Virus record (IMG/VR): IMGVR_UViG_2681813318_000003 | Strand: one strand, 5' to 3' | Source of the DNA: a virus | Lineage: Duplodnaviria > Heunggongvirae > Uroviricota > Caudoviricetes | DNA length: 64,000 bases | Shown: piece after piece, positions 1 through 64,000 of the stretch | Numbering within the stretch: the first letter of the stretch is position 1 | Layout: the number at the start of each line of letters is the position of its first letter | Translations under genes and position numbers: made by a program | Notes under the pieces: generated by a model | Database searches by the model: none | Told to the model about the DNA's origin: nothing | The model's input: only the letters and a program-made list of their open reading frames with translations

Positions 1-322
1 ACCCCATGCGAATAAGAGTGTTTATTGCGGCTTTGGTAGACTCTGATTCGACGCTGACTTTTCGAAACTCTTGAACCTCTTTCGCCAACTTGTATGTAAT
101 TGTGCAGGGGACGATTGCAGCCCAGCCTTTCTCATGACTGTTAATGACCATCTGGATGTGACCATCCAGAATAGGTTGATTAGGCATGTTATTGAAAACG
201 TCTGCCTGTTTTTGAATGTGAAGAAAAAGCCTTGCCAGCGCCATTTGCTCACTACGAGACAAGGGATTATCAAGAGGACTTTTTGCAAAAGCTGCTATAC
301 GCTGTGCATCAATGCCAAACAT
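1..322 (-). CDS. hypothetical protein, partial (C-terminus beyond window start)
   Basis: Minus-strand frame opens at ATG 320-322 (TGATG overlap with the stop of the upstream gene) and runs to position 1 with no stop; track ORFs 22..288 and 71..382 are in other frames. Confidence 0.45.
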   Translation of the reverse strand, partial: MFGIDAQRIAAFAKSPLDNPLSRSEQMALARLFLHIQKQADVFNNMPNQPILDGHIQMVINSHEKGWAAIVPCTITYKLAKEVQEFRKVSVESESTKAAINTLIRMG

Positions 323-1026
323 CAGCGCACCTCACCATCTTTATGGCTGGAGTTAACTTCCGCCATTAAATGTCTGACGTAATCGACAAGAGAGCCATCT
401 GGTGGAATCTGGCATTCCTCAACTAACTGGAAGTAGATATCCGCTGCATTACGTGTATTACTACCCGCGCATATTCTTTCTTCCCGAAGTGCATGAAGCT
501 CGTTGATCAAACGGTCACACTCTCCGTTACGCTGATCCACAACGGCCTCAAGCTCTGCGACGCGTTCACCTGGCGTCTTACCTTCTTTGCGTTGGATGGT
601 AACGACGAAATCGCCAATTGCAGGGACGTTGTAATCCAGCTCAAGGTAGTTTTTGGCACCGCTGCGGACGAACTCACCCGCGAACATGGTGGCGAACATC
701 GCAGAGGCCACTTCGCCGTTGAAAAGTGACTCCAGATCTAACGGAGTCCCGGCAGCAAGAGCCTCTTTTGCTGTATCCATTGCATCCATGAACCGATCAA
801 ACTCACTAGCGCGCTTTTCCAGGTCTTTCCATTGCTCGCTCCAACGTTTGGCAACGAAGTCTATGAATGTTTTCGCGGATTCATCAAAATCCCCCTCAAA
901 CTTAACGATGCCTTTATCAATAATGATCTGGCCTACCGCATCCTCTGCATAACCTTTCAATGTAAACTTGAAAGGAAAATCAGAATGGCCTGTGACGTTA
1001 AAATGCTCTAACTGGAGGTTGTTCAT
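322..1026 (-). CDS. hypothetical protein
   Basis: 234-aa ORF; start preceded by the conserved AAGGAAAACAC-like leader seen at many genes in this window. Confidence 0.6.
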   Translation of the reverse strand: MNNLQLEHFNVTGHSDFPFKFTLKGYAEDAVGQIIIDKGIVKFEGDFDESAKTFIDFVAKRWSEQWKDLEKRASEFDRFMDAMDTAKEALAAGTPLDLESLFNGEVASAMFATMFAGEFVRSGAKNYLELDYNVPAIGDFVVTIQRKEGKTPGERVAELEAVVDQRNGECDRLINELHALREERICAGSNTRNAADIYFQLVEECQIPPDGSLVDYVRHLMAEVNSSHKDGEVR

Positions 1027-1087
1027 GTGTTTTTCTCTTATCGTTTAGTTATTACATTCTTACACAAATTAAGTAAGTATTTACCTA

Positions 1088-2773
1088 TCATTTAACGCAT
1101 TTGAAAACGTATACGCTGACTGTGATCCCTGTGTCTTCAAACTCGTTGGTAAACGACTTCCCTCTGGCATAAACGTAATTATCCATCGTCATCCAGTCCA
1201 GTATTGGCGCAGTGCCCGGCAATACTGCTACAAGACGCCCGCCGACTTTCAGATGCCCCAGCGCAGCCAGCGTGTGCTCTCTATGACGACCAAGCGAGTA
1301 CGGCGGGTTCATAACGATTTTGTCGAACTGATAACCTGCGTTGTCCTCAGACCACTTTATGAAGTCGCAGCAAATCGTGTTCGTATACCCTTTTCCACGC
1401 AGGATATCAGCGAAGAGAGGTGCGATTTCTATGCAGGTAACATCTTCCAGATCGGCGTTAATATAGGCCAGAAGATCCCCACGTCCGGCTTGAGGCTCCA
1501 ACAGCTTCTCACCAGGCTTCAATTCAGTGGCTCTGGCAACGTACTCAGCAATCAAGCGTGGGGTAGGGTAGAACTGGTGTGATTTTGTATCCGGTATTAA
1601 ACCGGTAGCCACAATCGTATTTAGCGTATGGCCGATCTCATACGGGAACTGCCAGTGCTTTTTCTCCTGCACGCCGCCAATGAAGCTCAGTGTGCGCTCA
1701 AGCTCTTCCACCTGCGACTTCTGGAGAGCTGAATCAGAGAAGTACCATACGCCTTTGTCTTTGCTCAATCGCCCGTCACGAAGCGCAGTGCGAACCGGCA
1801 TGGAGATCGTCTTCTGGATTAACCCGAACTGCTTTGGTGCCCGTGTTTTTGGCGCAGTTCGGCATGGCGCGGGAATTGCAGCAGGCATACTGTAAGCCAG
1901 CACCTCATTCAACTTCCAGGCCACGTCAGGATGTATTTCAAAGTGAACGTTGCCGTTCTTGAACATCTTCACGCGCATCAGATTTCCATCGACGTTCATC
2001 CAGTCACCGGTCTGGCAGTCGTTTGCCCGATACGCAGCTGATAGCACCTCAGCAGTGCGGTTGATGGTAATAAATTCTTTGTGCGCGAAGAAATGAAGCA
2101 AGACACGCAGATCGTCGATGTAGTCCTCTTTGCGATAGTTCACGCTAACGCTGTCCCGCCAGAAATCAGAAATGCAGTCAGCGATTATCAGACGCTCGCT
2201 GAAACCGTTTGTCTTATTTGTCTTGTGCGCAGGACTCAGCGCCTTAAACAAGCCATACACGCGCTCAGAGAGATATTTGTGCCTGTCATTCAGCAAATTA
2301 AGCATCGTGGGTATGACCGTTTCTGCTTTGAACTCCGGTACACCAACGAACTCTTTAACCTTCATCTGGTAGCCGGTTCTGTCAGTTTTGATGACTTCCT
2401 GTTTGCCCTCTATAAACTGCTCGCGCCACTCATCTCGACGGGAAGCTGGCATGATCAGCAAAACGTTAGTCATATCCGTGACCTTCCTCCAGTACTCGGC
2501 CCAAATATTCTGTTTCACCCATTCCAGATCGACTTTATCCAACCAACCTCGATTTAAACGCGAGCGATCTTCATCTGGTCGATGGTTTAGTCGCAGCAGG
2601 CGATTAATCATGTTGTGGCGTTCGTCGCCATAAACGAAGTCGTGTACCTGATACATGAAGGCGATCTCTTTCTCGCACTCGGCCACGATTTCGTGGATGA
2701 CATTCATTTCCTGACGATAGTCGATAGCCGTGTTTGAGCTGGCATCGTCGATGATGGAAAGGGCTGTATTCAT
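1088..2773 (-). CDS. putative N6-adenine methyltransferase domain protein with ~350-aa N-terminal extension
   Basis: C-terminal third carries FYPTP, LEPQAGRGDLL (SAM-binding motif I-like) and NPPY (motif IV); N-terminal part has no motif I recognise. Confidence 0.55.
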   Translation of the reverse strand: MNTALSIIDDASSNTAIDYRQEMNVIHEIVAECEKEIAFMYQVHDFVYGDERHNMINRLLRLNHRPDEDRSRLNRGWLDKVDLEWVKQNIWAEYWRKVTDMTNVLLIMPASRRDEWREQFIEGKQEVIKTDRTGYQMKVKEFVGVPEFKAETVIPTMLNLLNDRHKYLSERVYGLFKALSPAHKTNKTNGFSERLIIADCISDFWRDSVSVNYRKEDYIDDLRVLLHFFAHKEFITINRTAEVLSAAYRANDCQTGDWMNVDGNLMRVKMFKNGNVHFEIHPDVAWKLNEVLAYSMPAAIPAPCRTAPKTRAPKQFGLIQKTISMPVRTALRDGRLSKDKGVWYFSDSALQKSQVEELERTLSFIGGVQEKKHWQFPYEIGHTLNTIVATGLIPDTKSHQFYPTPRLIAEYVARATELKPGEKLLEPQAGRGDLLAYINADLEDVTCIEIAPLFADILRGKGYTNTICCDFIKWSEDNAGYQFDKIVMNPPYSLGRHREHTLAALGHLKVGGRLVAVLPGTAPILDWMTMDNYVYARGKSFTNEFEDTGITVSVYVFKCVK

Positions 2774-2881
2774 AATTACACCATTAAATAATTTGTTTTC
2801 TTATTGGTGTAATTATCGCAAACTTGAAAAGGCATAAAAGCTGCATTCATAGGCGTTACAGCAGATTTAAGGCGTAAAAAT

Positions 2882-2897
2882 GGGGGCTTTCGCCCCC
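2882..2897 (-). terminator. hairpin GGGGGC-TTTC-GCCCCC followed by a U-run on the minus strand
   Basis: Perfect 6-bp GC stem; minus-strand read continues ATTTTTAC; sits between the stop of 2921..3484 and the start of 1088..2773. Confidence 0.5.
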
Positions 2898-2920
2898 TGT
2901 CGACTTGTGCGGTATTAGAA

Positions 2921-3484
2921 TTATGCGTATTGCGTTTTGTGCGGTTGCTTATTCAAGTCGTGGCGATGCGTAAGCTCCCGCATCATGTCTTCAAGCCGAC
3001 TTTTCGTATCATCAAGCTGGTCGGCCATTGCTCCCAAAAGCTGGCGAACGGCCATTGGATCGTCACTGTTTAGTGATGGCATTTTATATCCCGCTTTAGA
3101 AGACATAAGATTGATTGCAGACATCAACATCGTTAGAGAAGACTTAAGTCCGGCAATTTCACGATCTTTGCTGGCAATAATCGTCTCACTATTGTTACCG
3201 TCATGGGTTCCTTGAGTCTCGCTCACCATATCCAAAGTCGCCTGCAACTTATTAGCGCGCTCTTTTTCAGCAAGATAATGAACACCGAAATGGTGTGCCA
3301 AAGCTACAACCTGAGTTGGCTCTTCAAAGGTGGAATTAAAATTAAGTACTGTAAACAGTCTCTCAAATATAGAAACGTCTTCTGTTCCCCGAACAATGCC
3401 TAACATTTTGACAAGTTCATTAGCATCCATTTCTTCGAATAGGGCGTTTTGTTCATCAGCTATTGCTTTGCATTTCTCGCACAT
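2921..3484 (-). CDS. hypothetical protein
   Basis: 187-aa ORF; conserved leader and AAACAAGTTGTTT palindrome upstream. Confidence 0.55.
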   Translation of the reverse strand: MCEKCKAIADEQNALFEEMDANELVKMLGIVRGTEDVSIFERLFTVLNFNSTFEEPTQVVALAHHFGVHYLAEKERANKLQATLDMVSETQGTHDGNNSETIIASKDREIAGLKSSLTMLMSAINLMSSKAGYKMPSLNSDDPMAVRQLLGAMADQLDDTKSRLEDMMRELTHRHDLNKQPHKTQYA

Positions 3485-3781
3485 GTGTTTTCCTTAATGC
3501 TTAAACAAGTTGTTTTCTAATTGGATTTATTGTGATGTGGCATAAAAGGGGAGCAAGCTAAACGTAAAGGTGCAAACTCTCTATTTCGGTCAACGAAACA
3601 CAAGGGCCATTTGGCCCTTGTCATTAACACGTTGCTTTACGGACTAGCGGATAAGCGAAGTAGATCGCCAGGCCAATGAGGACGCCATCAGAAATGACAG
3701 ACATCATCTTTCCCGTAAAATCCACCAACACCGCCATCACCAGAAGAGCAATGACGGTCACAAGCCGGAATCTCTCAAGCA

Positions 3782-4207
3782 TTAGAGATAAGCATCCAGT
3801 GACAACTGAAGCGCCTGGGCTATCTTTTTCAGCGCCTGCTCTTCTTGTTCTCCAATACCGTCTTGGTCGGCAATATCAAGGCACAGACACAGAACATCGA
3901 CCGCCTCTGGAGTACCCGCAATATCAGACAGCTCACGAATAGCCTGTGCATTAGCAGAACGAGGGGACGCTTCGTAACGAGCACGGATATTGGCGCTCAT
4001 TTGGGCAATTTCACCAGCAAACGGAGAAAACGCAGGCAGAGCTGCAATTGTCTTCTCAAGAATGGCAATTTCTTTTGCGTCACATGTGCCGTCGGCATAG
4101 GAGATCATGTACGCGCCCCACACGGTGGCCTCAACCGCATCACGGTTCTCCATTTTTTTGACTTCAATAACAGCTTTACGAGTTTTCTTTTTGAAGAAAC
4201 CTAACAT
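3782..4207 (-). CDS. TerB-like domain protein
   Basis: 141 aa; residue pattern around a conserved DG resembles the tellurite-resistance TerB fold, recalled from memory. Confidence 0.45.
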   Translation of the reverse strand: MLGFFKKKTRKAVIEVKKMENRDAVEATVWGAYMISYADGTCDAKEIAILEKTIAALPAFSPFAGEIAQMSANIRARYEASPRSANAQAIRELSDIAGTPEAVDVLCLCLDIADQDGIGEQEEQALKKIAQALQLSLDAYL

Positions 4208-4300
4208 GTGTTTTCCTTTTATTATTTGTCAGAACAAGTTGTTTTCTAGTTTCATAAATTGCTTGCGCAAAGATGGTCAATGCATATGCACTAACAACCG

Positions 4301-4489
4301 TCAGAAATAACCAAGTACCGAACCAACTGGAAAAACAAAAATCCCAACTACACGAGCCAAGGTCATGCCAGCCTGAAACTGGAGATCACCAGAGCAAACA
4401 AGTTTTATAATGTTCGATACCCAACCGGCGGCCATGAGGGCCAGAATTGCCAGCCAAATTTTTCCAAAGTGATTTGAAAACCAGTTCAT
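4301..4489 (-). CDS. small membrane protein
   Basis: 62 aa with two hydrophobic segments. Confidence 0.4.
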   Translation of the reverse strand: MNWFSNHFGKIWLAILALMAAGWVSNIIKLVCSGDLQFQAGMTLARVVGIFVFPVGSVLGYF

Positions 4490-4498
4490 ACAACCGCC

Positions 4499-4993
4499 TT
4501 AGTCACAACATGATCCTGAGTAACTGGATGAACTTGAGGTATCGCATCCACCGTCATCCCATCCAGAGTGACAGGACGCTCTACTGGAGTGGTGGTAATT
4601 GTCGTCGACGGAGGTGTGGTGATGGATGAATCCGGCATCAAAAGGCTCTGGCCGGCTGGAACAGCTACCGTCGCCAGTGAAACTATAATGAGAACGTAGG
4701 CCATTGGTTTCAGCCTCTTTCTTTGAAAATTTTCCATTCGAACTGTCCTTGTTGTTTTTCTCCTTCACTAAAGGCCGTGCATTTTTCGCTTGGTGTGAAG
4801 AACCAGAGGTAACAATCGCCCCCACGTTCGCAACAACTGACGCTTGCTTATCTAAACGTTCATTCAGCAACCGAACGGTAGTCTCCAGTTCATCAAGACG
4901 TGACAGAACACGACCGCTAAATAATTCGGCCAAAATTTGACGTAGTGAACGAGGACGTTTAGTTGCAGAAGTGAAATAGGTTTGACGTGCCAT
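4499..4993 (-). CDS. hypothetical protein; 3' half overlaps an alternative frame (4486..4737) that encodes a signal or TM segment
   Basis: N-terminal ~80 aa look protein-like; C-terminal part is low complexity while the other frame encodes MAYVLIIVSLATVAV followed by a Thr/Pro-rich tail. Confidence 0.35.
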   Translation of the reverse strand: MARQTYFTSATKRPRSLRQILAELFSGRVLSRLDELETTVRLLNERLDKQASVVANVGAIVTSGSSHQAKNARPLVKEKNNKDSSNGKFSKKEAETNGLRSHYSFTGDGSCSSRPEPFDAGFIHHHTSVDDNYHHSSRASCHSGWDDGGCDTSSSSSYSGSCCD

Positions 4994-5138
4994 GTGGACT
5001 CCATCCAGTGTCAGAAAGAGTTGCGGCTGGCGATTGCCAGCCGCCTTTCTCGTTCCATCCTGGAACTGTGTCTTACCGACACATTGTCATCCTGACGCCG
5101 ATAAGATACATGATTTAATATGATAGGTAAACACTTAC

Positions 5139-5732
5139 TTACCACTTGTTGTAAATAAAACCAATGTCTTTCTTGTGAGGCGTATCGGCTGCGGAAAAAG
5201 CTGCGATCTTCGCGAGTCGATCACATATTTCATTTTCACGATGCCCGGCGTGACCTTTAACCCACTTCCAGCGAACATTATGTCGACTTGCGGCCTCATC
5301 CAGACGTTTCCACAGATCAACATTCTTTACCGGTTTTTTATCAGAAGTCATCCATCCATTACGTTTCCACCATTTCATCCACTGTGTCATGCCGTTTTTC
5401 AGATACTGGCTATCAGAGTACAAAATAACGTTGCATGGATATTTCAAACGCTCCAGCCCGATAAGTGCGCCCATCATCTCCATGCGGTTATTGGTGGTGC
5501 TATGAAAACCATCTGAGAACTCGCGTTCCTCACCACGATACTGGAGAACGATACCGTAACCGCCCGGGCCACCCGGATTTTTAAGGCAAGAGCCATCACT
5601 AAAGATTTTCACGGTTTTGAGCTGGGGATTGAACTCTACGACAGGCGTTGTGGGATTGGTGCGGGGAGAATTTTTGTTTTTGTCTTTTTTGCGAGTTTTT
5701 GCTTGCGATCGGGCTGGTGTCTTCGTCGTCAT
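5139..5732 (-). CDS. rnhA: ribonuclease H
   Basis: RNase HI-like C-terminal region (FSDGSC...GYG..., ...VKGHAGH.ENE.CD.LA); start moved to ATG 5730-5732, preceded by AGGAG. Confidence 0.85.
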
Positions 5733-6316
5733 ATAAACTCCTGAATCAATCGCCGCGCCGATTTTTTTTCCTCGCGCGTGCGCACACGCGTGCGTGTTAA
5801 TAATTATTAAAATAAACAAATTACTTCCCAGAACAGGTTTTTATAAACCTGAACTGAACGAACGAAGTGAGTGAAGTTCACCTCGAACGAAGTGAGAGGT
5901 TGTCTTTTCAGGTAATACTCTCCCAGGGAGGTGAGTATAAAATTCCTCACCAACCTGGTCGTTTCATAACCTGAAAAGCTATGGTCTAAGTCTACTGCCA
6001 GCTTAGACTTGGGAAGTTATGGATGACAGCACCCCAGAACCGAGATCTTCCCACACTTTATGAAGGGGAGTACTGGATTCAACCTCTCGAAACACCCCAG
6101 ACTCGACAATCATAAAGTGACCCTTGTCTCTGCTCACTTTGGTTCCCCCTTCCCCGACACCTATACGGCACCGGTTCTACGCTGGTAGTGAGCTTTTTTA
6201 AACCTGACGCCAGTGACGCTTACCCCCACCCATCAGGTCGAGCCTCCAGTCTACGACTGGAAACTATCATATCTTAGCACTTACAATTCACTTTATGAAT
6301 AGTTTGTACTTATCTA

Positions 6317-6547
6317 TCATTGTGATTGATTATTTTCTCGACCATGTAGTTGAACATTCAAGGCAAACACCTCATTGATCAACTCACCTAAAAGCTGTTC
6401 AACAAGTTCGCGATGCTCGCCAAGATGCAAGCACTTAATTGCCCACTCGTACAAGTTGAAAGCCTGCTCACGATCTTTCATCATTTCACGAGCCTGGGCC
6501 AGAAAATCGCTCTCTACGAGCGCAACGACATTAGTCGGGTATGACAT
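6317..6547 (-). CDS. hypothetical protein
   Basis: Start moved to ATG 6545-6547, preceded by AAGGAAAC. Confidence 0.45.
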   Translation of the reverse strand: MSYPTNVVALVESDFLAQAREMMKDREQAFNLYEWAIKCLHLGEHRELVEQLLGELINEVFALNVQLHGRENNQSQ

Positions 6548-6652
6548 GTTGGTTTCCTTAAAGTGGTTCATAAAATCGATTTTAAAGCGTCTGGGAAGGG
6601 GTTCTAGTGGATTCTGTAGTGATGTTCAGGTCTGGAGTCTCTGATACAAAAC

Positions 6653-6711
6653 AGCCTGCTTCCGTATATTAATAATTAATATGTAGTTATTTATATATAC
6701 AGAAGCAGGCT
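6653..6711. repeat. inverted-repeat element (17-bp arms AGCCTGCTTCCGTATAT, AT-rich spacer), copy 1 of 2
   Basis: Near-identical element at 54331..54384; flanking GTTCTAGTGG-like sequence is also shared. Confidence 0.6.
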
Positions 6712-6732
6712 AATTACAGACGCCAGAACAAA

Positions 6733-7326
6733 CTAAGCAGCCTTCTTTGATGGTCTTTTTTTCCTGATCACATTCGCAGGATCATACCCTCCCAGACTTT
6801 TCATGACGTCCAAAGGGATCTTGCTTATAGAGTGCCCAGCGTCCTGACAGAATCCTCGAAAAACAACGAGCATACTGCCACCGGGGTTGATGTTTACTTC
6901 TACCTGACCCAAATTGACGTCAGGCTCGACAAACGCTACGCGGCCACCAGACAGAATAATCGTCTCATTCGCACACTCTGTTGCACGCTCATACCACTTT
7001 GTATCGAGGGATTGAGGAATTAGCATCACTGTTGTAACTCCGCGAGCCTGCTCACGTATAGCCGCATCAATCCAGGGGGAGATTTTGGAGTAGGGTGGAT
7101 TGAGGAAGGCAATTGTACCTGGCTGTCCCCATTCAGATTTCAAAGCATCACGCTCAACGCCTATGAAAATAGGCAGCTTTGCGTTGTCCTTGTTGCAGGC
7201 AACGTCAACATCAAATGTCACTCCAAGATAACGTTGAATGGCAGAAAACAGCCAATCAGGTGTTCTCCAGAGGTCACGAAGAGAGTTGTCGCGCTTTCGC
7301 TGTTTGATTTTTTCGGCTGCAATCAT
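6733..7326 (-). CDS. phage-type DNA N6-adenine methyltransferase (Dam-like)
   Basis: 197 aa with N-terminal WRTP and central NPPY motifs typical of the small phage Dam family. Confidence 0.75.
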   Translation of the reverse strand: MIAAEKIKQRKRDNSLRDLWRTPDWLFSAIQRYLGVTFDVDVACNKDNAKLPIFIGVERDALKSEWGQPGTIAFLNPPYSKISPWIDAAIREQARGVTTVMLIPQSLDTKWYERATECANETIILSGGRVAFVEPDVNLGQVEVNINPGGSMLVVFRGFCQDAGHSISKIPLDVMKSLGGYDPANVIRKKRPSKKAA

Positions 7327-7336
7327 CTTCTTTCTC

Positions 7337-7357
7337 GATAGGTAAGTGATTACCTAT
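7337..7357. promoter_or_regulatory. palindromic motif GATAGGTAAGTGATTACCTAT, 10 nt upstream of the Dam-like gene start
   Basis: Member of the recurrent GGTAAG..CTTACC palindrome family. Confidence 0.5.
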
Positions 7358-7509
7358 TTTTGCATTTGATTTTATGTCTGGCAATCAAATAAAACGCGCC
7401 AGAAATGCAAACGAGAAGCTCTCTGGCGCGTTTTTGTGGTGCTGGGTATGTGATTGGCTTACCCAGCACTATAAAGCTCTCTATGGGCTTTATTTTCAGT
7501 AGGGGGACG

Positions 7510-8319
7510 TCATCCAATAGTGTACTCCGCTACAAACTTCTTAACGATCGGTGATTCTTCGTTCAATGTTAGATTTCCACCGTCTCTAACGGCAATTCCT
7601 GTCGCTGGAAATACAGCCATCATTTGCCCAGCCTGAGTTGACGCAGTGTTAAGCGGATACGGTTTTTCTGGATTGCTCATTAAAGCAATCTTAATACTAT
7701 TACTTGTAGCCTTCTTTTCTGTGAGAAGGTGTCTCATGGAAATTACCGTGTAAACACTAATATCTGGACCTCCGCTAAACCAATTAAGAAGGTTTAATAT
7801 CTTATCCTTTGCTTTGACAGGCGCGTTTTCGTAAGTGTCTAAGAAAATATCTTTTTCTAAGCCTGCTTTATTGAAAAACAAATCATCTTTATCACTTAAA
7901 GTAAAACGAGGACCTCTTGCAGTACGAGCTTTTTTATTTGTATTGCTATCATTTGACTGTTGAACTTTTAATTCATCATTAACCTCAACACACTCTTCAA
8001 CCTCAATAAACCCCAATTGTTCTGGCTCGTTTTCGGCAGATTCAACACTTTCAGCCTTAATTACGTTTATAGGCTCATGAGCTAACTCCAACTCATTTAA
8101 AGCGGAGCTGAAATCACCTGCTTTTTCTTCATTGAACAGTTCTTCGGCAACATCATCAGAACTCATGGCTACGCCAGCATCGAGGCCGAGAAGCAGATCG
8201 TCAATATCATCAGTATTTTCAACCTGTGCAGCTTTTTTTACTGGTTCATCAAGTGATTGCAACATGGCTGTCAGCTCATCCAGATCATCATTTGTCATTA
8301 CATTTTCAACCGAACTCAT
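7510..8319 (-). CDS. hypothetical protein with strongly acidic N-terminal region
   Basis: 269 aa; first ~110 aa are dominated by Asp/Glu; AGGAG upstream of the start. Confidence 0.55.
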   Translation of the reverse strand: MSSVENVMTNDDLDELTAMLQSLDEPVKKAAQVENTDDIDDLLLGLDAGVAMSSDDVAEELFNEEKAGDFSSALNELELAHEPINVIKAESVESAENEPEQLGFIEVEECVEVNDELKVQQSNDSNTNKKARTARGPRFTLSDKDDLFFNKAGLEKDIFLDTYENAPVKAKDKILNLLNWFSGGPDISVYTVISMRHLLTEKKATSNSIKIALMSNPEKPYPLNTASTQAGQMMAVFPATGIAVRDGGNLTLNEESPIVKKFVAEYTIG

Positions 8320-8479
8320 GTAAGTCTCCTTCTGTTTAGTTGCATTTGCGTTTCGATGGCTACATTTTGACTAAACCTATCAGGCGGAAAAGTATTAAAT
8401 ACAGGCAGGAAATGATTGAAAGGCGACTGTTCTTTAAAAGAAAGCCTGCTTCAAACTCTCTTTAAAGCAGGCTTTTGTT

Positions 8480-9037
8480 TTACACAATTTCAGAGGGTAA
8501 TTTAAAAAATCCGTATTTATTACGTGCCTTAAAGAAGCATTGCATCATTAAGTTTGTGTCATATAAGGCACTATGTGCTTTGGCATGATCGTATATAAAG
8601 CCAAGAGAGAAGGCCAATTCTTCAAGGCGAGGACGTTTACCGTCTTCTGTGGCCCACAATCCCGATAACATAGTATCTATAACAGGAACTTCTGGCAGTC
8701 TTACTCCATACCCTGAAAACTCGTGTCGAATAAATGGTATATCAAACGCTTCGCCGTTATGAGCAATCCACGCACTACATGCCCCCATATAAGCGCCAAT
8801 TTCGCTGGCATGATTTGACAACAAAGGTTCAGCTGCGAGCTGTTCTAATGAAATGCCATGAACGGCTTGAGCTTTCGGATCTATGTTTCTGCGAGGGTTA
8901 AAACGCATCTCCAGACTATCAATATGTCTCTGTGTCTCCAGTTCATAGCGGGTAATTGCGATTTCAATAATTTTATGACCAGCAAGGAAATCCAGTCCCG
9001 TAGACTCGATATCGATGCCTGCAACAATCGTTGTCAT
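8480..9037 (-). CDS. DnaQ-like 3'-5' exonuclease (DEDDh family)
   Basis: Motifs DIESTGL, HNGEAFDIPF and HSALYD. Confidence 0.8.
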   Translation of the reverse strand: MTTIVAGIDIESTGLDFLAGHKIIEIAITRYELETQRHIDSLEMRFNPRRNIDPKAQAVHGISLEQLAAEPLLSNHASEIGAYMGACSAWIAHNGEAFDIPFIRHEFSGYGVRLPEVPVIDTMLSGLWATEDGKRPRLEELAFSLGFIYDHAKAHSALYDTNLMMQCFFKARNKYGFFKLPSEIV

Positions 9038-9046
9038 CAGAACTCC

Positions 9047-9466
9047 TTACAACTTCTTAGCGCCCTTAAGTAGGGCGCTACGTACAAATTGAGCCGCTTT
9101 TTTCAAAGTTTCTTCACTGGTTTCACAGACAATCGGATCTTTCCACTTACCTGACGCAGTGTTGAGAATATTGATTTGGTTGCTATCCAGACAAATAGAG
9201 ATATAAAGCACCGTGCCACCAGCCAGCATCAAATGCATAGGAAACAGAGGCTTTTTACTGTCTTCACTGAACTGAGACATGGCGATGTTAATGGCTTCAC
9301 CTACTTGTGCGCCAACAAGCCCCTGCGCAGTTTCGAATATGGCACGAATAGCCAGACGAGCCTCTCGATCGCTCATAAGCGACCGGGAATGTTCGTCCGC
9401 TACACGAATCAAAGCCTCTGTTGTTTTCCGATCCAGTTCATCTTCAAGCAACATTTCACTAAACAT
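9047..9466 (-). CDS. hypothetical protein
   Basis: 139-aa ORF in operon context. Confidence 0.5.
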   Translation of the reverse strand: MFSEMLLEDELDRKTTEALIRVADEHSRSLMSDREARLAIRAIFETAQGLVGAQVGEAINIAMSQFSEDSKKPLFPMHLMLAGGTVLYISICLDSNQINILNTASGKWKDPIVCETSEETLKKAAQFVRSALLKGAKKL

Positions 9467-9527
9467 TTTTTATCCTTAACCCATTTTGAGAGTTTTATTG
9501 TCGCAATGTCGAAGAGGCGAACAATTT

Positions 9528-10172
9528 CTAATGAACGGTTACTCGGCCACAGAACCGGTTTTCTATCTTTTCTACAGCGTTATCTAGCATTCTCATCACT
9601 GATCTGGCTCTTGCTTCAACCGTGCGATATCGGTTGGAAACGACGAAGGTTTGCAGATCTCCCCTTTGCGGATGCAGGTGAATTTTTGTCAGTTCCCCGC
9701 ACATCAACGCATCAATACGAGCGACATACAGACGGTCTAATGATGCTCGTTGTGATCGCAAGTAATCTCGCTCTGAGAGAGCGACTCCCGGGCGTAAGCC
9801 AGCAATGGCGTTAAAGTTTGAAATAGCAGTTTTGTGGCAAAACTTTTCGATATCGAGGGCTAACTCAATACATCGATCTTCATTGGTATGGCCGACCAAA
9901 TCCAACGTGTAGGCCATAACATCAGCAGGTGTGCGATCGATAACAAAGCCTTCAACACCACGCGTAAGTAGCTCTATATGCTTTGCTATTTCCATTTGAA
10001 TCTGAAGCCGCTCATATAGAGGCATAGACTCACCTACTCGAACACCGAGGCGGCTCATCAAACTTCCGACACCAGCATCCACGTAAGGGATTCCGTAATG
10101 TTTGTCGATATATTTAGCCAGGGTTGTTTTCCCACTGCCCTGAGCACCAGTGATCCCAATCCGGTAATCCAT
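9528..10172 (-). CDS. P-loop nucleotide kinase, possibly dNMP kinase
   Basis: Walker A GAQGSGKTT at the N-terminus; sits within the nucleotide-metabolism cluster. Confidence 0.55.
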   Translation of the reverse strand: MDYRIGITGAQGSGKTTLAKYIDKHYGIPYVDAGVGSLMSRLGVRVGESMPLYERLQIQMEIAKHIELLTRGVEGFVIDRTPADVMAYTLDLVGHTNEDRCIELALDIEKFCHKTAISNFNAIAGLRPGVALSERDYLRSQRASLDRLYVARIDALMCGELTKIHLHPQRGDLQTFVVSNRYRTVEARARSVMRMLDNAVEKIENRFCGRVTVH

Positions 10173-10648
10173 TACGACCTTCTGTATACGATCTGCGAAA
10201 AGCCAGGCTCTTCCTCGCTGGCTCGTTGGGTATAAGCTGTTTCAACAGGCACAAAGCCTAAGTTACGCATCATGCTTGCCGGGAAGAATGCATCGGCGTT
10301 TGGTACATCAACGCCGATGTGGGAGAGCCAAATCTCTTCAACATGCGGCATGAATAGCGAGTAAATTTGTTCCCCGCCAATCACCCACACAGGCTCTGGT
10401 AATCGCAACACATCATCCACACCAGCAGGGTAGAATCCATTTGGTACAAAGCCATGAGAGCGCGTCAAAACGAGGTTATGACGCTCTGGAAGAGGGCGTT
10501 TGAGACTTTCCATCGTTTTACGCCCCATAACAACAGTGGCGTTTTTGGTGAGTCTCTTAAATAGCTTCAGATCGGTAGAACAACGCCAGGGCAGTTCGTT
10601 CGCTATGCCGATCTCATAGTTACGGCCAACAGCAGCTATCATCTTCAT
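10172..10648 (-). CDS. folA: dihydrofolate reductase
   Basis: MIAAVGRNYEIG...LPW N-terminal signature and GG..Y C-terminal signature of DHFR. Confidence 0.85.
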   Translation of the reverse strand: MKMIAAVGRNYEIGIANELPWRCSTDLKLFKRLTKNATVVMGRKTMESLKRPLPERHNLVLTRSHGFVPNGFYPAGVDDVLRLPEPVWVIGGEQIYSLFMPHVEEIWLSHIGVDVPNADAFFPASMMRNLGFVPVETAYTQRASEEEPGFSQIVYRRS

Positions 10649-11058
10649 TTGCTCACCTCATAGATGACCGGTCTATGATGAGAGTCAGCTAAAGCGGCAC
10701 GGAGTCGAGGATCGTGCACCAGCGCAGCGATAAGCAGATCGCCTTTATGCTCCGCTAATGTGCGCTTAATATGCTTCTCATAACTGGTGCCATTCGGTAC
10801 GAGATGAAGCCAGTCGTAATCAACGCCAAAATCTTTCAGCCATCGTTTAGTGGGCGCTTCAAGAGTTTCAGAGCGGCTACTGATAAGCACCACTTCAGCC
10901 CCTGAGCGAGCAAAACCACGCAACATACGGCTGGTGGGGAAAATGAGTTCATCACCGGCAATGAGCTGGCCTGCATCCGCGTCAGATACAGATTTACGAT
11001 GACTGGTATTTGCCAGCACACCTTCAATTTCGCATAAGACATACATACCTCTTGCCAT
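10645..11058 (-). CDS. hypothetical protein, possibly HAD-like with a non-canonical motif I
   Basis: YVLCEIEGVLANT resembles the DMDGVLADF motif of 5'-nucleotidases but with Cys-Glu in place of Asp-Asp; start moved to ATG 11056-11058, just after the thymidylate synthase stop. Confidence 0.4.
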   Translation of the reverse strand: MARGMYVLCEIEGVLANTSHRKSVSDADAGQLIAGDELIFPTSRMLRGFARSGAEVVLISSRSETLEAPTKRWLKDFGVDYDWLHLVPNGTSYEKHIKRTLAEHKGDLLIAALVHDPRLRAALADSHHRPVIYEVSK

Positions 11059-11059
11059 A

Positions 11060-12190
11060 TCACACCGCCACTGGAACCTTGATCCACGGTAGAGGGTCAT
11101 AGCCAAGAATTAAAACCTCGTCCCATTTGAAATCATCCAACTCTGACCATTCATGAGGGAAAATAACGACCGGATCTGAATGCTCTGGAGCCTGTCGTTT
11201 CATTAGCTCACACACACCTTCCATTTGGTTGTTGTACAAATGCACGTCAAAGCCAAAATGTACAAATGCACCGGCCATGTGACCCGTAATCTTCGCGAGA
11301 AAATGAGTGAGAATGCCATAGCCAGCAATATTGAATGGCATACCAACAAAAGTGTCTACGCTACGCTGTACGAGGCAGGAGTTGAGGATGCGTTTGGGGA
11401 TTCCAAGTTCATCCAGTTCAGCTTCAGTAACACTGCCGTCCATCTCCAGATCGTATAGCATCTTGGTGTAGATAGACTCATAACCGAGGCGACTGTGTTG
11501 AAGACCAATGTCAGTTGCCATCGTTAAACGGGTTTCAAAATCAAGCTCACGACTCCACAAAGAGAAGACAAAGTGGCAAGGTGGCAGTTTCATATCCTCA
11601 AGCTCGCCTACGTTCCATGCGTTAAGCATGATACGACGATCGGTGGGGTTCGTGCGCAGTGTATCGACAATACGCTGTAGCTGATCGATTTCACGGGACA
11701 GCACTACGCGATCTTCACTGATACCCAGGTATCCCTCGACTTTGTACCCGCGTTCACGGAAAGTATCGATCTTGCTCAGATATTCACTATGGCTCACGAT
11801 GCGGGTATCTTCCCATCGACGCCACTGCTTACCGTAAACCGGCCCCAAATCGCCATTCTCATCGGCCCATGCATCCCAAATCTTAACGCCGTTATCCTTG
11901 AGAAATTGGATGTTGCCCGTGCCTTTCAGATACCACTCAAGTTCGACAAGCAGTGGCTTAAGATTTACCGCCTTTCCAGAAATAAGCGGCACAGTCCCAC
12001 CAGTAAGCATGTAGTAAGAGGGAACGTAGCAGGTGCTTAAAGTACCAGTGCCTGTGCGATCATCAGCCTGCACGCCGCTTTTAAGCACCGTCTCAATAAC
12101 TTTTGCATACGATGCGTTTGTTACCTGACCGTTCGTATGCTCACGATTCAAAAGGAGTGACACAAAAACCTCACAAAGATAAGTAACCAC
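11060..12190 (-). CDS. thyA: thymidylate synthase
   Basis: DRTGTGT, WADENGDLGPVYGKQWR and active-site LPPCH motifs; longer than bacterial ThyA, with insertions. Confidence 0.85.
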   Translation of the reverse strand: MVTYLCEVFVSLLLNREHTNGQVTNASYAKVIETVLKSGVQADDRTGTGTLSTCYVPSYYMLTGGTVPLISGKAVNLKPLLVELEWYLKGTGNIQFLKDNGVKIWDAWADENGDLGPVYGKQWRRWEDTRIVSHSEYLSKIDTFRERGYKVEGYLGISEDRVVLSREIDQLQRIVDTLRTNPTDRRIMLNAWNVGELEDMKLPPCHFVFSLWSRELDFETRLTMATDIGLQHSRLGYESIYTKMLYDLEMDGSVTEAELDELGIPKRILNSCLVQRSVDTFVGMPFNIAGYGILTHFLAKITGHMAGAFVHFGFDVHLYNNQMEGVCELMKRQAPEHSDPVVIFPHEWSELDDFKWDEVLILGYDPLPWIKVPVAV

Positions 12191-12247
12191 TTATTCCTTA
12201 AGTGAGTTTACATTTATTGAGGGAACAAGGCCAGATAGATAAAAAAA

Positions 12248-12266
12248 TGGTGGCCATAGGCCACCA
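12248..12266 (-). terminator. hairpin TGGTGGCC-ATA-GGCCACCA with a flanking U-run
   Basis: Minus-strand read has the hairpin followed by TTTTTTT; downstream of the 12335 stop. Confidence 0.55.
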
Positions 12267-12334
12267 AAAACGAATAGTTGTTTCAGAAATTTAACGCGCC
12301 AACGCAATATACACAGATAGATAACTACCTACAA

Positions 12335-13204
12335 TTATTTTTTGATCATTCCGTACATTGCTGAGGCTTTAGCTTGCTCAACAAAGGAGGATAAATCGAC
12401 ATCACTATAGGTTGGAGACTTCAGAATCTTTCCATCGGAAATTCGAAAACCGATCATCTTATCGGTGCCATCAGCATGGCGAAATCCCAGGTCAGAAGAG
12501 TCGTATTTGCAGTTGGCCACAGCATGGCGACGCTCTTCGGCATCTGCAGGCCATAATTTTGTCATGTTGGACCGATGAATTTCGCCAACCAGCTCGACGA
12601 CATTGATACCGAGGAAATCAGCCAGTCGATAGGTCATCATGCACGCCACATAGATTTTGTTCATTACACGGCGCAGTTCCTGAATCAGCTCAGAATCCTT
12701 AACAGTCTTGTTCTCAAGTTTATCTGCCAGCTCTTCGAGCATACATGACGCCTCACGAGCTTCCTGAAATGGCATTGCCATATCATCGAAAACAGTGTTA
12801 CCAGGCACAAAAATTGTCTGCATAAAGCGATCAATGCTCTGTTCCTGCGTGTAATAGGTCATGCCGGTAGAAATACCACCTTTGATGGCGACCATCGTAC
12901 CAACACCAACGTATAAAAAGTCGGCCATTGCATCCAGCAGTTGCTCAATATCCCCATTCATTGCGGCTGGAATACCTTCCACTACAGCTTCTTCATGAAT
13001 CAGGCTTGCACGGAGACGAAGCAGCTCTGGTGTCGGCATAACGCGTCTCGGATGCTGGAAGAGTTCATGAAACTGATCGACCATCTTGTAAATACTTTCA
13101 GTAGCTACACCATGACCTTCATGCAACTCATATGGTTCTGGCTTAAATCCAATGAGTCGATCGGTGGCAAGTTTCAGGTGGTCAGTCAGTTTGGTAAAGT
13201 TCAT
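12335..13204 (-). CDS. hypothetical protein, possibly an all-alpha NTP pyrophosphohydrolase (MazG/HisE-like)
   Basis: Two regions with EE..E and E...D acidic patterns on predicted helices; weak. Confidence 0.4.
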   Translation of the reverse strand: MNFTKLTDHLKLATDRLIGFKPEPYELHEGHGVATESIYKMVDQFHELFQHPRRVMPTPELLRLRASLIHEEAVVEGIPAAMNGDIEQLLDAMADFLYVGVGTMVAIKGGISTGMTYYTQEQSIDRFMQTIFVPGNTVFDDMAMPFQEAREASCMLEELADKLENKTVKDSELIQELRRVMNKIYVACMMTYRLADFLGINVVELVGEIHRSNMTKLWPADAEERRHAVANCKYDSSDLGFRHADGTDKMIGFRISDGKILKSPTYSDVDLSSFVEQAKASAMYGMIKK

Positions 13205-13281
13205 GCTAGTTTTGTTCCTTCTTAATTCTTGTGATCCATTGTGGCCCAGCGTTGCCAGGCCACATAATGCTTTGTATCGGT

Positions 13282-14424
13282 TTACAGGTCTGCAAACTGG
13301 CTTAGAGAAGCCTTATCCACGGTAGAATCGATCTGACCTACCAGATATGTGCTTTGCTCTGCCTCTTGTGGTGCAATTTGCAGTGTGTCGGTTAACAACC
13401 ACTTGTTCATCCAGACCAGCGGATCTGTGGTAACTTCTGGAAATAAAGCCTTCAGGCCAAGACGATTCATAGCCAGATTGGTGCGGTATTTTACATAGGT
13501 CTTCAGAATATCCGCGTTTAAACCAATCATCGAACCGTCTTTGAAGAGATAGTCTGCCCAGTTCATTTCTTGTTCGGCGACTGATTTCATGGTGTCGTAA
13601 ATGACGTTTTCTTCATCAGCAGCAATCTCTTTCCACAATAAACCTTCGCGACCGGTACGCATGAAGCGGATCATGCGTTCAGTTCCTTCGCAATGCAGAG
13701 CTTCATCACGGGCAATAAAGCGCATAATTTTGGTGTTGCCCTCAAGCAACTTCCGTTCGCCAAAGGCAAACGTACATGCAAAACTTACATAGAAACGGAT
13801 CGCCTCAAGCGCATTAATGGACACCAACGTGCGGAAAAGCTGACGGTGCAAAGGGTATGGCTCCCAGCCATATTCATTTACGTACAGACGTTCAAACTCT
13901 TTCTCACCTAACGACTGGCGCTCGCAGGTCATCCCATAAAGCCTGTCATATTCAGCAGAGATACTGATCGCTCGGTTGATGATTTCTTCATCCGTAACAA
14001 TACCGTTAAAAACAATGCTCGGATCGTCCACCATGCCACGAATAATGTGGGTGTAGCTGCGGCTATGGATAGTCTCAGAGAAAGACCATGTTTCAACCCA
14101 CGTTTCCAGTTCAGGAATAGAGATAAGCGGCAGCAGCGTTGCATTTGGGCTACGTCCCTGAACTGAATCGAGTAACGTTTGATAACGGAGATTGCTCAGA
14201 AAAATGTGACGTTCGTGGTCCCGCAGCTTCGTGTTGAAGTCGATACGATCGCTCGAAATATCAACTTCTTCCGGCCGCCAGAAGAAAGACAATTGACGTT
14301 CAATCAACTTTTCAAAATCACGGTATTTTTGCTGATCGTAACGTGCCACGTTGACAGATTGTCCGAGGAACATAGGCTCTTTGGTTGCATCATTAGCACC
14401 CAAACGGAACGTTGAATATGACAT
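13282..14424 (-). CDS. nrdB: ribonucleotide reductase class Ia beta subunit
   Basis: Long stretches match enterobacterial NrdB as I recall it (for example [37 protein letters not shown]). Confidence 0.95.
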
Positions 14425-14528
14425 GTGTTTTCCTTTTGCTTATTGATGTGTTTAAACAAGTTGTTATCTTATTTGTTTAAACAAGGTTTACAAATCAAAG
14501 AGAAGGTGGGGATATCCCCCACCATATG

Positions 14529-16844
14529 TCAGATTTTGCAGGCTCCGTCGCACTCATCTTCTGGCTCGACGGCTACAGCTTGCGTCAGTGGATTCTGCGG
14601 TTCGTCGTCATCACGCTTTCCTGCCCCATCTCTGGTGTTGTGGTAGTAAAGCGTTTTAACTCCCATCTTGTAGGCGAGAAGCAAATCTGACAGTAGCGTC
14701 ATCATTGGGACTTTATCGCCTTCAAAGCGAGAAGGGTCATAGTTGGTATTGGCTGAAATAGCCTGGTCAAAGAACTTCTGGATGATCGCCACCTTTGTCA
14801 GATAGCCGCGGTTGTCCGGCATATCCCACAGGTATTCATACTGTTCCTTCAGTTTTTCAAACTCAGGCACGACCATCTTAACGATGCCGTCCTTAGAAGA
14901 TTTCACCGACACCGGGCCACGAGGCGGTTCGATGCCGTTGGTGGAATTAGTGATCTGGCTGGAAGTCTCGCATGGCATTTGTGCCGTCAGTGTGGAGTTG
15001 CGAAGGCCGTATTTTGCAATACGTTCACGCAGTTCTTCCCACGGCATCTTTAACTCAAAGTTGGTTTCGCCACTTTCGTCTAATGAAGAACGGTAATGGT
15101 CGATCGGCAACTGACCAATTGCGTACTTGGTCTGCTCAAACCAGTCACACTCACCTTTTGCTTCAGCAAGTCGGCAGCTGGCATCAAGAAGGTAATACTG
15201 GATAGCTTCGAACGTTTCATGCACCAGTTTATTGCCAGCGGTATCAGAATAACGAACGCCATTCTTTGCCAGGTAATAAGCAAAGTTGGTTACACCAATT
15301 CCCAAGCTACGACGAGCTTTGGCAGGCACTGCGGCTGCCTCCATCGGATAGTCTTGATAATCCAGTAACGAATCCAGTGCAGCAACGGCATAGAACGCCA
15401 CCTCTTTAAGAGACTCCAGTGAACGGATGGCTCCGAGGTTAAAAGCGGATAAAGTGCATAGCGCGATCTCACCGTTCGGGTCGTCGGTAAATGCCAGTGG
15501 ACGAGTGGGTAGAGTGATCTCCATGCACAGGTTTGACTGGCGGACAGGTGCAAGAGCAGGAATGAAAGCGCCATGCTCATTAATATGATCGACGTTCGCA
15601 ATATAAATTCGGCCCGTGGACGCTCGTTCCTGCATCAGAGATGAGAACAGCTCAATGGCAGACACTGACTTCTTGCGAATTGAATCATCGGCTTCGTATT
15701 TATGGTACAGCTTTTCAAACAGATCCTGGTCTGTGAAGAAGGCTTCGTACATATCAGGCACATCATGCGGGCTGAACAGAGTGATGTTCTCGCTTCTGAC
15801 GAGTCGACGGTACATTAGACGGTTACTCATGACGCCGTAATCAAGATGGCGAACGCGGTTTTCATCAATACCACGGTTATTTTTCACCACCAGCAGACTT
15901 TCAACTTCAAGATGCCAGATCGGGTAAAACGCTGTTGCTGCGCCACCACGAACACCACCTTGCGAACAAGATTTAACAGCCGTCTGGAAATGCTTCAGGA
16001 ATGGAATAACTCCGGTATGGGTGGCTTCACCATTGCGGATCTCGCTGCCCAGCGCACGGATACGGCCAAAACCAATACCAATTCCAGCACGACGTGAAAC
16101 GTAGTCGATAATTGCGGCTGAAGCTGCACTAATCCCTTTCAGACTATCGCCAGACTCAATCAGCACACAACTGGAGAACTGACGGGTTGGAGTACGGACG
16201 CCGGCCATGATTGGTGTGGGCAGAGACAGTTTGAACGTACTTGTAACGTCATAGAAACCTTTGACCATCTCCATACGTGTTTTACCAGCGCAGTCGTCTT
16301 CCCAATTCTGGAACAGACACATGCCTACCAGCATATAGATATGTTGCGGCCCCTCATGAATCTCACCAGTAACACGGTTTTGAACGAGGTATTTGCTTTG
16401 CAACTGCACCGTAGCTGCATAGCCAAAAAGATCGTCACGTTTCGGCTTAATGTAATTGCCGAGTTCTTCGATCTCTTCAAACGAATAATGTGTCAGCAAA
16501 TCCTTGTCATAAACGCCCTTGTTAACGTTCTTGACAATGTGTTGGTAGAAGTTCGGATAGTCGTAACGACCGAAGGCATCTTTGCGGATTTTAAAAATGT
16601 TCAGGCGGGCAGCCACCTGTGAGTAATTTGGTGCTTCTGGTGAGATCAAATCAGCGGCAGATTTAACCAAAGCCTCATGCAACTGGCTGGTGGTAATCCC
16701 ATCAAAAATGCTGGCCGCAGCTCCCATTGCTACAGCGGATGCGCTTACACCACGAATGCCTTCTACGCCATACATTACGACGCGGTTGTATTTTTCTTCG
16801 GATAACGGCTCTGTTTGGCCGTTACGTTTTACGATGCTTATCAT
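14529..16844 (-). CDS. nrdA: ribonucleotide reductase class Ia alpha subunit
   Basis: 771 aa, class Ia NrdA-like throughout; directly upstream of nrdB. Confidence 0.95.
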   Translation of the reverse strand: MISIVKRNGQTEPLSEEKYNRVVMYGVEGIRGVSASAVAMGAAASIFDGITTSQLHEALVKSAADLISPEAPNYSQVAARLNIFKIRKDAFGRYDYPNFYQHIVKNVNKGVYDKDLLTHYSFEEIEELGNYIKPKRDDLFGYAATVQLQSKYLVQNRVTGEIHEGPQHIYMLVGMCLFQNWEDDCAGKTRMEMVKGFYDVTSTFKLSLPTPIMAGVRTPTRQFSSCVLIESGDSLKGISAASAAIIDYVSRRAGIGIGFGRIRALGSEIRNGEATHTGVIPFLKHFQTAVKSCSQGGVRGGAATAFYPIWHLEVESLLVVKNNRGIDENRVRHLDYGVMSNRLMYRRLVRSENITLFSPHDVPDMYEAFFTDQDLFEKLYHKYEADDSIRKKSVSAIELFSSLMQERASTGRIYIANVDHINEHGAFIPALAPVRQSNLCMEITLPTRPLAFTDDPNGEIALCTLSAFNLGAIRSLESLKEVAFYAVAALDSLLDYQDYPMEAAAVPAKARRSLGIGVTNFAYYLAKNGVRYSDTAGNKLVHETFEAIQYYLLDASCRLAEAKGECDWFEQTKYAIGQLPIDHYRSSLDESGETNFELKMPWEELRERIAKYGLRNSTLTAQMPCETSSQITNSTNGIEPPRGPVSVKSSKDGIVKMVVPEFEKLKEQYEYLWDMPDNRGYLTKVAIIQKFFDQAISANTNYDPSRFEGDKVPMMTLLSDLLLAYKMGVKTLYYHNTRDGAGKRDDDEPQNPLTQAVAVEPEDECDGACKI

Positions 16845-16861
16845 GTATCACCAAATAAAGA

Positions 16862-16883
16862 GGGCCACTAAATATAGTGGCCC
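16862..16883 (-). terminator. hairpin GGGCCACTA-AATA-TAGTGGCCC between the RuvC-like gene and nrdA
   Basis: 9-bp stem; minus-strand downstream sequence is TCTTTATTTGG. Confidence 0.45.
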
Positions 16884-16917
16884 ATGTTAATAGATAAGCA
16901 CTTACCTATCAACGAGA

Positions 16918-17487
16918 TCAAATGAGAGACTTGAGAACATCGCGCACCTGGCGAAACTGATCTGTTTGCATACCGGTATGGATGGCAGCCACCGCATCAG
17001 CCAAATGTTCGTTTTTGTTCACGAGAACATCCTGTCCAGATTGCTTACGACGCAGCCACGGTGCTTTAGGGTGTTTTTTCGTAGCCCACTGGATAATCTC
17101 TTCTTTCGATGTAGTAAGTTTATTGCCGACAAAATGCTTGATTTCGTTTGGAGTAACCTGGATCAATGGCTTATCCACACACGCAAGTACACCGATACAA
17201 ATACCGTAAGACGTCTGCGAACGAGAGTTTTGGCTCCCAACCGGTAGCTCACAAAAAACCATATTTGCCTTATCAATGATTGGCTTCGCAACACGCCATA
17301 TTTCACTGGCTCGGCGCAGATCGTCACTGTTCACACGAACGGTCTTTTTGTTACTCCCCGCTTTAGTCTCAACAAGAGTAAGGCCGTGAATCTCAAGTTC
17401 GTCCGTCTCAAGGTCTAAAGTGCCCACAGCAAGCCCAAAGTTGCTCATTGAGGGATCAACACCAACTACGCTGATTTTTTTACTCAT
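16918..17487 (-). CDS. RuvC-like Holliday junction resolvase
   Basis: VVGVDPS N-terminal motif and EHLADAVAAIHTG C-terminal motif. Confidence 0.6.
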   Translation of the reverse strand: MSKKISVVGVDPSMSNFGLAVGTLDLETDELEIHGLTLVETKAGSNKKTVRVNSDDLRRASEIWRVAKPIIDKANMVFCELPVGSQNSRSQTSYGICIGVLACVDKPLIQVTPNEIKHFVGNKLTTSKEEIIQWATKKHPKAPWLRRKQSGQDVLVNKNEHLADAVAAIHTGMQTDQFRQVRDVLKSLI

Positions 17488-17496
17488 ATAGTCTCC

Positions 17497-18240
17497 TTAC
17501 CATGTTCCCCATATAGGGTTTTCCAATAATCTCGCCTCCAACGAATTGGCTACTATTGCCGTTTGCAACGTTGGTTGGGGATAGTTTGCAAAGTCTGAAT
17601 ACTCATTTTCCTGCGTGACACGTTTATCTGCGGCATGTTTAACACCACTTGCTATGAAATGACGCATGATGCCCAACAGCCTCCGACTGTCTGCACTATC
17701 GTTTGCTAAAACATGAGGGAGCTGAAGTTCGATTTCTACCATTTCTCCATACTTACCAACAAACTGTAGTTTGTCCGCACTGTACTTTTTATCCCTCCTT
17801 TGGATAAGGAAACCAGTAAAAGCATCACCTGGCGATGCCAAACTATCCGCCCGCTTATTGGCAAGTCGAATAAGGTTCGTGAAAGCCATACAGAGATGCG
17901 CATCCATTGCCCCAAAGAACCCTTCGCTATTAATGTTAAGATCTTCAGTTTCATGGGTTGCGATAAACCCAGGTCCGACGTTGGGAAGATATCCCCCCTC
18001 AACAAAAGGATTAATCAAGATCGGCGCAATACATCCAGACGGCAGTGATTCCAAACTTTGCATCAATGGTGTCTCGGATATTAGACCAAGCAACGGGGCG
18101 AATTGTGCTTTGTCAATATTATTGCTGCCCCACAGAATACGTGGAGCCGCACTATTGGAAGTATGCCCATTGATCAGTTTTATCGACTGCATCACTGCAA
18201 ACACCTGCAAAAACTGCGAGCGGCTTAATTTAAACGACAT
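17497..18240 (-). CDS. hypothetical protein
   Basis: 247-aa ORF; its start overlaps the upstream stop by 11 nt. Confidence 0.5.
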   Translation of the reverse strand: MSFKLSRSQFLQVFAVMQSIKLINGHTSNSAAPRILWGSNNIDKAQFAPLLGLISETPLMQSLESLPSGCIAPILINPFVEGGYLPNVGPGFIATHETEDLNINSEGFFGAMDAHLCMAFTNLIRLANKRADSLASPGDAFTGFLIQRRDKKYSADKLQFVGKYGEMVEIELQLPHVLANDSADSRRLLGIMRHFIASGVKHAADKRVTQENEYSDFANYPQPTLQTAIVANSLEARLLENPIWGTW

Positions 18241-20146
18241 AGCTGCGCCCCTCTTTAACTTCCAGCGTAATAGTTTCGCGGAACCATGACTTCATCTCTT
18301 TATGGGAGATAATCAGCACAGTGCCCCGTTCGCGAGCTTTGGACTCCAGAATACCCATGAGGCGTTCAAGACCGGCTGTATCGAGTGCATCGTCAATTTC
18401 GTCGCCGATAAACAAATCGATGTTTTTACTCGCCCGGTTACTAACCAGATCCTGCAATGCCAAAGAACACGCAATGCGAACCTTCCGCTTCTCACCACCA
18501 GAGAGGGTCTGGAACGACTTACTTGAACCTTTCTTCTGCACACTAATGTTGAATTTGTCGCGATACTCACCTTTTTTAGTGACATCCATCGTCGACCACT
18601 CAGCAGTAATATTCCCGTCAGACAACGTATTGAGATACTCGGCTGTGCGTGTATTCAGGAAAGGCGTAACAGACGTCAAAATATGAGAACGCACCCCGGC
18701 AGGAGAGTAGACCTGACGAGCTTTTTCCAATAGCAACGTTTGTTCCTGAATAGCCTTCAACTCATCTTTTAAGGACTTGAAGGTAGACTTACTGGATACC
18801 AGGTTATCTTCGTGTCTGGCGATAAGAGCAATAAACGGATTAATCTCTTTTGATATACGATCGACCTCAGTACGAGCACGAGTAACAAGAGACTCAATAG
18901 CAACAACCTCCTTCTCACGATGACGCAAAGATGAGAGTTGTTTAGTAAGTTCTTCAATCCGGGCAATGATAGCCGTTACATCAGGTGTCGTTTTAACAAG
19001 GGCAGACTCAATGCTTAACGCCTTCTCAAGATTCGTTTTGTGTTTAGCCATTGCCTCTGCAAGTGTCTTCGCCTGACCAATTTCCTGACGTGCTTGTTCA
19101 ATGAAATTCTCCTTCACCGTTGATAGATCTTTTTCGCAGTAGGCTTTGCCACAAGTAGGGCATGGTGATCCTACTTTAGTACCAACCTCTTCTGCTTTGG
19201 TCTTAAAATTGCGCGCGCGGCTCATTGCATCAGCCTGACTATTTTCTGTAGCTTTGATGCTTGCCCGAATATCAGTTATCGCTCCACGCACTTTGAGCAA
19301 CTTGGCGTCATGTTCTTCTTTTGAGGCTAACTTTTTGCGCTCACTTTCGATTGCCTTCTCGGTATCACAGATCTGTTCGGGAAGAGTGCGGATCTCAAGT
19401 TCAACTTCTGTTAACTCAACTTCGGCACTTGCCAGCCCAGCCAGGGCATCGTCATAACGTTTAGAACGCTCTTGTTCCCATGATTCAGAGGAGGCTTTCG
19501 CGGACTCAATTTCTGACTGTGTTGCCTCAATGGTCGAGATTGTCGACTCCAATTTGGTTTTAACCACGTCCATACGTGCGGCAGCTGCGTTAGCTCGTTC
19601 ACGAGCAATAGCGTAGGCGCGTGTCAGTCTGTCAACGCCAGCGGCTTCTTCTACGATGGTTTTGAGGTTTTTGTCGGACATTCCAGGTAGATCTGGCATA
19701 GCTTCTTGGCTTGCATAGATGGAAGCCATGAAAACCTCTTTAGATGCACCGATCAGACGTTCGACGAACTCTTGCGTCAGCGCATCTTTGCCTTTCGTCA
19801 TATCGCCGTCTTCACCACGAACGATAAGCCGATTTTTGAACTCTTTGTGTTTACGGTGACGAATGATCGCATATCTCTTGCCTTCATCCTCGATGGTTAC
19901 TGCAACACGACAGTTCTTTTCATGGTCGGTAGACAACACATCGTCCCCCTTCACACCATGAGCTGTTTCACCATAAAGACACCACATCAGGCTATTCATT
20001 AGAGTTGACTTTCCAGAGCCATTACTTGATGCGGAACTATCATCACTATTAACGCCCTGAATTAACACTAAACCACGCTGATCTAACTCGACCTCCGCGC
20101 TGGCGATAGCCATAAAATTCTCAACCTGGAGTTTTAAAAACTTCAT
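18230..20146 (-). CDS. sbcC: SbcC/Rad50-like recombination ATPase
   Basis: Walker A GSGKST, long coiled-coil middle with a CPTCGK zinc hook, signature LSGGEKRKV and D-loop GDEIDDALD. Confidence 0.85.
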   Translation of the reverse strand: MKFLKLQVENFMAIASAEVELDQRGLVLIQGVNSDDSSASSNGSGKSTLMNSLMWCLYGETAHGVKGDDVLSTDHEKNCRVAVTIEDEGKRYAIIRHRKHKEFKNRLIVRGEDGDMTKGKDALTQEFVERLIGASKEVFMASIYASQEAMPDLPGMSDKNLKTIVEEAAGVDRLTRAYAIARERANAAAARMDVVKTKLESTISTIEATQSEIESAKASSESWEQERSKRYDDALAGLASAEVELTEVELEIRTLPEQICDTEKAIESERKKLASKEEHDAKLLKVRGAITDIRASIKATENSQADAMSRARNFKTKAEEVGTKVGSPCPTCGKAYCEKDLSTVKENFIEQARQEIGQAKTLAEAMAKHKTNLEKALSIESALVKTTPDVTAIIARIEELTKQLSSLRHREKEVVAIESLVTRARTEVDRISKEINPFIALIARHEDNLVSSKSTFKSLKDELKAIQEQTLLLEKARQVYSPAGVRSHILTSVTPFLNTRTAEYLNTLSDGNITAEWSTMDVTKKGEYRDKFNISVQKKGSSKSFQTLSGGEKRKVRIACSLALQDLVSNRASKNIDLFIGDEIDDALDTAGLERLMGILESKARERGTVLIISHKEMKSWFRETITLEVKEGRSYVV

Positions 20147-20375
20147 ATAACACCTTTGATACCGTGTGTTAGCTTTTGACCTTCTTTCAATCTGAACTCC
20201 GTATGCGCCGGGAAGGATCTGCGCCTCAATACGCCTTTTCTGGTTAACCTTCCAAGATAAAACGCTACGGGATTTCCTTGTGGCGGGTAGGGCTTGTGAA
20301 ACATCACCGTCTGGCCTCGTTCAAGTCTTTTCATCGTGATGGCAAAGTCTCGAAAGCTCCCATAACGACTTTGCC

Positions 20376-21461
20376 TCACACAGCCTCCGAACTCTCCGCT
20401 TCGGTGAGGATTTCCTGACACAAAATATCCAACTTGCTCAGATCAAATCCGCCGTCAGTATCGTGGACAATCTTGCAATAAGCAGATACCGACTCTCCCA
20501 GGCTATCGATTTTGCTGGTTTCCGTTGTGCTTGCTGTCCCTTCCATCATTGATGACTTACGGATGAAGTTGCACACAACACCTTTTGCACCCATTGTTTT
20601 GAGGATGTTCTGGTACTTAATGCCTTCTTCGTCGTTCTCGATTACGGCGCGGAAACGCACGTAGTTGCCGCGAATTTGGTCATCAGCAACATAATCTTCC
20701 AGGTTAATGAATTTAGGCGCACTGGTTTCGTAGTGACTGAAACTGCCGTCCGGGTTTACGATCATGTAACCAGCCAGAGATCCAACATCTCCCCAATTTT
20801 GATGGGTCAGTGCACCGACACTGATAACTCCAGGAATGACCTCTTTGTGGTTGTGGTAATGCCCACTAAGCACGAGACGAAAGCCGATATCCTTTAACTC
20901 CTGCGCATCGATACCGACGTCAGGCATTGTTGGAATGGCTTTGTTAATGGATGTATGGATAACAACATCATGATTATCACCTTCTACGCTCTTACGTAAT
21001 GCTTTCAGATCGCTGATAAGCTCTGCATGATTGTTACGCCAGCTAATCAGGTGGACAGTCACATCACCAATTTTTATTGAGTGTGGGCGCTTGCCACATA
21101 CGATTACCACGCCGATAGAACTCAGCGATGCTGCTGCGTTGGCGCTATATACTGAATCGTTGGTTTCAAGATCGTGATTACCGGCCAGCATTACTACTGT
21201 CAGATCAAGCTCGTTGATAATCCACTTGTACGTTTCAGTTACGTAATGCAAAACAGAAGGGGACACAGTTCCTCGGACGTGAAATGTATCACCGGCAACC
21301 AACATGTACTTACAACCGGCCTTCTTCATGGCGATGGCTGCTTCTTTCGTTGCTTCCAACTGTATTTCAAGTCTGGAGTTAAGCCCCTCAGCGTTCGTCG
21401 TGGAGAACGCATCCCATTTGTGGTAGTGGCAGTCAGAAATGACGCCGTATGGCAAAGTCAT
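20376..21461 (-). CDS. sbcD: SbcD/Mre11-like nuclease (calcineurin-like phosphoesterase)
   Basis: DCHYH, GDTFH, GNHD and GHYH motifs; start moved to ATG 21459-21461 with the conserved leader. Confidence 0.85.
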   Translation of the reverse strand: MTLPYGVISDCHYHKWDAFSTTNAEGLNSRLEIQLEATKEAAIAMKKAGCKYMLVAGDTFHVRGTVSPSVLHYVTETYKWIINELDLTVVMLAGNHDLETNDSVYSANAAASLSSIGVVIVCGKRPHSIKIGDVTVHLISWRNNHAELISDLKALRKSVEGDNHDVVIHTSINKAIPTMPDVGIDAQELKDIGFRLVLSGHYHNHKEVIPGVISVGALTHQNWGDVGSLAGYMIVNPDGSFSHYETSAPKFINLEDYVADDQIRGNYVRFRAVIENDEEGIKYQNILKTMGAKGVVCNFIRKSSMMEGTASTTETSKIDSLGESVSAYCKIVHDTDGGFDLSKLDILCQEILTEAESSEAV

Positions 21462-21782
21462 GTGTTTTTCCTTTGTGGTTATTTGATACAAATCTTAAGC
21501 TTGCTCGAGAGGTGAGCAACCAAGACAGCACGGCACAGAAGAACATCAACAGGCATAGTATTACAAAATAAATAGGTAAGTGAATACCTACCAAAATTGT
21601 TGAATGGATTGCTTACAAGGCGGCTAGAGTTTCATTGAAGTGCTTAGATGTATATGGTAGGCAAAAGTCTCATCGTTACATATGAATGAACTATCTCATG
21701 GGTCATGTATCATTTGATATTTTTATTATCAACAATTACTGTATAAGAGGAATTTTCCAAATTGAAAAAGGATTGATTATCA

Positions 21783-22040
21783 ATGGCTATTGATGAAAGA
21801 AATATTGTTGTTGGTGGATTGTACAAGACCCATACGAATCAAGAACGGGTCGTTCTAGAAATAAAAGATGATGAAGTGAAATACGCTCCTCGAGGTGGAA
21901 ATGTAGAAAATAAATTTGACCATATGCAAAAAGCCAAATTGATCACATTTGCAGGAGCATGTTCAGAAAAAATTAAAGATTTACCCTCCGATGAATTTAA
22001 TAAAATTCGACAACTATTTGTGGATAGAAAACTTATTTAA
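21783..22040 (+). CDS. hypothetical protein
   Basis: 85-aa ORF in an AT-rich island; AAAGGA upstream; terminator downstream. Confidence 0.4.
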   Translation: MAIDERNIVVGGLYKTHTNQERVVLEIKDDEVKYAPRGGNVENKFDHMQKAKLITFAGACSEKIKDLPSDEFNKIRQLFVDRKLI

Positions 22041-22131
22041 ATAGTTGTATTAGTTTTGAGGGTTTGTCTCTTAAAGGATTACCATTACTTGGATGAGTAA
22101 ATTTTAAACAGGAAAAGTTCTAAAAGCCAAT

Positions 22132-22161
22132 GAGCGCCTATGTAACGAGCGCTCTTTTTTT
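22132..22161 (+). terminator. rho-independent terminator
   Basis: GAGCGC...GCGCTC stem followed by TTTTTTT. Confidence 0.7.
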
Positions 22162-22187
22162 GTTTGTGGATGGGCCTACTAAACCAT

Positions 22188-22841
22188 TTAAATCGTGTCG
22201 GAGGGCTTTTTACGCGCGTTACGCGCTGCGTTTATGCTTATGACGCCAGCTTTTGGACGTGGGTCAACAAGGTTAAGCTCTTCTTCACTGTGGTATTCGA
22301 GGTCGAACTCACGTTTTACATGTCTGATGTAGATTGCGGTGAGCAGGCTATCTTTGGTTAGGAAGTGTCCGTAGGATTTGCGGATCACTTCTTCTACCTT
22401 CTCGATTTTCTCACCCCCCATACAGAGATGATTAAACCGGCTGTGTTTTCGCAACATTTCGTCTACTGGACCTGAGTAAACCTTGTCTACTTTCCCAAAA
22501 CGGATGATTTTCCCTGTGTCTGCGGATACAAGGCAAATCAGCTTGTCTGGTGATAAACGATCTCGCCACGTCACACCTGAACGGAGTGTGTTGAAGTAGG
22601 GGGCATCCAATCCGATGATCGGTTTACGAAATGCGAGCAATGGAACGTACCTGATGCAACTGTTTAAATGAAAATTCACACCAGCCTTATCAAGTTTAAT
22701 TCTGGTTTCGTAGATCGGGCACTTCGCCGCTATACCGCAGATGTCACAAAGCAACTTCTGCTTATTCAGGTTGGAATTTGATTCGATAGTGTAGGAGCCG
22801 TCTTCAAGACGACGAACCCAGCGCGTGCGTTTTAGATCCAT
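22188..22841 (-). CDS. hypothetical protein
   Basis: 217-aa ORF, no motif recognised. Confidence 0.45.
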   Translation of the reverse strand: MDLKRTRWVRRLEDGSYTIESNSNLNKQKLLCDICGIAAKCPIYETRIKLDKAGVNFHLNSCIRYVPLLAFRKPIIGLDAPYFNTLRSGVTWRDRLSPDKLICLVSADTGKIIRFGKVDKVYSGPVDEMLRKHSRFNHLCMGGEKIEKVEEVIRKSYGHFLTKDSLLTAIYIRHVKREFDLEYHSEEELNLVDPRPKAGVISINAARNARKKPSDTI

Positions 22842-22919
22842 ATGTCATTTTTCTGTGATTGTTAGCCGAGGCAACGATAACCCACCAGGTGCGCCGAAGG
22901 TAGTAAATGCCTGTTTTAA

Positions 22920-23000
22920 TTATTCACATATCCACAGGATAGATCCTAATAAAGAGATCCATAGATAGATCCTTGTATAGATCAAATAAGATCCCCGATC
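22920..23000. promoter_or_regulatory. origin-like region: two DnaA-box-like 9-mers and six clustered GATC sites
   Basis: TTATTCACA (22920-22928) and ATATCCACA (22928-22936); GATC at 22942, 22956, 22968, 22980, 22990 and 22997. Confidence 0.7.
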
Positions 23001-23041
23001 GCTGTAAGCCGCGCCACGACTGGTCTGAAGCCATGTTCATG

Positions 23042-23142
23042 TATGCTACCAGCGGTAATTGATAGTCTGTCAACGGTTCGCCGTATGCTGCCAACTGTTT
23101 TTGGTATGCTGCCAGCGGCAAATCAAGTATGCTGTCAGCGGT
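23042..23142. repeat. five iterons (TATGCTRYCAGCGGT-like) upstream of repA
   Basis: Copies start at 23042, 23064, 23084, 23105 and 23128, spaced 20-23 bp. Confidence 0.8.
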
Positions 23143-23162
23143 TGAATGACAAAGGTGTCCAC

Positions 23163-24257
23163 ATGTCCACAAAAAATAAAAAAGGTAAAAATAACAAAGA
23201 AGTAGAAGATAATCTCGACAACTTTGAAGAAGGTTCCCTTGAATTGTACACAGGGGAACTTGTCCCTAATAGCAACAATACAGTCCAACCAATTGCGTTG
23301 ATGCGGCTGGGGTTGTTCGTGCCCACGCTCAAGGGGACAAAATACAGCAAGCGTAACAAGCCAAATGAGATCGATGCTTCAAAGGAGCTTGTTCAGCTCG
23401 AAGTAGCCCGTTCTGAAGGTTATTCCGATATCAAGATAACCGGTCCTCGTCTCGACATGGATCATGATTTCAAAACGTGGGTGGGCGTTGTGCGTTCGCT
23501 GGCAGAATACGGCGAACCTAACGGTCGTGTCGAGTTAAGCATCACGAAATTTGCGAAGTTTTGTGGCTATCCATCGTCACAGATCCGCAAAACACTCCGC
23601 GACCGGCTTACAAACAGTCTTTTGAAGATCATGCGTACAACTCTGTCTTTTCAGAGAACGTATGAAGAAAAGAACGTCGACGGCTCTAACAAGATCTCGC
23701 TTCTGATGGTGCACCTCATCAATAGCGTGGACTACAACGAGCAGAAAGATACGGTGGTGTTCTATGCAGAACCGAAGCTGGCCGAACTATATCGCTTTGA
23801 CCATAAGGTTCTTTTGCAGTTAAAGGTTATCAATAAGCTACCACGCAAAGAAACAGCACAGGCTCTGTACACCTTCATCGAAAGTCTTCCAACCAAGCCT
23901 GCGCCGGTATCGCTTGCTCGATTACGTGCGCGACTCAATTTGAGTAGCAGGAATGTCAGCTCGCAGAATCAGACTATACGTAACGGCTTAAAAGCTCTCC
24001 AAGATTTGGGCTATCTCGAATACAGCGAGATTAAGCGAGGGCGGTCGATCTATATCCAGATTCACAGCCGCAATCCAAAACTCAAAGTCGCACCGCCAAA
24101 ACCTGAAGACATCGAACCCAAAAAACCAGATGAGAAAGCTGGGGAAATTGATGCCAAACAGAACATTATCAACAAGATAACCGAACTTTCGCAGAATTTG
24201 ACGCCTGAAAATATCAAGATGATTGAGATCCTTTCCAATAGTCTCAAACTGCTTTGA
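23163..24257 (+). CDS. repA: iteron-type plasmid replication initiator
   Basis: Flanked on both sides by iterons; start moved to ATG 23163 (AAAGGTG upstream) because the first 40 codons of the track ORF are iteron DNA. Confidence 0.75.
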   Translation: MSTKNKKGKNNKEVEDNLDNFEEGSLELYTGELVPNSNNTVQPIALMRLGLFVPTLKGTKYSKRNKPNEIDASKELVQLEVARSEGYSDIKITGPRLDMDHDFKTWVGVVRSLAEYGEPNGRVELSITKFAKFCGYPSSQIRKTLRDRLTNSLLKIMRTTLSFQRTYEEKNVDGSNKISLLMVHLINSVDYNEQKDTVVFYAEPKLAELYRFDHKVLLQLKVINKLPRKETAQALYTFIESLPTKPAPVSLARLRARLNLSSRNVSSQNQTIRNGLKALQDLGYLEYSEIKRGRSIYIQIHSRNPKLKVAPPKPEDIEPKKPDEKAGEIDAKQNIINKITELSQNLTPENIKMIEILSNSLKLL

Positions 24258-24374
24258 TATGCTGTCAGCGGTGAAATGTATGCTATCAGCGGCTATTTTT
24301 CTGAAAAGTATGCTGTGAACGGTTAAAGATATGCTACCAGCGGTATAGTGAGATAAACGTATGCTGTGAGCGGT
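24258..24374. repeat. five iterons immediately downstream of the repA stop
   Basis: TATGCT[GA][TC][CG]A[GA]CGG[TC] at 24258, 24279, 24309, 24330 and 24360. Confidence 0.85.
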
Positions 24375-24535
24375 AAATCATCTATCACCACTCAATGCTC
24401 TGGCATACCTCCCCAGTGGTTACTAACCTCGAAGAGTGCATTCCATATAGGTTTGCGCTCACTAACATTCTATTGCCGTTGCGCTGATTGCTTGTAGTGA
24501 AAGGCATTTATTGCCTGCTGCTCCCTGATAGAACG

Positions 24536-24789
24536 TATGCTGTCAGCGGTGTTTTATTGAGGAATTTTTGTTTGGATATGCTATCAGCGGTAATTAATGG
24601 TATATGTCAGACCTTCGTATGCTGCCAGCGGTAATTTTGTTCTGGTTATAACCATACCGGTACACATTATTCATGCAATGTCTTAAGTATGCTGTCAGCG
24701 GTAAAAAATCGAGTAAAGTATGCTGTGAGCGGTGAGATAAACTCTCGATATGCTATCAGCGGTAATTGATTGTGTATGCTGTCAGCGGT
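24536..24789. repeat. seven more iterons (second downstream cluster)
   Basis: Copies at 24536, 24577, 24618, 24688, 24719, 24749 and 24775. Confidence 0.85.
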
Positions 24790-24806
24790 GACGACTATGA
24801 AATATG

Positions 24807-24828
24807 ACTGCGGCACGTGCCGCAGTCA
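24807..24828. other. perfect 22-bp palindrome GACTGCGGCACGTGCCGCAGTC
   Basis: Lies between the iteron array and the convergent gene ending at 24837; possible bidirectional terminator or binding site. Confidence 0.5.
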
Positions 24829-24836
24829 GTTTGCAT

Positions 24837-25049
24837 TTAGTGTATTTTCTTTAACAGACCCCAAAGTGTTCCGGCTTTTGTAGTCAGTTTTCCTGTTTCT
24901 GGATCGTACATACGCCATTCACGCCGCTGGTGGACGATATACCCATCTTCACGTTCCAGACGCTCAAGAATGCCAGGCTGCTTGAAACCCTTAGCACGCC
25001 AGTAGCCGCTTGTTTTCTCGATTTCCAGACCTGCCAGTGTTAATGCCAT
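24837..25049 (-). CDS. hypothetical protein
   Basis: 70-aa ORF. Confidence 0.4.
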   Translation of the reverse strand: MALTLAGLEIEKTSGYWRAKGFKQPGILERLEREDGYIVHQRREWRMYDPETGKLTTKAGTLWGLLKKIH

Positions 25050-25384
25050 TATCCAACCTCCTTGCAGTCATCGAAAAGGTAGCTTTGCTGAGAAGCGTGA
25101 ACGCCATAGAAGCCCTTGTATTTGTTGTATACGAAGTGGTCTTCTCCGACGCCGGTTAATTTGCCATTACGGTTTGTGAGATATGGGGATGACAATACTC
25201 GATCGTCACGCACTACATAGAACTGGTCGCCGCTGTCTACGACCATCGCGCCATATGGTGCTTTTATGACGTCGGTAAAAGCGCCATTCTTAATGTCGGC
25301 TACAGACATTTCACACTGATAAACAGTGGTGTCGGCCACAACGATCGAAGAAAGGAACAACAAAGCGAATGGGATGGCCTTCAT
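25049..25384 (-). CDS. secreted hypothetical protein
   Basis: N-terminal signal-peptide-like MKAIPFALLFLSSIVVA. Confidence 0.5.
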   Translation of the reverse strand: MKAIPFALLFLSSIVVADTTVYQCEMSVADIKNGAFTDVIKAPYGAMVVDSGDQFYVVRDDRVLSSPYLTNRNGKLTGVGEDHFVYNKYKGFYGVHASQQSYLFDDCKEVG

Positions 25385-25599
25385 GCTGCCACCTCTTTGA
25401 TTACATCAAATGCTGAATTAAATACGAGCACGATAGCCAAAGCGTTTATGACTACTTCGTTCACCGGGGAAAATACTTTACGAATGACACCAGTGAAAAT
25501 GCAGTCGATGACAAAAGCTATTGACACGATGAGTAACAAGTATTCAATAAAAATCTTCATGATAGGTAGATACTAACTTATATAAATTTTACTGTAAAC

Positions 25600-25875
25600 T
25601 CACTCAAAAGTGCTGATGCTTAAAATACGCTCAAGATGTGCGGCATCTTCATCACTGATTTGTTGAGTCTCTTCTACGTACCAACAGTTGCCGTTATGCC
25701 AACAAACACCATCATCATCAACCATCACTGAATCAGCGTCATGACCTGTATATTCAACGAGAATGTGCTGGATCAGCGCGTCAGTTTCTTCGTCGTTAAG
25801 GCCATCGGCTTTGACCATAAAAAGCGGAAACACGTCATAGACAGTGCTGGTAACGATTCGAACTAAAACTCTCAT
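25600..25875 (-). CDS. hypothetical protein
   Basis: 91-aa ORF with the conserved leader. Confidence 0.5.
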   Translation of the reverse strand: MRVLVRIVTSTVYDVFPLFMVKADGLNDEETDALIQHILVEYTGHDADSVMVDDDGVCWHNGNCWYVEETQQISDEDAAHLERILSISTFE

Positions 25876-25930
25876 GTGTTTTTCCTTTTGTGGTTAGTGT
25901 TTACTTATTTTGTTAGTTATGAATAGGCGA

Positions 25931-26356
25931 TCAATCTTCTTGTTTAGGGAAAAACTGTTCAATAACTCTGTCAACGGCTGTGTCTATATGGAGTAGATGC
26001 CACACAACCATATCTTTGCTTCCCATGCCTTGTGTGAATATCACGTCATACTTACGCCATGCGCAGTGGAACCAATATGCTGAGTCATCAATTGGTAAAT
26101 CCTCTCCCGCCTCTTTGAAGTATTTCAGCAGCATTGCCTGCTCTGCCGTTGGCGTTGGACCTATTTCCTGAGCGTACATACGGATGAATCGCTGCCAGTC
26201 TGTCTCGTCGGGGGTTGGATCTGGTGGGGTCATTTCTGCGATAGCGTTTCGTAGCTGATGCGCCCAATCAGGTTCAGGAAAGCCTTTTGCTACTTCATCA
26301 TCAATAACATCCAGAGCCACGTTTGCGGCATCGTAGAGTTTCTTAATAGCTGTCAT
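25931..26356 (-). CDS. hypothetical protein
   Basis: 141-aa ORF; AAACAAATTGTTT palindrome 17-29 nt upstream. Confidence 0.5.
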   Translation of the reverse strand: MTAIKKLYDAANVALDVIDDEVAKGFPEPDWAHQLRNAIAEMTPPDPTPDETDWQRFIRMYAQEIGPTPTAEQAMLLKYFKEAGEDLPIDDSAYWFHCAWRKYDVIFTQGMGSKDMVVWHLLHIDTAVDRVIEQFFPKQED

Positions 26357-26412
26357 GTTTTCTTATCCTTTTAAACAAATTGTTTTCTTAATAAGATAAT
26401 TGCGATAAAAAA

Positions 26413-26430
26413 GGCGTCCAACTGGACGCC
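26413..26430 (-). terminator. rho-independent terminator GGCGTCC-AACT-GGACGCC
   Basis: Minus-strand read has the hairpin followed by TTTTTTAT. Confidence 0.7.
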
Positions 26431-26447
26431 TGAACTTTTTAGGGGAG

Positions 26448-27278
26448 TTATTTCACTGTAATGAAAGGAGTGTTAGCCCCTTGAGTCATGTACTGCGGTA
26501 ACTGGCCATTCCATTTATTGATGGCTTCCAGTTCCATAACGTTCGGGTTTTGACGCAGAGCTTCACCGCGCAGACGAATGGCGTCTGCTTCTGCTTGCGC
26601 ACGAGCACGGATAGCATCAGCTTCACCATTAGCCTGTTCACGTAGCATATTCGCCTCAGCTTTACGTTGTTCAACTTCCTGCTGACGTTGCAGAGTACGC
26701 TGGTTAGCCGTTACTTTGGCGTTAATAGATTCAATGACAGTTTTTGGGTAATCAGGCTTTCCAACCCATGACAGGCTCAGTACCTCAATACCAACCGGAG
26801 ACATCTCTTTCTGAATATCTTTCAGTGCGTTGTCCAGCAATTGTGCCTTACCACCGTCGATAAATGAGTCAGTGGTCATACGGCTGGCCAAACGGTTTAG
26901 AGAGTCGGCAATTTTCTGACGCAGATCTGATTCGGTGATATCGTCTACGCCTTTGCGATAGGTCTGGAACACCGTCGTTACCTTGTCACGATTAACCAGA
27001 TACGCAACGCCAATTTTGTGACCAATAGCAGTACCGTCACTCATCTGGAATGTGAACGGCTCGTCGTAGGTCTTCATTTGTTTGAAGGTCGGGAATACGT
27101 AAAGTTCGGTGTTAAGACCTGTCCATTGGCGACCAACGCCAACCACTTCACCAATCCCTTTGTCTTCACCTAATTTGTTTACTTTGATGCCAACGTATCC
27201 AGGCTCCACGCGATCGCAGCCAGTAAGACCCATTGTGCAAATAGCCGCCAGAGCAACTGCAAGTAAACCTTTCTTCAT
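26448..27278 (-). CDS. SPFH (band 7, stomatin/prohibitin-like) domain lipoprotein
   Basis: Lipobox LTGC; SPFH-like core followed by an Ala/Glu/Arg-rich coiled-coil. Confidence 0.7.
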   Translation of the reverse strand: MKKGLLAVALAAICTMGLTGCDRVEPGYVGIKVNKLGEDKGIGEVVGVGRQWTGLNTELYVFPTFKQMKTYDEPFTFQMSDGTAIGHKIGVAYLVNRDKVTTVFQTYRKGVDDITESDLRQKIADSLNRLASRMTTDSFIDGGKAQLLDNALKDIQKEMSPVGIEVLSLSWVGKPDYPKTVIESINAKVTANQRTLQRQQEVEQRKAEANMLREQANGEADAIRARAQAEADAIRLRGEALRQNPNVMELEAINKWNGQLPQYMTQGANTPFITVK

Positions 27279-27281
27279 TAC

Positions 27282-27482
27282 TTATTTCCCCTTTGCTTTG
27301 ATTAATGAGTTGATAAACTTACGACCAGCAATAAGACCGATTACAGGAGCACCAAAACCAACGATAACTCCAAACATGACGGCTAAATCACTCTTGGTAG
27401 AAATCAGCGACGGAACCAGTAAACCGTAGATGAGAGCCACTGAAAGGCCTGTGGCTACTGCCAATAGATAGATTTTGATCAT
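27282..27482 (-). CDS. small membrane protein
   Basis: 66 aa with two TM segments; its stop overlaps the start of the SPFH gene. Confidence 0.55.
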   Translation of the reverse strand: MIKIYLLAVATGLSVALIYGLLVPSLISTKSDLAVMFGVIVGFGAPVIGLIAGRKFINSLIKAKGK

Positions 27483-27511
27483 GTGTTTTCCTATGTGGTT
27501 GTTATGCGAAA

Positions 27512-27540
27512 ATAATAAGTAAGTACTTATATATTTTCAA
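27512..27540 (-). promoter_or_regulatory. sigma70-like promoter TTGAAA-17-TATTAT
   Basis: -35 at 27535-27540 and -10 at 27512-27517 on the minus strand; directly after the terminator, ~25 nt before the 27482 start. Confidence 0.5.
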
Positions 27541-27551
27541 GAGATAAAAAA

Positions 27552-27568
27552 GGCGTCCTGTGGACGCC
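27552..27568 (-). terminator. rho-independent terminator GGCGTCC-TGT-GGACGCC
   Basis: Minus-strand read has the hairpin followed by TTTTTTAT; downstream of the RecA-like stop. Confidence 0.7.
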
Positions 27569-27574
27569 TTGTGT

Positions 27575-28648
27575 TTACTCTTCTACTGACTCGGTGGGGT
27601 TGTCTTTTGCTCTTCGGTCGTCGATTGCCTGCAAAGCCGCAATGATTTCAGCCAGTGGCTTCTCCCGATACATCTCGACGATCTGCGATTTGGTGTATTT
27701 CTTGTCACCAATTTCAACTCGCCCGCTGGCGTTCTTTGGCAGGTATCCTTCTTCCAGCATGTACTCGACGAGCGATTCGATAACGTCGAGGCCACGAGTA
27801 GGATCGAAGTAGAATTTCCAGGTGCATTTGCCATACGGTGGTGCAACTTTGTTTTTGATGCATTCTGCGCCTACGTCCTGGCCGATCTTCTCTTTACCAT
27901 CCTTCATTACCGATGCACCAAGACGGATACGTACAGAAGCGTAGAACTTCGGTGAATCTCCACCTGGCGACGTAGTAGGGTCGCCAAACATTACACCGAT
28001 TTTTGTGCGAACCTGATTCAAGAAGATGATGCAGGCGTTGTATTTGCGTGCCCACAAAGCCAGAGTAGGGAAGTTCGCACTTGTCGCACGAGCCAGTGCC
28101 GTATTGTCGTTCATGTTTAGCTGATCTTTGTCTTTGGCAGTGCCTTCAGCCATCTTTTCGAACTTCTCGGCTTTGGTGTTCGGAACCATAGACGCAAGTG
28201 AGTCAGCCACGATACAGATAGGTGCTGATTCAGGGATAAGCTCTTCATCACGTACCAATTTAAGTATTGTGCCGATCAACTCTACAGAGTCTTCGAAGGT
28301 GTCAGGCTGCTTGTATACCCACTGACCGTCATCCTCATCTGCGTTCAGGCCATTGGCTACAGCCAGGCCAACGTCAAAACTGTTTTCATGATCGAGGAAT
28401 ACCGCCAGACCATCTTGTTTTTGAGCGGAGATCATCGCTGCTGTCGCAAGGAACGTTTTCCCTGCACTTGGAGGACCGAATACTTCGACGATACGACCAC
28501 ATGGGAAGCCGCCATCGTAACGACCGGAAATAGCTTTGTTTAACGGTGGAAAGCCTGTATCAATCCAATGAGTTACTTTCTGAATTTCGTCGTTGCTACC
28601 GATTTTCTTTTTCAGAGCAAGTGCCAGTGCGGATTTTCCTTTTGCCAT
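27575..28648 (-). CDS. RecA-like recombinase
   Basis: GRIVEVFGPPSAGKT (Walker A) and FLNQVRTKIGVMFGDPTTSPGGDSPKFYASVRIRLG closely resemble RecA as I recall it. Confidence 0.85.
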   Translation of the reverse strand: MAKGKSALALALKKKIGSNDEIQKVTHWIDTGFPPLNKAISGRYDGGFPCGRIVEVFGPPSAGKTFLATAAMISAQKQDGLAVFLDHENSFDVGLAVANGLNADEDDGQWVYKQPDTFEDSVELIGTILKLVRDEELIPESAPICIVADSLASMVPNTKAEKFEKMAEGTAKDKDQLNMNDNTALARATSANFPTLALWARKYNACIIFLNQVRTKIGVMFGDPTTSPGGDSPKFYASVRIRLGASVMKDGKEKIGQDVGAECIKNKVAPPYGKCTWKFYFDPTRGLDVIESLVEYMLEEGYLPKNASGRVEIGDKKYTKSQIVEMYREKPLAEIIAALQAIDDRRAKDNPTESVEE

Positions 28649-28650
28649 GA

Positions 28651-28923
28651 TCAGGCTCCTTTTGTTTCGTTGATTCGTTTTAAAGCGGCGGATTCGTCGA
28701 ATACAATCGCATCGTGATTAAGGAGTCTGGATACACGAGCGAGGATTTTTACGACCTGCTCGCTGACTAATCCAAACTCGCGATCTGTCGCTTTCATTCC
28801 GGCAGCGCCCAGAATTGACGGCAGTGCGATGACAGCGTACTCACCGTGATAAAAGACAATCTCTTTTGCCAGTTGGGTGGGGGTGGTTGTAGCGCCATTA
28901 ATAATCGATTTAAGCATTAGCAA
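28651..28923 (-). CDS. hypothetical protein
   Basis: 90-aa ORF between the flap endonuclease and the RecA-like gene. Confidence 0.45.
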   Translation of the reverse strand: MLMLKSIINGATTTPTQLAKEIVFYHGEYAVIALPSILGAAGMKATDREFGLVSEQVVKILARVSRLLNHDAIVFDESAALKRINETKGA

Positions 28924-29861
28924 TACCTTTCGAATGGAAGAACAAACACTTCAAGGTCTTCAAGGAACGAACGGAAATTCAGCTCGTAGCACAGTTGCTC
29001 GAATGCTTTCACGTCACGATTGCCTTTGATTGTTTCGATTTCGGTAGGCGGAAACTTCGTCTCAATCAGGTTCATTAGCGTGATGTTTCTCTTGAACGCT
29101 TCGAGCATTCGACAGCCTGTTTTCTCGTTGAAGGCATTCTTCGCTAGTTTGTTGAAGGCGGTCTTATGGCGTCCTTTGTCAACCACGATTGAGCCGTCGT
29201 TGATGCCGCGTACCATCGTTGCGACACTTCCCCATTCATGCAGCAGCTCTTTCGCACCGCCAGCACCAATGCCACCAACACCGCTAATGTTGTCCGATTT
29301 ATCGCCTTGTAATGCTTTTGCTTCCAAAAATGCGCGAGGAGTAGCGAATCCTGTCAGCTCCGCAAATTGCTCAAAATTAACCTGCTTGTTTTTGGCGTCT
29401 TCGCGCAGGCTTACCCAGCTTACGTTTTCGCGAACTAACTGAAGCCAGTCGCTATCGCCTGTTAACAGATAGATGTGTTCAACGGTTGGCTGCGCTGCCA
29501 TGCGGGATACCAGCAGCCCGGCCAGATCATCCGCTTCTGCATCTTTTGCAATGAGTTGGGTAACTCCAAGCGCGGTCATCATTTTGAGGATGTATGGCTT
29601 CTGGATAGCAAAGCCTTCCTTCATCTTTTTCATATCAGGATCGTCGTCGCGATTTGCTTTGTAGTCCGGGTAAAAGTCGCGACGCTTGTCACTAAATCCA
29701 TCCCAAAGAATCATAGGTCGGGCATGGAGGATGGAGGCATAACGACGGACGTTCTTAACAAAGCCGAAAGCAGCCTGTACTTCCATTTCGCCGTTGTGCA
29801 ATTTGTCAGATTGTTGGTGGTAATAACCCAGGCTATTGCCATCTACGAAGAGATAATTCAC
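28917..29861 (-). CDS. 5'-3' exonuclease / flap endonuclease
   Basis: LFVDGNSLGYY N-terminal motif and GDKSDNISGVGGIGAGGA helix-3-turn-helix; start moved to GTG 29859-29861 (RBS GGAAGG) because a terminator hairpin occupies the track N-terminus. Confidence 0.8.
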   Translation of the reverse strand: MNYLFVDGNSLGYYHQQSDKLHNGEMEVQAAFGFVKNVRRYASILHARPMILWDGFSDKRRDFYPDYKANRDDDPDMKKMKEGFAIQKPYILKMMTALGVTQLIAKDAEADDLAGLLVSRMAAQPTVEHIYLLTGDSDWLQLVRENVSWVSLREDAKNKQVNFEQFAELTGFATPRAFLEAKALQGDKSDNISGVGGIGAGGAKELLHEWGSVATMVRGINDGSIVVDKGRHKTAFNKLAKNAFNEKTGCRMLEAFKRNITLMNLIETKFPPTEIETIKGNRDVKAFEQLCYELNFRSFLEDLEVFVLPFERYC

Positions 29862-29882
29862 CGGTACATTCCTTCCAAAAAG

Positions 29883-29904
29883 TAAGGCGTCCGTAGACGC
29901 CTTA
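29883..29904 (-). terminator. hairpin TAAGGCGTC-CGTA-GACGCCTTA followed by CTTTTTGG
   Basis: Third member of the GGCGTC...GACGCC hairpin family; between the SSB-like gene and the flap endonuclease. Confidence 0.55.
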
Positions 29905-29921
29905 CTGGTCACGTAATGGGA

Positions 29922-30950
29922 TTACAGAGAGTCCAGCTCTCTCAGTAGGTCATCCAGACCTTCATCTTCCGTCGCAGATGCGGTTGCTACAGATGTCGCT
30001 GCGACTGCTTCAGACTCTTTGACTGATACGGCAACGGCAGCGGAACTTGCCTCTGGTTTAAATTCAGTTTCAACGGCACGGAGGATTTCTTCATCAACCA
30101 GACTGGTTGGTTCAGAAGCCGGTGTGTGCGCGGTTGCTACAGCCGTCGCTCCTTCTGTATGACCAGTGACAGAGCCAAATCCAGGTAGTGCCGCAGCCGA
30201 TGTTTTCGCGGTTGAGGAAATTGCTGGTGCAGATGCTGCGGCAGTTGGTGCAGCGATGCCAATCAGACGACCCATAGTGCGAACTGTCGACAGAAGACGA
30301 GTTTCATCAGCCTGATTTGCGTATGCGATCAGATCATGCTGAGTGTTCCAGAATTTATCTTCGATATCGCCTTTGTAGACTTTACGCTTAGGCGAGACGT
30401 CATATTTGGTATCGCGACCAGAGCCAGTACGTTTAATCAGGAATGCGTAGCCTTCCTCTTTGCTCAGTGGATTGCCGATATCATCAGCGATGTCTTCGGT
30501 GATTGCTTTGCAGATATCATCGAATACAGTAGACGGCAGCTCGATTAACTGGCATTTCTCAGCATCTGCGAAATCCTCACGAGCAGAAAGAATGCCGTTG
30601 ACCAGGTAGCGAGGAGTGGCACGCATTTGACCGATGCGTTCTTCCATTGCTTTGTTACCCTTGTGACGAGCGCGACCTTCCATCACCATTTCGCATAGCT
30701 GACAAGCGCGACCGTGAGTATGTTGCTCACAAATATAAGCGTTGGTTGCTTCTTTACCTTCCTCGTTCTGATACTTAACGTAGTGCATACCGAAAGTCTG
30801 GAAGAACTTACCGTTTGGGTCGTCTTTATTCGGGAAGATGCGGATATAGTTGACGCCGTCTTTTAAGCGAGTCAGATCAACGTTGTTACCACGTTTGGCG
30901 GCAATGTCTTCACGAGTTTTGTTAAGCAAATCAAGTAATGTCTTAGACAT
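29922..30950 (-). CDS. putative single-stranded DNA-binding protein
   Basis: Cys/His cluster (CEQHTHGRACQLC), Ala/Ser/Thr-rich linker and acidic tail DEGLDDLLRELDSL; position in the replication module. Confidence 0.5.
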   Translation of the reverse strand: MSKTLLDLLNKTREDIAAKRGNNVDLTRLKDGVNYIRIFPNKDDPNGKFFQTFGMHYVKYQNEEGKEATNAYICEQHTHGRACQLCEMVMEGRARHKGNKAMEERIGQMRATPRYLVNGILSAREDFADAEKCQLIELPSTVFDDICKAITEDIADDIGNPLSKEEGYAFLIKRTGSGRDTKYDVSPKRKVYKGDIEDKFWNTQHDLIAYANQADETRLLSTVRTMGRLIGIAAPTAAASAPAISSTAKTSAAALPGFGSVTGHTEGATAVATAHTPASEPTSLVDEEILRAVETEFKPEASSAAVAVSVKESEAVAATSVATASATEDEGLDDLLRELDSL

Positions 30951-31067
30951 GTGTTTCTCCTTGTTGTGATTTGGCCGATGGCGCTATGCGCGTTGGGCTT
31001 TCGTTCATTCGTGGCTCTTTCGAGCTGTTAAATGATAGATCAGTACTTACTTATTATCTATCAAAAA

Positions 31068-31523
31068 TCAACGGGGAGTAATAAAGCGTTCAGAGCCTAA
31101 TCGCTCTAATTCAACGATGGCCATCTTTGACGCCTGAACGATCATGTCTCGGCGATGCGAAAAGGCGGCGACAGCATGTTTGTATATGTCTGCGATGTGC
31201 CGTGCTTCATCCAACTTCTGCCGTTTAGACAGATACTGTGGGTTTGTTTTAACCTTAGCGTCCAGTACAGATTCGTTGAACTTAATGCCGTTCATACTCA
31301 AGTTCTTACGCTCTGTGTCGTATAGCTTTGCTTCAACAGCTTCAAGGTTAAGTTTTGCTTCTGCGACACTTCTTTCTGCATGGGCGAGTTTTGAGCCATA
31401 TTCCATCAACAGGCGGGGTTGTCTACGCCAGACTTCTTCCAGATTGTCTCGGTCAAACTCGAGATCAGACATTATTTTCTCGTAAATATCGGCGATCATG
31501 CACATTTCCTTATCACTTATCAT
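31068..31523 (-). CDS. hypothetical protein
   Basis: 151-aa helical protein between the polymerase and the SSB-like gene. Confidence 0.5.
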   Translation of the reverse strand: MISDKEMCMIADIYEKIMSDLEFDRDNLEEVWRRQPRLLMEYGSKLAHAERSVAEAKLNLEAVEAKLYDTERKNLSMNGIKFNESVLDAKVKTNPQYLSKRQKLDEARHIADIYKHAVAAFSHRRDMIVQASKMAIVELERLGSERFITPR

Positions 31524-31626
31524 TTTGTATTGATTATATCATTGTAATGATGAGGCAATGAGCTTGAAGATAGGGGGGGGTGAGGGGATAAGGGAAAACA
31601 TGGCCTTTATGGCCATGTTTATTGGA

Positions 31627-34600
31627 TCACGTCTTAATAGTTTCTGCTACGTCGGCTAATATCGCTTCTAGTCGTTCTCCCTCTTCAGGTCTGAAGTAAA
31701 GAATGTTGGGGTTAAACCCGTAAAAGACAGTAACGTCAAGGTCTGGAAGATACTCCTTCCTGCCGACCAAATCGGATGGCTTGTTTTTGTTGTTAAACAA
31801 TGCCGTTGCCCGGCTGCCACACGTCAGCACATAGGTCGGACGCACCAGATTGATCTCTTCACGTATAAAGTCGGTGAACTGGCCGATCTCGTCTTTGGTG
31901 TAGTCTTTTTCTTTGTCTTTAACCTTCTTGCAAACGCCTGTGACATAGAGATCGCCCATTCGTAAATCTCCAGCCGTCAATAGCTTGGCCTTAAAGTCGT
32001 CGTATCCGTTCTCCATAAAGTAACCGGTTCGAGCATCATTGCCGTTCGCATTGTCCAGAATGATCATGATTTTCGGCTTAATACCAATGCTGGGGCGGAT
32101 TAGTTCATCACCTAAGCCCATTTCAGCCGCCATCCGCGTCATGAGTACGTTAATTTCAGCCGAACGTTTGGGGTTCATCTCAAACGGACGTGAGGCTTTA
32201 ACTGCGTCTATGACAAGATTTCCCATCAATTCAGCCTGGTCGCGTAGGCGCTCTGGAGCAGTTGCTGGCAGACTACCTGGCTCGATGGATGCAAACGCCC
32301 CTACTTTTTGCAGCGATTCGCGCACTCGACTATTACAGGCACGTTTCTCGACAGCTTCTTCGAATTGCGCCAGTGACTCGAATTTGCCGCCAACTTTTTC
32401 TCGCGCTCTCATGATGGCTTGGCAGCCATTCTCAGAACACCCCTTCACAGCAGAGAATGGCGCATACAGCACCTGGCTGCCATCTTCAAGCGTGCGGATC
32501 TCGATTCGGTTAGATGACACGTTAACGTCTGGTGGCAATACGCGAATGCCATAGGTCAGCGCATCTTTAACCAGCCCCTGGTGTTTATCTTCGCCAAGAA
32601 TAGTGAGAGCAGCAGCGAAAAACTCTGCGGGATAATGAGTTTTCAACCACATAGATTGATAACTGATTAAGGAGTAAGCAACAGAGTGTGATTTGTTGAA
32701 CTGGTAGGCACCATTTTTTTCGAATGCGGTCCAGATCTCCTTCGCTTTCATCTCTGATAGCCCTGGATGTGACGCTGTAACGCGTACTGCGTTTATAGGT
32801 AGTTTTGCGCCGTGCTCAAGTGCCTCTTCGACAGTTTTCAGAGTTCCGTCTTCGCATTTAAAATGTTCCGCACGGTGAATGCGCTGTGTAGTGCCATCTT
32901 CCAGCTCAACGTCTATCCAGCCAGCTTGAGCCTGAACGATGAACTTCTCGCCCATGCTCTTCATTTTTTCCATGTTCTTCTTACCGATTGCGGAACGCAC
33001 AGCGTCAGCTTCAGCCATTGTGAAGCCGGCAAGCAATCGAGTCGCGTTCATCGTCTGTTCCTGATAGAGAATCACGCCATTTGTTTCCGCGGTAAGTTCA
33101 TCAAGAACGGGGTGTAATGATTCCGGCGTCATAAAGCCTTTGGCGACAGAAACATAGTCATCCAACATGCCTGATTGAATTGGCCCTGGCCGGAAGAGCG
33201 CAGTCGTAGCGACGACCGTTTTAAAGCTCATTGGCTCAATTCCACCACCTAAATCTTTAAGCAGCTTGCGCATTGGGCCTGATTCAAGCTGGAAAACACC
33301 TTGAGTATACCCAGCAGCAAAACCATCCAGCACCTTGCGATCTTCAAGAGAAATGGCATCAAGATTGATATCTTCACCTGTGTTCTCTTTTATGTAGCGT
33401 TTTGCACTATCGAGCAAATCGAGAGTTGCCAGGCCAAGCACGTCCAGCTTAATTAGGCCCATAGCCTCGCAGTAACGCTTGTCAAATGCGATACAACGCG
33501 CGTCACCACGGCGCTCAACCGGTGTACGTTCTGTCAGAGGAACACCTGCTACGATCATCCCTGCCGCATGTCTACCAAAGCCACGCATAAGGCTTTGTAA
33601 CTTGCAGGCTGCATTGAATGCATCAGGATATTTTGTTGCGTATTTGTCGAGACTTGCCAGTTGTTCGCGCAGCTCTTCCAATGGAAGGCTATCATCCTCG
33701 ACGTTCTTCAGTTCTTTTGATACCGCCATATCTGCGGACTCCACACCATAAATACGAGCGGTATCACGTAGTGCAGAGGCTGCGCCCAGGTAGGTGAAGT
33801 TCGGAATGCCTGCAACGTAATCTTCGCCGTAGCGTTCATTCAGATACTCGATCACTTCATGGCGACGTGCCTGGCTGAAGTCCAAATCCGCATCCGGCAA
33901 GTCGAGACGCTCAGGGTTGATGAAACGTTCAAACAGAAGACCGTGACGGATTGGGTCGACGTTGGTTATGCCTATGCACCATGCCACCAGAGATCCAGCG
34001 GAGGAACCACGACCAGGCCCGACAGGAATGCCAGTTTCACGGCTGTGATTCATCAGATCGCGTACCATCAGGAAGTAACCACAAAATCCCAGGCGAGTCA
34101 GCGTGTCCATTTCGTACTTTAGCCGCTCAACATAAACCCTGTTCTCAGAAGCAGGTGGTGTGTAGCCAAACTCTTTTGTGGTAAGACGTTTACGCAGCCC
34201 TGCAACAGCCAGTTTCATAAGCGTTGCAGGCTCGTCGTCTGCCATCTTTGGCAGTGCTGGCGGCAATTCATGCCAGCGCCATGTGCAGGCATCGATAATG
34301 GTATCCTGCGTTGTTGAGGCCATTGCAGCTGTTACCGGCACATCCATGCGAACGGAGAAGGCTTTAAGCGCCTCAAGGAGATGGCGGCGACCATTGACGG
34401 CGTTATCTCGCTGGTGGGGGATACGCAGACGATGCGGCTGGTCGATTTTGATGTTGTTCGTAACCATGTGCGCAATGTCTTTAATGTCTGCATCGTCGAT
34501 CGATTCGTAATAAGCGGGATAGAACGCCACTGGCTCTATTTTCAATGCGCTGGCGACTTTCATCGCCCGGACGTTAATCTGGTCGTAGAATGGGGTAGGG

Positions 34601-35145
34601 TGCGGATAAACCACACTATAGAAGTTGTCTTTTCCACCCGCTGTAATCAGTGTGCTTATGATTTTTGCAAAATCGTTGCGTTGGAACACGCTACCGATGT
34701 CGGAAGTAAGCAGGATGATGTTGCCTTTGGCATATGTAGAAACCAACTGTTCGAGCGAGAGACGCGGTACAAAGTAGAACTGTTCTCGTGTGTTGGCCGC
34801 CGTCATTAGTTCGCAGATGTCGCGATATCCTTTCTCATTTTTAATTAGAGCGGTAAACGAGTAGTTACGTCCTCGCTCTAATGATTCCATACATCCCTTA
34901 GATTCTTTAGCAAGTTTAGCCCGGTGCTCGTATGTGGGATCATCAACGATATTTAGTTTCACACCACAAATAACCGCCATGTCGTCACCAGCGGCACGTT
35001 GTAGTGGAATAACACTCGCAATATTCATGCTATCTGCTGAAATTACAGCGGTGTAGCCAGCTTCTCTGGCAATCTTCACCGCGTTTTCTGCTTTTAAAGC
35101 CGACTCCCCAAGTGAGAAGTCAGTTCGAACCATCAGTGCCTTCAT
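31627..35145 (-). CDS. dnaE: DNA polymerase III alpha subunit-like (DnaE family)
   Basis: 1172 aa with the DnaE signature GFCGYFLMV...GPGRGSSAGSLVAWCIGIT...LLFERFINPER. Confidence 0.9.
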   Translation of the reverse strand: MKALMVRTDFSLGESALKAENAVKIAREAGYTAVISADSMNIASVIPLQRAAGDDMAVICGVKLNIVDDPTYEHRAKLAKESKGCMESLERGRNYSFTALIKNEKGYRDICELMTAANTREQFYFVPRLSLEQLVSTYAKGNIILLTSDIGSVFQRNDFAKIISTLITAGGKDNFYSVVYPHPTPFYDQINVRAMKVASALKIEPVAFYPAYYESIDDADIKDIAHMVTNNIKIDQPHRLRIPHQRDNAVNGRRHLLEALKAFSVRMDVPVTAAMASTTQDTIIDACTWRWHELPPALPKMADDEPATLMKLAVAGLRKRLTTKEFGYTPPASENRVYVERLKYEMDTLTRLGFCGYFLMVRDLMNHSRETGIPVGPGRGSSAGSLVAWCIGITNVDPIRHGLLFERFINPERLDLPDADLDFSQARRHEVIEYLNERYGEDYVAGIPNFTYLGAASALRDTARIYGVESADMAVSKELKNVEDDSLPLEELREQLASLDKYATKYPDAFNAACKLQSLMRGFGRHAAGMIVAGVPLTERTPVERRGDARCIAFDKRYCEAMGLIKLDVLGLATLDLLDSAKRYIKENTGEDINLDAISLEDRKVLDGFAAGYTQGVFQLESGPMRKLLKDLGGGIEPMSFKTVVATTALFRPGPIQSGMLDDYVSVAKGFMTPESLHPVLDELTAETNGVILYQEQTMNATRLLAGFTMAEADAVRSAIGKKNMEKMKSMGEKFIVQAQAGWIDVELEDGTTQRIHRAEHFKCEDGTLKTVEEALEHGAKLPINAVRVTASHPGLSEMKAKEIWTAFEKNGAYQFNKSHSVAYSLISYQSMWLKTHYPAEFFAAALTILGEDKHQGLVKDALTYGIRVLPPDVNVSSNRIEIRTLEDGSQVLYAPFSAVKGCSENGCQAIMRAREKVGGKFESLAQFEEAVEKRACNSRVRESLQKVGAFASIEPGSLPATAPERLRDQAELMGNLVIDAVKASRPFEMNPKRSAEINVLMTRMAAEMGLGDELIRPSIGIKPKIMIILDNANGNDARTGYFMENGYDDFKAKLLTAGDLRMGDLYVTGVCKKVKDKEKDYTKDEIGQFTDFIREEINLVRPTYVLTCGSRATALFNNKNKPSDLVGRKEYLPDLDVTVFYGFNPNILYFRPEEGERLEAILADVAETIKT

Positions 35146-35330
35146 GTGTTTTTACCTTTCTGGTTTTTTTTGATTTTGTCATTTGGGAAGCCTACGAACT
35201 TCCCATGCATCGAAATCGCAACTTCTTTTGCTGATTGGTGACAATCAGGCTTGTCTGGACACACCAGACAAGCCTTACCAGTTTCAGAAGCAGCGATAAG
35301 AGAGCCGAAACATCCTTTACGCACGATCAA
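35142..35330 (-). CDS. small Cys-rich protein
   Basis: 62 aa with C..C and CP..PDC; translationally coupled between the CobS-like gene and dnaE. Confidence 0.35.
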   Translation of the reverse strand: MIVRKGCFGSLIAASETGKACLVCPDKPDCHQSAKEVAISMHGKFVGFPNDKIKKNQKGKNT

Positions 35331-36562
35331 CCAAATATTTTTTGAACAACTTCACGAGCCGCTTGTGCAGAAGCTGAAGGGAGTTTGTTAATGAAAGAAC
35401 GCTCAATACCTGTCACAAAGTCGCCTCGCATCATTCCAATCTTGGCCGACAACAAAAGTTCACGAGGGCCAATTGGCTGACTGATAAGGTGTTCTTCGTA
35501 TCCATCGCGAACGATACCGGCAAACTTAACCATCTTTTCTGCGTATTCATCCACGATACCGGCATTTATCAACATGTTGATCTCTGCCTCTTTGCTCATG
35601 TATTTCACATTCGAAACGATGCCAAAACGCGAAAAGTTCGCGGCGTTCTGGATGTTTGTACCCTGGTACAAGCCGGTTTCATCACCAGATCCGTTCGTGT
35701 TGCCAGTGCCAATGAAAGCAAACCGTTCATGCGGAGTAATGCGACGCCATTCTGGAGTTGCCTCTTTGATGACCAACGCTTCACCTTCCAGCACTGGCTG
35801 ATACACGCCAAGAATTTGTGGAAACGCAAAGTCGTATTCATCCGCGAGGTAAACCCAGCCATGCTTCATTGCGAGCGCAAGCAAGCCAGGTTCGAAATAC
35901 GTAGAGCCATCACGCGCCAGAATTTGCCCCGTAACATGTGCCTCTTCCATTGATGCTGTATGTTGGGCACGGATCAACGGACGATTGAGCAAAGCACATA
36001 GCTGTGTAGGCAATGACGATTTGCCTGTTCCTGCATGACCCCACAAATAGCCAGGTATGCCAAGTTCAAGCATCATGAAAATATCTTTGATCAGTTCGAA
36101 GTCGCCATATACGTAGCCTTTCTTCACTTCGGGAACGAACTCTGGATACGGCGTATTGACGTTGACGCTAACCATGAGCGGCGTCCCACGTTTTGTTCCG
36201 AGTTCTTCCACCGTTACGTTTAGCAGTTCGTGAGCTGCGACCAGATCTGTCTTGTACTCAACTGTGCCTGTGTAGCCAGGGCTACTGGTCAAGCCAGAAG
36301 ATTTGGCCATTTCGCTTTTTTGCTCGGCACGTTTAGCTTGAATTGCATCAAGTGCCTTTTTCGATAGCGTTGGTTCATCTGGAAACTGCGTTGTGTACAT
36401 TTTCAGTACGGTGTCAGGATCGGCATCTTTTACTGACTCAGGAATGCCCTCGCAATTACCATTGGCTACATGGGACTTAAAATAGTGAAATGATTTGCCG
36501 CACCACTTGCAAACAAGGTAATCAGAAGGATTTTTTTCATTTTGCAGTGCAGTAGTCGTCAT
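35327..36562 (-). CDS. CobS/MoxR-like AAA+ ATPase with N-terminal zinc ribbon
   Basis: CKWCGK...C N-terminus, Walker A GHAGTGKSS, Walker B VYLADEYD. Confidence 0.75.
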   Translation of the reverse strand: MTTTALQNEKNPSDYLVCKWCGKSFHYFKSHVANGNCEGIPESVKDADPDTVLKMYTTQFPDEPTLSKKALDAIQAKRAEQKSEMAKSSGLTSSPGYTGTVEYKTDLVAAHELLNVTVEELGTKRGTPLMVSVNVNTPYPEFVPEVKKGYVYGDFELIKDIFMMLELGIPGYLWGHAGTGKSSLPTQLCALLNRPLIRAQHTASMEEAHVTGQILARDGSTYFEPGLLALAMKHGWVYLADEYDFAFPQILGVYQPVLEGEALVIKEATPEWRRITPHERFAFIGTGNTNGSGDETGLYQGTNIQNAANFSRFGIVSNVKYMSKEAEINMLINAGIVDEYAEKMVKFAGIVRDGYEEHLISQPIGPRELLLSAKIGMMRGDFVTGIERSFINKLPSASAQAAREVVQKIFG

Positions 36563-36657
36563 GCGTTTTTCCTTTGTTCTCTAATGAGCGTTCAACTTCT
36601 TATATAAATATATCATCATCTATCGTAAGTGGTTACTTATCGTTAAGGCTGTTTTGT

Positions 36658-38766
36658 TCACTTTAAAATGATACGAGATAGTTCAGTAACTACAGATGAA
36701 CCAAGACTATCAACGCTCGTTACCAGGGCATGATTTGAGTAAAATCTCTCCGGTGCGTCAGTCATGATGCCAATTGCCATCAAATCAATATCAGTCTGCG
36801 TTTCAATTTGCTTCGCAACTGAACGCAAATGAGCGTCAAAACCTCTCCCAACAGCCCACGGCGCGCCATCACTCAGAACAAGCATGATCTTCCTGTCCTC
36901 CAAGCGACCGGAAAATAACGATGCAAGGCTGGCTATGCTTTCACCATCCACGTTATTAAGAAGTGGGAATGTGTAGCCTACGCACCCCATACGTGAGCGA
37001 ACTTCGCGAGAATTTACCTTTTCATTCCAATTTTTGATGATAGGTAGCATTAAAGATTCAAAGCGAGAGAACTCATACTTGACAGCCTTAAGTTCTCCTG
37101 CCGCCATATGACTACCAAATGTAGTGAAGCCGGTGATAATGTTGGGAACATTTATTCGATCAAGGGCATCTGCGATGGTATATGCACTTGCAAGAGCCAA
37201 TTGTATCGTTATACCACTCATTGAACCTGATAAATCAATCACTTGTTGAACACAGGCGTTAACGGCTTTAGATTCTTCTTTTTTACGAAACACGCGATCA
37301 TCATTCATTGCTAATCTGTAGATACTAGAACCATGAATGCGCCCCCGACGCTGGCCCGGTATAAACTGAACTCTGTTTCTGCTTGCTATTGCTCGCTCCA
37401 GGTCTTTTGCCAGCGTCGACGAAACACCTGACGAAAGATGCTTTTCAATATATTTGTCGAAGAGCTGGTTGCCTTCAGGAACGATGCGATAGCGGCTGAT
37501 TGGATATCCTCCTAAATCAATATCGGAGAATGTTTTAATAAGCCGTTTGATATGGGCTTCTGCCTGATCAATCGAGCCGATGAAGTCGTATGAGCGATTG
37601 TATGGCCTGTATTCGCTTTTCGAGCTTTCTGTTAACTCGCTTTTAATCGTTTCGGATAGAGCATCTTCTGTCATGCCTCCGACTTCATCTTCTATGCTAT
37701 CCAGCTCCTCTAAAGCCTCTTCCAGACTCATTTTTGACGGAGTTGGAATATCTGAAGAGCCGTCTTCTGTCGTTTTTCTTTTTTCGTGGTCAGCGATAAA
37801 TGATTCTGACACCGCGTTATCAGAAGCATCAGAATCTGATACCTCTTTATCATTTTCTGTATCATCGAATATTGTTTCTGATGATTCAGAATTATCTGAA
37901 TCATCACTGTCGTTATTATCATGTTTGTGCTTACTGTGTGATTCTGATTTGATAGATTTGTGATTATCTAACGCTGAGGGTGTCTCATGATCTTCGTTGT
38001 CTTCATTGTTTTCTCCAGAGGCATCCGTCTGGTCAGCGTCTGAAGGATCGGAAGTTTTTCCCGGAGCTGACTCCTTACCTTTGCTTTCACTTTCAGTGTC
38101 TTTGAGGATCTTAGCTATGGTCGCAGCCACCTTTACACAATCCTCGGTGCAAGACATGTTACGCACGGCCACATCGATACCATGTTCTTTTAATAATGAA
38201 ATTGGTTTCTCAATGACAGGCCAATATTCATCCATGAAATCTACGAACGGTGCTTGGCCATCCCAGGCTCTTACAACCGGACAGAGAAAGAAGTTTAGAA
38301 AAAGCGCGCGCTGATCTTTGCCACAATAAGCAATAGCCTCTGAAGCCTTTGGTTTAAAGACTTTTTCGATTATAAGGCGCTGAGTTGCCATCAGATTACG
38401 TCTTGTTCCGTTAAAGACCTGACCCATTTTTCGCTCGATGAACACGTCTTCTAAGGCATTCCATAGCGACCAGGAAGGAACGCGTCCTTTTTCTCTCATT
38501 TTGTTGGACACACGAATATCGGTAAACAAAATGTGAGCAACCTCATGATCGAGAAATCCGCGCACAGCATTCATCAATGCCGGTGTTGCGTTATCCGGGA
38601 TTGATGGGATGTTTACGAGAATTGGCTCTCCATCATCGTTATAGCGTACATAAGCGTCGTCCCCTCGTTCTGCAACAGGGATGTTTTTACCTGAAAGGAG
38701 AGCGACTACTCGTTTTACACTGTCACGGAAGTCCTGAACCTCTTTGATAGAACGTTTTTTAGACAT
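36658..38766 (-). CDS. von Willebrand factor A domain protein (CobT-like)
   Basis: C-terminal VWA with MIDAS DLSGSMSG; long Asp/Ser/Glu-rich central linker; immediately upstream of the CobS-like gene. Confidence 0.75.
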   Translation of the reverse strand: MSKKRSIKEVQDFRDSVKRVVALLSGKNIPVAERGDDAYVRYNDDGEPILVNIPSIPDNATPALMNAVRGFLDHEVAHILFTDIRVSNKMREKGRVPSWSLWNALEDVFIERKMGQVFNGTRRNLMATQRLIIEKVFKPKASEAIAYCGKDQRALFLNFFLCPVVRAWDGQAPFVDFMDEYWPVIEKPISLLKEHGIDVAVRNMSCTEDCVKVAATIAKILKDTESESKGKESAPGKTSDPSDADQTDASGENNEDNEDHETPSALDNHKSIKSESHSKHKHDNNDSDDSDNSESSETIFDDTENDKEVSDSDASDNAVSESFIADHEKRKTTEDGSSDIPTPSKMSLEEALEELDSIEDEVGGMTEDALSETIKSELTESSKSEYRPYNRSYDFIGSIDQAEAHIKRLIKTFSDIDLGGYPISRYRIVPEGNQLFDKYIEKHLSSGVSSTLAKDLERAIASRNRVQFIPGQRRGRIHGSSIYRLAMNDDRVFRKKEESKAVNACVQQVIDLSGSMSGITIQLALASAYTIADALDRINVPNIITGFTTFGSHMAAGELKAVKYEFSRFESLMLPIIKNWNEKVNSREVRSRMGCVGYTFPLLNNVDGESIASLASLFSGRLEDRKIMLVLSDGAPWAVGRGFDAHLRSVAKQIETQTDIDLMAIGIMTDAPERFYSNHALVTSVDSLGSSVVTELSRIILK

Positions 38767-38864
38767 GGCTAATCCTTTGTTATGAAAACAAATTATTTAC
38801 TAGTGTGTTTAATGTAGCACTGCGCGAACAGGGAACTAAGCCATTCGCGCAGGGAGAAGAGGGG

Positions 38865-39077
38865 TTAACAGATTCTGACGGCTAAAGACCCGGAGCCGGT
38901 ATTGAGAAGCGTGAAGCGTTTGTTGTTAAGTTCGAATATAAAGCCAGTTGTGTCATTCACACCAACCTGAATCTGCTCATTCGGTAGATCGGTGAGGATG
39001 TCAGCTACACACTCATCAGCTAATTTCTGTACGTGTCCGATCTCAAGAGCGATTAGGCTGGAAATAGTGGTGTTCAT
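38865..39077 (-). CDS. hypothetical protein
   Basis: 70-aa ORF, divergent from the HTH gene. Confidence 0.4.
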   Translation of the reverse strand: MNTTISSLIALEIGHVQKLADECVADILTDLPNEQIQVGVNDTTGFIFELNNKRFTLLNTGSGSLAVRIC

Positions 39078-39283
39078 TCAATCAATCCATTCTAACTTAT
39101 ACTATGGTAAGGAATACTACTAAAATTTGTATCAATACTGAATACATTCATATCATATGCAAGTTAATTTTCTTACCTATTTTGGGCTAGTTTTTCTCCG
39201 TGCAATGGCCTTTAACCGGTCTTTTAAGTGCCTATCGAAAAAAATGATAATAGCTTTACAACCCTAACCTTTGATGTAATATC

Positions 39284-39297
39284 GGTAAGCACTTACC
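39284..39297. promoter_or_regulatory. perfect palindrome GGTAAGCACTTACC (candidate operator)
   Basis: 32 nt upstream of the HTH regulator ATG; same family recurs at more than 12 gene junctions. Confidence 0.5.
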
Positions 39298-47601: not shown

Positions 47602-48080
47602 TGTTGTTTTGCCTCCATATGTTGATCGATTTGCTCATGTGTTTCTTTTGTTGTTTCTTCAAGCAACGCCGCATACACGTCAGTGATCGCTGTTTGTGAT
47701 GTGGCGCTCTTCTTAACCATGCTATTAATCGTTACACTGTCACGTTTTCGTTTTATAGTTCTGGCTTGTTTATTCCGTTCTTCAACCTCCTTAATGAGTG
47801 CGGTCATATCTTCGAAATACAGAGATTCTCCTTTACGAATCTCTTCAACCATCATTTTTAACGCCTTGCATTTGCCTGCTTTGATAGCGGTTGCGCACGA
47901 CTGGAATGAAGTTCGAGGAAGACGGTTTTCTTTGAAGGCAAGAATGGTGTGCTGGCAAACGGAGTAGCTGCAATATGCCGACTCACCGTTTATCTTTACT
48001 TCCTCACAACGAAGTGAATAACCATTATTTCCTGAAATAGAGGGGATTTTTGACAAATCAGCTTTCACAACCACCGCCAC
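47598..48080 (-). CDS. hypothetical protein
   Basis: 160-aa ORF with a GTG start per the track. Confidence 0.45.
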   Translation of the reverse strand: MAVVVKADLSKIPSISGNNGYSLRCEEVKINGESAYCSYSVCQHTILAFKENRLPRTSFQSCATAIKAGKCKALKMMVEEIRKGESLYFEDMTALIKEVEERNKQARTIKRKRDSVTINSMVKKSATSQTAITDVYAALLEETTKETHEQIDQHMEAKQQ

Positions 48081-48135
48081 AAATAATCTTGTACCTACCT
48101 ATCATTCTTTGCGTAAAAAACGACACACTGAGAGA

Positions 48136-48918
48136 TTACCAACTTCCCCAGCTAATCATCTTGCGCTGATTGCTTTCTAAGCGATAGGGGGCAAGAAGCT
48201 CTGTGACATGATTGGTGGCGTATGATTTGGCCTCTTGCTCTATCATCGGTAATTCGTTAGCAATCCTGACCATCTTCCCAGCAAATTCCGCCATTACGCC
48301 ATCACACGCCTTACCCGCATCAACAATGATATGCACAAGATCCAACTGGCTTTTGCACATGTCCCAAAGAGTCGAATATTCGCTCTCCCTGATTAGGTTT
48401 ACAGCATCATTAGCCCCTTTATTAATCAAAACCTCCAACAGATTTGTCGGGGTGACGAAATCGGCTTTCAGAGACAATGTTGGTTCAGCTTTTACCGACA
48501 GCAAGTAATCTTCAAAGTTTTGCTTGTCTTCCAGCAAAGCTAAACTACGCATAGCTCGAATTGATTCTCGAATAACGGCTTCAATATGTTCGTCACCTGG
48601 AGGACAGATAATGGTATCTGTATAGATGACTCTGCCATCAAACCACGCCCCAACCTGCACTTTTAGAGTTCGTAAGTTTTCTTTGCGTACAAAAACAACT
48701 AATGCAGAACGTCGTGCATGTGCAGGTTCGCCCCATACGCACAACTTAACCTTCAGATAAGGTAGCCCCGGTAGAGGGATCTCGACCAAACGAGTGGCGA
48801 TATGATCCATTGCCGTATTGACGGCTTTTTCAATGATGTCTAGCCGATTGCTCTCGCTGATTTCTAAACCAGTTTTATCAATGATGTTGCAGGCTAATCT
48901 CTTAATTTCTTCTTTCAT
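48136..48918 (-). CDS. hypothetical protein
   Basis: 260-aa ORF; AGGAG RBS. Confidence 0.55.
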   Translation of the reverse strand: MKEEIKRLACNIIDKTGLEISESNRLDIIEKAVNTAMDHIATRLVEIPLPGLPYLKVKLCVWGEPAHARRSALVVFVRKENLRTLKVQVGAWFDGRVIYTDTIICPPGDEHIEAVIRESIRAMRSLALLEDKQNFEDYLLSVKAEPTLSLKADFVTPTNLLEVLINKGANDAVNLIRESEYSTLWDMCKSQLDLVHIIVDAGKACDGVMAEFAGKMVRIANELPMIEQEAKSYATNHVTELLAPYRLESNQRKMISWGSW

Positions 48919-49043
48919 ACCAACTCCTAGCTAACGGATGAAAGTATTCTTACAAAAACTTAAGTATGTATCTACTTATAATTTTAGGTGCAATAGTTCC
49001 CTATACGAGGATGCCGGGCTTATAGTCTGCCCGGCATTCACCA

Positions 49044-49457
49044 TTAATGAGCTACAGCCTCACTGTTGCACATCTTTCTGTAGACCTGCTTATAACGCTG
49101 TAAGTCATGAGGATCATTAGGTGCCAACGACTTCGATAGGATTTTGTATACCACCCCTTTCGAAAACATGCCCTTTGGCTTCATTTCGAGTTCAACAACA
49201 TATGAGTGATAGCCCACGTATGCACCAAAGCCATTTTTGGCGTTCAATTCTCCGCACACAAAGCCTGTCACACTTCCATCGTCATGATCAGTCCTGACAA
49301 ACTTATCTTTCCTAAACATCACCGACGTGGGATCTTTCATATCATCCGCAATTGCTTGTTGGCCCAGAGCAATAGCCTTCTCGTCTGTAGGCTTACACCC
49401 CACTAAAGCAAACAAAGACAATAAAGCTCCTGTTAAAATCAGCTTATTTTTGCTCAT
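49044..49457 (-). CDS. lipoprotein of unknown function
   Basis: Signal peptide with lipobox LVGC; 137 aa. Confidence 0.6.
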   Translation of the reverse strand: MSKNKLILTGALLSLFALVGCKPTDEKAIALGQQAIADDMKDPTSVMFRKDKFVRTDHDDGSVTGFVCGELNAKNGFGAYVGYHSYVVELEMKPKGMFSKGVVYKILSKSLAPNDPHDLQRYKQVYRKMCNSEAVAH

Positions 49458-49689
49458 GTTGGCTTCCCTTTATTTATATTTATTGCAGGTATTAGTTAAT
49501 CAAAACACGAGCAGTGCCACAATAATTAAATGGCGTACTATTTCTTATGGTTATTAGTTTCCCGGTAACTTTACCGACCATAAACTAAATCAACAAAGCT
49601 GACATATTAACTAAATTTAAGTACCCTTTTCGCACACTTGACGCTTGCCGCGTCTAAACTGTTCATCCTATATCAACAGAACAAAAAAT

Positions 49690-50835
49690 ATGAAATACAT
49701 AAAATCTTCATCGTTGCTGGCATTAACTTTGCTTTTTAGCTCTGGATTCGTTAACGCAGACAATAAACAAACGCTGATAGAAGCCGCTAACGCAGGGAAT
49801 ACCGCAGCACAAAGTGAGTTAGGGACAAATTATTTTGATGGTATCAATGGTTTTGATAAGGATGTAGTTGAGGCCAAGAAGTGGATTGATCTAGCTGCAG
49901 AAAAGGGAGATAAAGTAGCATATTATGCACTTGGAGTTATGTACACATTTGGCGAGGGTGTAGATAAAGACCTAAATAAAGCTGTTGAGTACTACAAACT
50001 TGCGGGGGACGCTCGTGAAGGTAGAGCCTACAACAATCTTGGTGCTATTTATCAAAAGGGGATGCTTGGTAAAGTAGATCATGCACTCGCCATTAAATAC
50101 TTCAAACTAGCCTCTGATGCCGGGTATGTTAAAGCAACTTCAGTTCTTGGGGCGTATTACCAATATGGTGAAGGCGTTCAAAAGAATTATAAAAAGGCTT
50201 TTGCTTATTACAAAAAAGCGGCGGATCAAGGTAGTTCAGATGGTATGTTCGCATTAGGCACCTTATACGATGATGGTTTAGGTGTTAAACGAAACGATGC
50301 CGAAGCAATTAAGTGGTATAAAAAAGCTGCTGAACTCGGAAACGTCGATGCCATGACAAATCTTGGCATTATGTATGAGAATGGCGAGGGTGTTAAAAAG
50401 GATTATAAAAAAGCAGCCGATTTTTATCAGGCCGCTTGCGATAAAGGAGATAAAAGCGGCTGTAAATACATTGCAGAACTGAAAGAAAGCGGCAAATATC
50501 GAGCGCCGGCTTCCAAAGCCAAAACAAAATCCGCCACCCAGCGACTTATTGCTAAATCCATTGATAAGGGCGTTAACGCTACATTTACCTGGCAGGGTGA
50601 TGATGCTACCTTCACCGCTAATGATGGCAAAGTTGACTGCACCTTCCTGAAGGATTTTTCAGAGAAAGGAGGCAATCTGGCTACCTCGTTTGTTTGCACC
50701 GATAACGTTCAAATCATCCTGAAGCAATTCAGAGATACCAAAAATGCCTACCTCGCGGTAATGACTGACAACTTCAATACTGAAGTTAAATCATTTTCGG
50801 TCAATGTGTATGTGACTAATACTGGTTCAAACTAA
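49690..50835 (+). CDS. secreted Sel1-like repeat protein
   Basis: Signal peptide MKYIKSSSLLALTLLFSSGFVNA followed by ~7 Sel1-type repeats (A..W..KAA..G........LG.MY..G.GV..D); start moved to ATG 49690. Confidence 0.7.
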   Translation: MKYIKSSSLLALTLLFSSGFVNADNKQTLIEAANAGNTAAQSELGTNYFDGINGFDKDVVEAKKWIDLAAEKGDKVAYYALGVMYTFGEGVDKDLNKAVEYYKLAGDAREGRAYNNLGAIYQKGMLGKVDHALAIKYFKLASDAGYVKATSVLGAYYQYGEGVQKNYKKAFAYYKKAADQGSSDGMFALGTLYDDGLGVKRNDAEAIKWYKKAAELGNVDAMTNLGIMYENGEGVKKDYKKAADFYQAACDKGDKSGCKYIAELKESGKYRAPASKAKTKSATQRLIAKSIDKGVNATFTWQGDDATFTANDGKVDCTFLKDFSEKGGNLATSFVCTDNVQIILKQFRDTKNAYLAVMTDNFNTEVKSFSVNVYVTNTGSN

Positions 50836-52008
50836 TGCAGCTATGCCTTTTACCTTGCTTAAAAGTTCAAGCTGTCGTGAGTAAGGTTTTGCGCAATAGT
50901 AGGCTTTGATAATCTGCCCCGGGGTCGCATCGCCGGGGTCTAGTCCTTCCTCGCCCAAACATGCAATTTTCACATTAAGACCGATACTGGTCAGTCGCCT
51001 GGCTGCGGCCATAGTGTTTCGTATAGCTTGCTTTTCACTATCCCACATCATGATCACATTACGTAATCCACGCGTCTTGAGCGTCAGGAACGCGCCTAAC
51101 TGATCTTCTGCATCCTGAGTGGTGTTGCCAGATAGATGCATCCCGAACGTTCCTATTGGTTCCACATAATCACGTAATGTTTCTTCGTCAAAAATAGCTC
51201 GTTTGACCCCCATAACATCGAACGCCCCCTCACAGACAACTACAGTCTGTTTGCCGACTGCATTATGGCCGTTGTAGAGAAACTTACCTGAAGCTGGAAG
51301 CTGCATAGGAAAGAGGTAGCGGCGTTCTGCTGTACCGGTAATGTCTCGTCCCTGAAATGTCTTCATTACCCCATCCAGATCGTAAACCGGTATCAGTATT
51401 CGCATATCGAATATCTGTCCTTTAACCTGATCTGTATACGGATCTACATAGGCGTGCTTGCCTTCGACGCAGTATCGTAGGTCAAAATACTTTGCCATTT
51501 CAGGCGATATGTTTCGTTCAACCAGATAGTCTGGAAGACGGCCATCTATAGGAAGTTCGTAATGACGAGGGAGTGCAAGTGGTCCCTCTAACTCGACTGT
51601 GCTTGCAAGCACTATCTCTTCTTTCTTTGGTGCCCACCCCTGGGAAAGAAGAGCGTTCTGCACATATTCCTCGAACTGTCGTCGTGATTTACCGCTGTAG
51701 TGCTTGAGGAAGACCAGCTTATTGAACTGAATCTCTTCGGGATGATCACCAGCGAAGCATTTGCCGACGCCACTGGTCAGATTGAAATATACCTTCCAGT
51801 TGGAGCTGCCGCATACCGGACATTCCTTGATATTCACTTCACGACCGCGAGCACTCACGCCTCCACGTCGATAAACGATACCTTCAGTGTCCAACCATTG
51901 TTCAAAATCTAATTCGGTAATTAGCTCTTTCAGCTCGCTCACGATAATTCCACTTTTAACAGGCAATATTGTGACCAACCTAAATGTTGATATAACATAA
52001 AGGCTCAT
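50827..52008 (-). CDS. DnaG-like DNA primase
   Basis: Zinc finger CPVCGSS...C..DH and TOPRIM (VVVCEGAFDVMG, MWDSE); start moved to ATG 52006-52008 with the conserved leader. Confidence 0.75.
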   Translation of the reverse strand: MSLYVISTFRLVTILPVKSGIIVSELKELITELDFEQWLDTEGIVYRRGGVSARGREVNIKECPVCGSSNWKVYFNLTSGVGKCFAGDHPEEIQFNKLVFLKHYSGKSRRQFEEYVQNALLSQGWAPKKEEIVLASTVELEGPLALPRHYELPIDGRLPDYLVERNISPEMAKYFDLRYCVEGKHAYVDPYTDQVKGQIFDMRILIPVYDLDGVMKTFQGRDITGTAERRYLFPMQLPASGKFLYNGHNAVGKQTVVVCEGAFDVMGVKRAIFDEETLRDYVEPIGTFGMHLSGNTTQDAEDQLGAFLTLKTRGLRNVIMMWDSEKQAIRNTMAAARRLTSIGLNVKIACLGEEGLDPGDATPGQIIKAYYCAKPYSRQLELLSKVKGIAALV

Positions 52009-52089
52009 GTGTTTTTCTTTTGTGGTTTGGCAAAAGAAAAGTTGTTTCACCAATGAATCAAGCGTGGAGGTGTTCTCCACGCTTATTTT

Positions 52090-53430
52090 TTAGGTAACGT
52101 CTAAGATCCGCTCAATGAAGCGCATTTGTTCGAGGTTTTGTTTAACACGAATGCTGATCCCTCCCTGCTGGTTACGTGAACCAGCAAAGTAGAGACGAGC
52201 CTCTCCTTTCGCTTCTTCTTCTTCGGTTTTGTTGATCGTTATTACCAGGTCAGCAATACGTACTTTTTCGATGTTGTCGGCGGCGTGCATCATTGTGGCA
52301 ACTTCTGACGCGCCACCTTCACGGTTTGTCTGCGATGCCGTGATTCCAGCAACGTTATGTTTGTCATAAAGAGCACGTAAATCGGTGTAGATACTACGAA
52401 TGTTGGCGCGATCATCACGAAGGTCATAACTGGCACGCATCAAATCTGCGTAGTCGACAACAAGCATGTCAGGCACCATGCCATTGGCTTTCATACTGTT
52501 AAGCATACGGTCCAGATCTGCCGGTGACATACTTCCTGACGGACGCTCAACCACCCACAAACTACCAATCCCCTTCGTGGCTCCCAACTCTGCCAACTTA
52601 CGATGAACCTCATCGCGCCGTTCCACCAGCTTGGACATTTCTGTCTCCGACAATCTTGCATCAAAACGGTCGGATAAAATGGTGGTGTGAACCTCCAGCG
52701 AAAGATACAGAACATTGTAGCCAGCAAGCGTTGCATTTATGGAAAATTCACCCATTGCGGTCGATTTACCGGATTTAGCGAACCCCATGAAGAGCACCAT
52801 TTCACGCTTCGCCCAGCCTTTTTGGTACAGCAACCTATCGAGCAGAGGGAGTCCAGTTGTAATGCTGTTTGGCACATACTCCTCTGAAGCCTCATATTCA
52901 CGCGCTTTCAATCGCTCACTTGCGGAGGTGTAGTAGTCATAGATTCCGGTCGCTTCGTTCGATCCAATCTGCTGAACCTTGGCCATGATTGCCATCGCCC
53001 CCTGAAAGTCGCCTTTCTCTTTCAGTTCAGCAGCCTTAATCAGAGCATCATCAAACGCTACACTTTTTGCGAAGGTTGATACCTGGTCAACCATGTACGA
53101 GGTATCGGACAATTTTTCTGCAAGAATGCGCTTAAACGCAGCAACAACATCGGCGAATAGTTCCTCACGGATAGTCTTATCGCGTTTCGCACGCTTAAGC
53201 ATATCCAGAATTGCAGATGAAGAGGGCGCGCTCTTGTACATACGGTAATAGCCCGAAACCATATTAACCAATATGGCATTGGCCGCATTGGCAAATTGGC
53301 TAGGCACAACCAGATCTCCCGCACGAGTAAGAAACTCGTGATCACGACAAAAATATGCCGTCAGTCTGTTCTGGAAATCTTCATCAAACTCTTCGGACAG
53401 CCCGCGTCCTGTATGGCAAAGTTCTGTCAT
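52090..53430 (-). CDS. DnaB-like replicative helicase
   Basis: RecA-fold C-terminal domain with Walker A GFAKSGKST and Walker B LVVDYADL. Confidence 0.75.
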   Translation of the reverse strand: MTELCHTGRGLSEEFDEDFQNRLTAYFCRDHEFLTRAGDLVVPSQFANAANAILVNMVSGYYRMYKSAPSSSAILDMLKRAKRDKTIREELFADVVAAFKRILAEKLSDTSYMVDQVSTFAKSVAFDDALIKAAELKEKGDFQGAMAIMAKVQQIGSNEATGIYDYYTSASERLKAREYEASEEYVPNSITTGLPLLDRLLYQKGWAKREMVLFMGFAKSGKSTAMGEFSINATLAGYNVLYLSLEVHTTILSDRFDARLSETEMSKLVERRDEVHRKLAELGATKGIGSLWVVERPSGSMSPADLDRMLNSMKANGMVPDMLVVDYADLMRASYDLRDDRANIRSIYTDLRALYDKHNVAGITASQTNREGGASEVATMMHAADNIEKVRIADLVITINKTEEEEAKGEARLYFAGSRNQQGGISIRVKQNLEQMRFIERILDVT

Positions 53431-53473
53431 GTGCTTTCCTTTGTTTTTTAAACAAATTGTTTTCTAGTATTAG

Positions 53474-54223
53474 TTAATTAGATAGGGGATCAATAAACCG
53501 CCGTGCTTCTTCCAGTTCTTCTGGAAAGTGGGCGGAAATAAGGCGCTCTGGAACGATTTCCATTAGCCAGATAGCGGAGAAAATTGCGCGTATGCGCTTG
53601 CTGCGAGGGATGGTGCGCAAACGCTCCAGAATCCACTCAAAATAGCTTTCCTGAATCGGGTTGAACTGCATGTCTCCCATATGCTTAAAGCTAACAAGAG
53701 AGTCATCCAGACGGGTTGTTGCGCGTCTGGCTAATTTCTCTTCGAATATCTCAACCAGCTCTGGCTGCCACAAATGCTGTGGGCGCGGCAGCTTGTCCCA
53801 CAGCCGTCGTGCAGCTGCGGAAAGAACGGTGGAGATAAAGTAGTCGTATGAGCAGCAATAGCGGTCAGCAAACTGGCGTGCTTTCCATAGAGACGTTTTA
53901 TTGGCAGTCGACAACTCCTGATAAGGCAGGCGTTTTAACCCGGTGGTGAACGGAGCTGTTTCAAAGTGTTCGCGACCGTGCGTCAGCATGATATTTGAGT
54001 ACTGACGTTTGTATGCCTCCGTAAACAGACAGGTGGCCATAAGAGGATGCATGTCTCGGTAATCAAACCACTTCGTCTCGAAGAGTTCAGCCTCGTCTTT
54101 ACAGCGCGACAAACCAATGTTTTCAGCGACCCACTTGTCCATAACAGCGGTATTCCACTCTGTCATGAAGTCGTACTGGTCGTTGTCGATGGTATCGAAA
54201 AAGATTTGGCTCATGTGGCTCAC
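53474..54223 (-). CDS. hypothetical protein (first gene of the helicase-primase operon)
   Basis: 249-aa ORF. Confidence 0.5.
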   Translation of the reverse strand: MSHMSQIFFDTIDNDQYDFMTEWNTAVMDKWVAENIGLSRCKDEAELFETKWFDYRDMHPLMATCLFTEAYKRQYSNIMLTHGREHFETAPFTTGLKRLPYQELSTANKTSLWKARQFADRYCCSYDYFISTVLSAAARRLWDKLPRPQHLWQPELVEIFEEKLARRATTRLDDSLVSFKHMGDMQFNPIQESYFEWILERLRTIPRSKRIRAIFSAIWLMEIVPERLISAHFPEELEEARRFIDPLSN

Positions 54224-54330
54224 CTGGTAGGTAGTTACTTACTTATCACAATGGACGGATGATAGCGACTGGTGTCAGTTTTTGGAAGTGAAAACGGAAG
54301 GGAGTTGTTCTGGTGGTGTCTTTTAAAAGA

Positions 54331-54384
54331 CCTGCTTCCGTATATATTTAATAAGTTACTTATTATTTATATACAGAAACAGGC
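54331..54384. repeat. inverted-repeat element, copy 2 of 2 (paralogue of 6653..6711)
   Basis: CCTGCTTCCGTATAT...ATATACAGAAACAGG with a similar AT-rich spacer and similar upstream flank. Confidence 0.6.
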
Positions 54385-54488
54385 TCCTAATGGATACCAA
54401 GAACAACATAATTTGACTCCAACTCCAGATGCTATGTCATTGACAGATTTATCAAGGGAGATCATGTTAGAATTAGTGTTTTAGCCTC

Positions 54489-55562
54489 GTGGATATTGTC
54501 ACCATGCGCATGAATAGACTTCCAGGATATGGCCTTCCCGAACTGGCTTTTTGGCCTCAGCCTAAATATGAACGGAATAAATGGTCGATGTTCTGTCTGA
54601 AACTCCGTAATGATGGAACCCTTGCTTGGTATCGGCGATATGTTGATCGTGGTATGCCAAACCACGCTGTTGATGACGACTACGATAACTATCCTGAAGC
54701 AAGAAAAGCGGCATTAGAGCTGAATAAAAACGTGAGCTTTGACATTGAAAAACTTCCTCTATCTATGTTTCAAAAGAAGTCATTGCGTTTGAAAGTTGAC
54801 AAAGCACTCAAAGCCAAATCACGTCTCATGGATGAAGAGTATATAATGCTCAACGAAGCAATTAAGGCACACGCCAACGATCCGCGAGTGACATTAAATG
54901 AGTTAATAATTAACCCAGATTACGAAACTTTGCGTCAACCCCTTTTTGACGTGCTAAGCGAGATGCCTTACTTACATTTTGTTTTTCTTCCCAAATTCCA
55001 AGTTTCACTTCAACTCGTTGCTCCTAACACTTGGGAATGTTCATATAACAACAAAGCTAAGACAGCGAAGATCTGCTACCAAGAACGCATAGCCAGAGGT
55101 TTTGGTTTATCAGGTGCTGCACATTGGGGAAAAACAAAAGCGACTATTCGCTCAATGCTGCTGCCGCGTGCTAACCGGTTACTGCAACTCGCCAGCGTAA
55201 AAAGAATGCTGGATGAAGCTCTCAGGAATGGGCAAAAGGTACTGGTTGTTGGCAACTTTGTTTTCTGGTTTGAGGACAAAAATCAGGTAGGTTGGAGTGT
55301 TAAAGTTGCTAGCGAAAGCGAAACCACCTCAAGAGGCAATACGCTCTGGAAAGAAGGAACTATCATTTCAAAAAATCACGGTCGAATTGTCGTGCTGCCG
55401 TATACAAAAGAAAACGGTAAACATGTAAAAGGTTATACCAAGAATGCCCCTAACGACGGCAATGCAATTCCGAGACATAAGGATGAGTATGTTGAGTTGC
55501 CCTTTGAAATTTTGGATGGTGACTTGATGTTCAGTCTGTTCGGTGAGCTTAACTACGAATAG
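54489..55562 (+). CDS. hypothetical protein
   Basis: 357-aa plus-strand ORF between the replication operon and the par genes. Confidence 0.5.
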   Translation: MDIVTMRMNRLPGYGLPELAFWPQPKYERNKWSMFCLKLRNDGTLAWYRRYVDRGMPNHAVDDDYDNYPEARKAALELNKNVSFDIEKLPLSMFQKKSLRLKVDKALKAKSRLMDEEYIMLNEAIKAHANDPRVTLNELIINPDYETLRQPLFDVLSEMPYLHFVFLPKFQVSLQLVAPNTWECSYNNKAKTAKICYQERIARGFGLSGAAHWGKTKATIRSMLLPRANRLLQLASVKRMLDEALRNGQKVLVVGNFVFWFEDKNQVGWSVKVASESETTSRGNTLWKEGTIISKNHGRIVVLPYTKENGKHVKGYTKNAPNDGNAIPRHKDEYVELPFEILDGDLMFSLFGELNYE

Positions 55563-55622
55563 CTTTCATAGAACGAAATATTTCTAAGGCTGTCCAATGC
55601 AGACCAGCCTTAGAGATTTATA

Positions 55623-55982
55623 TCAACCTTTCTTCATTAACTCGCGTTTAATTTCATCGGTACGCATCGTGACATCGGCAGCAGTGATCGCCTCGTTAAG
55701 CTTCACGATGTCCTCGATTTCCTGCGGTGACTTCTCTGCCAGATGGAAAATGGCTGCTCGAATCACGTCAGAACGAGTGAACTTCTCGAAGCGAGGGATG
55801 AACTTCATCATCTCCAGCAGTTCGAAGTATTCGTCTTCCAGTGACATTGTGCGGCTTTTAATTTTCTCTTTGCCACGAGTCGGGCGTCCCTGTGGTCTGA
55901 CTGGTTGGCGCAAAGGAGTTGTGTTCTTAGCCGGTGCATCAGGCTCTTTGCGCTTTGCTAGGTCACCCATTTTCATGGACAT
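55623..55982 (-). CDS. putative partition protein (small ParB/ParG-like partner of ParA)
   Basis: 119-aa basic/acidic protein immediately downstream of parA; assignment by position only. Confidence 0.45.
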   Translation of the reverse strand: MSMKMGDLAKRKEPDAPAKNTTPLRQPVRPQGRPTRGKEKIKSRTMSLEDEYFELLEMMKFIPRFEKFTRSDVIRAAIFHLAEKSPQEIEDIVKLNEAITAADVTMRTDEIKRELMKKG

Positions 55983-56650
55983 TATTCTTCTTCCTCCAGA
56001 CTCAACAGATAATCTACAAATTCTTCAAACTCGGCTTCCGCCTTTTTGTCGCGCTCGCTACCGGTCATTTCAAAGATAGAACGACCAGACTCTTCCGCAT
56101 CATCATAGACGTTGCGGTTATATAGATTGACTGGCGCAGACTCGATGCCAAACGTCTCAACAATCTCTTTAGCCGCCAGAATGCGAGACACTTGTGATGG
56201 CAAAGCCGGGCACTGGTTCATGACCGCGCGGACCTTCACTTTATCGTTTACATTACGAACATTGTCGATAATAGGATCAATGTCACGCAGAGATTTCAAA
56301 TCACGACGCTTAGGACGAAGCGGGATAATGATAACGTCGGCCATCAGCATCGCTTGTCGCTGAATTTCGGAGTCAAAGCCACCAGCATCTACCACTACAA
56401 ACTCAGCTCTACCCTGAAGCGATTTTAGGTGCTTAATGATGTCATCCTGAACGTATGCAAAAGGAATCAGCTCAAGGTCTTCGTTCTGTCGACGGTCTTC
56501 ACACCAGCTTGTTGTCGTGCGCTGAATATCTATATCAGTGATATAAACCTTCTTCTTCTTTTTGACTTTCAGGCAAACGGCAATTTGCTGGGCAACGGTG
56601 GATTTGCCAGGCCCGCCCTTTGTGCCGCCAACCACAAAGATCTTGGTCAT
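55982..56650 (-). CDS. parA: ParA-family partition ATPase
   Basis: Deviant Walker A GGTKGGPGKST; 222 aa. Confidence 0.85.
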   Translation of the reverse strand: MTKIFVVGGTKGGPGKSTVAQQIAVCLKVKKKKKVYITDIDIQRTTTSWCEDRRQNEDLELIPFAYVQDDIIKHLKSLQGRAEFVVVDAGGFDSEIQRQAMLMADVIIIPLRPKRRDLKSLRDIDPIIDNVRNVNDKVKVRAVMNQCPALPSQVSRILAAKEIVETFGIESAPVNLYNRNVYDDAEESGRSIFEMTGSERDKKAEAEFEEFVDYLLSLEEEE

Positions 56651-56775
56651 TGGAGAGTTCCCTTTGCGTATATAATTATCGTCTGAAACAACTTGTTTTC
56701 TTATATGTGATATAGCCTAAATGCCTACGGCTGCGGTGTAAAGGTTTAATGATAGGTACATAGGTGGGCTTAATA

Positions 56776-56797
56776 ACAAAAAACCCGCCGTAGCGGG
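56776..56797 (-). terminator. rho-independent terminator CCCGC-CGTA-GCGGG
   Basis: Minus-strand read has the hairpin followed by TTTTTTGTT, directly after the 56799 stop. Confidence 0.7.
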
Positions 56798-56798
56798 T

Positions 56799-57572
56799 TT
56801 ATTGATTCATAGATCGTTTACTCAGAATGTTCACTATATGAGTACAAGCACCTGGGGTGAGATTGATTTTATTAGTCCCCCACTCTTCACGTCTTCGCAT
56901 CTGGCCTCCGTCAGACTTACCGATATCCCACGGAATAAAACCACTTACGCCACAGGCATCCTCACCCAATTCCTCTATAAAATTTTCGTTCTTCGTATCG
57001 TAAATTTCGACCAGTCCATGTTTGCGCATACTCACAGCCCAAAGAGTTGCGCCTTTTATCGTCTGTAACGTATCGCAAACCAAGTATTGATACTTATCTA
57101 CGAGATAAAGGTAAGCAAAACTTGCGATGCCTAATCCCATATAATCAGCATGAGTAAAAACCCCTCTAATCTGCTTGGCGCTGACTTTTACTCCAGATTT
57201 ATCCTTGATTGGAAACTCGCAGTAGGCCACGCGGAAGACTGTTTGGACTGGCTGCCCCACATGCAACTTGTAGGATTCAATTTCTGCTCCTATCTCAAGA
57301 GGTGTGTAACCAGCACGTTTGAGTCGCTTAACTTCCTGCTCTTGGTAATCAGGATCACATGACTCAAGACACTCGCCAACAATACAGCGTTCATAGGCCG
57401 AATCAACAAGCTCGTATTCGGTAAATCGAATTAGATCGAAACCTCGGGAGATAAAATAGAACTCACCGAGAGCGATAATTCTCGTCGCTCTCGGCATTTC
57501 AGACAAGACCTTGCTGTAGTCTTCTATTTCAGGGATTAATCTGTTCGCCTGACCAATTAGAGATGGTGCCAT
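56799..57572 (-). CDS. hypothetical protein, possibly acetyltransferase-like
   Basis: 257 aa; HADYMGLGIASFAY resembles a GNAT motif A; weak. Confidence 0.45.
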   Translation of the reverse strand: MAPSLIGQANRLIPEIEDYSKVLSEMPRATRIIALGEFYFISRGFDLIRFTEYELVDSAYERCIVGECLESCDPDYQEQEVKRLKRAGYTPLEIGAEIESYKLHVGQPVQTVFRVAYCEFPIKDKSGVKVSAKQIRGVFTHADYMGLGIASFAYLYLVDKYQYLVCDTLQTIKGATLWAVSMRKHGLVEIYDTKNENFIEELGEDACGVSGFIPWDIGKSDGGQMRRREEWGTNKINLTPGACTHIVNILSKRSMNQ

Positions 57573-57976
57573 GAAGTATTCTGTGCCGTTGATGGTTCCA
57601 TATCATCGATTTTACAGAATTTCTTCATAAAAGACTCTACAACTTGTTTGATTCGTGAAGAAATATCACGATCTAAACACTTCAAGTCAGGATATTGTTC
57701 AGCAACATCTAAAACAAAAGAGGTTCGTTTACCGTTAGCGACAACCTCGGCCAACGGTTTAACCAGTGACGTAGAATTAGAGACCTTTTCGGCACGCGCC
57801 ACATCGCTCTTAAAAGTGACGATGAAGTGCTGGCGGTTAGCTGATTCACGGCACAACATACGTCGCACTTCTACTGCGTCTTCACTGTTGTGAATACGCA
57901 TAGGAAAGCTGTCGATAACCGCAGTATTGGTGCGGATCGTCTGCATAGAACGCGTATTGTCATGATAATTTAGCAT
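57557..57976 (-). CDS. hypothetical protein
   Basis: 139 aa; overlaps the downstream gene by 16 nt. Confidence 0.45.
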   Translation of the reverse strand: MLNYHDNTRSMQTIRTNTAVIDSFPMRIHNSEDAVEVRRMLCRESANRQHFIVTFKSDVARAEKVSNSTSLVKPLAEVVANGKRTSFVLDVAEQYPDLKCLDRDISSRIKQVVESFMKKFCKIDDMEPSTAQNTSWHHL

Positions 57977-58185
57977 ATATCCACCTTAGCCGTTAACACA
58001 AGTGTCATTGCGGCACCCCTCTCGGGGTTGAAGGCTACGAGAATGCGTAGCCTGTATGTGCCCACTTACGTGGATGCCTAATAAATCTACATCAAATTAC
58101 TAAATGATTCAACATGAGCTTGAGTGAACAGGCGTGTATATGAGTGAAGATGCCATCTTTAGGATAAAAGGTAAACTGAGATCAA

Positions 58186-58431
58186 TCATCGACTCAGTTC
58201 AGGTGCCCCCCACTCACACAGCCTTTCACCTATCGTATTGTGGATAAGCAACTGTCGCTCCGTTTCCTCAGTCATAAAATCCTCTCTACTCACATAGATA
58301 GGATTTGCAGCATCGCAGAATAGCACGCCTGGAGCCTGCGTCTTAATCACGCACCCATTTATCAAACAGCTCGCGATGAACACCAGAGGCATCTTTTTGC
58401 CGCACTTCATTAACCGTTTCATTTTTGACAT
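58186..58431 (-). CDS. putative outer-membrane spanin-like lipoprotein (Rz1-like), start uncertain
   Basis: Alternate-frame ORF starting inside the Rz-like gene and extending past it; lipobox-like FIASC. Confidence 0.35.
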   Translation of the reverse strand: MSKMKRLMKCGKKMPLVFIASCLINGCVIKTQAPGVLFCDAANPIYVSREDFMTEETERQLLIHNTIGERLCEWGAPELSR

Positions 58432-58594
58432 CCACTGTGCTTTGAAGTCGTTTTCTGTCTTCCTGTTTTGCCTTCTCTTCCATTGCTCGTCGCGCCGCAT
58501 TCCCGCCCATCGTGTAAGCGCCGACCAGAACGAAAAGAACGGCAGCCAGCGTAATCAAAGCAACTTTTAGCTTTGTCATCAGGCTGCCTAGCAT
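58343..58594 (-). CDS. putative inner-membrane spanin-like protein (Rz-like)
   Basis: N-terminal TM followed by a charged helical domain; overlapped by the lipoprotein ORF. Confidence 0.4.
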   Translation of the reverse strand: MLGSLMTKLKVALITLAAVLFVLVGAYTMGGNAARRAMEEKAKQEDRKRLQSTVDVKNETVNEVRQKDASGVHRELFDKWVRD

Positions 58595-58595
58595 A

Positions 58596-59315
58596 TTAGA
58601 CCATCCCTTTCTGGTGTTTTCTTACCTGCGACCAGGCAATGAATCCTGCCACAACAATAGTGGCAATACCGAAGATGATGCGTACTGTATCCCCGCTAGA
58701 GATATGACCTTGTGCTTTATCCATAGCAGCGGAAACCTGTGGCATAACATCGGCCAGCTGTGCCAGACCAATACCTGCTGTAACAGTTGCGCCTGCGGTT
58801 TCTTTAGTTACAGGAACAGCCTTCACGGTTTTCACCGGCTTAACGACGCCAGCTCGACGCAGACCTTCCTCAATAACTTCTGCCGCATACCAGGTGTTCA
58901 GCGTTTTTAGCGGACCTCGCCCATTCTCATGGCGAATGATTGCCTCAACCAAAGGTCGAAGGATGTCGTAATCATGCAGATCGATGATCATGTCTGCGGT
59001 TACACCAACGGCTTTAGACACCTCATTAATGTAGGCGTCAGTGTTGTTTTCATTCGGCGGTGCCCAACGTTCAATAACTTCACGAATGGTATCGATACTT
59101 GAGCCGTCTTTTGCGCGACGTTTGTCGTGGTAGGTAATTAGAGTCACCGCCAGCGCACGAATCCCCCAAACAGGGTCTTTAAACGTGCAAAAGCGCGGTT
59201 CGTCTGGATTCGCAACCAGACCTTGCCACGGTGATCCTTTATCAAGATTACCGGGGTTATTATTACGAATGCCTCTCGGAGTCTTCATCCTTGATCTCCT
59301 GTTATTGCAGTCCAT
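58596..59315 (-). CDS. hypothetical lysis-associated protein (candidate cell-wall hydrolase with C-terminal TM anchor)
   Basis: 239 aa; N-terminal soluble domain (GIRNNNPGNL...), Lys/Val/Thr linker and C-terminal TM; sits between a holin-like and spanin-like genes. Confidence 0.3.
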   Translation of the reverse strand: MDCNNRRSRMKTPRGIRNNNPGNLDKGSPWQGLVANPDEPRFCTFKDPVWGIRALAVTLITYHDKRRAKDGSSIDTIREVIERWAPPNENNTDAYINEVSKAVGVTADMIIDLHDYDILRPLVEAIIRHENGRGPLKTLNTWYAAEVIEEGLRRAGVVKPVKTVKAVPVTKETAGATVTAGIGLAQLADVMPQVSAAMDKAQGHISSGDTVRIIFGIATIVVAGFIAWSQVRKHQKGMV

Positions 59316-59637
59316 TTTTTACGCCATACGCGGCTAACCCCAAAAGCAGTGCAGTAATAATGAACGACGTTATTTTAGAAACAATGCCGCCAAAGAACCC
59401 ACTGGAGATGGAATCTAACCGGTTAAGGAGTTTGTCCAGATTGGAGTGTTGAATACTATGTTGCGCCGGGGTCATATCACCAAAGTAGGTTTTCAGCTGA
59501 TCATTGACCTCCTGGCCAATTTCTTCACGTAGCTCTTTGCCTAATTTGCCAACAACCTCCCGAGCAACGATCGCGGCAATACGCTCAACTTGCTCTGTTG
59601 TAACGCCCGCCATCTCGTTCGACATATTTTCCTCCAT
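59302..59637 (-). CDS. small membrane protein (holin-like candidate)
   Basis: 111 aa with a C-terminal TM (ITSFIITALLLGLAAYGV). Confidence 0.35.
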   Translation of the reverse strand: MEENMSNEMAGVTTEQVERIAAIVAREVVGKLGKELREEIGQEVNDQLKTYFGDMTPAQHSIQHSNLDKLLNRLDSISSGFFGGIVSKITSFIITALLLGLAAYGVKNGLQ

Positions 59638-59706
59638 GAAAAGTCAAATCGGGATGGCGGATTTATATCACATTTCACCCTTTTGTTGTAGGTGTGTGCT
59701 TACCTA

Positions 59707-59937
59707 TCATTCAGCATTGCAACGGACTGATGAGAAAGCACCTACTCCAACCCATCGCCAGTTATAGATGCTACCCGCTTTGTATAAGGTATAGTCGTTC
59801 ACTTTTTTAACAGCATATATGGGTATGACTGTCTCCTGTCCACCAATGCTAGCCTCACCATAACATATAGGTGTCGGCAATTTCTGGCAGCCAGTAAGAG
59901 AGAGAACAACAGCTATTGTTAGAAATAATCTTTTCAT
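59707..59937 (-). CDS. small lipoprotein
   Basis: Lipobox LSLTGC; 76-aa precursor; directly downstream of the tail-fibre genes. Confidence 0.6.
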   Translation of the reverse strand: MKRLFLTIAVVLSLTGCQKLPTPICYGEASIGGQETVIPIYAVKKVNDYTLYKAGSIYNWRWVGVGAFSSVRCNAE

Positions 59938-59947
59938 CGTTTACTCA

Positions 59948-60556
59948 TCAGTTATACAGATTTCTATTTATTACCGGTACTCTGCCATTTACACTAAAAC
60001 TATGGCCGCCATTAAGTTGGTTTACGAATATAGAGCTAACAGTATTTCCATATGCCGCATATCCATAAACCATTGTCATGGCCCCGCCCGGTACTGGAAC
60101 CGCGAACACATTTGCATATGTTGGGATTATCGCTGGCGGGTAATCAAAAACATGCCCTCCAGAACTGTTCCACTCCGTATTATTAAGAAAGGTAAATGAA
60201 AGTGGGATATTTGCCGTATTATAGATTTCCTCCCCTTGTGCATTGAAAAAACTCATGCCCCAAGTTTCTTTTTTGGCTATACCTTTCGAAAATACGTATA
60301 TCGTGGCACTAGAGTCGCTACCCTGACCTCCGAAACTGTAAATCACCTGGTTGTTACGCACTATTCTGTTGGCTATTAATGAAACAGCTTTCGAATAGGC
60401 AACAAAAATCATCGGTGAACGATCTGGAGATATTTGGGTGTTAAACTCTGTCCCGCCAGACAAAGAAACAACCTGCTTTCTCTGAAAAACGATAGGAGAC
60501 AAAGAAGGAGACATCCAGACCTTCCCGTCAGATCGATATATCTTGCTTCCGTACAT
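59948..60556 (-). CDS. hypothetical protein (tail-fibre-associated)
   Basis: 202-aa ORF, Gly/Ser/Asn-rich. Confidence 0.5.
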   Translation of the reverse strand: MYGSKIYRSDGKVWMSPSLSPIVFQRKQVVSLSGGTEFNTQISPDRSPMIFVAYSKAVSLIANRIVRNNQVIYSFGGQGSDSSATIYVFSKGIAKKETWGMSFFNAQGEEIYNTANIPLSFTFLNNTEWNSSGGHVFDYPPAIIPTYANVFAVPVPGGAMTMVYGYAAYGNTVSSIFVNQLNGGHSFSVNGRVPVINRNLYN

Positions 60557-60810
60557 TATTTTTGAAAAACCAATATGTTTAAATTGCCACTAGCTCCAGA
60601 CCATGAAATGGTATTTCCAGAAACCGTAAGACTTGTGTATTTCCCATTGGTTACGTCCATTATGTAATAGTCGATTCCCAATCCCGCCTCAACCTCATAT
60701 GTTCTACTTCCAGAACCAGAGGGAGTAAAATAATCGAGGTAATAAACAGGGGCCAACGCATCGACCATCTCCTGTCTTGATGGCGACCATACCTGTGCAC
60801 CATAGCTCAT
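60556..60810 (-). CDS. hypothetical protein (tail-fibre-associated)
   Basis: 84-aa ORF translationally coupled to the next gene. Confidence 0.45.
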   Translation of the reverse strand: MSYGAQVWSPSRQEMVDALAPVYYLDYFTPSGSGSRTYEVEAGLGIDYYIMDVTNGKYTSLTVSGNTISWSGASGNLNILVFQK

Positions 60811-60870
60811 AAATATATCCTTATACTTTTAAGCAGGGGCTGGTTTAGTTCCAGCCCCGATTGAAGTTGT

Positions 60871-63800
60871 TTATTCTTTAGGTGAATTTAACTTCGTTTC
60901 AAGCTCCTCAACCCTTTTGGTCAATTGCTGAATATGATGAATGAGTGGTACAACCAAACGCTCATACATCACCCCTTCAGCGACCATACCATTTGAGGAA
61001 ATATCTTCTGGAGAATCATTATTTGTTGGTTCACGCCAATGGACATATTGCGGGGCAATCTCACCTACCTCTTCAGCAATAAGGCCGTAATACCCCCAAT
61101 CCTTTCGGTCACCTCGACAAATTGAACGATACCAAACAGGTCTTAATGACAAAAGTTCATCAGCATATCGATCTTGTAATGTTTCAATATCCTTTTTATA
61201 GCGCCTTGAAGATGTTGAACGCCAAACTGTATTGATACCTGGGTTTGGATCAATGTACATATTGGCACCGCTAGTAGTTGTGCCAATATCCCATATAGCA
61301 AACCCTCCACTACCGCCTGATTTGACAACCAGTGTTTCAGCAATAATATCCAGGTTGCCACTATAGCCTGTCAGTGATGATCTGCTTGCATAGGAACTTA
61401 GAAGGTTTGTTACCTCTGTTTTCGTGTAAGCATTAAGGTTAGCCGCAGTCAAAGTAATATCGGCAGAGCCATCAAACGCCACACCAGCAATTTTCCTTGC
61501 TGTCTGCAATTTTGTGGCTGTTGCGGCATTACCAGTAGTATTCTGATTACCGGTTGTATTCACACCAGGGATTGAATCCTTAGCAGTATATACCTGCGCC
61601 CACGCTGACCATGCCGCATCTGTGGTATCTCTTCGTGAGCGAATGAAAACTGGCGCATGTGCACCGCTCGTACCACTCCAGCCAATAAGCAACTCGCCCT
61701 CACCAGCAGCACTCGCACCTTTCATGTGCAATACGTTGCCATACGTGGTCGGATAGCTATTGTTGTACGCCTCGTACATTTGAATGCCAGCAGTGCCTTG
61801 AGTAGAGCCGCTTAATGCCGTAACTCGGCCACGAGATACCAGTGTATTAATGTTGATATCGCCTGAGCCATCAAACTTAACACCATTGATGTTTCTCGCT
61901 GTTTGCAACTTCGTAGCTGTTGAAGCATTACCGTTCAAACTACCATTTACGCCACCAGTCACATTTAGTCCATTACCAATTGATACCGCACCGCTGGTAT
62001 TATTAATTGTAATAGGTCGCAAACCGTTCCATGAACCTAATGTGTCTCCTGATGCTGTTAGCATGAAATATGTGTTCGATCCATCATTACGGATAAAGAA
62101 CCCAAAGCTACCGTAAGCAATGCGGAAACCATTTGCATATTTTGAAATGATCTCACCAGAAGACGTTAATCCGCCAGTTAACGCTCCTCCAGATAGTGGT
62201 AAAGCTCCGACATCAGCCGCAGTAGGCTTGTTTTTAGTGTTATACGCTCTGCGCCATCCTGGTGAATAGCTCGTCCCGTTAAATACATAGATAAACTCCG
62301 CATTAGTGAGAGCACCAGAGACACTCGTCGTTGTGGCCGTTGTTATACGGATCGTATAATTGTTTGAGCTACTACCGTTATTAAATACCTCTATAACAGC
62401 TCCTGCTAATGGAATAACGCCACAACCAGTTTCACTATTTGGTATGGTTGCACTATTGGCATAGGCCCACGCACATCGAGCAATCCATGACTTTGTGTTA
62501 AATGCTCCATTATTTTGCAATAACGTCACTAACTGTGCTGTTGTTATTGCTCCGCCATTACTTCCTGTAGTTAACCAACCAGTAGGAGATGCCGGGCAAC
62601 CTATATTTGCTGGCGACAAGGAAATATTTGCCGAGCCGTCAAACGACACCCCATTGATAGTACGCGCAGTCTGCAACTTCGTAGCAGTAGCCGCGTTGCC
62701 CGTTGTATTCTGATTACCAGTCGTATTAACACCTGGCAAATTAATATTCGCAGTACCATCAAAGCTCACGCCGCCGATAGTTCTTGCCGTCTGAAGTTTT
62801 GTAGCAGTTGCAGCATTACCAGTGGTGTTCTGATTACCCGTAGTATTTACACCTGGAAGGTTGATATTTGCAGAACCGTCGAAACCAACTCCACCGATAG
62901 ATCTTGCCGTCTGCAATTTCGTTGCTGTACTTGCATTACCATTTAATGTTCCGGTGATCCCACCAGTAACAGACAACGGACCTGAAACTGTTCCTCCGGT
63001 TGTTGGCAGTGCTCCAATATCTAACGGCGTCGGTTTCTGATGTGTGCTATACATCGTATAAACAACACCATCGGTAACGCTGGAAGGCTTACTAGCTGAA
63101 TATGTTGGCGATGTATAAATAGAAACTGTCGCATTTGCAGTACAATCCCAATGGATATTTACACGAGTCGCATAATTGCCAATCTCAACGTAAATATCAT
63201 ATGTATCGCCGGATGTGTTGATCCAGGCGAAATTCGTTAATCCGACAGCTGTACGCTTCCACAAAGCACCTGTAATCCCTTTGGGGTTTCCATTGCCTGC
63301 TCGTAGAACCAGTTCTGAAATGCCTGCCTGATGTGGGGAGCCGACGTTGTAACCAGCGCCACCAATCAATGCGATGTAAACGATGGAACTCGCTTGTGGC
63401 ATTGTAACAGTAGCCAGTTTGAACCACCCGGCCCCGCCAGAGAAAGACATCGTTATTGAATTTAAAGTACCAATATCTTTCGGCGTTAATGTGATATCCG
63501 CAGTCAGTGCTTTCCCGTTAATTTTTCGGTTAGATGGCACCCTGCTGTTCGCATTGTCATTGACTACTTTAACTGCTTTTGGCGTTGCGGCCAGCGATTC
63601 ACTGGTGCTGTCGACAGCACTGCTAAGTTTCACAACACCTTTAGTTGTAAGGCTTGCGTCTTCCATCGCAACTGCACCGGCAATCTCTTCAGCACGATCA
63701 GCAGCAGCTTCCGCACGGGTCGCAGCGGATTCAGCAGCAGTTTTGCTCTGAGATGCTGCCGTCGCACTGCCTGCCGCCTCTGTTGCTTTCGTGGATGCCG

Positions 63801-64000
63801 TCGTGGCGCTGCCCTTCGCTGCTGACGCCTGTCTGGTCGCCTCATCTTTTGAAGCAGACGCAGATGATGCCGATGACGCTGCCGAACTGGCGGATGATGC
63901 GGCTGCCGTTTTTGAGGATTCTGCACGGGTTTCCGACGCTTTCGCGTTCGTTTCGGATGTCTTCGCTGCGGAAGCAGACCTCGCTGCTGCGCTGGCCTGT
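60871..64000 (-). CDS. tail fibre protein with C-terminal intramolecular chaperone (peptidase S74-like) domain; partial, N-terminus beyond window end
   Basis: Frame stays open upstream of the track ATG at 63666 through an Ala/Ser-rich region to position 64000; internal ~40-aa repeats (GNAATATKLQTAR...FDGSANI); C-terminal ...SSRRYKKDIETL... chaperone-like domain. Confidence 0.8.
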   Translation of the reverse strand, partial: QASAAARSASAAKTSETNAKASETRAESSKTAAASSASSAASSASSASASKDEATRQASAAKGSATTASTKATEAAGSATAASQSKTAAESAATRAEAAADRAEEIAGAVAMEDASLTTKGVVKLSSAVDSTSESLAATPKAVKVVNDNANSRVPSNRKINGKALTADITLTPKDIGTLNSITMSFSGGAGWFKLATVTMPQASSIVYIALIGGAGYNVGSPHQAGISELVLRAGNGNPKGITGALWKRTAVGLTNFAWINTSGDTYDIYVEIGNYATRVNIHWDCTANATVSIYTSPTYSASKPSSVTDGVVYTMYSTHQKPTPLDIGALPTTGGTVSGPLSVTGGITGTLNGNASTATKLQTARSIGGVGFDGSANINLPGVNTTGNQNTTGNAATATKLQTARTIGGVSFDGTANINLPGVNTTGNQNTTGNAATATKLQTARTINGVSFDGSANISLSPANIGCPASPTGWLTTGSNGGAITTAQLVTLLQNNGAFNTKSWIARCAWAYANSATIPNSETGCGVIPLAGAVIEVFNNGSSSNNYTIRITTATTTSVSGALTNAEFIYVFNGTSYSPGWRRAYNTKNKPTAADVGALPLSGGALTGGLTSSGEIISKYANGFRIAYGSFGFFIRNDGSNTYFMLTASGDTLGSWNGLRPITINNTSGAVSIGNGLNVTGGVNGSLNGNASTATKLQTARNINGVKFDGSGDININTLVSRGRVTALSGSTQGTAGIQMYEAYNNSYPTTYGNVLHMKGASAAGEGELLIGWSGTSGAHAPVFIRSRRDTTDAAWSAWAQVYTAKDSIPGVNTTGNQNTTGNAATATKLQTARKIAGVAFDGSADITLTAANLNAYTKTEVTNLLSSYASRSSLTGYSGNLDIIAETLVVKSGGSGGFAIWDIGTTTSGANMYIDPNPGINTVWRSTSSRRYKKDIETLQDRYADELLSLRPVWYRSICRGDRKDWGYYGLIAEEVGEIAPQYVHWREPTNNDSPEDISSNGMVAEGVMYERLVVPLIHHIQQLTKRVEELETKLNSPKE

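Follow-up and report, generated by a model that had tools for sequence, protein, structure and literature searches.

The window (the whole stretch of 64,000 nucleotides analyzed here) ends inside a long minus-strand open reading frame (ORF), which raises the questions of what protein this frame encodes, where its gene begins, and how the product would be folded and used. The frame closes with a TAA stop codon at 60873-60871, holds 1042 codons within the window, and remains open to the window edge. Upstream of the first listed ATG (63666), no in-frame stop occurs in 63667-63999 and the translation is rich in Ala and Ser, in agreement with an earlier interpretation made from the letters alone (hereafter, the sequence-only reading). 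That reading had also placed the gene start beyond the window, and homologues with 98-100% identity do run 343 codons further, to a start of MWYREGT.... On this evidence, the start would lie ~1029 nt past the window end, with ~343 codons outside; full-length numbering is obtained by adding 343 to the residue numbers of the window ORF, which we use throughout. The full-length homologues (pS2-S1K81-2 and p503025_100) comprise 1385 aa; a separate search for homologous proteins yielded none longer than 331 aa. A shorter start is annotated in p503025_100, giving an 811-aa fragment; we rejected it as the annotator's choice, all 343 upstream codons being open.

The proposed tail fiber identity was borne out by an end-to-end match to phrog_3299 (2315 bits; aa 1-1042 aligned to 344-1385 of 1385), by the RefSeq and Cyrano annotations, and by similarity to Mu S and T4 gp34 in the PDB. 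Many further 'tail fiber' PHROGs also match the ORF, and a search of NCBIfam found no family for it. The stem-loop downstream of the gene has a folding energy of -17.3 kcal/mol (z=-4.05); scans for sigma-70 promoters and for terminators returned fewer sites than in shuffled sequence. The features of the gene are collected in Table 1.

Table 1. Features of the fiber gene and its immediate surroundings, from the window edge to the region past the stop codon (residues numbered on the window ORF).
Feature	Residues	Window positions	Strand	Basis or remark
Side (lateral) tail fiber gene, C-terminal 1042 codons and stop		60871..64000	(-)	ORF, phrog_3299, full-length homologues
Ala/Ser-rich heptad coiled-coil shaft	1-110	63670..63999	(-)	Lambda Stf-like; last 110 aa of ~300
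One Phage_fiber_2 unit (putative gp34/gp12-type alpha-beta fibrous repeat)	116-156	63532..63654	(-)	PF03406, E=6e-18
Predicted beta-sandwich domain	~175-335	62995..63477	(-)	AF2 model, Foldseek; without Pfam model
Tandem block R1+R2+R3	341-460	62620..62979	(-)	Motif, TRF, unit alignment
Repeat R1		62860-62979	(-)	40-aa unit
Repeat R2		62740-62859	(-)	40-aa unit
Repeat R3		62620-62739	(-)	40-aa unit
Globular domain homologous to Mu S' segment	461-597	62209..62619	(-)	PDB 8ju3
Gp34_trimer domain, T4 gp34/Mu S type	598-676	61972..62208	(-)	PF21446, PDB
Repeat R4	677-716	61852..61971	(-)	Unit alignment
Exchangeable cassette domain	717-809	61573..61851	(-)	Common to SSU5 gp21; other domain in Cyrano
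Repeat R5	810-849	61453..61572	(-)	Unit alignment
Distal tip of predicted mature fiber	850-929	61213..61452	(-)	Short helix, then ~55 aa beta, ending ...VWRST
Predicted Peptidase_S74 intramolecular chaperone	930-1042	60874..61212	(-)	Pfam, profile, fold, Ser/Lys pair
Ser930 codon		61210-61212	(-)	
Lys935 codon		61195-61197	(-)	
Stem-loop 13 nt past stop codon		60836..60858	(-)	8-bp GC-rich stem, 7-nt loop, without T-run

The Ala/Ser-rich stretch at the window edge (38% Ala, 22% Ser) had been taken as the N-terminal region of the protein; it proved instead to be the end of a ~300-aa shaft, which in relatives is preceded by an anchor domain of ~150 aa that is not Ala-rich. The full 302-aa shaft region of a homologue gives Fourier peaks at 3.5 and 7.0 residues, and the DNA at window positions 63551-64000 shares 83-84% identity with lambdoid phage stf. 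The single Phage_fiber_2 unit aligns to residues 105-156 of Mu S, and its motif suggests that it corresponds to the gp34/gp12-type alpha-beta fibrous repeat, the structure of which has been described (PMC5537660). For the next domain, the AF2 model (m898a12cb0d0f) is all-beta with a pTM of 0.71, and Foldseek matched it to the N-terminal domain of WceF (6tgf, 1e-7), to Acinetobacter tailspikes, and to many models of phage fibers and EPS depolymerases. We rejected the idea that the protein is a depolymerase or tailspike: it yielded no enzymatic domain, and where the beta-sandwich resembles such proteins, it does so only in their non-catalytic N-terminal domains.

The distal half of the ORF is punctuated by a 40-aa unit with the core (A/S)TATKLQTAR.I.GV.FDG. 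Five copies were found where the sequence-only reading had counted at least four; its description of them as tandem is accurate for R1-R3, which lie head to tail, but not for R4 and R5, which are dispersed (256 aa beyond R3 and 133 aa beyond R4, respectively) and flank inserted domains. TRF detects the tandem block as 2.2 copies of a 120-nt period with 76% matches. The peptide TATKLQTAR recurs exactly at aa 358, 398, 438, 694 and 827, and because these five identical 9-mers lie within units that have 22-37 of 40 aa identical, the repeat cannot be attributed to chance. Neither the repeat nor the beta-sandwich nor the R4-cassette-R5 segment (aa 677-850) was matched in Pfam at E up to 10, and phmmer of R1-R3 against the PDB gave no gp34 match and a weak one to the C-terminus of phage L Dec (E=0.09), which was itself only modelled on gp34 (PMC6449081). 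Judged by this one weak match, short runs of narrow triple beta-helix are the probable fold of the 40-aa units.

Three units placed head to tail, together with copy numbers of between 2 and at least 10 in relatives, predominantly at a 40-aa spacing (a count of the motif, with 79 of the 149 best matches falling outside the strict pattern), might be taken to mean that the repeats are a recently expanded, recombination-prone array in which copy number switches fiber length or host range. The codons of the repeats speak against this. In all ten copy pairs, identical residues are encoded by differing codons just as often as expected at synonymous saturation; even R2 and R3, which agree at 37 of 40 residues, agree at 85 of 120 nt and have 22 differing codons at identical residues against 23.4 expected, and the longest exact nucleotide run common to any two copies is 14 nt. 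Copy number and repeat sequence are, moreover, the same in Cyrano and pS2. The comparison of codons rules out a recent tandem expansion, and we regard a length-switching array as extremely improbable. Since the repeat peptides have been kept despite saturated synonymous sites, they appear to have been under long-term purifying selection.

The modules between the repeats have relatives of known structure or in other phages. The Mu S'-like domain matches residues 186-329 of 8ju3 (domain E=4e-28), and the Gp34_trimer domain matches PF21446 (E=4e-30, aa 564-665) as well as the PDB entries 5yvq, 4uxe, 5nxf and 9x3r, the first three of which align over aa 588-690. Farther out, blastp aligns aa 677-896, which take in R4, the cassette, R5 and the start of the tip, to SSU5_021 aa 638-863 with 49% identity. 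Identity to Cyrano is ~100% to just past the R4 core, 10-25% from there up to R5, ~100% again through R5, and is lost after aa ~870. On these alignments, the cassettes exchanged between this fiber and Cyrano are bounded by repeats, and we tentatively raise the possibility that the ATKLQTAR...FDGS unit is a standard junction, that is, a conserved peptide that joins cassettes from different phages in register. If this were true, cassettes would swap between genomes, with no deletion between the synonymously saturated copies within a gene. In the tip, the TT..AN and RST residues are invariant in the alignment (A1), and the AF2 monomer model is of low confidence (pLDDT <50). The distal tip of Cyrano is a second, diverged copy of the Mu S'-like domain.

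For the C-terminus, the sequence-only reading had suggested an endosialidase-type chaperone domain, and it is borne out by Pfam, by a match at the profile level, by the fold predicted for the domain and by a Ser/Lys pair. Peptidase_S74 (PF13884) scores 27.8 bits against a cut-off of 22, with aa 930-986 spanning profile positions 1-57 of 58. A profile of the C-terminus built from 24 sequences matches residues 950-1075 of 8hqz_d, the chaperone of the DT57C L-shaped fiber (E=1.3e-6); when the last 237 aa were compared directly with the PDB by phmmer, no solved chaperone emerged, just chance matches to SCAP. The AF2 monomer model of the domain (pLDDT 64-92, with a C-terminal helix at aa 1012-1038) was matched by Foldseek to 7dc3 (MyRF, 1e-4) and, more weakly, to the phage chaperones of GA-1 and K1F (3gud, 0.075; 3gw6, 0.2), only the MyRF match being significant. 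Sequence and model together thus support the assignment of the C-terminal 113 aa as a Peptidase_S74 intramolecular chaperone. Across 24 homologues with identity down to 32%, neither Ser930 nor Lys935 varies; both lie in the motif RSTS-S-x-R-Y-K, with the spacing of S911/K916 in endoNF and S587/K592 in MyRF. For domains of this type, the Ser/Lys pair has been shown to be essential, with cleavage immediately before the Ser (PMC8326128).

We infer self-cleavage of the fiber from this motif, and it is conceivable that the S74-like domain instead stays uncleaved as a distal knob while a trans-acting factor folds the fiber. Candidates for such a factor would be the 84-aa and 202-aa ORFs that lie directly downstream; they are conserved, of unassigned function, translationally coupled via a TAATG overlap, and also present in T1-like phages with the same tip module. 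Invariance of Ser930 and Lys935 across the 24 homologues would, however, be unexpected were catalysis dispensable, and both ORFs are unchanged in SSU5, despite its different tip, different S74 end and own adhesin gene, and absent at the Cyrano fiber locus. As they are kept in the one and missing from the other, the two ORFs do not co-vary with the tip, which rules them out as tip-specific chaperones, and we consider a retained knob very unlikely. The two ORFs match phrog_557 and phrog_425 and are followed by cor; the names that PHROGs gives them ('outer membrane protein' and 'membrane associated protein') have no support from any hydrophobic segment. Searches of Pfam, PHROGs and NCBIfam identified no tfa-like or gp38-like gene 3' of the fiber.

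The order of genes around the fiber (J-like protein, fiber, two small ORFs, cor, holin, endolysin and Rz) is the same in SSU5 and in ~110-kb E. coli plasmids, and relatives are carried by several hundred plasmids, the majority from E. coli. Of 5426 complete E. coli genomes, 48 have the tip-plus-chaperone segment (at least 80% of 582 nt at a nucleotide identity of at least 95%), and at least four of these 48 are IS2-disrupted plasmids. The latter observation bears on whether the gene could be a relic, decaying in a phage-plasmid that is defective or has been domesticated, its ORF looking intact but without current function. Four plasmids that are 100% identical over 60500-64000 have IS2 within the fiber gene, at the equivalent of 62259-62263, and a J gene truncated beside IS100; IS66 or ISEc9 has inserted in this region in further relatives, and the fiber gene here starts beyond the window. 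Against decay stand the 1042 stop-free codons in the window, the 343 upstream codons that are open even in an IS2-bearing plasmid, the intact catalytic Ser and Lys, the selection apparent in the repeat peptides, and the presence of the same tip-plus-chaperone segment in as many as 48 complete genomes. Furthermore, Cyrano, a close relative, makes siphovirus particles (PMC9928086). We consider it unlikely that the gene is a relic.

We are confident in reading the gene as the side (lateral) tail fiber of an SSU5-like siphovirus that is kept as a plasmid in E. coli (~100-115 kb, a size taken from the complete genomes searched), and we propose the following architecture and mechanism. The anchor domain, outside the window, would be tail-proximal; next outward would come the Ala/Ser heptad coiled coil of ~300 aa and then a beta-structured distal half, in which 40-aa units alternate with the beta-sandwich, the Mu S'-like domain, the gp34-type trimerization domain and one exchangeable cassette, the ~80-aa tip being outermost. 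The C-terminal 113 aa would act as an intramolecular chaperone whose terminal helices trimerize and template the folding of the tip; Ser930, helped by Lys935, would cut the chain at the predicted Thr929/Ser930 site, and the chaperone would be released. In siphoviruses, the lateral fiber loci are highly variable, and O-antigen or other glycans are presumed to be the targets (PMC8594841); by analogy, a surface glycan is the most likely partner of the mature fiber in the first, reversible contact. The irreversible contact would then be made by the J-like central fiber, for which the adjacent cor gene suggests FhuA as the receptor.

The fiber is an ordinary, unstudied member of a well-known class, namely, mosaic lateral fibers with a self-cleaving C-terminal chaperone. 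Our analysis maps the domains of the SSU5-like phage-plasmid fiber to the residue and predicts where it would be cleaved, and it shows that the tip-plus-chaperone unit travels between phage-plasmids, T1-like phages and lambdoid phages, in some cases as a gene of its own and in others as part of a fiber. It also draws attention to the 40-aa repeat, a common fiber building block that occurs in more than 6000 protein clusters and is still without a Pfam or other curated family or a solved structure. In one account of phage-plasmids, the class as a whole is reported to bear antibiotic-resistance genes (PMC9600943).

Among the known systems, the T5-like lateral fibers (T5 pb1; DT57C LtfA, 8hqz) likewise belong to siphoviruses and end in a Peptidase_S74 chaperone, and the match to DT57C LtfA (8hqz_d) takes in the GTS-x-x-YKK site and the terminal helix. 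They differ in having no detectable similarity outside the chaperone and in lacking the Stf-like Ala/Ser shaft, the 40-aa ATKLQTAR units and the Mu S/gp34 modules, all of which the present fiber has. Lambda Stf and the lambdoid side fibers share the Ala/Ser shaft and the adjoining Phage_fiber_2 unit (83-84% identical DNA), but lambda Stf is not known to have an S74 end and requires the separate chaperone Tfa, whereas no tfa-like gene lies downstream here; the N-terminal anchor of the homologues (MWYREGT...) is presumably unlike that of lambda Stf. Mu S/S' and T4 gp34 have the Gp34_trimer and Mu S'-like globular domains in common with our fiber, but these are myovirus fibers folded by separate chaperones, and the modules are located mid-fiber here and are not terminal. 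An invertible fiber switch of the Mu/P1 (Gin/Cin) type was rejected, since 57000-64000 contains six short inverted pairs only (16-22 nt, 73-88% complementary), none of them convincing, and no alternative fiber end on the opposite strand.

The K1F endosialidase chaperone and the MyRF ICA share the fold and the Ser...Lys (+5) pair; nevertheless, identity is just 12-21%, the Ser is followed by a second Ser where Asp is usual, and the domain here is preceded by a thin fiber tip, not an enzyme stalk. The fibers of SSU5 (gp21+gp22) and Cyrano (gp21) occupy the same locus and are the same in their N-terminal two thirds; for Cyrano, identity is ~100% over aa 1-700. SSU5 gp21 also ends in an S74 domain, but a different one (SDRRSK), and is followed by a separate ORF, SSU5_022, annotated as a receptor-recognizing tail fiber adhesin (gp38-like), of which there is none here; the pair of gp21 and SSU5_022 may resemble the gp37/gp38 arrangement of S16. 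Cyrano has a different cassette between R4 and R5 and a tip without the S74 domain. In T1-like phages (Drexlerviridae), tip proteins of ~225-231 aa, such as tonn gp60 and the PeterMerian 'lateral tail fiber chaperone', are 46-48% identical over the tip and chaperone; there, a gene by itself encodes the unit together with a separate N-terminal coiled coil, whereas here it is fused to a 1385-aa fiber. Judged by these alignments, the fiber is a mosaic of a lambda Stf shaft, Mu S/T4 gp34 modules, a beta-sandwich and a tip-plus-chaperone unit.

On the minus strand, the frame of the lateral tail fibre gene ends at a TAA stop codon (60873-60871), and an ORF lister places its start at the ATG at 63666, which yields 931 aa. 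The sequence-only reading held that the frame remains open upstream of this ATG and that the gene starts beyond the window, and both claims are borne out: no in-frame stop occurs upstream of the ATG as far as 63999, where the frame translates as QASAAARSASAAKTSETNAKASE..., and homologues with 98-100% identity are 1385 aa long (first residues MWYREGTITF...) and start 343 codons upstream of the window edge. The gene is thus longer than the 1042 codons that the window contains, which align with positions 344-1385 of 1385 in phrog_3299. Between the fibre gene and the next ORF, 13 nt 3' of the stop codon, lies a strong stem-loop without a T-run (60836-60858, minus strand; 8 GC-rich pairs, -17.3 kcal/mol, z=-4.05) that may serve to stabilise or attenuate the transcript.

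The modules of the fibre are listed in the table. In a homologue, the Ala and Ser/Thr positions of a 302-aa shaft region are sharply periodic at 3.5 and 7.0 residues, a pattern indicative of a heptad coiled coil; at the DNA level the shaft shares 83-84% identity with stf of lambdoid phages. By its motif G-V-V-L ... A-A-T-P-K-A-V, the Phage_fiber_2 unit probably corresponds to the alpha-beta fibrous repeat whose structure is known from T4 gp34 and gp12 (PMC5537660). Structurally, the modelled beta-sandwich, a region that no Pfam model matches, is similar to the WceF N-terminal domain (6tgf, 1e-7), to Acinetobacter tailspikes and to many models of phage fibres and EPS depolymerases.

Modules of the fibre (residues numbered within the window part; add 343 for full-length numbering), its 40-aa units and the two small downstream ORFs (window coordinates)
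Feature	Position	Strand	Remarks
End of Ala/Ser-rich shaft	aa 1-110	-	38% Ala, 22% Ser
One Phage_fiber_2 unit	aa 116-156	-	Pfam E=6e-18; shared with Mu S residues 105-156
Beta-sandwich	aa ~175-335	-	AF2 model, pTM 0.71
Repeats R1-R3	aa 341-460	-
Domain homologous to Mu S' segment	aa 461-597	-	PDB 8ju3
Gp34_trimer	aa 598-676	-	PF21446, E=4e-30; PDB 5yvq, 4uxe, 5nxf
Repeat R4	aa 677-716	-
Cassette, found in SSU5 gp21 too	aa 717-809	-
Repeat R5	aa 810-849	-
Tip	aa 850-929	-
Peptidase_S74	aa 930-1042	-
R1, 40-aa unit	62860-62979	-
R2, 40-aa unit	62740-62859	-
R3, 40-aa unit	62620-62739	-
R4, 40-aa unit	61852-61971	-
R5, 40-aa unit	61453-61572	-
ORF, 84 aa	60556-60810	-	phrog_557
ORF, 202 aa	59948-60556	-	phrog_425

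Tandem repeats in at least four copies had been read from the sequence; five copies are present, but only three of them are in tandem. The core string TATKLQTAR occurs exactly five times in the ORF (aa 358, 398, 438, 694 and 827); R1-R3 lie head to tail with a period of 120 nt (TRF), with inserted domains separating them from R4 and R5. The copies fall into two sub-types, one comprising R1 and R4 (...VTGG..G.LNGNASTATKLQTAR) and the other R2, R3 and R5 (.PGVNTTGNQNTTGNAATATKLQTAR). The 40-aa unit is a very common building block, because a full phmmer scan with R1-R3 against 1.84 billion representative proteins matched 6019 protein clusters at E<=1e-3 (588 at E<=1e-30; as many as 11 matched stretches in one protein), and the motif spacing in the best 149 hits is most often exactly 40 aa. 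In these hits, spacings of 132-134 aa are also seen repeatedly; R4 and R5 are 133 aa apart. No Pfam family matches the unit, and among solved chains only the phage L Dec C-terminus is similar to it (weak match, E=0.09); because this region was itself modelled on gp34 as a narrow triple beta-helix (PMC6449081), we can only infer such a fold for the repeat.

R2 and R3 have 37 of 40 residues in common, but 85 of 120 nt. Among identical residues, as many codons differ in each of the ten copy pairs as saturation would predict from the gene's own codon usage, and no pair has an exact nucleotide run of more than 14 nt in common; recent expansion of the repeats is thereby ruled out. Such complete divergence in DNA implies strong selection on the repeat peptide, and homologous deletion between copies would have no obvious substrate. 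Worth noting is this very widespread 40-aa unit, for which neither a curated family nor a solved structure exists, together with its apparent role as a cassette boundary.

The earlier proposal of a chaperone-like C-terminal domain is well supported. The Pfam Peptidase_S74 score is 27.8 bits (cut-off 22); Arg927, Ser930 and Lys935 are invariant within the motif R-S-T-S-S-x-R-Y-K among 24 aligned homologues, down to 32% identity; the alignment profile hits the DT57C-type L-shaped fibre chaperone (8hqz_d, E=1.3e-6); and the AF2 model (pLDDT 64-92; terminal helix at aa 1012-1038) best matches the MyRF ICA domain (1e-4), the GA-1 chaperone 3gud and the K1F chaperone 3gw6. EndoNF (S911/K916) and MyRF (S587/K592) have the same Ser...Lys(+5) spacing; this pair is indispensable, and the cut is placed just before the Ser (PMC8326128). 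On the basis of the Pfam, Ser/Lys, profile and fold matches, we predict cleavage at Thr929|Ser930. Downstream of the fibre, Pfam, PHROG and NCBIfam searches show no tfa-like or gp38-like gene, in line with a self-chaperoned tip.

Matches to the fibre region are found in E. coli plasmids of ~100-115 kb (complete-genome set) and in Cyrano (pLF82), a phage-plasmid that yields siphovirus particles whose tail measures 259 nm (PMC9928086). The gene order is that of Salmonella phage SSU5: J-like tail tip protein, fibre, two small ORFs, cor, holin, endolysin and Rz. The two small ORFs, coupled via a TAATG overlap, are kept in SSU5 (gp23/gp24) and T1-like phages (tonn gp66/gp67), and the 202-aa protein has matches in Stx phages too; both proteins lack hydrophobic segments and signal peptides, despite the PHROG labels 'outer membrane' and 'membrane associated', and the pair shows no co-variation with the fibre tip. 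The superinfection-exclusion gene cor (59707-59937, minus strand; NCBIfam NF047972 equivalog, E=9e-23; phrog_1119) encodes a 76-aa lipoprotein; its position is blank in the gene table of plasmid pS2-S1K81-2, PLSDB tables being incomplete. Cor is linked to FhuA in phi80, N15 and T1-type phages, and the adjoining cor suggests FhuA as the receptor of the central J-like fibre.

The putative endolysin (239 aa, phrog_873, 58596-59315, minus strand; only 'membrane protein' in RefSeq) has its sole membrane-spanning-like hydrophobic segment at the C-terminus (aa ~208-231); in signal-anchor-release endolysins, such a segment sits at the N-terminus. The preceding 111-aa ORF (59302-59637; phrog_5093, no known function), whose counterparts in Cyrano and SSU5 are annotated 'holin', has ~80 soluble residues followed by a single C-terminal hydrophobic segment.

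The four most similar plasmids, identical to the window over 60500-64000, carry IS2 at a point corresponding to 62259-62263, where the window copy has none; the insertion (7765-9095 in NZ_CP025894.1) splits their fibre gene. In these four plasmids, which come from human stool (India is recorded for p503025_100, the one record examined), the J-like gene is truncated beside IS100, and IS66 or ISEc9 is inserted in this region in other relatives. It is therefore likely that some of these phage-plasmids have lost the ability to form infectious particles.

We propose that the fibre is a trimer with its anchor domain beyond the window and, next to this anchor, a coiled coil of roughly 45 nm (~300 aa at ~0.15 nm per residue). 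The distal half would be beta-structured, with conserved 40-aa units alternating with globular modules, and the S74 domain would template the folding of the small terminal tip and then be cut off. The fibre would probably bind a glycan first and reversibly, and the central fibre would use FhuA, to which cor points. In siphoviruses, lateral fibre loci are known to be hypervariable, their product may be a single polypeptide or several, and surface glycans are their presumed targets (PMC8594841).

Compared with Cyrano, the fibre shows ~100% identity over aa 1-700, 10-25% from just past the R4 core until R5, and 100% again across R5 and the following helix, before identity is lost past aa ~870. 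At its distal end the Cyrano fibre has a second Mu S'-like domain and no S74, whereas the window fibre ends in S74; this Cyrano domain (aa ~1250-1341) is a diverged second copy, comparable to aa 461-597 of the window ORF. Because it lies mid-fibre in the window and terminally in Cyrano, the Mu S'-like domain serves as both internal module and distal tip. SSU5 gp21 differs in having only two repeat units and another S74 end (SDRRSK), and is followed by a separate ORF, SSU5_022, annotated as a receptor-recognising tail fibre adhesin. The tip and chaperone segment (at least 80% of 582 nt at >=95% identity) occurs in 48 of 5426 complete E. coli genomes, in every case on this type of plasmid and never on the chromosome. 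At 46-56% protein identity, it is also found in lambdoid phages; in T1-like phages (e.g., tonn gp60) it is a separate gene of ~225-231 aa, that of PeterMerian being annotated 'lateral tail fiber chaperone'. All components of the fibre fall within described families, and close homologues already carry annotations as S74-containing tail fibre proteins. Joining an Stf-type shaft to Mu S and gp34 modules and a T1-like tip and chaperone gives a particular mosaic, but one of the expected kind.
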